In this document: positions 1 to 52,522 of the stretch, one piece after another
How the letters are laid out: the number at the start of each line of letters is the position of its first letter
Position numbering within the stretch: the stretch's first letter is position 1
Assembly (NCBI GenBank): GCA_011109175.1
Contig: RDEW01000037.1
Location: 105,770 to 158,291, forward strand
DNA from: Dicyema japonicum
Taxonomy: Eukaryota; Animalia; Dicyemida
Length of the DNA: 52,522 nucleotides
Direction: 5' to 3'
Position numbers and translations under genes: made by a program
Notes under the pieces: model-generated
Database searches by the model: none
What the model saw: the letters and a program-made list of their open reading frames with translations, nothing else
What the model was told of the DNA's origin: nothing

Positions 1-3000
1 TAATGAATTAGATAATCATGAAATTACACAATCTACAAAAGTTTTCTACATTAAATGTGTTTTGATATGGACAATAGCTTTATCCATATTATTATAATGA
101 GTTACATAATCATGATTATTACATAATCTACTATAGTTATTCTTGAGTAATTGTGACTTTATATGGACAATAATTTTATCCATATTAGTTAATGAATTAG
201 ATAATCATGATATTATACAATCTACGAAAATTATTCTAGAGTAATTGTGACACAATCGTCAATAGTGATTTTATAGTAATTATGACTTGATATTCACTAT
301 AGCTATTCCATATTATTGTAATGAATTAGATAATCATGATTATTACATAATCGACTATAGTTATTCAACAGTAATTATGACTTTTTATGGAATATAGCAC
401 TATCCATATTATTGTAATGAAATTAGATAATCATGATTATTACATAATCTACTATAGTTATTCTACAATAATTATGACTTGATGCATATATCGTTATCCA
501 TATAATTGTAAAGAATTAGATAATCATGATTATTAATAATCTACTATAGTTATTCTAGAGTAATTGGACTTTATATGGACTATATTTATCCATATTATTG
601 TAATGAATTAGATAATCATGATATTACACAATCTACTATAGTTATTCTACAATAATTATGACTTGATGCACATATCATTATCCATATAATTGTAATGAAT
701 TAGATAATCATGATTATTACATAATCTACTATAGTTATTCCTAGAGAAATTGTGACTTGATATGGAATATATTTATCCATATTAGTTAATGAATTAGATA
801 ATCATGATATTATACAATCTACGATAATTATTCTAGAGTAATTGTGACACAATCGACGATAGTTATTTTACAGTAATTATGACTTTATATTCAATATATG
901 TCTTTATCCACAATTATTGAAATGAATTAGATAATTATGATTATTACATAATCTACAAAAGTTTTCTACATTAAATGTGTCTTGATGTGCACAATAACTT
1001 TATCATATTATTATAATGAGTTACATAATCATGATTATTCATAATCTACTATAGGTTATTCTTCAGTAATAGTGACTTGATATGGACAATAGTTTTATCC
1101 ATATTAGTTAATGAATTAGATAATGATTGTTATTACATAATCTACTATAGTTATTCTTCAGTAATATTGACTTTATATGGACTTTATCCATATAATTGTA
1201 ATGAATTAGATAATCATGATTATTACATAATCTACTATATTTTTCTAGAATAATTATGACTTGATGCAATATAGCGTTATCCATATTATTGTAATGAATT
1301 AGATAATCATGATATTACACAATCTACGATAATTATTCTAAAGTAATTGTGACACAATCGACAATAGTTATTTTACAGTAATTATGACTTTATATTGAAT
1401 ATATGTCTTTAATCCATATTATTGTAATGAATTAGATAATTATGATTATTACATAATCTACAAAAGTTTTCTACAATAATTATGACTTGATGCACTATAT
1501 CTTTATCCATATTATTGTAATGAATTAGATAATCATGATTATTACATAATCTACTATAGTTTCTACATTAAATGTGACTTGATGCACTATAGCTTTATCC
1601 ATATTATTGTAATGAATTAGATAATCATAATCATTTTCACAATCTACAATAATTATTCTGGAGTAATTGTGACTTGATATGGACTTTATTCATATAATTG
1701 TAATGAATTAGATAATCATGATTATTACATAATCTACAATAGTTTTCTACAGTAATTGTGACTTTATATGGACTATATGCTTTATCCACATAATTGTAAT
1801 GAATTAGATAATCATGATTATTACATAATCTAAAATAGTTTTCTACATTAAATGTGTTTTGATGTGCACTCTAACTTTATCCATATTATTATAATGACTT
1901 ACATAATCATTATTATTAGATAATCTACTATAGTTTTCTACAATAATTATTCCTTGATGCACTATATCGTTATCCATATTGTAATAATTAGATAATCATG
2001 ATATTACACAATCTACAAAAGTTTTCTACATTAAATGTGTCTTGATATGGACAATAATTATCCATATTATTGTAATGACTTACATAATCATGATATTAGA
2101 TAATCTACTATAGTTATTCTTCAGTAATTGTGACTTGATATGGACCATATATTATCAATATTAGTTAATGAATTAGATAATCATGATTATTACATAATCT
2201 ACTATAGTTATCTTGAGTAATATTGACTTATATGGACTATAGCTTCATCCATATATTGTAATGAATTATATAATCATGATTATTACATAATCTACAAAAG
2301 TTTTCTACAATAATTATGACTTGATGCACTATAACGTTATCCATATAATTATAATGACTTAGATAATCATGATATTACACAATCTACTATAATTATTCTA
2401 CAGTAATTGTGACACAATCGACGATAGCTATTTTACAGTAATTATGACTTTATATTCAATATATGTCTTTATCCATATTATTGTAATGAATTAGATAATT
2501 ATGATTATTACATAATCTACTATAGTTTCTACAGTAAATGTGTCTTGATGCACTATATCGTTATCCACATTATTGTAATGAATTATATAATTATGATTAT
2601 TACATAATCTACTATAGTTTCTACATTAAATATGTCTTGATGCACTATATCGTTATCCATATTATTGTAATGACTTAATAATCATGATTATTACATAATC
2701 TACTATAGTTATTCTAGAGTAATATTGACTTTATATGGACTATATCCATATAATTGTAATGAATTAGATAATCATGATTATTACATAATCTACAATAGTT
2801 TTCTACAGTAATTGTGACTTGATATGGAATATATGCTTTATCCACATTATTGTAATGAATTAGATAATTAAATTACACATAATCTAGAATAGTTTTCTAC
2901 ATTAAATGTGACTTGATGTGCAATCTAACTCTATCCATATTATTATAATGAATTACATAATCATGATCATTACCTAATCTACAATAATTTTCTAGAGTAA

Positions 3001-3583
3001 TTGTGATTTGATGGACTATAGTATTATCCATATTATTGTAATGAATTAGATAATCATGATATTACACAATCAACGATAGTTTTTCTAAACTAATTGTGAC
3101 TTGATGTGCACTATAAATTATCCATATTATTGTAATGAATTAGATAATCATTATCATTACCCAATCTACGAACGTTATTCTACTGTAATTGTGACTTGAG
3201 ATGCACTATAATTTATCCATATTATTTAATGAATTAGATAATCATAATCATTACACAATCAACGATAGTTTTTCTAAACTAATTGTGATTTGATGTGCAC
3301 TATAACTCTATCCATATTATTGTAATGAATTAGATAATCATGATCATTACACAATCTAAGAAAGTTATGCATCACTAATTGAGACTTGATGTGCACTTTA
3401 TCCATATTATTGTAATGAATTAGATAATCATGATCATTACCCAATCTACGATAATTTTCTAGACTAATTGTGATTTGATGCAATATAGCTCTATCCATAT
3501 TATTGTAATGAATTAGATAATCATAATCATTACCTAATCTACAATAATTTTCTAGAGTAATTGTGATTTGATATGGACTATAT
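1..3583. repeat. AT-rich satellite array, ~93-95 bp monomer, ~36-38 copies, some ~130 bp long variants
   Basis: TAATGAATTAGATAATCATG recurs about every 94 bp (e.g. near 1, 95, 190, 320, 415, 508, 601). The array runs off the left edge and ends abruptly at ~3583. Confidence 0.97.
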
Positions 3584-4177
3584 AAAAGCAAGTTCTCCAG
3601 TTTGTCCAAAGTAGATAGGTCAAAGGAGAAATTTTTCTTGCAGGAGCCAGGAGGAGGAACATAAACATTCGCAATTTCAATTTTTCCAATGGAAGTTATA
3701 ACAGAGATTCCAATTATCTCCGTGTTCGATCTTCCATTAAGCTCTTGTGAAGAGAAGGGTTCTCGAGGTATTTTATTGCTTTTCTCACAAGAGTCAGTAG
3801 ACCCCTCCTTGGCCAGATGGGCGGTCGGATCTTACTGTGTTGTATCCGTTAAAGAGAGGAGTACGAATGTTATTTGAAAGTTTCGTTTCCTGGAGAAGGC
3901 AGATGTCCACTCTGTTCCTCTCCAAGAATAAGGAAAGTTCGGCAATTTTTCCTCTGATCCGTTTATGTTTAAGCTTTGATTGTTAACTTCTTTGGGCCTG
4001 GGTTTTGTTTTACGTCTACTGAGGTCAACAGTCTCAATCGATAGAATGTTCCAACAGTGAGAGAATGCCGTCCAGTGGGAAGTCCTCTGGTTGGTAGAGT
4101 GCAAATGGTTCTTTTTAGATATAGTTTAGGAATATATCCGACGCCACCAGAAACGGTGAACCACATGACGCACGCTA
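3584..4177 (-). mobile_element. 5' fragment of Ingi/Vingi-like LINE: pseudoknot, 2A-like peptide, AP endonuclease (decayed)
   Basis: Minus strand reads RLRLLTSVDVKQNPGP, then LNING, VDICLLQETKL, GLLTLVRK and IANVYVPP (APE motifs) across frameshifts. It is truncated at the satellite edge. Confidence 0.85.
4106..4171 (-). ncRNA. HDV-topology nested pseudoknot, copy 1
   Basis: P1 GCGTC/GGCGT, J1/2 ATG, P2 TGGTTC/GAACCA, P3 ACC/GGT, P4 GATAT/ATATC, A-rich linker CTAAAAA. Paired by eye. Confidence 0.6.
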
Positions 4178-4199
4178 AAATTAATAAAACAGCTATGCA

Positions 4200-4330
4200 A
4201 ACCGTGATTTTAGCTTTACTCCAGAGTAATAACTAACGTACTTCAGTATGAAACAAAAGCAGTTCCTAATTCTTCACATAGTATTTTAAAAAGTCGATGA
4301 TTTGTCGAACAACATTCTTGCCATTGTCAA
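4200..4330 (-). mobile_element. hAT (Buster-like) transposase scrap
   Basis: Minus strand reads RLFKILCEELG...FHTEVR*L, resembling the hAT LLFHTEVRWLS motif. Confidence 0.55.
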
Positions 4331-4789
4331 TGCGGCATGTTTTATTATATTTTCTCCAGAATATGACCTCTATTTGGGGAACCTATTTAAAAAAATGCCC
4401 CAAAAACAGAGGTTTCCTCAAAAATGGAGGTTCGGCATTTTCTTTAGATTTATCTACAGTTTAACAATTTAAATCTGCTTTTTTATTAAATTTATAGATA
4501 AATAATGTTTTTTTATAGATTTTTCAGAATTATATTTATTTAACGATAGGAAAATAATACTGTTAATTTCCCTCTGGTTGCTGATTTTTTCATTTGCATT
4601 CCTAATATTTTTATGAAATTATAATAATCTTTCAAAGCTTCAGGAAACAAATTGAAAATGTTCTCTTCAAGTGTATTCATCGCTGTTATTGTTTCCAAAT
4701 GAGAATAGGTACATTTTACTCCGTCGTATATATTCTCGTCATCATTTTCTACTTCATTTTCAGTAAATCTTTTTTTTAATTTTTTTTAA

Positions 4790-7650
4790 TTTAAAAATTT
4801 ATTATTAAAAAACATGAGTAGTTAATTACTGAGTACAGCGGATATGATCAAGTGGCTGTCCTTGGAAAAGCCACTCGGTTTCTCTTTCTAAGGAAAGAGA
4901 CCGTCTTGGGGCCAAAGACTCCTCTCGTCTCGACGACCACTGGCTGTACATGGAAACGGTTTAGGAGGCTGCTGTATTTCTTTATTTTTGAGTTTTCATA
5001 TAAACGGGCGGCCTCTCCCGCTTTCATTGCCGACCTCAAAAGTTTCGACTGGGAAAAGCTGTCAGTACAGGCAGCATCCCAAATTAAGCATTTGCCCCGA
5101 GAGAAGGGGAATACAGTCGCTTCCCATTATCCTACTCATGCCCGTTGGCTCTAAATGGATGGGTATCCCGCCAACTCGAGGGCGCGCTTCACCACTTCAT
5201 TTATAGCCTTGTGTCTAGCGAATCGACCTGCGCTTTTTCAACAAAAAAGGGCATGATGTCCATAGCAGTCGACTTTCCGGCCGCATCGGCACTCAAGGGG
5301 TTGGCAAACTTTCAATCCAAGTCTGATGGAGACTCCGGTGCGGACGGTTTCATCGTCTAAGTGAGTTTCCACGTTTCCAGTGGGTAGGGCATTGATCCAA
5401 GCCCCGCTCCACTCGCATCTTGCAGTTAAAAGACAGGCTCGTCGGTGTTGGTTAGATATTTTCAAAAGCCTCTCGTATTTATCCTCGCAGACAGACTCAT
5501 AAAGGTCTCTCTGCCCGGGTTGTTTGACTTTAGGGTGTACCAAATCTTCGATCTTTGACGACTCTGATGGGAGCTGGAGAATCATCATGATCAAATTCTG
5601 ATTGGAGTCCAATGAGGATTGATTTGCCGGGTGTGCTAAATCATATGGTGAGAGAATTCCGAGTCCACCAAAGCGAACGGGCAAGGTTGCTTGTTCCCAT
5701 CCTTGTTCGTCGAATTCGACATTAGTAATACGTTCGGTCGTAGACCGGAATAGGGAATCAATCGCCCCGAGTTGTTGCATTTTCAGGTAACATGGAGCTC
5801 CTCGAAAGACGTAATTTAATTTCTGCGAGGATAAAGCGTTTTTCATGAGAAAAGAGAGGTATGTGCATCCAGCATCCCAAGGCGTAAAAAAGTTTTTTTT
5901 AGTTGCTGTTCTTTAGCCAACAGAGTGTCGTTAATTCCAGTTTCAGCCAAAGTGCATCCAAGTATTTCTAAATGATCCGGCTCGATTTCCGATATTTTAG
6001 GAATAATCTCCCGAAACATTAATAGGATCCGATTCCATTCATATCGGGAGAATCCATAATTAACAATTTCGCATTTGGATGCGTTTAGCTTTAAACCAAG
6101 CGTATCCAATTGGGTTAGTAATCTCTGTAGACAGTCATCTACATTGTTAGGATGACCTCCCAGGGTGTAATCATCCAAATACCACACGTTCAGCGGAGTA
6201 GTAAGGCATCTCATGACACGGTCGACACCGAGGCAGAACAATGCCGGTCCTAGTGGGTCTCCTTGCTGAACCACACGACGAGGGAATGAAGTATTTCCCA
6301 TGTACAAGACTGGACGGTTTTCCATACGAACAATGAACATAATTATATATAGACGGGTAATGGGTAAGACAATCTTCCAAAATTACATCGCGCCGTATGG
6401 TATTGAAGGCGTTTTTTATGTCAATCTTGAGGACCACACAAGGCATGTTCGTTCTGTTTCCAGTAAACATCCGAACGGCATGAACCGCCGCCTCACATCC
6501 ACCAGGAGTACCGACCCCTACTTGGGTTGGTCGCAGTTGTTTGACAAGCATCGGAAGGATTGCTCTGCTAGCAAGTTTAGAAGCCAGTCGACGAAAAACA
6601 AACCCAACAGCAATAGGACGAATTCCTCCTCCACATTTATCAAAGGCAATTAACTTGGCGGAAAACATAATATGACGGATTGCTTCTGGTAATCTTCCGG
6701 AAAGCATTCTGTTGATTAACCTCGTTATAGCCGATAATAGCCGAACACCAGAGTTCCCCGTATTCTGATCAATTAAGTCTTTTAGGTGTCCTGGACGGAG
6801 TCCGTCGAGTCCGCCACTGCTGCTGGGGCGAATGAGAGGATCGCATCTTTCACGTCCCCCTCAGAAATAATCAGACTAGGTAATTCTCCAGAGCAAGTAG
6901 GGATCTGCTCGTCCACTGGCGGACCAGGATGTCGTTCAACCAGTGCATCGTAGGAGTGTTCAGTTGGCTCAATTAGACGGTTATGCTCTTCTAGAGTCCT
7001 CACGGCGGCCCGGACTCCACCTTCAGATAGTTTGCGATGTATCGCTCTTCAATCAATCTTTGTGTTTCTGAGGCATGGTTCTCGTGGTTTGAGGGCTTGA
7101 AGGTATATTCTCGGGAGTCACTGAACAAATTTCCAGAAGAAAACAAGCAAATATTTTCTTTTACAATAGCGTGAGCGATTCCTGATCTTTCCTCTTCTGA
7201 CAGGGCATACATAGCGTGTATGGTGCAAAGTAGAATAATCGTGTCCAATCACTGGTTCAGTCGAAGAAATTGCCCTTTCAATACAATCGTGTAAACAGTC
7301 GGCGGCAGGAACACGGGGAGCTTTTGGAATTTTGATCATGATCCTTCGTGTAGATGCCAAGTTTGCAATTTATTCAAGGGTTTTCTGGTAATCTATTGGT
7401 ATTCGTTCAGGTGAATTAGGTGGAGTCGATGGTGCTTTCGTCCCAGGAAGTAGGCATGCCTGGCAACACCAGTTGGTAATGGTGGTAAGGGCTTTTTTGG
7501 TCATTCCAACACATGACATGTGAAAAACCGACGAACAAACGACACAACATATCAGCCGCTTTCTTTTGTTAATTTTATTGCAAAATTCACAAAGCTCTTC
7601 TCTTTTGTCGATCTTGTGCATATCGCTTCTGGTTACTTTTTCTCAATTAC
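4790..7650 (-). mobile_element. CRE/SLACS-clade non-LTR retrotransposon, near full length, frameshifted (PHD finger, RT, restriction-like endonuclease)
   Basis: N-terminal C4HC3 PHD finger (CEFC...CCVVCSSVFHMSC...WCCQAC), RT motifs GGGIRPIAVG, QQGDPLGPALF and WYLDD, C-terminal CRCG...HAL.C...RH..IN and PVVVETRG. Confidence 0.92.
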
Positions 7651-7869
7651 ACCACACACAAGTTTTCAGTAATTATATCTTTAATTATATTATCTAAACT
7701 CTCCAATTCATTATTCACCAATGAGAGAGTTTGAAAAACGACATTCATCAATTTTTATCCAACAATTAGTAATTGATTCAGAGTGTATTTGTAGTCATCG
7801 TACTTATCAAAAAAATTCCAAGGCAAGAAATATCACACGAATTTTTTTCACCACTTATTGTCTTAAATG

Positions 7870-8500
7870 ACAAATTGTGTCTTTCTTAAATTTTTCAAGC
7901 CAACCATTGAGGTATAGTTCAAATTCCTAGCTACTTTTATAGCTATGTTTTAAGAATAGGTCCTGAAACGGAAATACTTTAAAAAGGCATTCATAAACAA
8001 TTTTATCGAATTTCTGTGACAACTGTCTCTTCTCTGTGAAATTTGACTAAGACAATTTGATTGTACAAACCCATTATTTATTAAGTTCATATAATTTTGT
8101 TTAATTCTAGATACTGCCCCTAAACAATAGAATTATCAGATAACCTTTACTAATTTTATATTTTTTGACAATATCTCGTTCGCTCATGAAACAATTTCGT
8201 TGATTTCTTGAACAATTTTAAGCTTTAACTCCAGAGTAAGCTTCCTCCCCATGACAACAAAAACGCAAATCTAGCACGCTAAGTTTAAGAAAATTTTATA
8301 TAATTAAATTTAATATTAATTGCAAGACTTTATATAAATTAAAAAAAATTAAGTGCCCCACAAAGTGGTTCATGTAATTTCCAAATTTGGAAATTACTGT
8401 ATTAAAATGATCTAATTTTCAAACTGCCCCAAAACCTGGGGGTGCCCCAAAAATAGATGTGCCCCAATTAGGAGGTCCGCTCAAAATGGAGGTTGCACTG
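7870..8500 (-). mobile_element. pogo/Tigger-like transposon, 5' remnant
   Basis: Terminus TA-CAGTGCAACCTCC at 8500, similar to the other pogo ends. Minus-strand LTLELKLKIV (psq HTH) and SGPIL...NGWL (CENP-B HTH) remnants. Confidence 0.65.
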
Positions 8501-8539
8501 TACTTTGTTTTTGACAATAATTAAGGATATCTAAAATAA

Positions 8540-8800
8540 ATGCTTCAATTATTAATACTTCATATGAAGCTAGCAGACATGGTTTATCTATTGGTCTAAA
8601 TCCGATATTACTAAGTTTTTCAGATTTATCATATTTAGTTCTCTTTGCAATAAAACTTTCGACAGTGTCAACATTTTGTGGGTGAGTTTTTTCCTTATGT
8701 CTTTTTAATTGAGACGGCTTCAAAGAGTTGTTTCCCATTATAACGTCGCATATCATACACTGCTTTTTTACTGCGCTTTATCGACGTTGTCAGATCCAGT
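8540..8800 (-). mobile_element. hAT Buster/ZBED5-like transposase N-terminal fragment
   Basis: CMICDVIMGNNSLKPSQLKRHKEKTH...LLASYEV is typical of Buster/ZBED5-type transposases. Confidence 0.75.
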
Positions 8801-8854
8801 ATATTAAAAAAATCCATATTGGACATAGGAATCAATCCATTTGCGATTAACCAT

Positions 8855-10700
8855 TATTATTATTATTATTATTATAAGCAACTACATAGAATCATATAAA
8901 CTATAATTCTATCCTTAAGGTGTTTAGAAGGATGACAGGGCGCAGGTTTTCAACTGGCCCAGGTGGTTTATTACTTTTTTGAACTGGTACTAGTATCCCC
9001 TTTCCAATTTCTGAAAAGTCCTTGTTTTCTATCATGTCATTCAGCAATTTTGAGAGTTTATCTGCAAGTTCTGGAAGGCCAAATTTTAGCAATTCAGATG
9101 GTATATTATCTGGTCCTGGAGAGCGCCCAGATTTAAGTTTCCTTATCGCCATGCAAACCTCCTCCGGTGAAATGATCCGTTCAAGTGTTGTGTTCTTAGC
9201 CGTGAAATCTGATTTTTCTCCTTTTACAAAGAACAGTTGTTCAATATGCGATGCTATGAACTCTGTCTGTTCTGCAACATTTCCTATTGTTTTTCCATTT
9301 CTGTCATGCAAAATAAGTTTCACTGATTGGCTCTTCCTCCGTATTAGTCGTATAGCCATGAATGTCGCAGCATTGTCTTTAAGGTTTTCTACCTCTCTGA
9401 TCTTGCTTTCCAACTGACTAGTGTGATGTAGTCTGTTTAGGAGTTTGATTTTTCTCTCAATTTGCCTTCGTTCTTGTTTCAGTTTGCAAACAGTCTGAGG
9501 ATCGACAGTATTTTCGGATCTAAGCCTTAAGTTCTTCTGCAAATTCAATAGGGCTGACACTTCCGGGTGACGCTGACTGCTATGGGGTTTAAGTTCCCCC
9601 AATGTTTGTCAGCAGCGGAAATGATCCCTCTCATAGTTTCGAGCCATGCCTTTCCTGGTGAAAGATCCGATGCCGTATTATTAATTGAATCCGATACACA
9701 TTCTTTATAGTCTGCTTGTACTTTTGGTGAAGAGCCCAAGAGTTCAGTCATATACCTTCTTGATCGCGTGGAATCTCCACCACGATGTGTTTGGAAGAAG
9801 CATCTTCTATTAGTTATCCCGTAGAGGAACTCCTCCGCAGTTGGACCAAGTCTTAAGCTGAATCTTGCTGACACAATTTTGTGATCACTGTTAACAGTTA
9901 GTCCTCCATAAGATCTCGAGTCCCGTAAGAGAGATTTGTCTTTTACTCGACACAGAATATAATCGATCTGATTATAAATCCTTATCAGATTTCCGGTGGT
10001 CGATAGTCTAGTGCCCATCCACGTTGTCTTGTGGCGTGCGGAATGTTGGAATTGAGTATTGCACAGGAATAAATCAAAGGATTCGCAGAAATATGCCAGA
10101 GCAGTACCAGAATAGTTCCTGATCCCCCTTCCATGTGGTCCAATAAAACGTTCGTGTCCTTGATGTACCCCAGCTTTAGCATTCCAATCACCAGCGATAA
10201 AGAGGAACGATGAAAACTTCAGAGAAGATACGACCTCGACAAGTTCTTCGTAGAAAACGTCCAATTCCTCTGGGTTTTTGGAAACACGGCCACTATGTGG
10301 GGCGTACACGTTCACAATGGAAATTAGTTGCCTGGACTTCCCTTTGGGTCCAATAAGAAATTGAATAACACATATCCTGTCATCAATTTTCCAATATCGA
10401 TGTAATCTGGGGAGCAAATTCTTGTGAACAGCGAAACCCTGTCCATAGTGTTTACAGTACGATGGAAGGAGGATTAGTCTGTAGTCTCCAAGGTTTTCAT
10501 CGAGTCCTTTTCTGAGCTTCGTCTCTTGGAGACAGCAAACAGAGCATCCATATTTTGCAAGGTCCAGACATAGTTGGTGCCTCTTCGACCAGTCATTAAG
10601 GCCCCTGGCATTGAAGGTAAGGGTAGAAAACCAGAAAGGATTATTCAAATACGTATTAGACATATGTGCTATAGAGGGACGTCACCACCTCAACCAAAAA
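8855..10700 (-). mobile_element. RTE-clade LINE, internally deleted (APE and linker retained, most of RT missing, (TAA)n tail)
   Basis: ORF 9545-10663 has TFNARGL, CLQET, AGDWNA, QIDYI and SDH (APE). ORF 8901-9602 ends at NLRPVILLNT and is joined to a GTTGCTTA(TAA)n tail like the one at ~13980. Confidence 0.88.
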
Positions 10701-10839
10701 GCTTAATCGACAAAAAGATTCATCCAAGAAATTTTAAAGGAAATTTCGATATATAAATTAAAATTTGTAAATTAATCACAATGATACACATAAACATCAT
10801 TAAAAAGGTTAAAAATCATTGAAAGAGCATTAGTAAGAA

Positions 10840-12873
10840 TCAGTTATCACATGGTAGAGTACCAACAACACCAGACTCATAAATCACAATTTTCCCACCT
10901 TTACAAATGACTGCAAAGTAGTCAGTTGTCACATCCATCGTTTTTATATGACAGGCAAATATTGCCTCCAAAGCCAACATCTCTCCTATTAAAGGATCGG
11001 AACACCCAAGATCCCACAAACACAAATTTCCCTCATTCGAAAGTGACAGTAAGGTATTGACAGAGGAGAAGGCCAGAGACTTTATCCCTCCTGACATAAA
11101 TTGACCCATATCCAGGCTCAGATCTCTTCTAAAGATCGCTATCATGAGACAACTCTAGTACCTTCCCCGTCATTCAATGTAAACAGCCTAACCGCGCACG
11201 AATTGTACCCTATAGCTACTAAATCCATCGTAAAATCAACGTCAAATGAAGTTATTTCCCCCAAATCTGTCGATCCTATCGTAAATAACAAAATCAACCT
11301 GGAAAAGTCGACTTTTGAAGAGAATCAGCATTAAATGGATTGACCAGAACAAATGAGCCAAATCTTGAGCACAAAAATATCATATTTTGGTCCGAATAGA
11401 CGTCAAACAAGTACAAGAACTCATCAAAATCATCTACATGGGTCAAACTCGATAAAAACCGACTGAAAGTACAATCTCATCCTTCACCTCAAGCTGAGGG
11501 ACAGAATAGGTTAAAAGATATCCTCCAGTGAGAACCACCAGCAAGTTTTGGCAAACAGTGATATCCATAATGTCCTGTTTTTCCACAACAATATCTAAAT
11601 AGGATTCTTCCAATTAGAATAATCTAGAAAACCAGGTTCCTCCACATAATTTGACCACAAAAAAAGTACTCCCCTCTCTGAAAGTCCAACAAAAGAAATT
11701 TCTGAAACTAATACAATCTTAAGGGCTGTTTCGTTGAGCAAATTTCTGAATAGCTCATTTGCCCGACTAAAATAAGACAAACCATACTTTAGTTGGCCCA
11801 AAACACTCATATTAAGTTCAACCGTTTCCCCCATTTCAATAAGACCAGTCAGGTTGTTTCGATTTATAAGATTCGTGACAGAATCATCGCTAAAATAGTT
11901 AAGTTTGCCAACATGTTGAAGAGTGAGACAAGCCTGAGGGGTGAATTGTCGTAGTCATCAAACTGGTCTCCTTCTAGTTCCATTGAGCGAGAAAAATCGT
12001 CCTCCAGCAAATCCATTTGTTGATCATCAATAAGATGGTCATCCTCAATGAGAACACTAGAGAGGAGAGAAGGTGGGTTTTTTAAGTCAACTACTACAAA
12101 TAATAAAACATAATACATGTCTTCTCCGACTCAGAGATCTCGTCGTCCTTTGACGACAGTTGGGACTCAAATTCATCACAGACTAAAATCAATAAGTCAC
12201 TTACTCTCTAAAAGATCGTCATAAGGGTTCTTCTCGAACTGATTCGACTCAGCAAAATCATTGTCATCCGTTTTGGACAGACTACACATAATTAACTCAG
12301 TTCTCACATGTTCGTGCTGATCGATGCGTTCCTGGAGTCTCCCGTCGAATGGGGACTTGACAGATGCATTAATCTGTCACCAAACTCAAATTCATTCAAA
12401 TAACGCCTCAACGTCTCCCTCCCATGTGCCCAGTTTCCACTGTAGTTGTCATACTGAGGGATATCTGAACATCAGAGTAATACAAACCTCCTTCAGCATC
12501 GTGTTCGTAGTTAAAATCCACGGATATGGGGATCTCAGCCTGCGGCGTATCAGCGTTGTTACTTCTTCCGTAAAATTATACCAAACCTCGATAGGGCAAA
12601 CTCTAAGACCCGAATTCTTGCTAAAAGATCGTTTCTTATGTTAGCATTGCCTTTCCTTTCCCCCAGAAGGTAGCAAATGTGGGCCTAGGATTGCCTATGG
12701 TTATCTACCTTAAGTTGTGTCCTTTCGATTTCCCACTCCATGGCTCTTATTTTGAACAGTTTTAGTTCTTTTTGCAAGTATTCGATTGCATTAGAGAATG
12801 CGAAAGTCACATGTCCCTGTTCGTTAGGTTTTTCTATGTTCTCGATTTCATAGTCTTTAAAGATGTTGTCCAT
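10840..12873 (-). CDS. STRN: Striatin-family (STRIPAK/PP2A B''' scaffold) protein, divergent, multi-exon, C-terminal WD40-like region
   Basis: Spliced translation gives EWEIERTQLK|AHICYLLGERKG..RNDLLARIRVLEFAL and WAHGRETLRRYLNEF, matching the striatin coiled coil and calmodulin-binding region. At least 7 GT-AG introns of 22-26 nt. 3' exon boundaries are less certain. Confidence 0.85.
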
Positions 12874-12964
12874 CACAAACAAACAACAAAACCAAATCTG
12901 AATTAATTAAATTATTTAATTTTAAATTTGATTAAAAACTAGTTTTAAATTGACATTTCTACAA

Positions 12965-13076
12965 AGTTGACTGAAGAAAACAAACGGTGAGAGAAGCCGG
13001 GATCACCTGATGGCGTTTTTCTTTTAATTAGTTTACCTGGTGATTTTTGGCTTATTATAATAATAATAATAATAAA
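12965..13076 (+). mobile_element. Isolated LINE 3' tail
   Basis: GGGATCAC motif (12999-13006), pyrimidine-rich tract and (TAA)n, as in the other tails of this family. Confidence 0.6.
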
Positions 13077-13995
13077 CGAACAAACTCAAACTCCATGACG
13101 GGAATGGAAGATTCTTAACAAATCCCAAAAATCAGACTGAATTCGAGGGTACATTAACTGTCCACGGAGAAATATCTGATCATACTTGTAGATACGCCAC
13201 CCAACTCGATAAAGCTATCACACTGCCGAATTCTCAAATGCAATGGTCAAACTTAAGAATGATCTGATTCTGTCAGTATGATCACAGTGTTGCTATCTAA
13301 CGCGAAGCTCAGACTGCGGGTCGATAAGACGTTTTCCCGTGAATTTATGTGCAATGTTGGTGCTACCCAGGGAGATCCCCTGTCCCGCCTGCTCTATTTG
13401 TCATATATCGTCGAAATTGATTATGCGGACGACGTCGACTTCGTGTCAGAAGACAAATTGGCCCTACTTCGACTCATCGGAGTGGCACCTGCTGAGCTGA
13501 ACCTATGGTTCCTTGGAATGAACACCGCAAAAACTAACATTGTGGAAATCAGGAAAATAAAAAACAGATCAAGTGAAACATGGCGAAAAGATCCTTATTA
13601 GAATGAACTGTCTATCAAGAATAAACAAGGAATCACTATATAAGAGATGTTGTACGAGTCCACTGAGTCTCGAAATTGTTGATTGTTGATATGCGTTGGA
13701 GACTATTTGGACAGATCTTACGACTGAACCTGGGTGCTCCAGCCAACATAGCAACGGAGGATTACTTCATGAGACAGGGACCGTGCTTCCGTTGACGCCG
13801 GCGTATTACACTTCTAGAAACACTTGATGGAGATCTAAAGCTTGTTAACAAAAGTCTAAGAAGTGGAGACGATTTAGACGAGTTGAGAAAACTGTATTAT
13901 GATCGAGGAGGTTGGAAGAAGTTGGTTCGGAGGATTGTTTCGAGTGCTGCACTAGTGAAATTATAACTATTACGATTTTATGCATGTTGCTTATA
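13077..13995 (+). mobile_element. RTE-clade LINE fragment, 5' truncated with internal deletions, (TAA)n tail
   Basis: GATQGDPLS and DYADD RT motifs. The linker resembles the 8901-9602 element and the GTTGCTTA(TAA)n end is shared. Confidence 0.8.
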
Positions 13996-14029
13996 ATAAT
14001 AATAAAGTTGATTACGTTGCCTAAAACTG

Positions 14030-15060
14030 ATTGTAGCCGAGATTGGAAAACCGAAGAAGGACCAGTCAGTTATCATCAGATCAGCCTAATTTACTCTACT
14101 TTTAAAAATATGGAATAAATTTTTCCCAAGGTTTTCAAATATGCTGAAAGAAAACAGCTATTTCAAAAGATCAATTTGGCTTTCGTCCTAGTCGATCTTG
14201 CAGACATTTTTTTTTTTTTTTTTTTAAGCCTTTTCACGAGAGCCATAGTATTTTATAGCTCCGCATAGGCAGAACACACACTTTATTTAAGTAAAGAACA
14301 GTTAATTTTAACTAATCGTAGAACCAAGGAATGATCTTCACTTCTTTTTTTTCTTTTCTTGTGTGAGTGTCCTTTCTAGACAAATCCAGTTCCGCAGTGA
14401 GTATTCACTGATGACGGCGTCACTCGTCAAACCATTTCTGCATCGTAGATGCGTGGAACCTTCCACCAGGTGAACAGCAGCGAGATTCGAACCCGTAGCC
14501 TAAGCCACTTAAGCCCGACACCTAACCACTAAGCCACCCGGCTTGCAGACATTGCCTATTAAATTTCAGCTCCGAGCAAGCTGAGGCCATAGACTCCAAT
14601 GTTTTTGAATGTCATATGTTTGGACATATTAAAGGCTTTTAAAAGTGTAATCCGCAAGCCATAATTAGTCAACATCTCGGACATGAAGTCCTAAAGAACT
14701 GATGGTTTGGATAAAAATGTATCTAAAAGAAAGAACTCCTTTACTAGATAGATATTATTGAAGAAATGAGTTCTCTATTATTCAACGTATGATTTGCTGG
14801 CTTCCCGTCTTTGAGGTCACCAAGTACGAAATATCTGATATATGCAGATGACGTACTACTGTGATCAAGTATGACCTCGGAGAAGAAATTAAATATATAT
14901 AGAAGAGATGGGAAACTGGTGTGGTCTCTAGCTATCAAAGAAGAATTAAATGGTATCAAGTTTGCCAAATTTTCATGCAGCTCGTGGTGAGTGTGTTAAT
15001 GATGCACCTCATAACTAACTTAAAAATCGTGAGTAAATAAATCAAAGACCTCAAATATGT
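14030..15060 (+). mobile_element. Decayed I/Jockey-group LINE RT fragment split by a SINE
   Basis: Removing the SINE restores QFGFRPSRSCRHC...ICLDILKAF, followed by LIYADD. Same family as 22539-25190 and 50340-51600. Confidence 0.75.
14207..14541 (-). mobile_element. Full-length tRNA-derived SINE with poly(A) tail and target-site duplication
   Basis: Head has A box TGGCTTAGTGG and B box GGTTCGAATC. 19-nt poly(T) on the plus strand. TSD CTTGCAGACA(TT) at ~14197 and ~14542. Three further copies in the window. Confidence 0.93.
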
Positions 15061-15099
15061 TTGTATCTGTTTTAACTTTTAAAAATAACGTTCATACTA

Positions 15100-15860
15100 G
15101 CAATTGAGTAGCCAATTGTGAGTAATAAACGATATGCAATGTAAAAAGTTGAAAAAAAAATCCCAGCCAAGCTGAACTAATGAAGCAAGAAAATACTTGG
15201 CATTTTTGGAAAAGTTATGTTTCCACTTGGAAAAGTGTAAGACAGTCAACATTTCTTCCTAGAGAGAAGACGTCAGTGCAAAATGGTTAGCAAAATTCAG
15301 TGTTGTTTAAGGTTTTAAAATGTTTCTTGTTTTCAACATCAATTGAATCTAGCTTTACCAGAAATGAAAATGTGACGAATGCTGCATGAGCGTTCTGAAA
15401 GTTCGGCTTTCCGTCTGTTTACGAATTAATTATTCTTTTGATTTTATAAACTTCTGATAAGTCTTCGTCCTTCGCACTCTCTCCAGGCATTATTTTCTTT
15501 CCCTGACTCTTGCAAAGGTACATTCTACTTATGACAATATTATGATGACGATCCGACTGAATTCTTAATGATGTCTTCAGATTTAAGGTCAATAATTCTA
15601 TTAACCCATCAAGGTCCTCGCTTGCCTAAATTAAATCAATCTTGGGATCTTGTAAACGTTTTTTCTGTACTGATGACAGAATAGGACCCCCAAAATTTAA
15701 GAGATACAAATGTTGTTGCAATGAACGGAGAAGTAAATAGCCATCAGATTTTGTTTCACTTGTAAATTTTTCATATTCAAAATGATCAAGACAAAATACA
15801 ATTTTCTTGAATGGCTTCAATTGCGCTGTAGTGTGAACTCCATTTGCTCTCACAATGCAT
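15100..15860 (-). mobile_element. hAT (ZMYM1-like) transposase remnant
   Basis: Minus strand reads HCESKWSSHYSAIEAI, LLLRSLQ...LQDPKIDL and RVREKKIMPGESAKDE across frameshifts. Confidence 0.7.
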
Positions 15861-15865
15861 CTTAA

Positions 15866-16075
15866 CTCCCAGGCGTTGTGCGATCATAATCCGAATGCAG
15901 TCATCGTCCAAAAGGGTCCTCAGGGAGGAACACGGGAGTGCATCCAATCACTCCCATGATACGAGGCATGCAAGACGATGCTAGTTGGCCTCAGACTTTA
16001 GCACGTCGAAGATATTCTTGAAGTATACTTCATCCCAGTCACGTTGCCTCGAAGGATCGTTCGGCGTATCCAAAC
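15866..16075 (-). mobile_element. CRE-clade fragment
   Basis: RQRDWD...HRLACL...LDALPCSSLRTLLDDDCIRIMIAQRLG aligns with WINALP..GTHLDDDTVRIGISTRLG of the large CRE copies. Confidence 0.8.
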
Positions 16076-16079
16076 CAGT

Positions 16080-16855
16080 TTCATTTATTTATTTATTTTT
16101 ATTTATTTTAATAACCCCGGGAACACCGAGAAAGAAAGACAAGAGTCAAACAGTTAGGTGATCCCAGTCCTTGCAATCAATTATGCCATTCGACGTCTGT
16201 GATCTTCCATCGTCCTCACTACTTTCCGGAAGAGCCTTCTCTCGGTCTTGCAGAGGAATCCGATCGGGGAGGGGAATTTCTTATCCAATCGGTTTTCTCT
16301 TGCCATGGGAAGGATCAGGCGAAGCGGATTTCCATCTTCCTCACAGACTCGAAGAAATCCGGAGCCACCGACTACGGATCTTAGCTTCCATGAGTAGTGG
16401 GTCGACTGTTGATCCATTACGTGGGCAAAGCATACTGATTGTTTTCTGGTGTATTGAGTTGACTCTTTGGACCATAGACTCCGATAGCGCGAATCTCCAT
16501 GCAACGGAGGCATACTCAACGGCAGGCGAAATTGTTTGTTGGTAGAGGGTAGAAACGGAAAAGTCCATGTTCCTCGTGGTCCTCCGGACAATGGCGCGTA
16601 AAACGTTAACTTTCTGGAGGCCCCTGGTAATCATGTCTGTTGCGTGGGAGTTGAAATTGAGAAGACTGTTGTACTTGACTCCAAGGACAGTGTGGGACCT
16701 TGTCACTGGAATCCGAGTGGGACCAATAAAGATACTCGGTTCATCCTTGGAACGACGGTCCGAAGTGAAAGTGGAACAGATGGACTTGGTTGCAGAAATC
16801 GTAATTCGATTGCCAACAATCCAATCGTGGAGAGTGTTCTATTTTGTCTGAGTTT
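16080..16855 (-). mobile_element. 3' portion of I/Ingi-group LINE (RT C-terminus and tail)
   Basis: TVLGVKYNSLLNF...STLYQQTISPAVEYASVAW, GGGATCAC motif and A-rich tail. Very similar to 49440-50020. Confidence 0.85.
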
Positions 16856-16885
16856 TAAGATTATTTTTGAAAATGTTGTTAGCGT

Positions 16886-16945
16886 GGTGTCATGTGGCTC
16901 ACCAGAAATGGTGTCACCCATTCCAAAATGAAACGAAAAGAGCCA
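16886..16945 (+). ncRNA. HDV-topology nested pseudoknot, copy 2
   Basis: P1 GGTGTC/GTCACC (one mismatch), J1/2 ATG, P2 TGGCTC/GAGCCA, P3 ACC/GGT, small P4, linker CGAAAA. Confidence 0.65.
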
Positions 16946-17016
16946 ACAGCTTCTCCCCACCGTCTGGTGGTCCTTTCATCTCCTGTGTCTTCGACCCTGT
17001 CTGGTGTCCCCATTTA

Positions 17017-17067
17017 TCCAGACTTTTGATTCTTCTATGTGGAGACGTCGAAACCAATCCTGGTCCA
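17017..17067 (+). other. StopGo/2A ribosome-skipping peptide SRLLILLCGDVETNPGP
   Basis: Exact D(V/I)ExNPGP consensus with upstream hydrophobic LLxxC/G segment, in frame with the APE domain. Confidence 0.9.
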
Positions 17068-19243
17068 TGGAGATGTTTTACAATTATACAATTGAATACG
17101 AATGGGATCAGGAAGAAAATCTTTGAACTCCGGGCACTCCTCCTCGAAAATGAGGCTGACCTCGCTTTAATACAGGAGTCCAAGCTATCTCCCTCCATAC
17201 CAACACCCTCTTTTCCCGGATACACAGTGATCCGTAAAGATCGTCAGGGAGGACGCGGAGGAGGACTACTTACTATTATAAAGAACGATATTCCTTTTAT
17301 GGATACAACTCAACGAACCTCAGAGCTTCTTGGCTCCGACAAGACTTTGGCGCAGATTACTGTCAAAATGGAGTTATTCCTGTCCTTTTGGATCCATTTG
17401 GCTAATTTATATATATTTCCTTTTGGATCCATTTGGCCTCCATAAGGATCGTGTCCGTCATCTTACACCCCTGATTTATCACGCATTTCAACATTGAAAA
17501 ATCTACTGTTATGTGGGGATCTTAATGCACGACATCCAGTTTGGCTCACTTCCCAATCTTCTGATAACCGAGGAGAACTCATTGCAAATTATCTTCCTGA
17601 CCTGATTATACTGAACAACCCTAACTCACATACGAGGACCCCATTAAGGATGACTGATAGCTGCACATCCCCCGACTTAACACTATGCTCACTTCTCTGG
17701 CTAGACTATTTCCTGGAACGTCTTTTACGGCTTCTCCAGTGACCACAATCCAATCCTCCTAAAACTGAGAGGTCTTCGACGATACAGGAGACGGCCGGCG
17801 GAATCAAAAAGATTCAAGGATTATACGAAGGTTGACTGGTCTGGTTTCAGTAACCTTGTGGATAAATTCTTGGCTCGGAGATTATCCTTCCCAATACGCT
17901 CCATTGATGAGGCCGCTGAAATTATCAGCGCTGCCATTCAGAAAGCTGACCATATTTTTATTCCTATATCGTCATACAAGAAGTTTATTCCTACCCTCAG
18001 CTCTTATACAATAAGTCTTATAAAACAAAGAGACCGGCTGAAGAGATGCCATCTGTTGGACATGAAGTCTTTGACAGCCCTCAGACAACTGAATAAAAGG
18101 ATCTGTCAGAGCATAAAAGAACACAAGGACAAGAGATGGCAGCATCTAGTTAACCACCTCGACAGGAAAAGTACATCCCGACATTTCTGGAAAACTCTTA
18201 AACAAGTCAAGTCGGAGCTGGATGATGCAGACGGAACCGGAAAGTCTTCTCCTGAACACTTATGCCACCTACATCCTAACACCCTTATGAAACATTACGC
18301 TGGAATTAGCTTCAAACCATTCTCGAAACACCTGGACATTAAGGTGCGTGCCCATAAACCGAAGAAGGAACCTTACCACGAACTATTCACAGATGACCAA
18401 GTCTTGGATGTGATCACCAGATTAAGAGGCCTGACAAAGTATCTTCTATTCACCTAAAACACCTAAGCCACTACGCAATTGGCTACCTCACGCATATATA
18501 GAACCTCTCCATTAACTATAATATTATTCCAAGATTTGGAAGAATTCTATCATCAGACCGATATTGAAGGCTGGGAAACCAGAGACAGAACCTGCTCCTA
18601 CAGGCCTATTTCCGTTACCAGCACACTGTCAAAAATTATGGAGAAACTTGTATTATCAGTCATTATTCCGTATCTTCTACGTCCTATATTTCAACATGGT
18701 TTCCTCCGCGGTAGGTCCACCGCTACATACTTGGCAACTATCGCAGTTCATTGCCGACGGTTTTAAACCCATCCCCAGCCTCACAAACGCACAATTTTGG
18801 TTTATATTGACATCAACAAAGCCTTTGACACTGTTTCGAGGAAAATCCTGGTTGGAAAAATATTTTCTACTAATATTAGTTCGAATTTGAAATTATGGCT
18901 GGCCAACTTTTGTCTGGAAGACGTGGAAGAGTAGTCAGTGGTGATCTCAGATCTAGATCACGATTACTACCGAATGGGTCACCCCAGGGGTCTCCATTTT
19001 CACCAATTCTATTCAACCTATTCCTACACGACCTACCTAATGATGAGACGAAGATTCCCTGCTATTATCCTACGCAGACGATGTAGTCATTGCAATACGG
19101 AACCGCTCGACGCAAGTTGCATCCATTAAAACTCAAACCAGTTTCATGTGTTAACTGATCGAAAAATAGTGTTAACTGATTGAAAAATAGTTGATTATTT
19201 ACTATTTCAATTATCGTTTTAAAAATAATGCATACCCCATAGG

Positions 19244-21735
19244 ATGGGGAAAGAAGAGAAATCACTTACGTCATTAGTAAAGGAGAATGTCCACACATTT
19301 TTCTCAAGGAACCTATTGGCAGACTCAGAAAAGCTCACCTACAAATTTCAAAACCATGAGAAGCCAACATCGACTATCTCGGACACTCAGAGATTAAGAA
19401 GCTCGATCCGTCGAAAACTTTCGGAAGGTGGTATCCGTGCTGCGGTGAGGATCCTTGCAGATCAACAATGTATAATTGAACCGTCTGAACAGTCCTACGC
19501 ATCACTTGTTGAGCGACACCCAAGTCTCCCCAACGACCACCGGGTTCCCCCTTGCCCAGGACAATTACCCAATCTACTTGTCTCTGAAAAGGACGTAAAA
19601 GATGGATCCTCTCTTTCGTCCCGAGTAGCAGTGGAGGACTAGATGGGCTCCGTCCGGGTCACATCAAAGATCTCATTGCTCATAACACGGGCAACTCTGG
19701 GGTCCGGCTCGTGTTGGCTATCACCAAACTAATGAACAGGATGCTATCAGGGACACTACCAGAAACAATTCGACACGTAATGTTCTCCGCAAAGTTAATC
19801 GCATTCGACAAGAAGGGAGGTGGAATACGCCCTATTGCAGTCGGAATGGTCTTCCGTCGGTTGGCATCAAAGCTTGTATGCAGAGCAATCCTACCTACGC
19901 TGATAACACAGCTGCAACCAACCCAAATAGGGGTCGGCACACCGGGGGGTTGTGAAGCGGCAGTTCATGCTGTCCGAACATTCACCGAAAAGAACGTGAA
20001 CATTCCTCACGTAATCGTCAAAATTGACATTAAAAATGCCTTCAACTCGATACGACGTGATACAATTCTGGAGGATTGCTTCACATACTACCCATCAGTG
20101 TACAGCTATATTCATAGTTCGTACGGAAAACCATCCAGTCTGGTACATGGCCAATATTACATTCCATCGTCTTCTGGAGTCCAACAAGGAGACCCACTGG
20201 GGCCCGCCTTGTTCAGCCTGGGAATTGCCCGTATCACAGGATACTGCTCCACTCCTCTGAGAGTATGGTATTTGGATGATTGCACCATGGGCGGCCATCC
20301 GAAGGATGTACTAGATTGTTTGAAAAGTCTGATAGTACAATTGGAATCCCTATGCCTAACTCTAAACACCAATAAGTGTGAAGTAACCAATTTTGGATTT
20401 CCACAGTCTGAATGGGATCTGATCCTTGGTATGTTCAGAGAGATCATTCCGAAAGCCACAGAAACCAAATCAGAACAACTGGAAATACTTGGATGCCCTC
20501 TTACTGATGCTGGAATCAGTAACACTCTAAGAACAAAAGAACATCAACTAAAAACAACATTCAGACGTCTGGAGATGCTGGACGCACACACCTCCCTATT
20601 CCTCTGAGAAACGCCTTATCAGCACAGAAACTGAACTACGTTCTTCGGGGGGCACCCTGCTACTTGAAAATGCAACAGCTCGATGCTATCGATTCCCTCT
20701 TCCGGAGTACTATTGAACGTATCACAAATGTGAAATTTGACGACCAAGGGTGGGACCAAGCGACCCTACCCGTTAGCCTGGGCGGACTGGGAATCCCTTC
20801 AACGAAAGATCTGGCTTGCCCTGCTTATCTATCCTCTTTGGGCTCCAGCCGACTGCTGGTCAGGATGATTCTCCAACTCCAAACAGAATCATCTGAAATC
20901 ACAGAGATGGAGCATTTGAAGGGGATGATGCCTGAGCAGAAAGATCGTTACAGGACCATCTGCGAGGATAAATATGAGAGGCTTCTGAACCAATCAAACC
21001 AACACAGACGTGCATGTCTAGTCACTGGAAGATGCGAATCGAGTGGCGCATGGATCAATGCACTCCCAGTTGGCAGTGTCGGGACCCATCTTGACGACGA
21101 TACTGTCCGCATCGGCATCTCCACCAGACTTGGACTGGAGATTTGCCGGACCCACAAATGCCGATGTGGCGCAACCGTCGATTGTTATGGACTCCATGCC
21201 CTCTCTTGTCGAAGGAGTGCAGGACGATTCCCAAGACACAAGGCGATCAACGGAATTGTCAAGCGAGCCCTGGAGTCTGCGGGATACCCAGCCATACTAG
21301 AACCTGTTGGTCTGGACAGAGGAGACGGAAAACGTCCCGACGGAATCACAATTTTTTCATTCGAAGAGGGGAAACCTTTGGTCTGGGACGCTACTTGTGT
21401 CGACACGCTTTGCCCGTCCAACATTGTCGGAAGCGCGGTAGACACACTGTATTCCGCGGAAAAAACGATGAGGGCAAAGGAGAAAATACGAAGCGCTACG
21501 CGACCGATTCGCGTTTTATCCGATAATGGTCAAGAAAACTGGAGGAATAAGTGGAAAATCGTTTCGCTTCCTAAAGAAACTTGGACGCTTAGCTACACTA
21601 AAAAGCCACGACGAACGTGAGACTCGGTGGCTACTCCAGTTGATCTCTGTTGCAATTGTGAGAGGCAACGCAACGTCGATAATGTCGACGGGGTCCACTT
21701 TGGATGATGGCAGTTTTAAATATGATTTACTGTAA
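19244..21735 (+). mobile_element. CRE/SLACS-clade non-LTR retrotransposon, 5' truncated, frameshifted
   Basis: GVQQGDPLGPALF, WYLDD, CRCG...HALSC...RHKAIN, KRPDG and WDATCVDT (RT plus REL). Paralogous to 4790-7650. Confidence 0.93.
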
Positions 21736-21749
21736 ATATGGTTTTCGGA

Positions 21750-22280
21750 AGCTTTAAAAAAAATTTCAAAAAATGTTCCTCGGTCAATATTCGGAAGCAC
21801 TAGATCTCCGTTTCAGCTTGTAGTAGCTACTTCCACTTCTCTGATTATCCTCAACAACTCCAGGAAGCAAACTAAGACTTTTTATAGAGAAAACAAGCAT
21901 CAACGTCTCCGGAAATTAGCTTCTGCTCTCAAAACCTTGCACCGGACACATCTTGGACGGTGCATTATGGATTATCTTCAAACCACAATTCAATTATTAT
22001 TCGCATCAAAAAAGTTTTTTTACCACAGGAAAGAGACTGTTTCATTTTTCAACTATAAAAAAACAAATTGGAAAGACAATTCAAAATACATCGATCAAGC
22101 TCAACTAAACTTTAATATGATGATATTTTTCTCAATTGATGAAGCTATTGACTTTTTGAACAAAACTATTCTTATGGCACAAAGAACATTCATTCAACGC
22201 GGATCATTTGAATTCTACAATGAAAAACTAGACCAGAACACCAAATCATTAATTAAAGAAAGGAATCGCCTCAAATAAGC
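21750..22280 (+). mobile_element. Decayed LINE APE-to-RT linker fragment
   Basis: FNYKKTNWK...LIKERNRLK resembles the APE-RT linker of the other LINEs here. Confidence 0.5.
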
Positions 22281-22386
22281 CCTTCCGAAAAGGGCCTATT
22301 TTCGCAAGTTAATATATATTATACACTAATTGACCAAATAATAGAAGTAAGCGAAAATTAATTTGTAACTAACCTAGGACAAAAAA

Positions 22387-22459
22387 TACCCCGGATGGGA
22401 TTCGAACCCACGACCTTAAGATTATGAGACTTACGCGCTAACCACTGCGCCACCGAGGC
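22387..22459 (-). tRNA. tRNA-Met (CAT), elongator type
   Basis: 73-nt cloverleaf GCCTCGG...CTCATAA...TTCGAAT...CCGGGGTA with a U31-U39 pair. G1 rules out an initiator-type A1-U72 pair. A T6 Pol III terminator follows immediately. Confidence 0.95.
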
Positions 22460-22538
22460 TTTCTATTAAATATGAAATGAAAAATGAAATTAAAAATGGT
22501 ATCCTTTATCCATGAAATCCATCCAAATACATGTTTAC

Positions 22539-25190
22539 TTAATTAAGCATCTTGATTCGAACATCCTCCCTTACCGCCCTGACAAGTTTGTTTTTTTCCT
22601 TTGCTAGGCCTTCATACAATTTCTTCCCGAGGGCTAGTTTTATTGCCGCTCGCCGGTTTTTCTTCAGTCGGGCGAGAATCCTTTCTCTCGAGGGGGTGTA
22701 GAACCATCCCTCGCTTCCGTAAATAAGTCTGGGAAGAATCACATTCCGAAAGACAAAGAACATGGAATCAACGTCCAACTTTAATCTTCTAGTACAGAAC
22801 AGTACTTGCAAAGCTTTCTTCCTTCGCCCTTCGATGTCCCTCAGGTATGATCCTCTCCCATCGAATGAAATCCCCAGGTATTTCAATGATGAAACTCTCG
22901 GTATACGAAGTGTGTAGGACTCTTCCTGATGCCTAGCCGGCCTGCTTATCATCAAGTAACTGGATTTTTCCGTGGAGAGTTCCATGCCTCTCCGATTGCA
23001 CCAACCCTGGACTTTGTCGATAAAAGCTCCTAGTCGCCGCTCTGAGAGGTATGCTTTCAGAGACGAATCCAGGATTATAATGTCGTCCGCGTAAATCATC
23101 AGCTTGGTTTTGACGTTTTGGGGAGACAGGAAAATCTTTCATAAATATGTCGAATAGCAGGGGGCTTAGAATAGATCCCTGTGGCACTCCTTTGTTAAAC
23201 GATATTCCATCCATATAACTACCACCGATTACCACGTGAGATATCCTCCTAGTTAAATAGTCTTTCAGCCATATGAACATTTCTTTAGATATCTTAGAAC
23301 GTACGAGTTGACAAAATAAAGCCTTGTGCCATACACTGTCGAAAGCCTTTGATATGTCGAGACAAGTAAGGCTCAACTGGCTTTTCTTCTCAAATGTGTT
23401 TATAATTTCGTAGTTTAGTGAGTAAATACAATTTCCACATGATCTTCCCGGACGGAAACTATATTGATAAGATCGTAGAAAGTTACTCTCTTCTATATAC
23501 CGATTCAATCTCTTGAATACAATACGTTCCATAATCTTTGATGTAGAACATATAAGGCTTATTGGCCTATAACTAAGAGGATCCTTCCTCGACTTTCCAG
23601 GTTTGAGGATCATCTTCACAATTGATCGCTTCCATAACGAGCCTAAAACTCGAGTTATACATTCTCCTTAGAACAAATAGTAATTCTTTAGACTTTTCTT
23701 TGAACATAATCATGGAGATGCTATCAAATCCGGGAGCCTTGTTTTTGCACTCGCGAATAGCTGTTCTGACTTCCGCTAGAGTGATTTCTTCCACCAGGCT
23801 TCCCAGATCGCCCATAGAGTAGTCCATGAAATTAGACATCTCTCCTAAATATTTTTCATGAATAATACTAGCAGGGTCAACACCCTGTATATTTTCGAGT
23901 TGTTCTCTGAATACTGAAGGAACTTTTTCCAATGGAATTGTCCTTCCCTCTTGATCGGCCAGCACAATGTTTTTTGCTTTTAAGTTTCATTTGTTAGCCT
24001 CCTGTACATTTTCCAGAAACAAGGGTTCTTCCAGTTAACTTTCAAGGCTGCATTCTTCAATTTATTTTCGGCGTTTACTTTCCAAGCTTTTTGTAGTATT
24101 TTTTGAATCACATCAATTCTACATTTTAGAGTTTTCCTGTCCCACAGATCAACACATAGTCTGTGCTTCGCCTTCAGCGTATTTCTCTCGCGAATAAGAT
24201 CCCGCATTGAAGGTGGGCAAGACTGTTTGTTCTTCAGAAAGCTCTTCGAGTTGACCTTCCTTCCATATAGTCGTAGATACATCAGCATAGTGTTGGATAG
24301 TTCCCAGTTGAAAACGTCCAACTCATTAGGTGTAGAAAAGGTTTAGTCTTCATTAATAATTAGTCTTCATTAATAAGGTCTCCAGTCTATCGACGAGGTA
24401 TCAAAGTATAAGAAAATGTCTTCAGCAATGTTTGGTTCCAGGTTTATAGTTATTTCCTGAGGGATATGATCACTCCCTATGTCCCAAAGTAACCTTGGTC
24501 TGTCTACATGATTCAGAGCTGTGGAGACACTAGGGCCAATCCAAGCATGTCACCGCCATAGTGTGAGAAATGGTTAGGTTCCTCAGACGTCAAGACTTCA
24601 ACTCCAATTTCGTTAACCAGATCTGCTAGGAGTCGCCCGTCCCCGTTGTTTTTGCAACATCCGTAGCTCGTATTCTTAGCATTCAGGTCTCATACCAAAA
24701 TCGAAATAGGGTTTGTTTCGAAAAATTGAACAATTTTCGCAGAAGATCGGGCCAAGTCCTTAGAGTATAGCCCTCCTACGCTTATCCATGTCCCTCCACA
24801 TTGAATATCGACGGACACAAATTCCGAATCGTCGGCCAATACAATACAGTCGTTCCGTGTTTGCAATTCTTTACAAAAAAAGATTGAGGTTCCGGTTCCA
24901 GCCACTGCTCCATCTTTCCATGGAATGTCCACCGAGTTATATCCTTCCATATTATACTTCCTTCCTTGTTTGATTTTCGTTTCGTTGACTACCAAGACAT
25001 CCACCTTGGCAATCCTCACAAGTAGCACTAGTTCATCATGCCTTTTCACAATAAAGCGGGCATTCACCAACACTACTTTCAAATTCCTTTTCATAGTTTT
25101 TGTTGGTGGCCTGCGCTCTCCACAGCCAGGTCCACCAGACTCCATAAATCCACTTTCAGCAGTGGCCGCGTAGTCCATTGTCAGAGATCG
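22539..25190 (-). mobile_element. I/Jockey-group LINE ORF2 (APE-RT), frameshifted
   Basis: LVNAR, VNETK, SDH, SYRPISL, CLDISKAFDSV, GVPQGSILSPLLF, YADD and KYLGISFD. Confidence 0.92.
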
Positions 25191-25489
25191 GGAGCTGTTG
25201 ATTAAATATATCTCTCATGTCGAGTTTTAAATAAGTTACAATTATTAATAATAAATGTTGAAATTTTTCTGACAAACAATTCTGGAAAAACCAAATCTTA
25301 AGAATATCAGACATCCAGCTATCAAAATTTTGCAGAAATTTATAGACTCGTGACCAATTCTATTTAAAGTCATTTTTATTAGTTTTTTTCTTTTACTATT
25401 ATTTCTATAATTTTTTCAATAACTTCTCTTCTTCCATAAATAATTTTATAATACAATGAATCAACCCAAATTTTCCATTTTTAATTGTA

Positions 25490-25620
25490 ATTAGTCCCAG
25501 CTTCTTTAAACAATTTTCGGCTTTATCATCCAATTGTCTCAACTACTATGGGGCGGAACGTGAACCGATCCCGCATCGCTTCGTATTTTTCTCTTTGCTT
25601 TTTAGGGCTAAGCGAAAGAG
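25490..25620 (-). mobile_element. CRE-clade 3' scrap
   Basis: EKKYEAMRDRFTFRPIVVETIG matches KKYSSLLNRFHVQPVVVETRG of the first CRE copy. Confidence 0.65.
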
Positions 25621-25910
25621 TTCTTAACTAACTAACGTGCGTCTAGTAAAGTCTACAAAAAAGAAAGAATTTAAAGATAATTTATACAATCGTTGGACTC
25701 TAAATGACAAGACTATGAAAATTCGTGTAACCATGTCTTTGAATTTATCCAAAAATCCTTAAAATTTTTGAAATTACTGAGTTGTAATTGCAAAAAATGC
25801 GGTCTTTGTAGATATTAAAACATAATTCAGAGAACCAGAAAAATGATTTTTTAATAAGATAGACTCTTTATATCAATTTACCAAATTCTCTTCAAGCATT
25901 GGAAACTTTG

Positions 25911-26123
25911 GCTTTTTTAAGCACTTTAACGAGAGCCATAATATTTATAGCCCCGTATTTTAAGACACACTTTATTTTAAACAAAGAACAGTTATCATAG
26001 CTAATTAATGAGGGAGAATCAAGGAATGCTCTTCTTTGTTTTCTTCTTCCTGGGAGTATGTCCTATATATATACGATACGGTTCCGCAGTGAAGTGTTCA
26101 CTGATGACGGCGTCACTCGTCAA
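25911..26123 (-). mobile_element. Divergent SINE copy (core and tail, no tRNA head seen)
   Basis: Shares the invariant core TTGACGAGTGACGCCGTCATCAGTG and the GCTATAAATA(C/T)TATGGCTCTCGT tail with 14207-14541. Confidence 0.85.
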
Positions 26124-26610
26124 GGCTATAAAAGATGGTTAATGTTTTTAGAATCTTTCAAAAGAATGTCTTTTTGCAGTAAAAGATTATTATTTTTATC
26201 GATATCGTCAAACAAGTTACATCACCATTTTGCTTACACGAAATATTTTTTTACAATTTGAGTTTGCGTGACTATCCTGAGAGGGAATAGCCACGCAGTC
26301 AGGGCAGGTTTATATAACCGTTACTCTATTTTCTTTCTTTAATAAAATTTATTATTTGAGTTTTTCATGAAAAGTAAGTTGAGTCCAATCTGTATTGAAA
26401 ATTAAATTAAAAATCGAATTTGTGAGGATTAACTGTATTATAAATTTTTAATAATTTAACGTCTACTATTATAAATCAATTTTGATAGATTTTTCACAAA
26501 AATTCCCAGAATTATTATAAAATCAGGTTAATCGAATAACCACAAAACCTCAGAATTAATCGTACAACAACGATTTATAATAAAATTGTTCGCTCATTTG
26601 TAACGATCAA

Positions 26611-27166
26611 ATGGGTAGTGTTAGTCTTTCATTTCAGTATTTCTGAGTATTGTCCTCATGGTAATCAGCTCCAGTAATTATGGACTTCGAATTGCCGAAT
26701 ATGCCTATGGTTCATGTCATTGAATATTCACAGGGAATATGATGTATAATAATTGTCCGAGGGAACCAAAACTGCCCATATATTTGATCATACAGTCGGC
26801 ACTCGGCTGTGTATTTTGGTTTTATGTTTTTCTCGACGGGGGACACAAATTTGCTGGAAAACTGACAAAAAATTCAAGAAAGACCAGAATCAGACGAGGA
26901 TTTGTGTTGACAATACTTATTCTTTCATTTATATGGCTTATTCTCGGTTAATCTGATGATTCTCATTTATAGGAAACATGTGGGTCTTTTCAATACGAAA
27001 GGACCACACAAATGTCAGTAGATATGTGGATAATGTCCCGATGGATCAAAACTACTGCGACAAGGGTTTATATGATTTTGCATTTTACTCGATTATCGCT
27101 GAATGGGTTTATTTCCTCCTCACCGTCTCTGTATTTGTGGTTACAGCCTTCAGTAAATTACTTTAA
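26611..27166 (+). CDS. TMEM272-like small multi-pass membrane protein, 4 exons
   Basis: Introns 26615-26637 (23 nt), 26710-26733 (24 nt) and 26947-26972 (26 nt) give an open ~160-aa product with CPREPKLPIYLI, WLILGNMWVF and YCDKGLYDFAF, motifs I recall from TMEM272-like proteins. Confidence 0.78.
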
Positions 27167-29460
27167 TTTAAAATAAAATTAATAATAACTATTTTCATAT
27201 TAAAATTTGAATTTTTATTTTGATAATATTGAAAGACTTGGTGCACAATTTAGACTTGTAATCACAGTGACCCGATGGCGCAGTGCACCTCCTCCGCTCC
27301 TGTCCATTAAGTTTAAATTTCCACCCCTCTACCCCATCATCAGTGATTCATCATTGTCTTCTGGGACTCACAAACAACCAAAAAAGAAAATAACAAGTCA
27401 GGAACATTTTCGATTTCTTGGATTAGTTACCATAACTGTTGTTTAATTTTTAAATAAAGTGAGTTCTGCCTAATCTAAGGTTTAAATAATGGAAACATTA
27501 TTACGGCAGAAGGGATATTTTTATTAATCATAATCAACATTCAAGAATTTTGCCCATCCATTTGACAATTCCTTGGGGTTTCTGGGTGGTCTTGTGTTTG
27601 ATCCTGGAAGCTTGTAACCATCAACTTTTTGCAGTTATTTATATAAAAAACCAAAACTTTTGGAAAGTCTATAACATAATCACTGGACGTAAATACAAGA
27701 GTTTCTATTGTTGCAAAACATGATGGGTTTTCTGTATCCTTAGAAGAAATTCCTAACCTATTTGTGGATGAACTTTCACAAATACAGGTTAACCCTGAGG
27801 AGCGCCTGTCTAGTCTGGCTACCTTATTGCATAGTTATTGCACAGTAGAAGATGAAGATAAATAAACGAAATATTAAGGAATATATTTTTTATTAGCAGC
27901 ATGTGGAAAATTTGTGAAAAACATAACAACAGTTTCAAAGAATGAAAAAAAGTCCTTGAGAAAGGGTGTATAAACCTGGGTCATTCAAAAATCCAGATCC
28001 GCAAAATCGCAAAAAATTTTAAACCTCGCTGATCAGACTTGTTCAAGGACAACCAAATGGGATAGTGTGTATTAAAATCTCGACATGATATTCTCAATAA
28101 ACAAAATGAAGCAATTTAAAGCCTTGTCAACATCATGGGAGGTGAAGGTGGAATACGGTTTTTGTTGCAGCCCACGCCGTTCAACATGTGGAGAGCGAGA
28201 AAAATCTTTATGGCTGATCGATACGTATTACTTCATAATCTCGTTTGCAAATTTGCGAGCGGGCTCCGAAGCATTACGGGTAACGACCTCAGTTCCGCAG
28301 TCTTCCTTATTGACAAGCTATTGATCCTTCTTTAGCGTTTTCCAAAATGTGGCACAAGAGTTTTGTGACATAGTCGTCAATTAGACGGCTCCCTTTGAGT
28401 CTGTCATTAGTTCGGACAAGCTCAGATGTCCAATTCTCCGTAGACCTGTTAGGCATTTCAGAAAGTTGATTTTTTTCTCACATTTGTTCAGCACGTTAGT
28501 GACGTGTCTCGAAAAGTTTATGTCCGTATCGAAAGTCAGACCCAATATTTTTTGCCATTTGCTGAACGGCAATGCTCTTCCCTCCGCAGTAACATCTATT
28601 GTCCTGTTCGACAATCTTTTGTCCGAGGTATATAGAATGTAACAGATTTTTCGGTATTGATTGACACCCGATTTTCATTAAACTACTCGAGTAGTCGATC
28701 TATGTGGTGTTGTATTCTTTCCGTCGCTGTTTTGGTGTTCTGATCCCGTGAGGCTAAGACAATATCGTCTGCATAAGCTAGAAGCAGGTCGTCTCTCATT
28801 CGGCGTCGGAATGTCAGCTGTAAATAGGTTGAATAGGAATGGTGATAGCGGCGAACTCTGGGGTACTCCATTTGGGAATAAACGGGAGACAGAATGAATG
28901 TTTCCAATGCACTCTCTACCTCTCCGTCCGCTAAGGAAGTTTGTCAGCCAGCGTTTGAGCTTTTCAGGGATATCTGATTGGTAGATTTCCCATGTTAGAT
29001 TCTTCCTCGGCACAGAGTCGAAAGCTTTGTGGACGTCTAGTGAACATAACACAGTTTTCTGGTCTCTTTGCTTGTACAGAAATCCAGAGCAAATAAAGTT
29101 AGTCAGGGATGTGAGGTAGCTTGTTGTGCACCGATCCTTTTTGAAACCATGCTGGAACGGTTTATCGGGAGACCTTTCAGTGATTTTTGCGAGGATAAAC
29201 TTTTCCATTATTTTTGACATGGAGCAAAGAGAGAAATAGGCCTGAAGGAAGCTGGGTCTTCTTTCGGTTTTCCTGGCTTCAATACTGGGCGAATGTTTGC
29301 AAGTTTCCATATCGTTGGGATTAAGTTATAATTAATCGACCAGTTGTACTTTATGGTCAGGGTACGATACCCTCATTGCCTAGGTTTTTCAGGAGGATTA
29401 TGGGAATTCCGTCTGAACCATGTGAATGTGTCACTTTTGTTTGGCTTATGAATGCCATTA

Positions 29461-31353
29461 CAGTCAAACCCCTCTAAACCGATTCCTCTCGGGACCGACA
29501 TAATTGTCCGGTATAGAGGGGAGGCCTGTATATTGAACAAGTCATTACTTATAACAAAAAAGTGAAACAGTAAAATTAATAGAAATCTGTCAATAAGGAT
29601 TGCCTCGAATTTTTCGATTCAGCAATCGCTTTATTGTTCAGATAGATCAGTCTGTTGACGGGATCGAGTAATGCAGAGTCTTGAGTGCAAGCAAAGTGGC
29701 AGATTTGGTCTAGCATTTGTTGAACATTTGTGCGTGTTAATTTCTCTATATGTTTTGGCTCTGTTTACATATCAGAATCTGAGTCACTGTCATATCTTAG
29801 AAGCTGAGACTGTTTGTATTGCTCAACTAGGATGATTCCCAATCTTTGGGATTTCCAAGTCTAAGTTGACAAATTTGTCTTCTGTCATTAGATTATCGAC
29901 TAATCTATTCATGAGGGTATGAACAGTAAATTGTTTTCAGGATTGTCGTTTATATATATATTTTGACTGGAATGCCACACTTATTAAAGCAGAGGGAGAT
30001 TGTGTTTGATTTCACGTCCATCCAAGCTGTGCTAATCCACCGGATAGAAAGAAATTTTTTTGCAAGTTGTGTCGCATTGGTTTATATGTCTATTTTGGCA
30101 AGAAGTTGAGTCATTAGTAGTCTTCTGTATCTTTCTTTAAATGACCGAATAATTCCTTGATCCAGAGGCTGTATGCCACTCGTTGTGTTAGCTGAAGAAA
30201 TTTGAGTTCCACGTTGGAATATTTTACGTTTAATGAATGTGATGCTGCATTATTCAAAAACATAATAATTTTTCGTTTCTGGCGCTTCATCTGCATGTTC
30301 ACATCTTGCAACCATTTTGAAAACAATTTCGATGTCATCCAGGCTGTAACGTTGGAGCAGTAAATAACAGGTAACTCATTCAGATTAATATTCTTTAAAC
30401 ATCGGGGTTTTCGAGACTTGCCAATTACAATTGGCTTTAGCTTTTCTCCTGTCGAACTGCATGCAAGCATTACAGTAAGACGTTCCTTCGACTTCTTTGA
30501 TCCACTGTGATGATTACCTCTTACTGATAGTGTTTTATCAGGAAGGGCACGATAGAATAGTCCGGTTTCGTCGCAGTTAAATATATCCTCTGGTCGACAT
30601 CCTTCAATTAGAAAAGGTACACGTTCTATCCAGTCAGAAACAACATCACTGTTAACATTTGCTTTTTCACCACTGAGTACGACTGGATTGAGTAACGAGA
30701 CTTCCATCTGCATAACCAGCCAGTGGAAGCTTTAAAATCATTTTCGCCCAGTGCTTTAGCAAACTCTGTAGATTTAGCGATAATAATTGGTCTGAAACAA
30801 AAGTTTTTGGAATGTGTTATCTGGAACACTCCCAAGTGATTTTATTCAAATTTTCAAATTTGCAGTTGTTGTCAAAACGTTTTTTAGCAGAATTTGCGTT
30901 GTTATTGAATAATTCCAAATAAATATTAGGCTTTTTAAGTATGTCTGATACAGTGCTGCATCCAACTATATACTTCTTGCTGAGAAATTTTTGTGTCGGC
31001 TTAGGTGTTTAGTTCGATTCATTTATTATTTGAATTTTCTTCTTTAAAGACAATTCGTAACGTAATCGTTTTCTTTGCTATCATCCGTTAGTTTTTGATT
31101 TTCTGTCGAGTTGTTCGCAATTCAAGGTTAAAGACGATTAATAGGATTAGATCAAAGATTGATGTCAGAAGGCCGGTTTATGATAAAATAAAATTCAAGT
31201 TGGGACCACAAAATACGGTCGGTATTCGGAATAGAGGAGATCCGGTATTTCGAAGATGAATGCATAATGCCTATGGGTAATCGGAACCATAAGTTTAGTC
31301 CGGTTAAAAGGGAATTCCGATATATCGAGAGTCGGTTTATAGGGGTTTGACTG
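29461..31353 (-). mobile_element. pogo/Tigger-type DNA transposon with both TIRs and TA TSD, transposase frameshifted
   Basis: TIR CAGTCAAACCCCT(C/A)TAAACCGA (21/22 match) at 29461-29482 and 31332-31353, TA on both sides. CENP-B HTH (KASTGWL) and DDE_1 motifs (FNCDETGLFY, SKERLTVML). Confidence 0.95.
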
Positions 31354-32318
31354 TACTCCTTCTCCGTGAAATAAGTTAATTGATCCCTTTTCGGTTTTCT
31401 TTAGCGGAGGTTTGGTTGGGTCAGTCCTCGTGGTTTTTGTGAGAGATTTTCGCATAGTATTTTATTATGGTTTAGGTTTTTTTGGCTGAATTTGTCATAT
31501 CCGGGTGTCCTCTCATTCACCTTCGAGATATTTCGAATAGTCTTCCAGACTTCGGATGTTGACCGGTTATGATTTAATGACGTAAGAACCATCTTCCATT
31601 TAGCTCTCTGTATTTTGAATTCATTGGATTTTATTTCCTCGTTCAGCACTTGTAGACGGATCCTTTTTTCGGAGGAACGGGTCCCTGCTTTTTAGAGACG
31701 GTTTCCTTTCTTGATCAGAGCCTTCCGTACTTTCTCGTGTAAACGACATATCTTTTAGGGACAGATATTGTTCTTGCTTCCAAGATGACTTTGTTGACGT
31801 AAGCAACCACTATATCAAGGGAGGTAAAGTTTTCCAGCTGTATATTAGTCAAATGTTGGGTAACTGATCGGAATAATTGCCAATTTGCAAGATTGTATAT
31901 GCAGGTTTCTTCTTACCACTGATAATTTCTCTTGATTTTTATCAGAATAGGGTTATGATCACTTCGGGTGACGTAGATGACGGATCAATTAATCGTTGTT
32001 GAAAGCTGTGGGAACAGAGTGTAATATCTGAAGAGGTTGGATTGTCAGAGTTCCTTTGAGGTGTTCTTGTGTTTTTGATGGGTCATTGATGATTGTCAGA
32101 TTGCCAGACTGCGTCAACAGCAAATTTCCTCTTGTATCTGCTGACTGATTTAACAGCCAGAGAGGTGTTTGGCATTCAAATCGCCGCATATCACAACTTC
32201 GTTCCAAATATCCAGTTCTAATAAGTCAGGCATAGTGTAATTTTTCGGACATGAGCCAGGAGGCGGAATATACATGCTTACATAATATAGTCTTCCTTTT
32301 GTTGTGGCAACAGATATT

Positions 32319-32647
32319 TAATTAATTTAATTTAATAACCCCGGATACACTGAGAAACAAGTTAAAGTAAACAACTAATTAAATGTATCCAGTTTCCACT
32401 TCTACAGAAAAAGTCCATCCGGAATCAGCATAAAGGGTAAGACGTCCATAGTTGCAGTTGTGGAAACCCCTCCAGTGGAGTGGGGGAGAGCAAATGATCC
32501 TTTTTTGTGCCGGCCTGGCACTGGGCGCCACCTAGACAGGTAGATCACATGACGCCACTCTAATAGGAAGAGAGGAGGAACAGACGAACAAAACAGAAAC
32601 TTCAATCAATTAGCCACGAAGTACCACATGGCGCCACACGGCAGAAA
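32319..32647 (-). mobile_element. ~330-bp non-autonomous retroelement, copy 1
   Basis: 24-bp TSD CCTTTTGTTGTGGCAACAGATATT (32295-32318 and 32648-32671). Homologous end to end with 48544-48870. LINE-type A-rich tail. Confidence 0.92.
32495..32556 (-). ncRNA. HDV-topology nested pseudoknot, copy 3
   Basis: P1 GGCGTC/GGCGCC, J1/2 ATG, P2 TGATCT/GGATCA, P3 ACC/GGT, P4 (G)TGCC/GGCA(C), A-rich linker. Confidence 0.65.
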
Positions 32648-33098
32648 CCTTTTGTTGTGGCAACAGATATTCCGATTGTCTCCGTGGTTTTATCACTTCC
32701 CAAAAGTTTTTTCGCTTCGAGTGTATGGTCCTCATACTTTAGGCCTTTTCTGATTAATGTAAGCAGTCCTACTCCGCGTTTCTTAGTGCTGTCGTATCCG
32801 GGAAAGAGGGCGTAGTATATTTTGCTGATAGCTTCATTCTTAGATGAGCACGATGTCAGCTTTAAGTTTAACAATCAGAGTTCTAAGTTCAATAATTTTG
32901 CCTTTTATTTCGTTCACATTTTGTTGTATAACGGAGATCCGGTCCTTTGACTTGTGTTGGTTACGAATCCAAGAAGCTGTAGCCAAACCAGTAATCCGTC
33001 GAATTCGGAAAAGTTCATATAATTTGGTATTCAATGAACGTATAGAATAAAAGGAGTTATTGGACTGCGTCCTGTTTCTCTTCAGCTGATAAAAGAAA

Positions 33099-33490
33099 TT
33101 TATTTATTTTATTTATTAACCCAGAAAAGAGAACACCAAAAAAGAAAAAGTAAACCAACTAATTAAGTGATCCCGGTACGCCTCAACAGAATCGAGAGGT
33201 TTTTCCTATGTTCTCCAGAGTACCCACGGCTTTCCTGTATAGACGACGATCATCTTTCACTAGAGTTTGAAGAGGGGAGGATTTTTTTCCCAAATTAAGT
33301 GTATTTGATGCTTCTAGCCTTGAATGGAAAAAACGACTTGTATCTTGACCACATAGACCGATGAAGCCGGAGCCGTTATTTTTGCTTGCGGCGTGGTCAA
33401 GCATTGGGGGGAAAAGATCGAGGGTGGATATGCTAGACGTGCAAGTTTGCCAATTAGGGAGTTGATCTTGTATGAATTGGATGTTGAAGC
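33099..33490 (-). mobile_element. 5'-truncated LINE 3' end with TSD
   Basis: GGGATCAC motif and A-rich tail, flanked by CTCTTCA(G/T)CTGATAAAAGAAA on both sides. Confidence 0.8.
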
Positions 33491-33630
33491 TCTTCATCTG
33501 ATAAAAGAAATGACATCAGCTGATAAAAGAAACGATTTTCCTTCGAATCTAAATTATTTGTTTTTTTTATTTTAAATCAAAAAATTCAATTTATTAAAAG
33601 TAATTTATTAAAATAAAATTTAAATATATA

Positions 33631-36067
<2,437 letters not shown>

Positions 36068-36934
36068 TTTTGTAATTTGATTATTGTTACATTCTTAATT
36101 ATTGGGTTTTGTTAATTACATTATTAATTCTCAAACGTTTATCAATATAGGGCTTCCAGATTATTGTCGTCACTTTCACATTCAATAACAGATTGTGCTG
36201 TGGCCAACGGTTGTGAAAACCTTTCTTTTTTGACCAATTTATTTAAAAGTCTCATCCTCATATACTTAAACATATTTCTCTTCCATGGTAAGTTTCGTTT
36301 TACTGTCACCACCTTGAATGAAATTGCTTTTTTTATTATAAAAAATGTTCAAGAAGTTATATGAAATATATTTACCCTTCATCAAAAGTTACTTATTGGA
36401 AAAGTGACGCTATTGGTTAAGAAACACTATAATATCAAAATTACTCTTTATCCTGAATCCGAAACTTTTGTATATCTGACATTGGTTCTTTATAGATAGC
36501 AAATGTAAAGAGAAACTAAGAAGAGAAGGTTAGTAAACTTTGTAAGAGTTTGTGAGATTCGTAGAATTTGCTAATTTTTATTGTCAGATTGGTATCGTTT
36601 AATAGACAAAGTGGGTCTCCGAGATCTATGAGGCTTTCGCTTACTTTTAACATTTTATTAACTGTGTTGGAAACCTAAGAAAGATTTATTTCCAGAAGGT
36701 GAATGTTTTGTACTTCAGGCACTAACCATTAACCACTTAAGAAAATCGGGAGGAAATTGGCCCACCGTAAGAAAGACGTGCGGGAAGCAGTCTGAGTGAG
36801 GCAACGAATTGTGATTGCAGTTGTCCGCAGAAACACTTATTCCGTAATTTTAGCAGCCGCTCTTCCCCGTTAATAAATAATATTTTATTGTTAAATAAAA
36901 CAGTATAAATTTAAATTAAATATTTTGTTATACA

Positions 36935-37160
36935 GGGTTTGACGAGTGACGCCGTCATCAGTGGATACTCACTGCGGAACTGGATTGTCTAGAAAGGACA
37001 CTCACACAAGAAAAAGAAAAAAGAAGTGAAGATCATTCCTTGGTTCTACGATTAGTTAAAATTAACTGTTCTTTACTTAAATAAAGTGTGTGTCCTGCCT
37101 ATGCGGAGCTATAAATACTATGGCTCTCGTGAAAAGGCTTAAAAAAAGAAAAAAAAAGAA
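36935..37160 (+). mobile_element. 5'-truncated SINE copy with A-rich tail
   Basis: Near-identical to the core and tail of 14207-14541. Confidence 0.92.
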
Positions 37161-37168
37161 GGGTTTTC

Positions 37169-37380
37169 CTATTTATTTAATAACTTTGTCATAAAATTTA
37201 ATAACTTTGTCAAAATATCTAATAACTTTGTCATAAAGTTTAATAACTGTAAAATATTTAATAATTTTGTCAAAATGTTTAATAACTTTGTCAAATATTT
37301 AATAACTTTGTCAGAAAATTTAATAACTTTGTAAGAAAATTTAATAACTTTGTCAAAATGTTTAATCATTTTGTAAAATA
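37169..37380. repeat. ~21-22 bp minisatellite (TTTAATAACTTTGTCANAA-like), ~9 copies
   Basis: Directly visible tandem units, followed by about 3 copies of a GGATTATTATTTATATTTTT unit. Confidence 0.9.
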
Positions 37381-37483
37381 TTTATGGGATTATTATTTAT
37401 ATTTTTAGGATTATTATTTATATTTTTTGGGATCATTTTAAATTAATAATTATTTTAACGAACAACGAGTCACAAGTAATTAA

Positions 37484-39090
37484 TTAATTAGCTAATCTCC
37501 TCTTCTTGGGGCCAACGTCAATTGTCAGTATAGGTGTGTTTTCGTTGTCGCACAACCCACATTCCGAGACTCCCCTAGGTCGACATTCCTTATCAGCTTC
37601 CTCCTCATCAGGTATCGATACTCCATGTCTATCTTCAGCTTGCATGCTCTCCAACGTCTTTCTCAATACTAACGTTTGGATGTACGCTTTCACCCTTTCC
37701 TCCAGTTTGAGGGCATCCAGATGGCCCTTGAAGAATCTCGAAACAATCCCATCCCAGGTAATGACTACAGGGATTATTTTTACCTTTGCGCGATGAATAC
37801 ATCCGAGTTCGTTCGCCAGTAAGTCATACTTATGGAACTTTTCCACCTCGACTTGCTTGAGGCAGTTTTGGGACGTGATCCCAATTTCAACGAGAGTAAT
37901 CGTATTACGCACCTTATCATGAACGAAAATATCGGGTTTGTTATTCTGTACAGCCGTATCTGTACTAATCGTTGTGTCTACACGAATCTCCACAAATTCA
38001 TTTGAGACAACAGATTGGACTGAGTGGGTCTTCAGTTTCTTAGTTTTTCTTATTCCATATTGACGGCAGAGGTGTAAGTGAATACATCTGACCACCTCGT
38101 TATGCCGCCTGAGATACGAGCTATTCAGCATTCTCCCACATCTAGTTGCAAGGTGATCAACGGTCTTCTTTCCTGAGTTACAATGTTTGCACTTGGCTTC
38201 TCCATTATCAAAAAACATGTTACGATCCTGAAGCAGACACAGCCTTCCTTCGGTTACAGGAGAATGATTTCCATGAACTAACCACCCTGAGGATTCAGCA
38301 ATATTCACTTCGGTATCTTTCAGACACTCAAATAGAATAGAGTGCAGCGATTTCTCTTCAATTTTTCCCAGTAGATATTCATGTTGTATTTCCATCAATT
38401 TCAACATTGTCAAATCCTTCACATTTTCAATGTTGTACTTTCTTGAGATGAATTTACGATAGTGGCCATGTGTATTTTCTTTGAATTAATGACCCGTAGA
38501 ATTCCCGCTCTTCTTAGGCAGTAATTTGCCTTATGTTCCAAATCACTATAAAATTGGAGGAGCATTCTTTCTGCTTTGTTACTGACTACTCGAGGCCTCT
38601 TCCAAATTTATTTCTTGGTAGATAAAGTCTTTCTTTGTTTGCCGGTTGCAAGTGGATATGACTGTCCATAAGAATTCTGCGAATATTTTTATCAATCTGT
38701 TCAAACTCTCCAGGTTCGATATCAATCAATCCAATGTAATAGTTGTAAAGGGAGATTGCATACTCATTCATAGCTTTAAACAGGTTCACTGAGTTTAAAT
38801 CCGTCTTCGTCAAATTTTTGATCCGCTTAGATACTTCTCCATAGATTTTATTCATAATTTCTCCTTTAAGAACATTGCTGTTCTTATCTTCAAGAACTCC
38901 CAAATATCGGTATCCATCCAATCCATCAAGGAAACGAGCTTTCCCAGACAAGGGCTTGACATTTGTTGCAGATTTGTCAAAGTTCCTCTCCAACCCGGCT
39001 GCATCAAAAAACGAATCAACTTCTTTCATCATCATAACCATTGAATCACTTTTGTGAGAAAACAACTTTATATCGTCCATAAACAGATTG
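37484..39090 (-). mobile_element. R4/Dong-type non-LTR retrotransposon 3' half (RT C-terminus, CCHC knuckle, REL endonuclease)
   Basis: FMDDIKL and YRYLGV (RT), then CKHC...TVDHLATRC...RRHNEV and NKPDI...TLVEIG (REL). Confidence 0.9.
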
Positions 39091-39169
39091 GAATCATTAT
39101 TTATATTTATTGGATTATTAAGTTCCTATAAAAACAAATTTTAGCGCAAAATGAATTAAATGAATAGTT

Positions 39170-41150
39170 ACCAAAACAAATTACTACTGTAACCAAGGAT
39201 AACCGAAAATCTTATTTTTGACTAAAAAATTGAAGATGCTTCATTTACGCTGAAGAATTTACAAAATTCTTTATTTGATGTGAAAAGAAAAAATGTCTCT
39301 CTATCGACAATAAATAGGACGCTAGAGACATTTGGATATACAGTAGGACCCCGCCCCAATCAAACCCCGGCCCTGGGGCACCCTCTGTATTTGGGGCGAT
39401 TTTTTAAATAAATATAATTATAAATGATCTTTTACATTTTTTCACATTTTTCGTTCAATAAATTCAAAATAAAAACCCTGCTTTTTGGGGCACTTTCTCT
39501 ATAGAAAATTTAAAAATCTATTATTTAATTTTTATCTTTAATTTATTAATTTTCAAATAATTGTCAGCATGCCTGCGAAGCTTAGTCGTCATTTGAAACA
39601 AAGATTTTCGATTCTTTAATAAATCAAAATATGTCAGAAAGAAAAATTTGTCGATTATACAAGATTGGAAAAGGAACTGTTTCTCGAATTAAAAAGAAAT
39701 TGGAAAGGAAAATATTTCGTTAAACAAAGAAGTATTTTTTGAGGAAGTTTCATGCAAGAAGTTTGAATCCGACCTTACTATTCAAATTGATCGACTAGTA
39801 TTCGAAGTCTTCAACAATTTGAGAAAGTATGGGATTTCAGTATCTGGATGTCTCCTCAAAAATATTGCAAAAAAGATTGCTGCCAAATTTGAGTTTAATG
39901 ATCTCAAGGCATCAAATGGATGGCTTGATCGATTTAAAAAGCGACATGAATTACTATTCAAAGTAATTTCGGGTGAAAAAAACTCATCCGACAAAAAAAA
40001 ACTTAAAGAGTTTTTAACAATTACGACAATACGATAAAAAATATTTTTAACTGCGACGAAACTTCTCTTTTTATTAAAAAAATTCATGGAGATCATTTGT
40101 CTCTTCAAATGATGATTGTTTTTTGGTAAAACGAAAAGTAAAGAACGAGTTTCAGTTCTTTTATGCTGCAGCCGTGAAGGCAAAAAATAAACTTCGAAAT
40201 GGTTCAAAAAACAGGAAAATTTTGATTATTATGGATAATGCACGTTGTCACAAATGTCAGGAATATTCAAACTTATAATTTCTTAAACTTCCTAAAAACA
40301 CAACAGCACTTCTTCAACCTTTAGATATGGGGATCATAAACTCATTCAAATTATGTTATAAGAATGTTCTTTATGAAATGATATGTCTTGACGATGCTAA
40401 TGAATACTATGATGCCCTGTTGAAGATCAATATGAGACAAGTAGTCGCATTTGTGGGAGAAGCATGGACTCGTGTAACAAAAACTACAATATTGAATTGT
40501 TGGAAAAAGATAAATGAGCAAAGAACATTTGTCCATGAAAAAAATTCAAAAAAAGAATCCGAATTAATTGATGAACATATTTCAGATTTAACAGAACTTG
40601 AAATAAATGGAATAGAAGACAATGAGGTTTTGTAAAATGGAAATAATGAGATGGATGGGCTATATTTAAAAGATACAATAAAAATTATGAATAATCTTGA
40701 ATCTTCATTATTTAACATTTGTCCTGAAGGGCTTAAAGAATACTATAAATTTAGGATTAAAATTTCAAAAATGCTAAGAAACAAATATTCCATTGGGAAC
40801 AAAATAACTGATTATTTTTCATAAATAAATTGATTCCTTTTTGCAATATGAAGCAAAACATTGTATTGTAAAAATAATTATTTAAAAATACGAATAGAGA
40901 GGTTAAAAATGTAATAATTTAGTATACTCTCTATATTTTGGGGCACCCTCTATATTTGAGGCACTTTTCTATTGGGGCGGGGTCCTACTGTAGTTTAAAA
41001 AAATCAATTTGTACCTATGGCGAGAAATTCTACAATAAATATGGAAGAAAGATATAGATCTGCCAGAAAAATAATTGAAGTTGATAATCAACGGCTTGTA
41101 GGAACTCGATGAATTAATAAACGCAATCCAAAACATCGGAGAAATTCCAT
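39170..41150 (+). mobile_element. IS630/Tc1-like transposase remnant interrupted by a pogo element
   Basis: Joining the flanks at the TA gives FTLKNLQ...VSLSTINRTLETFGYSLKK, typical of the HTH region of IS630/Tc1 transposases. Confidence 0.6.
39341..40990 (+). mobile_element. pogo/Tigger-type DNA transposon with perfect 20-bp TIRs and TA TSD, transposase decayed
   Basis: CAGTAGGACCCCGCCCCAAT at 39341-39360 and its reverse complement at 40971-40990. KASNGWLDRFKKRH, SKERVSV, IMDNA and LQPLDMGII motifs. Confidence 0.95.
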
Positions 41151-41339
41151 CAGATGTGTGCAATAATTTGTACAGCCATATGCGGAGCCATTTAGTTAAA
41201 GCATTGGCTAATGAAGAATTTTAATTTATAGTTGTTTTTTTTTCATTTAATTATAAAATTGGTTTCTTTTAATTTGACCCTTTACAAAGTTATTAAATAA
41301 ATCGGAAAACCCTGTAATGGAATCGCTGCATTAACGAAG

Positions 41340-42550
41340 ATATTCAATCACTCTATTAGCAAAAAATTGTATTCCAGCATTATGGAAGCTGGCCCACCTA
41401 CGTCCAATTTTGAAACCCGGAAAAAAGTGAAGAAGGACCCAGCTTCATACAGACCGGTCGCGTTATTGTGTTCGGTGTCGAAAATTCTGAAAAGACTGGT
41501 TATGCGAAAATCAAATATTTCCTCCCGGATTTGTCATTTTAACATGGTTTTAAAAAGGAGAGGTCTACTTCGACCCACTTATCTGCATTGACTAACTTTA
41601 TACGATATGGTTTCTCGCACAGACCGGGACACATGAAGACTGTACTTTGCTCCATAGACGTCCACAAGGCTTTCGACTCTGTGTCAAGGCGGATTCTTAC
41701 TTGGAAAATTTACCAAACAAAGATCACTGGACAGTTCAAACTTTGGCTAGCTAACTTCCTTAGTGGTCGGAGGGGACGCGTCTGCATTGGCCAGTCAAGG
41801 TCTACTTCACGACTTCTCCCTAACGGGGTTCCCCAAGGATCCTCTTTGTCTCCAGTTTTATTCAACCTATTCATGGCGGACCTTCCCACTCCAGACTCCG
41901 AAAATGATATTATTCTAACTTATGCCGACGACATCGTCATTGCCTCACGCGATCAGGACATCCAGATTGCCACTTCGAAATTGCAAGAAAATCTGGATCT
42001 GCTTGACAAATGGCTATCGAAGAATCGCCTAACTACTAGCAGTGAAAAGTCCGTCACAACCCTATTTACTTCAGACAGGAGACTGGGAAGACGGACGGTC
42101 GAACTAAAGGCAAACAATGAAGCTATTCCTTACAGAAAATCCCAAAGGATCTTTGGGGTGACTTTTGACATGCATATGTCATTCTCGCCCCATGTTGAAA
42201 GCGTAATTACGAAATTACGCATTTTTTATGCATGTGGTATATGGGGTCCACTCATCTCTTGGACGAATGTCTTGAGGATCGAGGCTAGCCGGAGAAAAGC
42301 CTCCATGGTCACGGAACGCTGGATTTCTGAAGAACTCCACTCACCAATGCCTCTTGAAGCCTTGATAAGAATGAACCACGGATCGCGCCGTCGTGACTGC
42401 GACAATCCAGTCACTTGACCGATCTTGTGCGGGGACGAGGGAGGAGCATCGGGCCAAGATGAGGTCCCTGCTAAAGCGTGCTGGGATCACGTGATTAGTT
42501 AGTTTGTGTGATTGTGGTCTCTGTGTTGTTAGTATTATTATTAATATTCC
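41340..42550 (+). mobile_element. I/Ingi-group LINE RT and 3' end, internally deleted
   Basis: ASYRPVALL, DVHKAFDSV, NGVPQGSSLSP and YADD, then GGGATCAC motif and (TAT)n/TAA tail. Confidence 0.9.
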
Positions 42551-42589
42551 ACGCCTACCTGGATTTCGTGTGTTATTTTTTTCTTGTTG

Positions 42590-42900
42590 GTTGATTTATG
42601 TTATTTGTTTAACACCCAAGACCACGGTAAAACCAAAACTAACTATCACGTGATCCCGATGCGTTCCACCAAAATCTTCATTTTTTCCTGGTGCTTCCCT
42701 CGTACCTACACAAGCTCGTACTGGGCGGGTGACTTTATTTGCAGGGCCACCTTCCCGCATGCCGGAGTTTTGTTTAATGAGGACCTCCAGAGTAGTCGGT
42801 CCGGTTCTGTGTCTCCCACAAGACCACCGCTCCATCATTCCGAAAGCCTTTTTTTGAACGTCCTCGATTTTCTTAGTTTTCATCCATGATAATGAAGATC
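42590..42900 (-). mobile_element. LINE 3' end, tail to tail with the previous element
   Basis: GGGATCAC motif at 42650-42657 on the minus strand, followed by a pyrimidine tract and A-rich tail. Confidence 0.65.
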
Positions 42901-43149
42901 CCCACGAAACACACGCGTAAGAGAAGCATGGTTCGATCTATTGTTTTTGTAAATGTTCATCAAGACCGGGTGGATACCTGTCTTCTATATTCCAGATAAA
43001 TATTTTAATACATTGATCCTCTTCTCGCACTTCAGAACAATGTTTGCCACGTGTGGTGACAAAGATGGTTGATACTATACCTATTAAAGTTTATAACTTT
43101 ATTATTCCACTCCTAGAATAGAAAATATAAGAAAGAATATCTCGCTTAT

Positions 43150-44140
<991 letters not shown>

Positions 44141-44241
44141 TCTATTCAGACCAAAAATGAAACAATCCCAGTTTATATTCATATTTTAATAAGGAGTCTG
44201 ATTTCCTGAAGCGCGGTCGCCAATAATTCTCATGGTTGGTT

Positions 44242-44286
44242 GAATGTCACGTAACTCACCAAACTGGAGACATTTAAAAAGAGTTA
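44242..44286 (+). ncRNA. Nested pseudoknot, copy 4 (no P4)
   Basis: P1 GAATGTC/GACATTT, J1/2 ACG, P2 TAACTC/GAGTTA, P3 CC/GG, linker AAAAA. Confidence 0.55.
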
Positions 44287-44950
44287 CACTGCCCCTATCC
44301 TTCAAGGATGGACTGACAAGGACAACTGTCTTTGTTTGGGGACGTCGAATCGAACCTCGATCCCTAAAAATCATGCAAATAAATATAAACGGGATCAAAT
44401 GTAAGATTATTGAACTCAGAAACCTTATGGAAAATTATCGAATTAATGTCCTTCTATTACAAGAATCCAAACTCAGAAGTGCGAACACAACTCCAAAATT
44501 TCCTGGATACTCAGTTATCCGCAAAGATAGATGTAGAAAACTTGGGAAAGGCTTACTAACTATCATACGAAACGGAATCCCTTATAAAGATATCACCAAA
44601 TATGTCTACAACCGTCTCCATAACCTTGAAAGTATCGAAATTCTGGCCACAAAAATCCAACTCCCAAGGTTACGTATTATTCTGATCAATTCAAATCTAC
44701 CTCTTTCATCATCAGCCAATTGCCTAAAACTTTCGTCGATCAGCTCACTAAAGAACGTTCTTATTTGCGGTTACCTAAATACAAAACATACGCTCTGGCT
44801 GAGAGGTCAGACGTCAAACAAGCGGGAGATATCTTAATCGAAGACTTGAGAACCTTTTGCATCCTAAACGACCCTAACTTTCACAAAAGAACTCCCTCAA
44901 GACAAAACCGTCATCCCCTGACGTTTCAATCACGTCTCCCTTCTTCATTC
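44242..44950 (+). mobile_element. 5' fragment of Ingi/Vingi-like LINE: minimal pseudoknot, decayed 2A, APE
   Basis: QLSLFGDVESN (44338-44355, one nt out of frame) precedes IMQINING...LLQESKL...CGYLN. Confidence 0.82.
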
Positions 44951-45559
44951 AATTTTTTAAAAATATTTATTTAATAAAAAGACGACCGACAAACAGGTGA
45001 TCCAATTCAAAAGCCAAACATTTAGTCAAAGAAAGAAACTATTTAAAGAAAAAGAACATACCATCGAAAAAAGATATAATAAGAATTCGTACACTAAACA
45101 AATATATTAACAAATATATCAGTAAAACAAACTAGAAACGCTGGATAGAATTATTAAAAGTCCTAACAGAAAATCCGTCAGTACAGAAGGTCTAGAACAA
45201 AATCAAGTCTATCAAAAGGTCTTTTGATGAACCGCAAAATGGGATAGCATTACTAGGGCGATTTTTTTAACCTAAAAAATAAAAAAATTAACTTTATTAA
45301 CATAAAAACTAAAAAAATTAACCCAAAAAATTAACTTTATAACTAAACAATAAAAACACTAAAACTTTTTGTTACACATACAAATAACATAATTTTCTAA
45401 ATTTTCTGTTAGAAAATTTCGGTTGGTTCTTAGAAAATTCTTTATCTCAGAGAAACATCGTTCAACCGAGCACGAAGTTGCCTGACAATCAGGAGTAATG
45501 AATACTCGGCAAGAGATATGTGTGAATTAGTCATATTAATTATGTTTGAAATATCATTT

Positions 45560-46310
45560 TTTGAAGCCTTTTATTTATGTATTCTTTATTAAATTTGTTG
45601 TCATTTCCAAATTCCAACGATTCTAAACCATCATATGTTTATTCAATTGTGAAGCGTTTACTTTCAAATTTCGTAATAATATCTGCAATAGCGACATTAT
45701 TCGGAAATCTTGAATATTCGAATAGCTTCGGATAAGGTCACATAGATTGCTAACTAACACGTGGTTTTTGAGACTTTCTTTAGTTGTTCGAACTAGATAT
45801 CCATCATCCACGAATGATTCGAAGATATTCTGAACTCCATCAGATTTTCTGAATAGTTTGTAGCGGCCTTAAGCCAGGTCCCCCATCTTGTCAAATGCAC
45901 ACGAGGTGGAATGGCAATCTTCTGTCTTTGAATATTAGTTTTCTTCTATTGTTCTTGTTAATTGCTGCTTGTACAGTAGCTATCATCAAATCAATTTCAG
46001 GATAAAAGTCTCTTATTTTCTCACAACAATTTTGTAATAGATGAACAGCACATGTTAATGGAATAACTTGGGGTAAAGATTTTTAAGTTTTTGTTGAATT
46101 AACAATTTTTGATCCATTATAATTTGATCCACACAGCTTCTAGCTTTTGATGGTGAGGGAACTTGTAAAGAGCCTCCGTAAAACAATTCTCTAAGCCACG
46201 GCATAGATAGTTTGTTTAGTGGAATATCAGATTTTATAAATGCTCTGGTTACTTGTAGAGCACAATCATCACTTTTAGAATATTGGTCAATGTGTGTTTT
46301 GTGCGAATCA
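45560..46310 (-). mobile_element. hAT transposase remnant (CGGBP1-like group)
   Basis: RAFIKSDIPLNKL and LKNLYPKLFHxTCAVHLL motifs with multiple stops. Confidence 0.65.
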
Positions 46311-46619
46311 ATTAGATAATTTACAAAAAATAATTATGTCGAAAAAACTCAATGAATTTTGATGTTTTTGTGAGGCTCGATGGGAATAACAAAATGCCTT
46401 TTCTCGTATTTTATATTACACAAACAGAGTCGACAATATAGCCCACCATCCTCAAGAATCATAAATTCTGTAGGATAATCCTTTACAATGGCACTAGCTT
46501 TAATTTGGTACGATTTTACTATTTATGCATGTCATCCAAAAATTTTAGTGGCAAAATATATCATTAATTGTTAACTTTTTTTAAATAATTTTTTAACAAA
46601 AAAACAAATGTTAGTTGAG

Positions 46620-46865
46620 GAGGTCGACTGCGTGGATTGCAAACGAGTTCCCTCGGAGTATGGCCATTCAAATCTTTTGTTTCAGCCATAACCTTTCTCG
46701 TTGATCCCTTTTCTTTGACAAGCATTCCTTCGAGTTCTCGCAAGAATTCAGTCGTCATTGAACCAACGGCTCCTGATGATTCGGTCGCAATAGGAGTAAA
46801 TCGGTAGCGGTCCCCGAGGCAAGAATATTTCTTGATTTTTAGGTTCTCCGCGGTCGAAGCAGCTA
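46620..46865 (-). mobile_element. CRE-clade 3' fragment
   Basis: AASTAENLKIKKYSCLGDRYRFTPIATESSGAVG matches the CRE REL C-terminus. Confidence 0.75.
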
Positions 46866-46949
46866 ATACTTAATTTACAAAATTAATAAATAAATCAAAA
46901 ATTATTAGGTTAAATTATTTTAACCTTATAATTTTAAATTTACGATACA

Positions 46950-47910
46950 TGCATCCACCCAAACATAAAACTATGGATTGCCAACTTCTTAAGTGGGAGA
47001 CGTGGACAATTGCAATAACATGAAGTCAAAATTCCGTCTCCTACCAAAAGGAGTCCCTCAAGGATCTCCACTATCCCACTATCGCCAGCCCTTTTCAATC
47101 TGTACATCAATGACATTCTGAAACTGCACTACGAAAATTGTCTTCTACTATCATACGCGGACGATATCATTATCGCTGCAAAGGACAAAAAGTACCAAAT
47201 TGCTACCACGATGGCCCAGAACATGCTTAACAATTTAACTTCTTGGCTCAAGAAACTCCGTCTTGAAGCTTCCCCTACAAAATCCTATACTACCCTATTT
47301 ACAACGTGCAAGAGGCTCTATTCATTGAAACCTAACATTTCTCTCAGTAACACAGTAATTCCCATCAGTTACACACCAAATATACTCGGAGTGACACTCG
47401 ACCAGAGACTTCTTTCGCAAAGCATATGGATCACCGGGTAACGGCCGCACTGAAGAGGATGACGAATTAAAAGTCGTTACCAAGGCTCTCAGAAGTGACG
47501 CTGGATGCCTTCAGATGATCTACAAACAGTTTGTCCAGCCGACGTTGCTCTATGCAAGTGAAGCTTGGTCTTTGTTTCAAAACATCAATATATTAAAATA
47601 TTCAAATGGCCGCAAAGACTATTATCGGCCCAACATTCTCCCTTATATCTACAGAAGATCTTTTCATCCAAAAACAAAGAATTCTCATCAGAGGAGTAAG
47701 GATACCAGATCACCCTCTGTATGAGCTACTCGTCTCATATCTCTAGACGAACAGGAGATATGAGCCGAAGCCCTGCCCTTTTAAAAAGGGTAATTCTGGA
47801 CGCCCGTCCCCGGGGACGCAGGTCCCAAGTTGTCGGTCTGGGATCACTTGTTAGTTAAGAACTTGTTTTATTCTTTTAACCCGGTGATCCTGGGACAATA
47901 ATAATAATTT
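46950..47910 (+). mobile_element. I/Ingi-group LINE RT C-terminus and tail
   Basis: KGVPQGSPLSP, YADD, ILGVTLD and YKQFVQPTLLYASEAW, then GGGATCAC motif and (TAA)n tail. Confidence 0.85.
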
Positions 47911-48543
47911 CATAAAATTCGATTTCCAACTTGCATCTTGTAGATGCATTCAATTTATTTTGAAAAAAGGAAATATCTTTATCTTTTAAATGAGGATGCT
48001 TCATTATAAATGTCGCTTGGAGCAAGCTAACTCTTTCTCTTACATTTTTTGCCGCACATGCGAAGCTATAAATATTATGGCTCTCGTGAAACTGCTAATA
48101 ATAATAGTTTGGAAGGAGCAAGAGACGTGCTATGCATTATATGATGGCATATTACACATTCTGCTGTATGCGGTAAATCAGATCCGTTCTGATAAAATCA
48201 TATGAAGGTAGCTTCCATCATATTTTCTATTATTATAATTATAAAAAACCTTTAGTGAATATTTTTTGGAATATCTTATGCAATTATTGTTTCTCATTTA
48301 AAATCTTATAAGGTTCGCCGGAACCCAGGTTGGGAACCACTTGATTATTGGAACTGGGATTACCTAAATGGGTGACATTTTTTCTGTCTTTCTTTCCCGG
48401 TGATCCCTGAGTTCTAAATAAATAATAATTTATTCAAACTAACCGCTAATGGCCAGGCGAGAGTGAATATTGTCAACGATTGGTTGTCTTCGAACCGACT
48501 AACGATTTCTGCCGAAAAATCAATACGTAGGCCAATCTCAAAT

Positions 48544-48870
48544 TAATTAATTTATTTATTAACCCCGGATACACCGAGAAAGAATTTAAAGTAAACTACT
48601 AATTGAGTGTATCCAGTTTCCACTTCTACAGAAACAGAGTCCATCCGGAATCAGCATAAAAGGTAAGACGTCCACTACATGCAGTTGTGGAAACCCCTCC
48701 AGTGGAGTGGGGAGAGCAAATGATCCTTTTCGCGCCGGCCTGGAACTGGGCGTCACCTAGACAGGTGGATCACATGACGCCAATCTAATAGGAAGAGAAA
48801 AGAGGAACAGACAAGCAAGCAGAAAACTTCAACCAATTAACCACGCAGCACCACATGGCGCACGCGGATA
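48544..48870 (-). mobile_element. ~330-bp non-autonomous retroelement, copy 2
   Basis: 16-bp TSD TAGGCCAATCTCAAAT (48528-48543 and 48871-48886). Homologous to 32319-32647 over the full length. Confidence 0.92.
48721..48781 (-). ncRNA. HDV-topology nested pseudoknot, copy 5
   Basis: P1 GGCGTC/GACGCC, J1/2 ATG, P2 TGATCC/GGATCA, P3 ACC/GGT, imperfect P4, linker CGAAAA. Confidence 0.65.
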
Positions 48871-49439
48871 TAGGCCAATCTCAAATAATAATATAAAATT
48901 AAAAAATATTTAAAGAACAAAATAATTTAATTAAAAATAGATTTAAATTTGTCATACTTTTTTGTTCGTTGTGATGAAACCTGTGACAGTTTCGAAAGAT
49001 GATTTTTTATAAGAGCAGTATAAACAATATGCGAGTATGAATGATCAATAATGTGTCTAGTTCATGCAAAGAGGCATGGATAAACCTCAAATGGAAAAAG
49101 ATTACGAATGTACTATCATTGATCAGCATCACTGGCACCTGGATCTCCCCAGCTTGGGATTCAACTCCAACCTAAAATCATCGGATGAGAATAAACTGAG
49201 AACAGCTCACATGTCATTTGGTGGTTTCAACAGGACTGTTGAGGTTGAGCGGATTTGTTATTAAAGGAGCTAATGAAGGAAATAAAGAAAGAAGATGTCG
49301 AGGAGCCTGCAGTCTGCTATTCTATTTCAAAAAAGTTTAGAAAAGTGACGAAAGGAGGAAATGATAAAAAGAAATTTAAATTATGACTTATTTTGTATTA
49401 AAATATTTTATTAATTTCTTTCGTCTCCACTAGATCTTT

Positions 49440-50020
49440 TCTTGGAGTCAAGTACGACAGTCTACTCAATTTCAACTCCCACGTAAAAGACATGATTACC
49501 AGGGGCCTCCAGAAAATTAACGTTTTACGCGCTCTTGTCCGGAGGACCCCGAGGAACATGGACTTTTCTGTTTCTACCCTCTACCAACAAACAATCGCGC
49601 CAGTCGTTGAGTATGCCTCCGTTGCATGGAGATTCGCGCTATCGGAGACTATGGTCCAAAGAGTCAACTCAATACACCAGAAACAATCAGTATGCTTTGC
49701 CCACGTAATGGATCAACAGTCGACCCACTACTCATGGAATCTAAGATCCGTAGTCGTGGCTCTCGATTTTTTTGCGTCTGTGAGGAAGATAAAAACCCGC
49801 TTCGTCTGATCCTTTCCATGGCAAGAGAAAACCGATTGGATAAGAAATTCCCCTCCCCGATCGGATTCCTCTGCAAGACCGAGAGAAGGCTCTTCCGGAA
49901 AGTAGTGGGGACAATGGAACATCACAGACGTCGAATGGCACAATTGATTGCGAGGACTGGGATCACCTAACTGTTTGACTCTTTTGTCTTTCTTTCTCGG
50001 TGTTCCCGGAATTATTAAAA
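49440..50020 (+). mobile_element. 3' portion of LINE, sister copy of 16080-16855
   Basis: High nucleotide similarity to the reverse complement of 16090-16700, with the same tail. Confidence 0.9.
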
Positions 50021-50339
50021 TAAAAATAGTCCGCTCGGATTCTTCAGTGTTGAGGAACCTTTTTCTCCTTTTATTACTTGGCAATCTATTCCGTGTAATA
50101 CCTAACTTTATACAAAGAATATTATTTTTATCCCATTTTGAGAGATAACTTTTCTTTACTCTGGGATCGATCCCATGTGGTCTCTAATTCTAATCTGATA
50201 CCAAATAAGTCAATTATTGTGACCGTTTCAGATTGAGATACGGCTGAATACGAACCGTTAAAAAATCGATATTCAATGTACCGATTTAAAAAGCCAATCA
50301 AACAAAATGGCAACCGTCCCAACAACAATCTAGTAACAA

Positions 50340-51600
50340 AAGAGTTAAGGAGTTTTCTGGAGGGTATTACATCTGAGTCCTACCATAAGACTTTGACTTC
50401 ACACCTGGACCCTTCCTCCTTTATTTTTTGCATTAATTAATTTTTTTTCAGGACGTTTCTCCCAGCTTAATATGCGTGCCCTTGATCTTTGATCTTTTCC
50501 TGAAACCATTGATCCGATCTTCCACAAACGTCCTTTTAACTTTAACAACTTTATTAGCAAGGAAAAATTAAAGAGGGATTTATTTGGCCTCATGCCGCAA
50601 GTCCTGCAAACACTTGACTCTTCTCTGCGCTCTCAGACCCTTCTTATCGTTTATTCTGTGAAGCAACAGTCAATGATGGCATCTCTTTTCAGGTAGTTCT
50701 CCATCCTTTTTCTGCTGCATTTCAGGTAGTTCACATTACTAGCAAATTTTCATTTTCATCTAGCTTCTCGTCGAGCCTTTTGTATAAGGCAATCTTGATC
50801 CCTGCTCTCCTCGATTTTTCAAGAAGCAAGATAAAACGCTCTTTGCATGCAGTGTAATACCATCCTTCCAGTCCATAAAGGAGTGATGGAATGATCGTAC
50901 GTGAAAAAATAAATAAAAACATATCCGTTTCGAGTCTCAATTTTCTCATACACAATATCGCATGGTGGGCTTTCTTCCTTTTGAGTTTAAAATCGCACAA
51001 TGTGCTCCCAGATTTCTCAAAAGCTGTTCCGAGATACTTCAGGGAGCTCACAATGTTGATTCCGCATACGGAGTCTTTCTGATTTCCTTTACCATTCCGA
51101 CCGAAGAACATCATTGCACTAGATTTTTTCTGACAGTTTTAACTCATGAAGACCGCACCAATCTTTTATCTCTTCCATGTACACATTGAGTCTCCTCTCT
51201 GAGATCATGCTCGATCTCGACACATCAGACAGTAGCACGTCGTCTGCGTATATCAGAGATTTCGTACTTGGTGTAGACGGAGACAGGAAACCGGCCATTA
51301 GAACATTAAACAATATAGGGCTCAAAATTGATCCTTGTGGGACTCCTCTCTTCAATAATATCATATTTGAAAAATAACGTCCGCATCTAACATAGGATTT
51401 TCTTCCTTCTAGGTACACTTTCACCCAATTCACTAGTTCCTTTAAGCTCCCCGTCCGAGATAACTGATCGATTATGGCTCTGTGGTTAACACTGTCAAAT
51501 GCTTTTGATATGTCGAGACATATGACATTCAGGAGACATTTGGATTCTCTGGCTTTGCATAACTCGGAGTTGAGATGAATAAGCAATCACCGCATGACCT
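50340..51600 (-). mobile_element. I/Jockey-group LINE RT and C-terminus
   Basis: ICLDISKAFDSV, GVPQGSILSPILF, YADD and KYLGTAF. Same family as 22539-25190. Confidence 0.88.
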
Positions 51601-51689
51601 GGGCGAAAATCCAAATTGATCATTTCTGAAATAATCTTCTTTTTCCAGCTGATTTGTAAGCCTCCAGAAGATAATTTTTTCCACTCTAT

Positions 51690-52522
51690 CTACTATTGTT
51701 CGAGGCCGTATATCAATGTCGGTCGATCGATATTTATCTTGCGGTCAGAGTGGTTACCTGCCTGGAAGATCCACGGCTGATGTTGTCTGGAGCAATCGCT
51801 GGATCATTCATTCGAGTCGGATTCACAACCAAGCCGAGACACTTTAAAACAGTGCTCTGCTCGATCGACATACATAAGGCTTTTGACTCAGTCTCGAGGA
51901 AGATTCTATCGAGAAAAATATTTCAATCGGAGATCCCAGGGAAGCTAAAGCTTTGGATTATTAACTTCCTAAGTGGACGACGAGGAAGATTCTATCGAGA
52001 AAAATATTTCAATCGGAGATCCCAGGGAAGCTAAAGCTTTGGATTATTAACTTCCTAAGTGGACGAAGGAGACGTGTTTGCCTCGGAGGTCTGAAATCAA
52101 TCTCACGGTTCCTCCCCAACGGAGTCCCTCAAGGATCTCCTTTATCCCCTGCTCTGTTTAACCTTTTTCTGGCTGATATCCCGAGTCTTGAATCTGAGAA
52201 TGATGTTCTACTATCCTATGCGGATGATATTGTGTTGGCTTCGCGAGATCAGGACATCCAGAGGGCTACTGAAAGAATACAAATTAACCTGGACAGGCTT
52301 AATGCCTGATAATGGAAAACCGGCTCGTGGTGAATGCAGAGAAGTCGTCTACGTCACTATTTACCTCGGACAAAAAATTGGGAAGGAAGACAGTCACCTT
52401 GAAGTTAAACAAGGTCGGCATCCCTTTCCACAGATGTCAAAGGATCTTGGGTGTAACAATTGATATGCATCTCTGTTTAACACCTCACGTAGAAAACATT
52501 CTATTGAAATGCGAGAAGAAAC
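51690..52522 (+). mobile_element. I/Ingi-group LINE RT fragment with internal 86-bp tandem duplication
   Basis: DIHKAFDSV, NGVPQGSPLSP and YADD. 51895-51980 is repeated at 51981-52066. Confidence 0.88.

Follow-up and report, generated by a model that had tools for sequence, protein, structure and literature searches.

The window, a 52,522-nt stretch of the Dicyema japonicum contig RDEW01000037.1, contains part of a LINE (copy A), two decayed relatives of it (copies B and C) and two short non-autonomous elements (copies D and E). A further copy (F) lies outside the window, in an intact relative that we refer to as L001. The features are as follows.

16873-16875, + strand: upstream AUG of copy A, in frame with the 2A peptide and APE and 13 nt ahead of the predicted cut
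16886-16945, + strand: HDV-like nested double pseudoknot of 60 nt, indicated by covariation, descriptor matches versus shuffles and invariant paired bases
16886-16891 with 16913-16918, + strand: P1 of the copy A knot
16892-16894, + strand: AUG in J1/2 (GUC AUG UGG), conserved in A, B, D, E and F
16895-16900 with 16940-16945, + strand: P2, 6 bp
16901-16903 with 16910-16912, + strand: P3
16904-16909, + strand: L3
16919-16922 with 16927-16930, + strand: P4, variable
16934, + strand: the C of J4/2, followed by GAAAA
16946-17040, + strand: leader or spacer of ~32 residues, the last ~10 (HLSRLLILLC) being the hydrophobic context upstream of the 2A
17041-17067, + strand: 2A/StopGo core GDVETNPGP, with the predicted skip between G (17062-17064) and P (17065-17067)
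17068-18046, + strand: APE domain and linker (tblastn with the L001 APE, 47% identity, residues 52-264)
18534-19038, + strand: RT fragment in three frames, ending at residue ~243 of the L001 RT ORF
3583-4171, - strand: copy B, with knot 4171-4106, VDVKQNPGP 4016-3993 and a decayed APE with stops
32319-32647, - strand: copy E, of the same non-autonomous family as D, with knot 32556-32495 and a ~23-bp target duplication
44242-44896, + strand: copy C, with reduced knot 44242-44286, GDVESNLDP and a stop at 44341-44367, and APE in another frame
48547-48872, - strand: copy D, a non-autonomous element of ~330 bp, with knot 48781-48721 (perfect 7-bp P1) and target duplication TGAGATTGGCCTA

The peptide GDVETNPGP is encoded exactly at 17041-17067 (GGA GAC GTC GAA ACC AAT CCT GGT CCA), in frame with APE and with its core 95 nt on from the end of the pseudoknot at 16945, as the original prediction had it. 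In the open frame of copy A (16867-17445) the 2A runs straight into APE (WRCFTIIQLNTNGIRKK...LIQESKL), and from 16873 to 17445 this frame is open across leader, 2A and APE, which places the 2A inside one ORF between two products. The first APE strand follows the 2A by 6-8 residues, so that a skipped product would begin with proline just ahead of the enzyme. Peptides of the 2A type cause ribosome skipping between G and P; the copy A motif agrees with the C-terminal 2A pattern D(V/I)ExNPGP, and skipping is predicted. Scanning the window for GTCAYGTRRNTCACC gave 7 matches versus 1.4 expected. Among the 150 best APE homologues from a library of 1.8 billion proteins, 54 have D[VIL]xxNP[GA]P, positioned N-terminal of the matched APE stretch in every homologue compared. 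The context of the copy A peptide, LLILLCGDVETNPGP, fits the LLxxxGDVExNPGP pattern of these 54, and its upstream hydrophobic part, SRLLILLCGDVETNPGP, has their LLxxxG pattern as judged by sequence only.

Genomic copies of the LINE family show no variable site in the DVETNPGP codons. All four variable sites that adjoin or open the 2A core (17016-17043) are synonymous in the 2A frame, one of them being 17043, the third base of the core's Gly codon. The leader (16946-17040) has ten variable sites among the genomic copies, and protein constraint in it is weak except beside the 2A. The corresponding peptide is GDVEQNPGP in F; those of copies B (VDVKQNPGP) and C (GDVESNLDP) both deviate from D(V/I)ExNPGP at key residues.

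The knot ahead of the leader has the order P1-P2-P3-L3-P3'-P1'-P4-J4/2-P2', which is the HDV-ribozyme topology; P4 hairpins are present in the knots, and their position and length vary between copies. When five copies from three lineages were aligned over 15 pairs, 98.6% of cells were paired, against 30-55% in slid controls, and four pairs showed compensatory change, three of them in P2. Across thousands of genomic copies, no variable site fell on any of the 30 paired knot bases (the 79-nt leader has 10), and the four variable sites within the knot, all in L3, P4 or J4/2, are all non-synonymous. Invariant paired bases together with variable sites that are all non-synonymous argue for a constraint on RNA, not on protein. 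A strict HDV-type descriptor matched copies A, B, D and E plus one stray stretch in the window (0.95 matches per shuffled window), and it also matched F. The J4/2 motif C-N-AAAA before P2 is kept in A, B, D, E and F, and P1 starts with G in all five. The foot of P1 in HDV and CPEB3 is G.U; here only B has that first pair, A, D, E and F having G-C instead. A candidate P1.1 occurs in D and E (UG in L3 with CA after P1) and in B and F, and is not evident in A. Apart from P1.1 and the foot of P1, the knot as predicted has the core HDV-like features, including the C and purines of J4/2 and G at +1. Rfam returned no HDV-family match in the window copies, either for the whole window at gathering score or for 100-700-nt stretches at E up to 10. 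Nested MFE folding of four knots, a method that leaves pseudoknots out, gave z of -0.3 to -0.9.

Copy A is dead: its frame is broken by frameshifts after 17445, and it is truncated or interrupted within RT near 19038. The DNA upstream of it is a fragment of a different LINE on the opposite strand. The order of knot, leader, 2A and APE had been claimed to recur twice in the window, and it does, at 4171-3993 on the minus strand in decayed form (copy B) and at 44242-44364 in degenerate form (copy C). In copy B an in-frame J1/2 AUG opens a 58-codon leader; the copy C knot is without P4 and without the C of J4/2. An apparent third A-like knot at 48376-48420 was rejected as an alignment artefact, the stretch being a LINE 3' end with tail. 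Copy D consists, in order, of a ~90-nt head, the HDV-like knot, the LINE leader, the LINE 3' end and an A/T-rich tail of (TAAA)n type, and copy E interrupts the APE of another LINE. Both retain the 5' module and the 3' tail, together with ~90 nt upstream of the predicted cut; a tRNA origin of their head was considered, and comparison with the window tRNA-Met gave a weak A-box-like match only. The broken state of A, B and C would be expected if the motifs were chance or fossil features, functionless in any copy. We consider this extremely improbable, given that an intact relative exists, that across thousands of family contigs the paired bases are conserved and the pattern at the 2A is one of synonymous changes only, that the motif recurs in 54 of the 150 best homologues, and that the knot covaries.

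This relative, L001, is a ~2.9-kb single-ORF element without a separate ORF1 that spans about 2987-5870 of a contig filed under Octopus sinensis. Its protein (P0006) reads MWFT...GDVEQNPGP-KLTIQCLNIDG, the intact ORF with the 2A lies at 2974-4134, RT lies at 4368-5429, and the element ends in an (AAT)n tail. In three L001 ORFs Pfam identified Exo_endo_phos and RVT_1 only, with ~140 residues left after RT, and no RNase H was found in them. The 1.8 kb upstream contains no + strand ORF of at least 100 aa. Since the 5' boundary of copy A's family lies at ~16877 and the DNA upstream of copy A belongs to another LINE, the expectation that ORF1 is absent is borne out. No target duplications were found around the intact L001 copy. 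A PDB sequence search returned R2 and L1 RTs and the TRAS1 EN only, and the few named RT homologues have automatic names of Jockey type, for example 'transposon BS'.

The upstream AUG at 16873, in the context ATG TTG TTA GCG, is homologous to ATG TTT TTA GCG at L001 2983, and it is the sole AUG in phase with the 2A in copy A's family, upstream of the predicted cut. It has been kept in two diverged subfamilies, 12-13 nt before the predicted cleavage site; the 2A follows 168 nt later in one and 165 nt later in the other, so that each retains the phase despite indels between them. The T-rich tract and TTAG before the knot were also considered as a 3' splice or trans-splice acceptor; they are better read as the upstream-start codons ATG TTN TTA GCG. 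For the intact relative, the start is annotated at the J1/2 AUG (P0006, MWFT...). In copy A's family it is +1 out of frame versus the 2A and runs to a stop, TGA, at 17027-17029, and no indel with a share of at least 10% among family contigs brings it back into the 2A frame. A -1 frameshift joining the two frames was rejected, since no slippery heptamer was seen by eye before the TGA at 17027. Which of the starts serves translation is inferred. A GUG at 16894-16896, overlapping the J1/2 AUG, is in the 2A frame and could start translation on cut RNA.

Between 16860 and 16880 contig depth falls tenfold, and a cluster of loose ends at 16877 marks the 5' boundary of the family; conserved family sequence begins ~9 nt upstream of the predicted cut at G16886, and TTAGNNT ahead of the cut is common to A, B, F, D and E. 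The predicted cleavage site does not coincide with the first base of the element. Because copies D and E still had ~90 nt ahead of the predicted cut when they transposed, and sequence upstream of it is conserved, the RNAs copied into DNA had not been cut there, unlike those of L1Tc. The conserved sequence and in-frame AUG upstream of the predicted cut weaken the idea of a cleaved, uncapped mRNA.

These observations bear on an alternative in which the knot is an HDV fold that cleaves rarely or not at all, forming a structural RNA in a translated leader whose AUG lies 12-13 nt upstream. The transcript would be an ordinary capped one with its 5' end just upstream of that AUG (16873 in A, 2983 in L001), the fold would be the cis signal by which the element's protein recognises the 5' end, or else would shield the RNA or tune it, and the 2A would still discard the peptide encoded by the fold. 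The conservation of the upstream AUG in two diverged subfamilies, in 2A phase despite indels, is consistent with this arrangement, as are a family boundary upstream of the predicted cut, copies D and E that hold the knot internally yet transposed with their heads, the lack of an Rfam HDV match in the window copies and a J1/2 AUG that is out of frame in copy A's family. Nevertheless, we judge it rather unlikely: the fold has the core HDV-like features, including the J4/2 C and purines and the G at +1; in the degenerate copy C, loss of that C and of P4 goes together with a dead 2A; in a distant 2A-bearing LINE (L003) the whole fold precedes the ORF start, as is classical for ribozymes; the 5' folds of this topology known from the LINEs R2, L1Tc and RTE do cleave; and the in-frame GUG at 16894-16896 could initiate on cut RNA.

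The account we favour, and hold to be probable, is that this part of the window is the 5' head of one decayed copy from a very abundant and compact single-ORF LINE family of APE type, in which knot and 2A together make up a head with skipping and the knot is a probable ribozyme. Such a head would have three parts: a 60-nt RNA fold of HDV-ribozyme type within the first ~25 codons of the ORF, a spacer of ~30 codons whose protein sequence would be nearly irrelevant, and a canonical 2A/StopGo peptide. The ribosome would most likely skip the Gly-Pro bond, shedding a leader peptide of ~64 residues with a sequence dictated by the RNA fold and releasing APE-RT with an N-terminal proline a few residues before the endonuclease core, and the 2A head would replace a separate ORF1 or a 5' UTR arrangement. 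RNA-level selection would maintain the knot, which is probably needed in cis because short non-autonomous derivatives retain it. Most likely it is a self-cleaving ribozyme of the HDV family or a direct descendant of one, which would trim read-through transcripts and provide a structured 5' end that aids translation, as in L1Tc, R2 and RTE.

The closest known arrangement is that of L1Tc/ingi, which likewise has a 5' HDV-like fold and an N-terminal 2A on a single APE-RT polyprotein without ORF1, and whose short non-autonomous derivatives NARTc/RIME, like D and E here, share the 5' module and 3' end (PMC3185411, PMC3383444). The L1Tc-like strategy proposed in the original prediction stands as regards the layout (5' knot of HDV topology, leader, 2A, APE-RT, no ORF1), with self-cleavage and an uncapped RNA as predictions. 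L1TcRz (Pr77) cuts at the +1 of its element, whereas here conserved sequence and an in-frame AUG precede the predicted cut. L1Tc also has RNase H, C2H2 motifs and a poly(A) tail, in contrast to the microsatellite-like tails and lack of RNase H here, and the present host is an animal, not a kinetoplastid. Nor is the strategy peculiar to this parasite: N-terminal 2A peptides head single-ORF LINEs (CR1, L2, Rex1, Crack and Ingi-1_AC) of molluscs, sea urchins, amphioxus and cnidarians, as described by Odon et al. in 2013 (PMC3708506). Those elements resemble ours in having the 2A 40-80 residues from the N-terminus, in some immediately before APE, in lacking ORF1 and in occurring in spiralian hosts (molluscs); in ours, unlike theirs, the leader is largely a translated RNA pseudoknot, and the text of PMC3708506 mentions no 5' ribozyme.

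A 5' nested double pseudoknot is also a feature of R2, R4, R6, SART, Baggins and RTE, where its proposed roles are the processing of co-transcripts and the promotion of translation initiation. Ruminski et al. in 2011 and Eickbush and Eickbush in 2010 reportedly described the HDV-like ribozymes that head R2, R4, R6, SART, Baggins and RTE, and we know of no 2A reported in any of these ribozyme-headed elements. Unlike theirs, the window fold is short (60-66 nt, with a P2 of 6 bp), no Rfam HDV model picks it up, simple 5' processing does not fit where it sits with respect to the 5' end of the element, and its cleavage is predicted. Work cited in PMC13725137 describes 5' HDV-like ribozymes as promoting translation.

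As to lineage, Vingi elements are compact, at ~3 kb, encode APE and RT in a single ORF and lack RNase H, and some SINE bodies derive from their extreme 5' part (PMC5786205, PMC13708176). Bipartite derivatives and SINE bodies built from the 5' part of a LINE have been described for RTE, Ingi, Vingi and R2 alone (PMC5786205). Compared by description, our element is like Vingi in size, single ORF, lack of RNase H and internally deleted derivatives, and unlike it in having a 2A, none being reported in Vingi (PMC3708506). It might thus belong to the Ingi/Vingi lineage and have its module from a common ancestor with L1Tc, not by convergent assembly. The compact single ORF without RNase H (PMC13708176), the bipartite structure of the non-autonomous copies D and E, whose SINE-like bodies are built from the 5' part of the LINE (PMC5786205), and the highly active 2A of the mollusc Ingi-clade LINE Ingi-1_AC (PMC3708506) would all agree with this placement. 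The traits described for Vingi (compact single ORF, APE and RT, no RNase H, derivatives) are shared with RTE and others, so finding them here would not prove membership; the lack of RNase H in L001 by Pfam argues against Ingi proper, Vingi has no 2A according to Odon et al. (PMC3708506), the (TAAA)n and (AAT)n tails resemble microsatellites where L1Tc has poly(A), the named RT homologues are few and of Jockey-type automatic names, and the commonest carriers of 2A heads are CR1, L2 and Rex1. We therefore regard common descent within Ingi/Vingi as possible but on balance doubtful.

As a unit, an HDV-like fold with a 2A and APE-RT but without ORF1 was known only from trypanosome L1Tc/ingi, and its two halves, the 5' HDV-like fold and the 2A, were already known separately in animal LINEs. 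The finding does not overturn current understanding, both devices being known from trypanosome or animal LINEs; their combination in an animal genome, that of a dicyemid and probably of a second marine animal (L003), suggests that they travel together more widely than reported. L003, a distant 2A-LINE from a TARA metagenome with 45% APE identity, has its sole descriptor match 34 nt upstream of the ORF start, and its best Rfam match is to the HDV-like drz-agam-1, at 14.4 bits versus a gathering score of 37, far below threshold. About half of the Dicyema genome consists of repeats, the LINEs among them uncharacterised (PMC6736024), and copy A's family is one of these abundant repeats. The 5' modules of such elements are of practical interest, since compact single-ORF LINEs now serve as gene-insertion tools (PMC13708176).

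The combination also explains in simple terms why LINEs would carry a 2A at the N-terminus. In the strongest form of this idea, which we put forward speculatively and think unlikely, HDV-type fold and 2A would be one functional unit that recurs across LINE clades: an essential 5' fold must sit at the start of the RNA and so would be translated, the 2A would exist to discard the encoded peptide, and, with the start codon of copy A's family upstream of the cut, cleavage would choose which of two fates the transcript meets. The descriptor found nothing upstream of the 2A in three other 2A-LINE loci (L002, L004 and L005), so that either the pairing of knot and 2A is not universal or the descriptor is too strict; in another 2A-LINE, L006, it gave a doubtful match inside the ORF. 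If fold and 2A did act as one unit, the uncut transcript would serve as a full-length template open to translation, the cut one being decapitated or differently initiated, making the ribozyme a switch and not a simple end-maker, and the tendency of 2A-bearing LINEs to lack ORF1 would be accounted for.

The compact 5' module is real and under selection, and the LINE family that carries it is abundant. In copy A, a LINE with parts from 16873 to 19038 (+), codons 17041-17067 (GGA GAC GTC GAA ACC AAT CCT GGT CCA) encode GDVETNPGP inside an open frame (16867-17445). An AP endonuclease (APE) begins in the same frame with WRCFTIIQLNTNGIRKKIFELRALLLENEADLALIQESKL..., so the original observation of an exact 2A in frame with APE held. 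In a six-frame scan of the window, no other exact D[VI]ExNPGP appeared. The noted recurrence of the same order also held: the decayed head of copy B (4171-3583, -) and the degenerate head of copy C (44242-44896, +) carry 2A-like peptides, VDVKQNPGP (minus strand, 4016-3993) and GDVESNLDP followed by a stop (44341-44367), but neither is exact. Using an intact relative as the tblastn query, we mapped the APE of copy A to 17020-18046 and its reverse transcriptase (RT) pieces to 18534-19038, both in shifting frames; copy A is therefore dead and truncated.

A 15-nt motif of the putative pseudoknot, GTCAYGTRRNTCACC, gave 7 matches against 1.4 expected. Reading these sites yielded two further minus-strand knots, D (48781-48721) and E (32556-32495), both in short non-autonomous elements. 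One nested double pseudoknot accommodates all copies, with the following parts:

16886-16891 with 16913-16918, +, helix P1 of copy A
16895-16900 with 16940-16945, +, helix P2 of copy A
16901-16903 with 16910-16912, +, helix P3 of copy A
6 nt, loop L3 of copy A
P4, a hairpin whose place and length vary among lineages
Joint J4/2, C-N-AAAA directly 5' of the P2 3' strand

Such a topology is that of HDV-like ribozymes. In alignment A4, comprising five knots that represent three lineages (A; B and F, the knot of the intact relative; D and E), 98.6% of cells were paired and four pairs had compensatory changes, three of them within P2, whereas slid-partner controls paired at only 30-55%. A strict descriptor (G at +1; P1 and P2 each 6-7 bp; P3 3 bp; C then purines before P2') matched A, B, D, E and one stray site in the window, compared with 0.95 matches per shuffled window, and had exactly one match in the locus of the intact relative. 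No window copy matched the Rfam HDV families, and nested folding energies of the knots were unremarkable. The evidence for a putative HDV-like ribozyme is thus topology, covariation and conservation, not a curated model. Loose structure searches drew many false matches at about 1-3600, where AT-rich units of ~100 nt (...TAGATAATCATGATTATTACATAATC...) are arrayed in tandem.

We aligned Logan contigs from four runs of one sample to 16650-17250, asking for 80% likeness. Thousands aligned, run X1 alone contributing 2,592, so the copy A family is highly repeated. Contig depth fell tenfold within 16860-16880, and in all four runs loose ends clustered at 16877, with A-rich flanks that agreed poorly; 16877 is the 5' boundary of the family. 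The DNA to its left belongs to a different LINE fragment on the opposite strand.

At a share of at least 10% among family contigs, the 30 paired bases in helices P1, P2 and P3 were free of variation. The four variable sites in the knot all fell in L3, P4 or J4/2, where each would alter an encoded residue. The 79-nt leader had ten variable sites. All four variable sites adjoining or opening the 2A core (17016-17043) were synonymous in the 2A frame, and the DVETNPGP codons were without variation. Constraint thus acts on the RNA of the knot and on the protein sequence of the 2A, and is only weak in the intervening leader. Genomic copies are invariant over the 19 nt after P2 (16946-16964), where a small hairpin, CCACC GUCU GGUGG, could fold; it is also possible in D and E. 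Knot and leader together (16886-17027) are stop-free in two of three reading frames; the third has a single TGA (16929-16931), which the family majority letter at 16931 (A>G) makes TGG.

Among the matches of a phmmer search of the whole protein library with the 192-residue head was P0006, which begins MWFTFSGGAGYSPKRYLKRTICSPPTRGLPPGRHLLNVGTYYRLLLLTSGDVEQNPGPKLTIQCLNIDGIRGK and is co-linear with copy B. Its record names an uncharacterised protein of Octopus sinensis (LOC115229065), encoded on a contig of 509 kb. Dicyema is an octopus kidney parasite, and if the window's genome is dicyemid this contig is probably parasite DNA in a host assembly. The GC content of the window is 37.8%; that of the Dicyema genome is 36.7%, with 49% repeats (PMC6736024). 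The locus of the intact relative, L001, contains:

GCA_006345805.1, VCDQ01001009.1, 376041-383174, the whole locus
2996-3061, knot
2974-4134, APE ORF, open
4368-5432, RT ORF
141 residues, C-terminal ORF
near 5845-5870, (AAT)n tail

The element is ~2.9 kb long, and its only Pfam domains are Exo_endo_phos and RVT_1; RNase H was not found. No + strand ORF of at least 100 aa occurs in the 1.8 kb upstream. Together with the boundary at 16877, this anatomy settles the lack of an ORF1.

The knots D and E lie in two SINE-like elements:

48547-48872, -, D, ~330 bp, with target duplication TGAGATTGGCCTA at its flanks
32319-32647, -, E, ~330 bp, with a ~23-bp target duplication at its flanks

These are about 93% alike, and E is inserted in the APE of another LINE (32823-32632 and 32317-31667). 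Each has a head of ~90 nt with a weak tRNA-like A box, then the best-paired knot of all copies (7-bp P1), the LINE leader with the 2A region decayed, and a LINE 3' end whose tail is an A/T-rich simple repeat of the (TAAA)n type, a tail also found where the full LINE fragment stops at 16098. This anatomy shows that the 5' module matters in cis. The layout mirrors NARTc/RIME, derivatives of L1Tc/ingi. It likewise resembles SINEs whose bodies derive from the 5' part of a LINE, for which RTE and Vingi are the only reported cases (PMC5786205).

Joint J1/2 holds a conserved AUG triplet (GUC AUG UGG). In B and F it shares the 2A frame, and the annotation of P0006 starts there; copy A has it +1 out of that frame, in a frame ending at TGA 17027. 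Family contigs had no indel at a share of at least 10%, so the AUG is probably out of frame throughout the A family. Copy A also has a GUG, in the 2A frame, that overlaps this AUG, and HDV-like ribozymes are reported, in work cited in PMC13725137, to promote unconventional initiation. The only AUG of copy A in phase with the 2A is at 16873, opening ATG TTG TTA GCG, homologous to ATG TTT TTA GCG at 2983 of the L001 locus; this accounts as well for the 'TTAG' common to A, B, F, D and E upstream of the knot. The distance from this AUG to the 2A is 168 and 165 nt in the two subfamilies, in phase in both despite unlike P1 and P4 lengths.

The upstream AUG lies 12-13 nt 5' of the predicted cut. Self-cleavage of the knot is plausible from its fold, but is at odds with the positions of this conserved start codon and of the family 5' end. 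L1Tc is cut exactly at +1 of the element (PMC3383444), whereas here both landmarks lie upstream of the predicted cut. The boundary, the conserved AUG and the make-up of D and E indicate that reverse-copied RNAs were uncut at this site, and the anatomy gives no support to the proposed uncapped mRNA, although some transcripts may be cleaved there. The sequence evidence supports well a mechanism in which StopGo would free APE-RT from its leader, most of which is a translated RNA fold.

The 2A and the HDV-like fold have each been published, and their combination in L1Tc. Among the 150 best representatives matched by phmmer with the 192-residue head, 54 had D[VIL]xxNP[GA]P; in those compared, the motif was N-terminal of the APE match. 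Odon et al. (2013) described ~50 2A LINEs from hosts among the vertebrates, amphioxus, molluscs, sea urchin and cnidarians, the majority without ORF1 and with the 2A 40-80 residues from the N-terminus, including a highly active 2A in the mollusc Ingi-1_AC; ribozymes go unmentioned there (PMC3708506). We scanned five further 2A-LINE loci (L002-L006) with the strict descriptor. L003, a TARA metagenome scaffold with 45% APE identity, had a single match (138-215; L3 = UUCACGC) 34 nt upstream of the LINE ORF start; L002, L004 and L005 had none upstream of the 2A, and the match in L006 is doubtful. The pairing of fold and 2A thus appears to extend beyond the Dicyema japonicum genome, though it is not general. 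The L003 site is a candidate HDV-like ribozyme, and the ORF downstream carries GDVEVNPGP 80 residues in; its best Rfam match, the HDV-like drz-agam-1, reached only 14.4 bits (E 0.97) and so fell well short of the gathering score.

As to clade, Ingi proper is made less likely by the absence of RNase H. Compactness, a single ORF and bipartite derivatives fit published descriptions of Vingi, and fit RTE too; CR1, L2 and Rex1 may also be candidates, given the microsatellite tails of the present family and the prevalence of 2A in those clades.

Two LINE 3' parts occur in the window, at 16098-16880 (-) and 48423-50028 (+). Identity is 93.6% over the 3' ~590 bp (16102-16690 versus 49436-50024) and only ~67% over the ~90 bp at the 5' end. 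Since the two copies seem to start at one RT position, they suggest amplification of a truncated subfamily. A different RT family (GGGIRPIAVG ... VWYLDDCTMGG) is present at 19711-21620 (+) and about 6050-6320 (-); after it comes an ORF of 318 residues, with a Cys/His-rich stretch (HKCRCG...CYGLHALSC), that matched no Pfam family. An intact tRNA-Met (CAU; 22387-22459, -; 67.6 bits) is flanked by LINE fragments.

Follow-up and report, generated by a model that had tools for sequence, protein, structure and literature searches.

The window, that is, the whole stretch of 52,522 nucleotides that was analysed, contains five copies of a short module in which the strands always follow the order P1-J1/2-P2-P3-L3-P3'-P1'-(P4)-A-rich-P2'. 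Copy c2, the site named in the original prediction, lies at 16886-16945 on the forward strand. The others lie at 4106-4172 (c1, reverse strand), 32495-32556 (c3, reverse strand), 44242-44286 (c4, forward strand; 44243-44286 by descriptor) and 48721-48781 (c5, reverse strand). All five were found at the predicted coordinates and strands, both on rereading and by descriptor scan. In c2, P1 is GGUGUC/GUCACC with a single U-U mismatch, J1/2 is AUG, P2 is UGGCUC/GAGCCA, P3 is ACC/GGU, L3 is AGAAAU, P4 is CAUU/AAUG and the linker reads CGAAAA. Copy c1 has a P1 of 5 bp only (GCGUC/GGCGU), followed by J1/2 AUG, P2 UGGUUC/GAACCA, P3 ACC/GGU, L3 GUUUCU, P4 GGAUAUA/UAUAUCU and the linker CUAAAAA. Copy c3 combines P1 GGCGUC/GGCGCC, J1/2 AUG, P2 UGAUCU/GGAUCA, a P3 of ACC/GGU that can lengthen to ACCU/AGGU, L3 UGUCUA, P4 GUGCC/GGCAC and the linker CAAAAAA, and c5 has P1 GGCGUC/GACGCC, J1/2 AUG, P2 UGAUCC/GGAUCA, P3 ACC/GGU, L3 UGUCUA, a damaged P4 and the linker CGAAAA. 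Copy c4 is a minimal form with a 7-bp P1 (GAAUGUC/GACAUUU) that includes G44242.U44275, J1/2 ACG, P2 UAACUC/GAGUUA and P3 CCA/UGG with the loop AAC; it contains neither a P4 nor the linker C.

The P2 pairings quoted in the original prediction (UGGUUC/GAACCA, UGGCUC/GAGCCA, UGAUCY/GGAUCA and UAACUC/GAGUUA) are all correct, and P1 does largely pair as had been stated (GGCGUC/GRCGCC, AAUGUC/GACAUU and, with one mismatch, GGUGUC/GUCACC), with c1 limited to 5 bp. The C ahead of the A-rich linker was likewise found in four of the five copies, c4 being the exception. Other P1 registers that take in the leader upstream were tried and gave 4 bp at best.

About 150 nt downstream of copies c1, c2 and c4 there is a 2A-type motif, and beyond it lie AP endonuclease and reverse transcriptase (RT) sequences. 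The same order is found downstream of two further copies, here called L002 (the site L005:9995-10061) and c7 (L005:3088-3158), which come from a related 509-kb contig of a public assembly that was reached via the protein P0007, named by a source as an uncharacterised Octopus sinensis protein. L002 is 90% identical to c1. On the reverse strand, a reading frame at 3994-4166 runs from the J1/2 AUG of c1 (4166) via a 50-residue leader to the 2A-like motif DVKQNPGP (3994-4016), and early stops after this motif indicate that the c1 copy is decayed. The LINE body that follows c2 spans 16878-18766 on the forward strand and comprises the leader, the 2A motif DVETNPGP (17044-17066), an AP endonuclease that extends to about 17742 and the start of an RT (18479-18766). 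It carries several frame breaks and is decayed throughout, and its J1/2 AUG and its 2A lie in different frames. The RT of a different LINE starts at about 19711, downstream of the c2 element. Copy c4 is followed on the forward strand by a degenerate, frame-shifted 2A motif, DVESNLDP (44341-44363).

In c1, L002 and c7 the J1/2 AUG is the first codon of a stop-free frame that leads into the 2A, and in c7 the open reading frame from this codon is 614 residues long. The start codon within J1/2 makes the fold double as the first 20 codons, and a fold that encodes a leader peptide offers a simple rationale for the presence of a 2A peptide. The motifs DVETNPGP, DVKQNPGP and DVEQNPGP each precede an Exo_endo_phos domain in a single open reading frame, and a strict 2A motif is present in 53 of the best 150 relatives of the LINE N-terminal region. 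The elements are thus single-ORF LINEs of the AP endonuclease (APE) type with an N-terminal 2A, a class known from Odon et al. (PMC3708506). Their assignment to an Ingi/Vingi-like superfamily is a lead that comes from one homolog name, 'Tcoingi protein-like', the sole telling one.

The original prediction placed the module at the 5' end of a LINE family and counted all five copies as such ends. The module does lie near the LINE 5' end, but not exactly at it, as 8-9 inherited nucleotides precede P1 in the LINE copies. The LINE copies are c1, c2 and c4; c3 and c5 belong to a SINE-like element with about 95 nt ahead of P1. The element containing c3 is 329 bp long (32319-32647, reverse strand) and is bounded by a 23-bp target-site duplication, ATATCTGTTGCCACAACAAAAGG; the one containing c5 is about 327 bp long (48544-48870, reverse strand) and has a 15-bp duplication, TTTGAGATTGGCCTA. 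These limits were set by aligning c3 and c5 with their flanks, together with the 23- and 15-bp duplications; the two copies are 89-93% identical, and this identity is confined to about 320 bp. The first 25 nt or so of the SINE-like element correspond to a partial LINE 5' end (leader, GGCGCC, AUG, UGGU). This partial head is followed by about 70 nt of other sequence, the full pseudoknot, about 120 nt resembling the LINE leader and an AT-rich tail. A tRNA origin of the head was considered and set aside, as it is supported neither by ARAGORN nor by Rfam, and all that speaks for it is some likeness to an A box seen by eye.

The abundance of the SINE-like family was estimated from the contigs of four runs of one sample, matched at 80% likeness. 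The summed word depth over the c5 element was 2.2-2.7 million, compared with 23-31 thousand beside the element. The single-copy reference depth was about 400, as given by perfectly matching contigs in run X1, with depth serving as a rough copy-number indicator only. These values point to a highly repeated family, and the summed depth hints at thousands of copies. In c3 and c5, J1/2 and the start of P2 read AUG UGA, that is, a start codon followed by a stop, which excludes a peptide as the object of conservation in these copies; P2 is nonetheless fully compensated against the LINE copies. The L3 of the SINE-like copies can fold into a 4-nt loop on top of a P3 of 4-5 bp.

Covariation was assessed in an alignment of seven sequences, c1 to c5, L002 and c7. 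The structure named above leaves 94.2% of the pair cells paired, and sliding the 3' partners by 1-3 columns lowers pairing to 33-50%. Both sides have changed in 7 of the 15 pairs, and the covariation score of 0.448 compares with 0.228 +/- 0.034 in shuffled alignments and was equalled by none of the 500 shuffles. Pairing in P2 is complete (100%), and across five subfamilies four of the six P2 pairs show compensation. In P1, 88% of the cells are paired and three pairs are compensated, despite the P1 partner of c7 being misaligned by three columns. P3 does not vary in the alignment. Between the SINE-like and the LINE copies, pairing in P2 is kept through three compensated pairs. A covariance model built from six copies detected the unseen c7 with an E value of 6.6e-5 and found no copy beyond it. 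The pseudoknot in which P1 crosses P2 is thus real.

The chance level of the fold depends on how it is described. A tight descriptor, which was derived from the copies themselves, matched exactly five places in the window and one in a fetched locus, compared with about 1.15 loci in the shuffled window. A loose descriptor of the topology matched about 20 loci by chance, the window being AT-rich, and was dropped as evidence. Because an HDV-like topology is so common by chance, the weight of the case was placed on covariation. A comparison of cognate with non-cognate strands discriminated weakly, since the tolerance of G.U lets many non-cognate strands pair. The route to further copies through protein databases yielded one adapter-led contig of 632 nt and P0007 and nothing else, and a pattern scan of metagenomes gave zero matches. 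Several candidate loci were inspected individually. A site in L006 that seemed to resemble c2 (CAUGUGG..GUCACC) proved to be a coding motif, VGGDLNGHVG, from the endonuclease of another LINE. In L009, P1, P2, P4 and the linker CCAAA are present, but the position of P3/L3 is taken up by a long hairpin, identified by eye, and the locus was left uncounted; in L004 and L007 no convincing fold was seen.

The decisive link to canonical HDV-like ribozymes is provided by c7. Its P1 has 7 bp (GAUCGUC/GACGAUU) with a G.U first pair, and is followed by J1/2 AUG, a 6-nt P2 strand, P3 CC/GG and the L3 loop UUCUCGU, compared with UCCUCGCU in HDV; after P1' come GG, a P4 of 6-7 bp and the linker ACAAACA. In the genomic HDV ribozyme the first 40 nt, which were checked against the literature, read P1 (7 nt), AUG, P2 (6 nt), GCC, UCCUCGCU, GGC, P1' (7 nt) and GG. 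The two can be aligned throughout with a single gap, of 1 nt in L3, and the C and G in the L3 of c7 align to HDV positions 22 and 25. On the other side, c7 and the c1/L002 copies have P2, P3, J1/2 and the leader peptide MWFTFS in common. Positions 12-27 of c7 also occur as a 16-nt direct repeat upstream of it, and the end of this repeat coincides with the predicted cleavage site. Such a trace would be expected if cDNA synthesis had run to a cleaved 5' end before switching templates, but it is weak evidence from a single case, and a random tandem duplication would end at the predicted site about one time in ten.

A strict canonical descriptor (7-bp P1, 6-bp P2, L3 of the form UNYNCGN, CAA in the linker) was applied to 96 kb of sequence and matched c7, L003:136-216, L008:351-414 and L010:26-93 only. 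Each of the four matches has the orientation of a 2A-LINE coding strand and precedes the start of the open reading frame by 0-80 nt. The LINEs in L003, L008 and L010 come from three samples, marine or other, and their proteins are 36-45% identical to the window LINE. Across 200 shuffles of all sequences the descriptor matched once in total, a figure that is generous because the descriptor was drawn up after the four examples had been seen. Position, strand, P4 and a possible two-pair P1.1 in L008 nevertheless make it unlikely that the canonical cores arose by chance. A 2A-LINE clade thus carries predicted HDV-like ribozymes at its 5' end. The canonical cores in c7 and the three other 2A-LINEs, together with the helices common to c7 and the window copies, place the window module in the HDV-like lineage, and by sequence comparison the window fold appears to descend from HDV-like ribozymes. 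The compensatory changes may be older than the loss of the canonical loop. A comparison with Rfam, which had been proposed along with the original prediction, gave no HDV-type match at the gathering score or at E <= 10, either for the whole window or for stretches of 220-400 nt. It is uninformative, as Rfam also misses the canonical c7 and L008, and it was dropped as a test of membership. The original prediction had offered an atypical HDV-like ribozyme or a new structural element; with canonical relatives at hand, an atypical and possibly non-cleaving derivative fits.

None of the five window copies passes the strict canonical descriptor, which bears out the earlier remark that L3 is short, variable and devoid of the canonical consensus. 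The loops GUUUCU, AGAAAU, UGUCUA (twice) and AAC bear no likeness to one another and do not contain the C..CG pattern. Among the five, a G.U at the cleavage-site pair occurs in c4 only. P1 has 6 bp in c3 and c5, 6 with a mismatch in c2, 5 in c1 and 7 in c4. A P1.1 of two pairs between L3 and the nucleotides that follow P1', a length expected by chance, can be drawn for c1 and L002 (CU with GG) and for c3 and c5 (UG with CA), and none can be drawn for c2 or c4. In c1, c2, c3 and c5, J4/2 begins with C and continues A-rich (CUAAAAA, CGAAAA twice, CAAAAAA). This linker is 2-3 nt longer than that of HDV, and in some copies the C could instead form a basal pair of P4. The window copies are old, decayed insertions, and the L3 of a master can be deduced for the SINE family only, from two copies; the read-derived SINE consensus spans P3' to J4/2, with L3 falling outside it. 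In R2 ribozymes, a change from G to A or from C to A in the active site goes with a lack of activity (PMC3774820). On the other hand, HDV-like ribozymes tolerate variation and have few invariant positions, the P1.1 of L1TcRz being a single pair (PMC3774820, PMC3185411), and a 6-bp P1 and a short J1/2 are normal in the family (PMC4908430). Given this tolerance, a non-canonical L3 is no proof of inactivity.

The sequence upstream of P1 bears on cleavage independently of the loop. Homology between c1 and L002 begins at the leader TTTTAGCG (4173-4180, reverse strand), and the two are independent insertions with unrelated flanks that have this leader upstream of P1 in common. P1 is preceded by TTAGCG in c2 and by TTAGAG or TTAGAT in the SINE-like pseudoknots, and TTAGCC stands at the SINE head. 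The target-site duplications set the 5' end of the SINE-like element about 95 nt upstream of the pseudoknot. Among hundreds of matching contigs, the SINE family has a well-supported loose end at this head, at 48861, with 66-95 contigs per run and the element-strand consensus TTAGCCGCGTG. The start of P1 (48781) is absent among the best-supported loose ends listed, a selection in which a minority of copies starting at P1 could go unseen. Since cutting at P1 would not transmit the nucleotides upstream of it, the inherited leader counts against cleavage. Moreover, a SINE with a cleaving ribozyme in its interior would lose its head (Kojima, PMC5786205).

From the fold, its covariation, the 2A context, the canonical relatives and the inherited leader, we infer both a loss of cleavage and a retained role. 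The window copies are probably scaffolds derived from a ribozyme, with little or no cleavage activity, that persist because they serve a different role, a reading that we favour with some reservation. That the helices were maintained after loss of the catalytic loop, and that the fold has a second selectable function in both the SINE and the LINE subfamilies, is a more tentative proposal. A rather unlikely alternative is that the intact masters are active HDV-like ribozymes with a relaxed L3, the leader stemming from incomplete cleavage or from templates copied before cleavage. In its favour, the topology and covariation are present, four of the five copies have the C and A-rich J4/2, the P1 of 6-7 bp and 3-nt J1/2 lie within the range of the family (PMC4908430), P1 of c4 starts from a G.U pair, the superfamily includes canonical sister copies and L1TcRz functions with a one-pair P1.1 (PMC3185411). 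Yet the L3 loops of the subfamilies are wholly different and lack the C..CG of c7, L003, L008, L010 and HDV, and sequence before P1 is inherited in three LINE copies and, as an entire head, in the abundant SINE. In the latter, moreover, closing L3 into a 4-nt loop on a P3 of 4-5 bp leaves nothing for P1.1.

The retention of the structure in a non-coding SINE, the in-frame position of the J1/2 AUG relative to the 2A and the lack of Rfam HDV-family matches would also suit an independent structural element, acting in translation initiation or protein binding, that was never a ribozyme and arrived at the HDV helix order by convergence. This origin is improbable, as c7 unites a canonical HDV-type core with the P2, P3, J1/2 and MWFTFS of c1/L002 and canonical cores occupy the same position in related 2A-LINEs of other samples; the canonical examples are, besides, equally missed by Rfam. 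Least credible of all is a cause outside RNA structure, such as a promoter acting at the DNA level (a tRNA-like A box, for instance), conservation of a peptide or complementarity that arose by chance. By eye, UGGCGYCAUGUGGU resembles the 5' half of the tRNA-Met in the window (UGGCGCAGUGGU), the module is coding in the LINEs, and matches to the loose topology are frequent in AT-rich DNA. However, neither ARAGORN nor the Rfam tRNA model recognises the region, the SINE copies have the AUG UGA stop, and neither a promoter nor a peptide needs seven pairs with compensated double changes or a P2 that is 100% paired.

Returning to the ribozyme-derived scaffold, the closest known parallel is L1Tc/ingi of trypanosomatids (Pr77, L1TcRz), likewise an APE LINE with one ORF, in which an HDV-type fold lies within the first 80 nt or so and, as in the window LINEs, a 2A peptide comes just before the endonuclease. 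Its 5' module is common to NARTc, RIME and SIDER, just as the SINE-like elements of the window carry the LINE module, and some SIDER2 elements have two signatures, like the module plus partial second copy of the window SINE (PMC4035085, PMC3185411, PMC3383444, PMC3708506). The likeness is one of architecture, and the host of L1Tc is a kinetoplastid whereas the genome here is of animal type. The L1Tc cleavage site is element nucleotide +1, whereas 8-95 inherited nucleotides precede P1 in the window elements. Unlike in L1Tc, the start codon of the window LINEs lies within J1/2, and the fold itself is translated.

With the genomic and antigenomic HDV, CPEB3 and R2/RTE/LOA ribozymes the module shares the helix order and the variable P4. 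The P1 of 6-7 bp, the P3 of 3 bp and the C that opens a purine-rich J4/2 in HDV-like ribozymes are matched in most copies as well (PMC4908430, PMC3774820), and the short J1/2 reads AUG in genomic HDV too. The canonical L3 pattern is matched by c7, L003, L008 and L010, and c7 also has the G.U at the cleavage site. The window copies differ from these canonical forms in an L3 of 3-6 nt without the conserved C and G, in a J4/2 of 5-7 nt instead of 4, in a G-C first pair of P1 except in c4, and in having no Rfam matches. The SINE-like element can be compared with SINE2-1_ACar/AMi, which contain 5' parts of Vingi (Kojima 2018, PMC5786205): both consist of a head, a LINE 5' module and a short 3' tail. 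In the window SINE the head resembles the first 25 nt of the LINE itself and not a recognisable tRNA, and the fold has intact helices and an altered catalytic loop. A scaffold without the catalytic loop would resolve, for the SINE, the beheading conflict raised by Kojima (PMC5786205).

We propose that the module is the 5' unit of a single-ORF LINE superfamily with the order leader, 2A, AP endonuclease and RT, and that an abundant non-autonomous derivative of about 330 bp harbours two of the five copies. In its canonical form the RNA would cut itself just 5' of P1 and shed the upstream transcript. A compact fold would be left at the new 5' end, translation would begin in or beside it, and the 2A peptide would free the enzyme from the leader peptide encoded by the fold. 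In the window lineages transcription would begin with the TTAG leader and may be driven by an internal promoter like Pr77 of L1Tc (PMC3383444). The scaffold might then present the J1/2 AUG for translation, protect the 5' end or serve as a handle for the LINE protein. A second function could, for example, be that of a 5' pseudoknot that offers the J1/2 AUG to cap-independent initiation, or of a handle that the LINE protein recognises in trans. An involvement of HDV-like ribozymes in the translation initiation of retrotransposon mRNAs is reported (PMC4908430, citing other work).

The basic idea is already known, both for HDV-like ribozymes in non-LTR elements and for the combination of a ribozyme with a 2A in L1Tc. 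HDV-like ribozymes at the 5' ends of LINEs have been described since 2009-2011. The Vingi clade appears without any ribozyme in a review (PMC5786205). What is new is an animal-type genome with a whole superfamily of candidate Ingi/Vingi-like 2A-LINEs bearing the fold, and a start codon inside the J1/2 strand of a predicted ribozyme fold. Also new is a natural series that leads from canonical cores to loop-less scaffolds that still covary, an abundant SINE-like family included. The series allows one to ask what an HDV fold gives a retrotransposon besides cutting, and it bears on how a SINE keeps the 5' module of a LINE without beheading itself. If the proposed reading is true, an HDV-like ribozyme would here have been converted to a non-cleaving structural module.

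Every copy of the HDV-like pseudoknot is followed by a further hairpin, located ~5-25 nt 3' of P2' and differing in sequence from copy to copy. Within the window these hairpin regions lie at 4060-4100 (-), 16950-16975 (+), 32455-32490 (-) and 44290-44315 (+), and on the 509-kb contig L005 at 3040-3080 (-). The stem is CCACC/GGUGG in the LINE copy c2 and AUCCU/AGGAU in the LINE copy c4, while c7, the copy with a canonical core on L005, carries a 10-bp stem, CCAACCAACC/GGUUUGGUUGG. In trypanosomatids, the L1Tc ribozyme is attenuated by sequence downstream of it.

On the 5' side, P1 is preceded by a short leader, which contains AGCGU in the LINE copy c1 (window 4173-4180 (-)) and AGCGC in L002, a further copy on L005 (9987-9994 (+)). 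The P1' strands of these two sequences are GGCGUC and GGCGCC, respectively, so that the same U/C difference is found in leader and P1'. Judged from the two sequences, the leader could be a duplicate of L3-P3'-P1' that has degenerated, or it could pair with L3-P3'-P1'.

A tRNA-Met (CAT) gene is present at 22387-22459 (-), with a score of 67.6 bits. The 5' half of this gene, GCCUCGGUGGCGCAGUGGUU, is similar to two sequences: the SINE-like element's head, and the LINE stretch spanning leader, P1, J1/2 and P2, GCCGCGUGGCGCCAUGUGGU. A B-box-like GTTCG occurs in the SINE head ~55 nt beyond the tRNA-Met-like stretch; neither ARAGORN nor Rfam called a tRNA in this head.

A second, distinct LINE without the pseudoknot occupies 5155-10663 (-), with its AP endonuclease at 9545-10663 and its RT at 5155-7072, and 19244-21620 (+). 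It has a CxC...HxxxC motif in the C-terminal region, and the c2 element is interrupted or bordered by a 72% identical fragment of its RT. Positions 1-3583 are filled by a tandem satellite, ~93 bp in period (self-BLAST offsets 94, 319, 415, 509 and onward; repeats 75-83% identical to one another), which adjoins the truncated LINE that begins at c1. Further short interspersed repeats, 93-98% identical and with no relation to the pseudoknot module, are located at 16102-16685 and 49441-50024, and at 14209-14537, 36936-37157 and 43521-43798. Summed depth marks 46560-46887 and 48036-48199 as highly repeated, too.

In L009, a related 2A-LINE of a Tara sample, the module at 39-135 (+) of that locus combines P1 GCCUUCC/GGAAGGC, P2 CUGCGG/UCGCAG, a GNRA-capped P4 and the linker CCAAAU with a 34-nt hairpin that replaces P3/L3; this module is either another variant of the HDV-like fold or a misreading. 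The LINE families of the window were also found, with 90% identity to c1, on L005 (VCDQ01001009.1), which belongs to an assembly labelled Octopus sinensis (GCA_006345805.1) and also holds a second, intact-looking LINE subfamily, that of c7. Should the genes of the window have tiny introns, its source organism, or a near relative that also has such introns, may be contained in the octopus assembly as foreign DNA.

Follow-up and report, generated by a model that had tools for sequence, protein, structure and literature searches.

The window analysed here, a stretch of 52,522 nt from the dicyemid Dicyema japonicum (assembly GCA_011109175.1, contig RDEW01000037.1, positions 105,770 to 158,291), contains two copies of a non-coding retroelement of about 330 bp whose head and tail are both homologous to those of 2A-LINEs. 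The anatomy of the element, this homology, the number of copies, the uniformity of their ends and the target-site duplications (TSDs) were observed directly, and the element very probably arose from a single-ORF 2A-LINE of ~2.9-3.0 kb, the family designated FX or a close relative, through the loss of ~2.65 kb from its interior. Such a deletion would have joined the LINE head (a pseudoknot, hereafter the knot, and the leader ORF as far as its D-V/I-E codons, ~167 nt) to the last ~65-70 nt of the LINE, which comprise a 3' hairpin, GGGGTTA and a (TAAAT)n tail. Upstream of the head lies a freely evolving 63-nt spacer capped by a second LINE 5' terminus (~23 nt).

Both copies in the window read 5' to 3' on the minus strand and are bounded by exact flanking repeats.

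32319-32647, minus strand: copy A, non-autonomous element, 329 bp, 96% identical to a 30-copy consensus
32295-32318, unstranded: TSD of copy A, 3' side, 24 bp, exact repeat of 32648-32671
32648-32671, unstranded: TSD of copy A, 5' side, 24 bp, exact repeat of 32295-32318
48544-48870, minus strand: copy B, 327 bp, B-type subfamily (knot 48711-48783, spacer 48784-48846, 3' module 48544-48617)
48528-48543, unstranded: TSD of copy B, 3' side, 16 bp, exact repeat of 48871-48886
48871-48886, unstranded: TSD of copy B, 5' side, 16 bp, exact repeat of 48528-48543

The two copies are 89% identical from end to end, and their similarity stops at the TSDs. The end-to-end alignment and the exact flanking repeats confirmed what the first-pass annotation of this DNA had described, namely two copies with matching ends and independent TSDs of 24 and 16 bp. 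Both copies contain the string TCTGTAGAAGTGGAAACT, and both end in a GGATACA...GTGTATCCGGGGTTA hairpin followed by an A/T-rich tail like the LINE tails at 16098-16136 and 49990-50024. The two ends of the element are unrelated (a GC-rich 5' end versus an A/T-rich repeat tail), and its TSDs measure 8-24 bp. A MITE or other DNA transposon was rejected, as the element is without terminal inverted repeats and its TSDs are not of fixed length.

Copy A used as a query against the whole assembly (67.5 Mb in 377 contigs) gave 1,927 first-look candidates, and all 40 genome matches that were scored were near full length (query positions 1-21 to 310-329) at 90-95% identity. Three short motifs were counted genome-wide, each with a reversed-pattern control that returned no match: a tail 16-mer with at most one mismatch (931 matches), a 5'-end 16-mer with at most one mismatch (736 matches) and a knot 20-mer with at most two mismatches (1,162 matches). 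The family thus comprises about 1,500-1,900 copies, mostly full length; the figure of ~1,500, which corresponds to ~0.8% of the genome, consists of the motif counts corrected for ~8% divergence, and the uniformity of the 5' ends over all ~1,500 copies is likewise a matter of motif counts. The 30 copies behind the consensus, which was built for the non-coding 330-bp element only, were picked by similarity to copy A and are biased towards its subfamily, and the consensus of the B-type subfamily represents only three copies. Exact flanking repeats of at least 10 nt were present at 12 of 29 element loci versus 3.7% of mismatched flank pairs, and those of at least 12 nt at nine of 29 versus 1.1%. 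About half of the copies begin with (G)CCGCGTGG straight after the TSD, and the rest carry 5-25 extra A/T-rich bases at that point; ragged 5' junctions are the usual outcome of target-primed reverse transcription (TPRT). The checks of copy number, end uniformity and TSDs that had been proposed bore out a non-autonomous element of ~330 bp, with 329 and 327 bp in the two copies, no coding capacity and a mostly full-length genome-wide family. The paper on the D. japonicum genome reports 49% repeats and describes no such family (PMC6736024).

The possibility that the copies are independent internal deletions of LINEs, or segmental duplications, rather than one retrotransposing family is extremely improbable. 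One pair of sampled loci (L015 and L016) does represent a single duplicated locus with identical flanks; however, the hundreds to thousands of copies have one internal junction and unrelated flanks, and their individual TSDs differ in length and sequence. This reading is already contradicted by the present data.

The modules of the element, given here for copy A, are ordered as follows from its 5' end.

32620-32642, minus strand: 5'-terminal module, a second copy of the LINE 5' terminus, ~23 nt, with a CGTGGCGCCATGTGGT core
32559-32619, minus strand: variable spacer, ~63 nt (element positions 25-87), no LINE match
32484-32558, minus strand: pseudoknot module of HDV topology, helices P1-P4 (P1, 32551-32556 with 32524-32529; P2, 32542-32548 with 32494-32500; P3, 32539-32541 with 32530-32532; P4, 32517-32521 with 32507-32511)
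32394-32483, minus strand: remnant of the LINE leader ORF, from a second hairpin to decayed 2A codons (TCTGTAGAAGTGGAA)
32319-32393, minus strand: LINE-derived 3' module, consisting of a hairpin (CTGGATACA...GTGTATCCGG), GGGGTTA and a (TAAAT)-like tail

The 5'-terminal module is identical at 15 of 16 positions to positions 9-24 of the FX head and to positions 3-18 of the head of family F2, and it is conserved between the element subfamilies; CGTGGCGCCATGTGGT sits 8 nt from the start of the element, much as it does in the LINEs. No source for the spacer was found in a comparison with full-length copies of families F1, FX, F2 and F6. A knot is present in each copy (A, 32484-32558; B, 48711-48783), as the first-pass annotation had noted, but it is not located at the 5' end of the element: it begins ~90-98 nt in, behind the spacer and the duplicated 5' terminus. 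The initial description of a LINE 5' module fused to a 3' tail was thus correct as to the homology of head and tail and incomplete as to the spacer and the additional ~23-nt terminus. The element reads ATG-TGA at the site of the LINE start codon, and no ATG-initiated ORF longer than 41 aa overlaps it, so that it has no coding capacity.

The junction between head and tail falls between GTGGAA and ACTGGAT, and the CTGG of the junction is already part of the stem of the 3' hairpin (CTGG...CCGG). The element had been said to contain a segment that resembles a decayed C-G-D-V-E-T motif. Alignment with FX supported the D-V/I-E codons; the T codon (ACT), however, overlaps the hairpin stem and may derive from the tail, because CTGG belongs to that stem. 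An old copy of the element (locus L048, positions 2996-3301; 73% identity) carries 19 extra nucleotides with a cleaner TGT-GAC-GTT-GAA (C-D-V-E). This copy represents an old subfamily in which the second C-D-V-E codon string is better preserved.

The genome contains 224 intact 2A motifs, whose codon signatures are of many kinds, and therefore many families of 2A-LINEs. Those present in the window include a cousin family, F1, and a truncated copy of FX, the latter located ~450 bp from copy A.

16871-17066, plus strand: head of an F1 copy, with knot, leader and 2A (CGDVETNPGP); cousin LINE family
16088-16856, minus strand: 3' 770 nt of the same F1 copy, with the common hairpin and tail
49441-50024, plus strand: 5'-truncated F1 copy with the common tail
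33101-33492, minus strand: 5'-truncated FX copy with a TSD of ~17 bp (TTTCTTTTATCAGCTGA); the closest parent or partner found

A full-length F1 element of ~3.0 kb starts with AATGTTGTTAGCGT, which is followed by the knot, the leader and CGDVETNPGP, and ends with a hairpin (GGGATCACC...GGTGTTCCC), GGGGTTA and a (TAAAA/TAAAT)n tail. Since full-length F1 copies hold both ends, the head and the tail belong to one element. F6 and F2 follow the same plan at ~2.85 kb, and this head-and-tail architecture is shared by F1, F2, F6 and FX.

Several further observations concern the LINEs of the window. The F1 sequences at 16088-19117 form one full-length copy in two inverted halves, which lie head to head and 14 bp apart (nt 1-2247 on the plus strand at 16871-19117; nt 2249-3015 and the tail on the minus strand at 16088-16856); this arrangement looks like an inversion of the twin-priming type. 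An F2 head occupies 3994-4176 on the minus strand, with the ATG of its knot in frame with DVKQNPG, and the head of a further 2A-LINE family lies at 44239-44370 on the plus strand, where a minimal knot at 44239 is without P4. A different, longer LINE extends over 4880-10700 on the minus strand, with an AP-endonuclease ORF at 9545-10663; it has neither a knot nor a 2A head, its 3' end is different, and it is 71-75% similar to an RT-bearing sequence at 20179-21295. Elsewhere in the assembly, two of ~7 incidentally sampled element copies abut a LINE 5' end in reverse orientation, head to head (L046, ~22 nt upstream of an F1 5' end, and L066:1-256). These pairs could be due to twin priming with two different RNAs, or to chance.

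Outside the LINEs, positions 1-3600 of the window consist of an A/T-rich satellite array with a ~93-bp unit, a GC content of 22-27% and modular, irregular spacing of 90-280 bp. A tRNA gene at 22387-22459 on the minus strand (67.6 bits in Rfam) is tRNA-Met, because its anticodon loop reads CAU; an Rfam search of the whole window at the gathering threshold found nothing but this one tRNA.

To which of these LINEs the element is closest was decided by alignment of both ends. A blastn comparison of the element with the window found only its two copies and ~39 nt of LINE tail, and the in-window F1 was rejected as the parent because its similarity to the element (85-87% identity) is confined to that ~39 nt. 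The FX family, which has 515 candidates in the genome at 88-91% identity, matched both ends. Upstream walks from old FX copies at first gave only 5'-truncated copies, and the third walk reached full-length FX copies. Element positions 88-254 aligned with positions 10-179 of the FX head at 76% identity over 156 columns (z=20 versus shuffles), and element positions 258-323 aligned with the FX tail at 92% identity over 61 columns (z=16 versus shuffles), which, together with the match to the in-window LINE tails, upholds the claim of a LINE-like tail. The head alignment ends at ...CTTTCTG(G/T)AGA..GAA, which encodes S-G-D-I-E in FX, and the 2A codons lie 168 nt from P1 in the element versus 167-170 nt in the LINEs. 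The element consensus used as a blastn query found FX heads. An nhmmer profile of seven LINE heads, built with no element sequence, recognized consensus positions 98-266 with 28.2 bits (E 1e-7), whereas the best of 1,000 dinucleotide shuffles scored 2.8 bits against the same profile.

The 3' hairpin folds in both the element and F1, and its stems differ by paired changes (GGATACAC/GTGTATCC versus GGGATCAC/GGTGTTCCC); the 3' loop of FX is much closer to that of the element than the loop of F1 is. A pattern search found no LINE with a 2A coded like the remnant in the element (GTGGAAAC followed by NPGP). These comparisons support the derivation of the non-coding element from the 2A-LINE clade by internal deletion. 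FX is the closest parent found; its head is 76% identical rather than near-identical, and the true parent may therefore be extinct or unsampled. Accordingly, the proposal that the element is a parasite of the 2A-LINE stands in so far as it concerns the clade, and needs correction in that the F1 of the window is only a cousin and FX the closest relative. The alignments also placed the breakpoint and the ~2.65 kb deleted. Given the uniform ends and the real TSDs, neither of the two outcomes that the first-pass annotation had held to speak against its proposal was observed: the 5' ends are not random, and the two halves do not come from unrelated families, FX matching head and tail alike.

A size of ~330 bp, a high copy number and a LINE-like tail are also typical of a classical Pol III SINE, in which a tRNA, 5S or 7SL head would be combined with a LINE tail and the likeness of the body to LINE heads would be due to chance. 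The element itself argues strongly against such an origin. ARAGORN found no tRNA gene in it (0 genes), Rfam gave no tRNA, 5S or 7SL match at E<=10, T4 tracts lie inside it, and its body is homologous to LINE heads (E 1e-7, z=20). We therefore regard this explanation as highly improbable, and it too is already contradicted by the present data.

The fold of the knot was examined in an alignment of 11 knots, two of them from the element copies, one from an FX head and the other eight from LINE heads. With the helices P1/P2/P3/P4 in HDV order, 90.7% of the cells were paired, versus 36-55% when the partners were slid; P1 and P2 reached 98% and 96%, respectively, with compensatory changes. Thirteen pairs had changed on both sides, and none of 500 shuffles equalled this result. 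A long-range helix between the 5'-terminal GGCGCC and P1' was rejected, as the changes in the B-type subfamily do not preserve it. Double-compensated pairs distinguish the element from FX at two places in P2 (GGTTC/GAACC in FX, GATCC/GGATC in the element) and at two in P4. The reading frame of FX, MWFTF...SGDIEQNPGP-KPLVIMQLNANG..., begins at the ATG in J1/2 and continues into the endonuclease, and one of the P2 changes in the element turns the second codon of the LINE from TGG to TGA. No LINE in the assembly was found by pattern search to combine the element-type P2 with an intact NPGP. The simplest reading is thus that this pair changed after coding capacity was lost, which would indicate that the RNA fold has been under selection within the element, although some of the compensatory changes could have happened in the parent LINE lineage.

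Comparison of the subfamilies pointed in the same direction. Fixed substitutions between the A-type and B-type (the latter with n=3) numbered 10 in the 63 positions of the spacer and five in the 242 positions elsewhere (Fisher p = 9.5e-5), so that divergence was about six-fold slower outside the spacer. Within the knot there was one substitution in 75 positions, and this sole change turns a U.G pair of P1 into U-A. These data suggest that the knot has been kept by selection as an RNA structure, most likely as a non-cleaving cis signal, which might act, for example, in protein or ribosome binding, in a 5'-end function or in stability.

Several features of the knot recall a self-cleaving ribozyme of the HDV type, which would trim the RNA of the element or the LINE from longer transcripts. 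Its helix order, P1-P2-P3-P1'-P4-P2', is that of the HDV type and covaries; a G.U pair stands at the base of P1 in FX and F6; an unpaired C, with A's after it, precedes P2' in FX, F1 and F7; and there are precedents in R2, L1Tc and NARTc (PMC3185411, PMC3383444, PMC3414825). Cleavage at P1, however, would remove whatever lies upstream, and full-length LINE copies retain 9-15 conserved nucleotides there, while the element retains ~90-98 nt upstream of its knot. Because these nucleotides are inherited and the 5' motif of the element is nearly as frequent as its tail motif (736 versus 931), the RNAs that were copied do not appear to have been cut at P1. Furthermore, the unpaired C before P2' is absent from the element, F2, F6, F4 and F3; in the element, P4 is separated from P2' by GAAAAA or AAAAAA, and a C in J4/2 occurs only in FX, F1 and F7. 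Neither the element nor the F1 or FX head matched an HDV-type family of Rfam at E<=10, which is weak evidence since the Rfam models do not score pseudoknots. With the nucleotides upstream of P1 kept and the unpaired C missing at the catalytic position in the element, self-cleavage is unlikely, and the knot is probably not a ribozyme, at least in the RNAs that get copied.

A role of the head at the DNA level deserves more weight than the ribozyme, though we would still not favor it. The head may have been kept only as the internal promoter of the LINE, the fold having no role in the mobility of the element. In L1Tc and NARTc, the Pr77 sequence serves both as internal promoter and as ribozyme (PMC3383444). 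Moreover, the 5'-terminal ~23 nt of the LINE occur twice in the element, once exactly at its own 5' end, as would be expected of an initiator, and conservation between subfamilies extends over the entire head, also over the leader outside the knot. On the other hand, paired compensatory substitutions in P2 and P4 would not be expected of a promoter, nor would the replacement of U.G by U-A in P1 of the B-type. The promoter and RNA-fold roles are mutually compatible. The earlier proposal that the knot acts in cis for mobility is therefore plausible in the light of the compensatory changes and the slow divergence between subfamilies, and it falls short of proof because the head may serve as a promoter in DNA.

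Transcription of the element by Pol II from its LINE-type 5' terminus is probable, because it has internal T4 tracts and no head of the Pol III type. The endonuclease and reverse transcriptase of the LINE would then copy the element RNA in trans by way of the common 3' hairpin and tail, a step suggested by these shared structures and by the overlapping age of the copies, and the two elements would constitute a "stringent" LINE/SINE partnership. Insertion by TPRT would account for the TSDs of 8-24 bp and for the ragged 5' junctions. As a tentative extension, which we regard as less likely than not, the knot could be a non-catalytic cis signal at the 5' end, required by an APE-type LINE besides its 3' hairpin; its function might be to bind the LINE protein, or to dock the RNA on ribosomes where the start codon is embedded. 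If the LINE does need both the 5' knot and the 3' hairpin, a parasite would need to carry both ends of its host. To our knowledge, recognition of two such signals has so far been described only for the RLE-type element R2. If this idea is true, a ribozyme fold has been exapted into a structural signal.

The dicyemid family offers a natural experiment, in which an HDV-shaped fold over a LINE start codon was carried into a non-coding element. There the fold kept its pairs by compensatory change, one such change destroying the reading frame, and has no sign of self-cleavage; the role of such folds as structural signals of retrotransposition, rather than as ribozymes, is now directly testable. The repeats that make up 49% of the reduced 67.5-Mb dicyemid genome have been essentially undescribed (PMC6736024), and one defined pair of LINE and parasite is now mapped as to parent, breakpoints, subfamilies and copy number.

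An element that is the parasite of a parasite is already known from trypanosomes and flies. NARTc, the partner of L1Tc in Trypanosoma cruzi, and RIME, the partner of ingi in T. brucei, are non-coding deletion derivatives of LINEs that keep the first tens of nucleotides of the LINE, with the Pr77 hallmark that combines an internal promoter and an HDV-like fold, and its 3' end (PMC3383444, PMC4035085). N-terminal 2A peptides are known in single-ORF APE-type LINEs (PMC3708506). The dicyemid element resembles NARTc and RIME in being non-autonomous and non-coding, in its retention of a LINE head and 3' end, and in its parent, a single-ORF LINE of the APE type with an N-terminal 2A peptide. It differs from them in that its head is longer (~167 nt, extending to the 2A codons) and internal, with the duplicated 5' terminus and the 63-nt spacer ahead of it, and in that its fold is without sign of cleavage, with inherited upstream bases and no unpaired C before P2'. 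Its host is a dicyemid animal rather than a kinetoplastid.

The R2 SIDEs of Drosophila consist of a 5' ribozyme-type module joined directly to the LINE 3' UTR, and are inserted through TPRT by the LINE protein with variable 5' junctions (PMC3414825). The dicyemid element likewise combines a 5' ribozyme-type module with a LINE 3' end and has variable 5' junctions, and TPRT is the probable route of its insertion. However, R2 is of the RLE type and inserts at a specific site, its ribozyme cuts at the exact 5' end, and SIDEs are rare, whereas the ~1,500-1,900 copies of the dicyemid family are dispersed, have TSDs and belong with a LINE of the APE type. Stringent pairs of LINEs and SINEs, such as UnaL2 and UnaSINE1, have in common a 3' stem-loop and a tail of short tandem repeats, and the SINEs of such pairs, UnaSINE1 among them, have Pol III (tRNA or 5S) heads. 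The conserved 3' hairpin and the short tandem-repeat tail behind it are likewise common to the dicyemid LINE and its partner, whose head, in contrast, is derived from the LINE and not from a Pol III gene. From NARTc, RIME and the SIDEs, the dicyemid family is set apart by its long retained head, its high copy number in a reduced genome, its internal and apparently non-cleaving knot, and its duplicated 5' terminus with the spacer.
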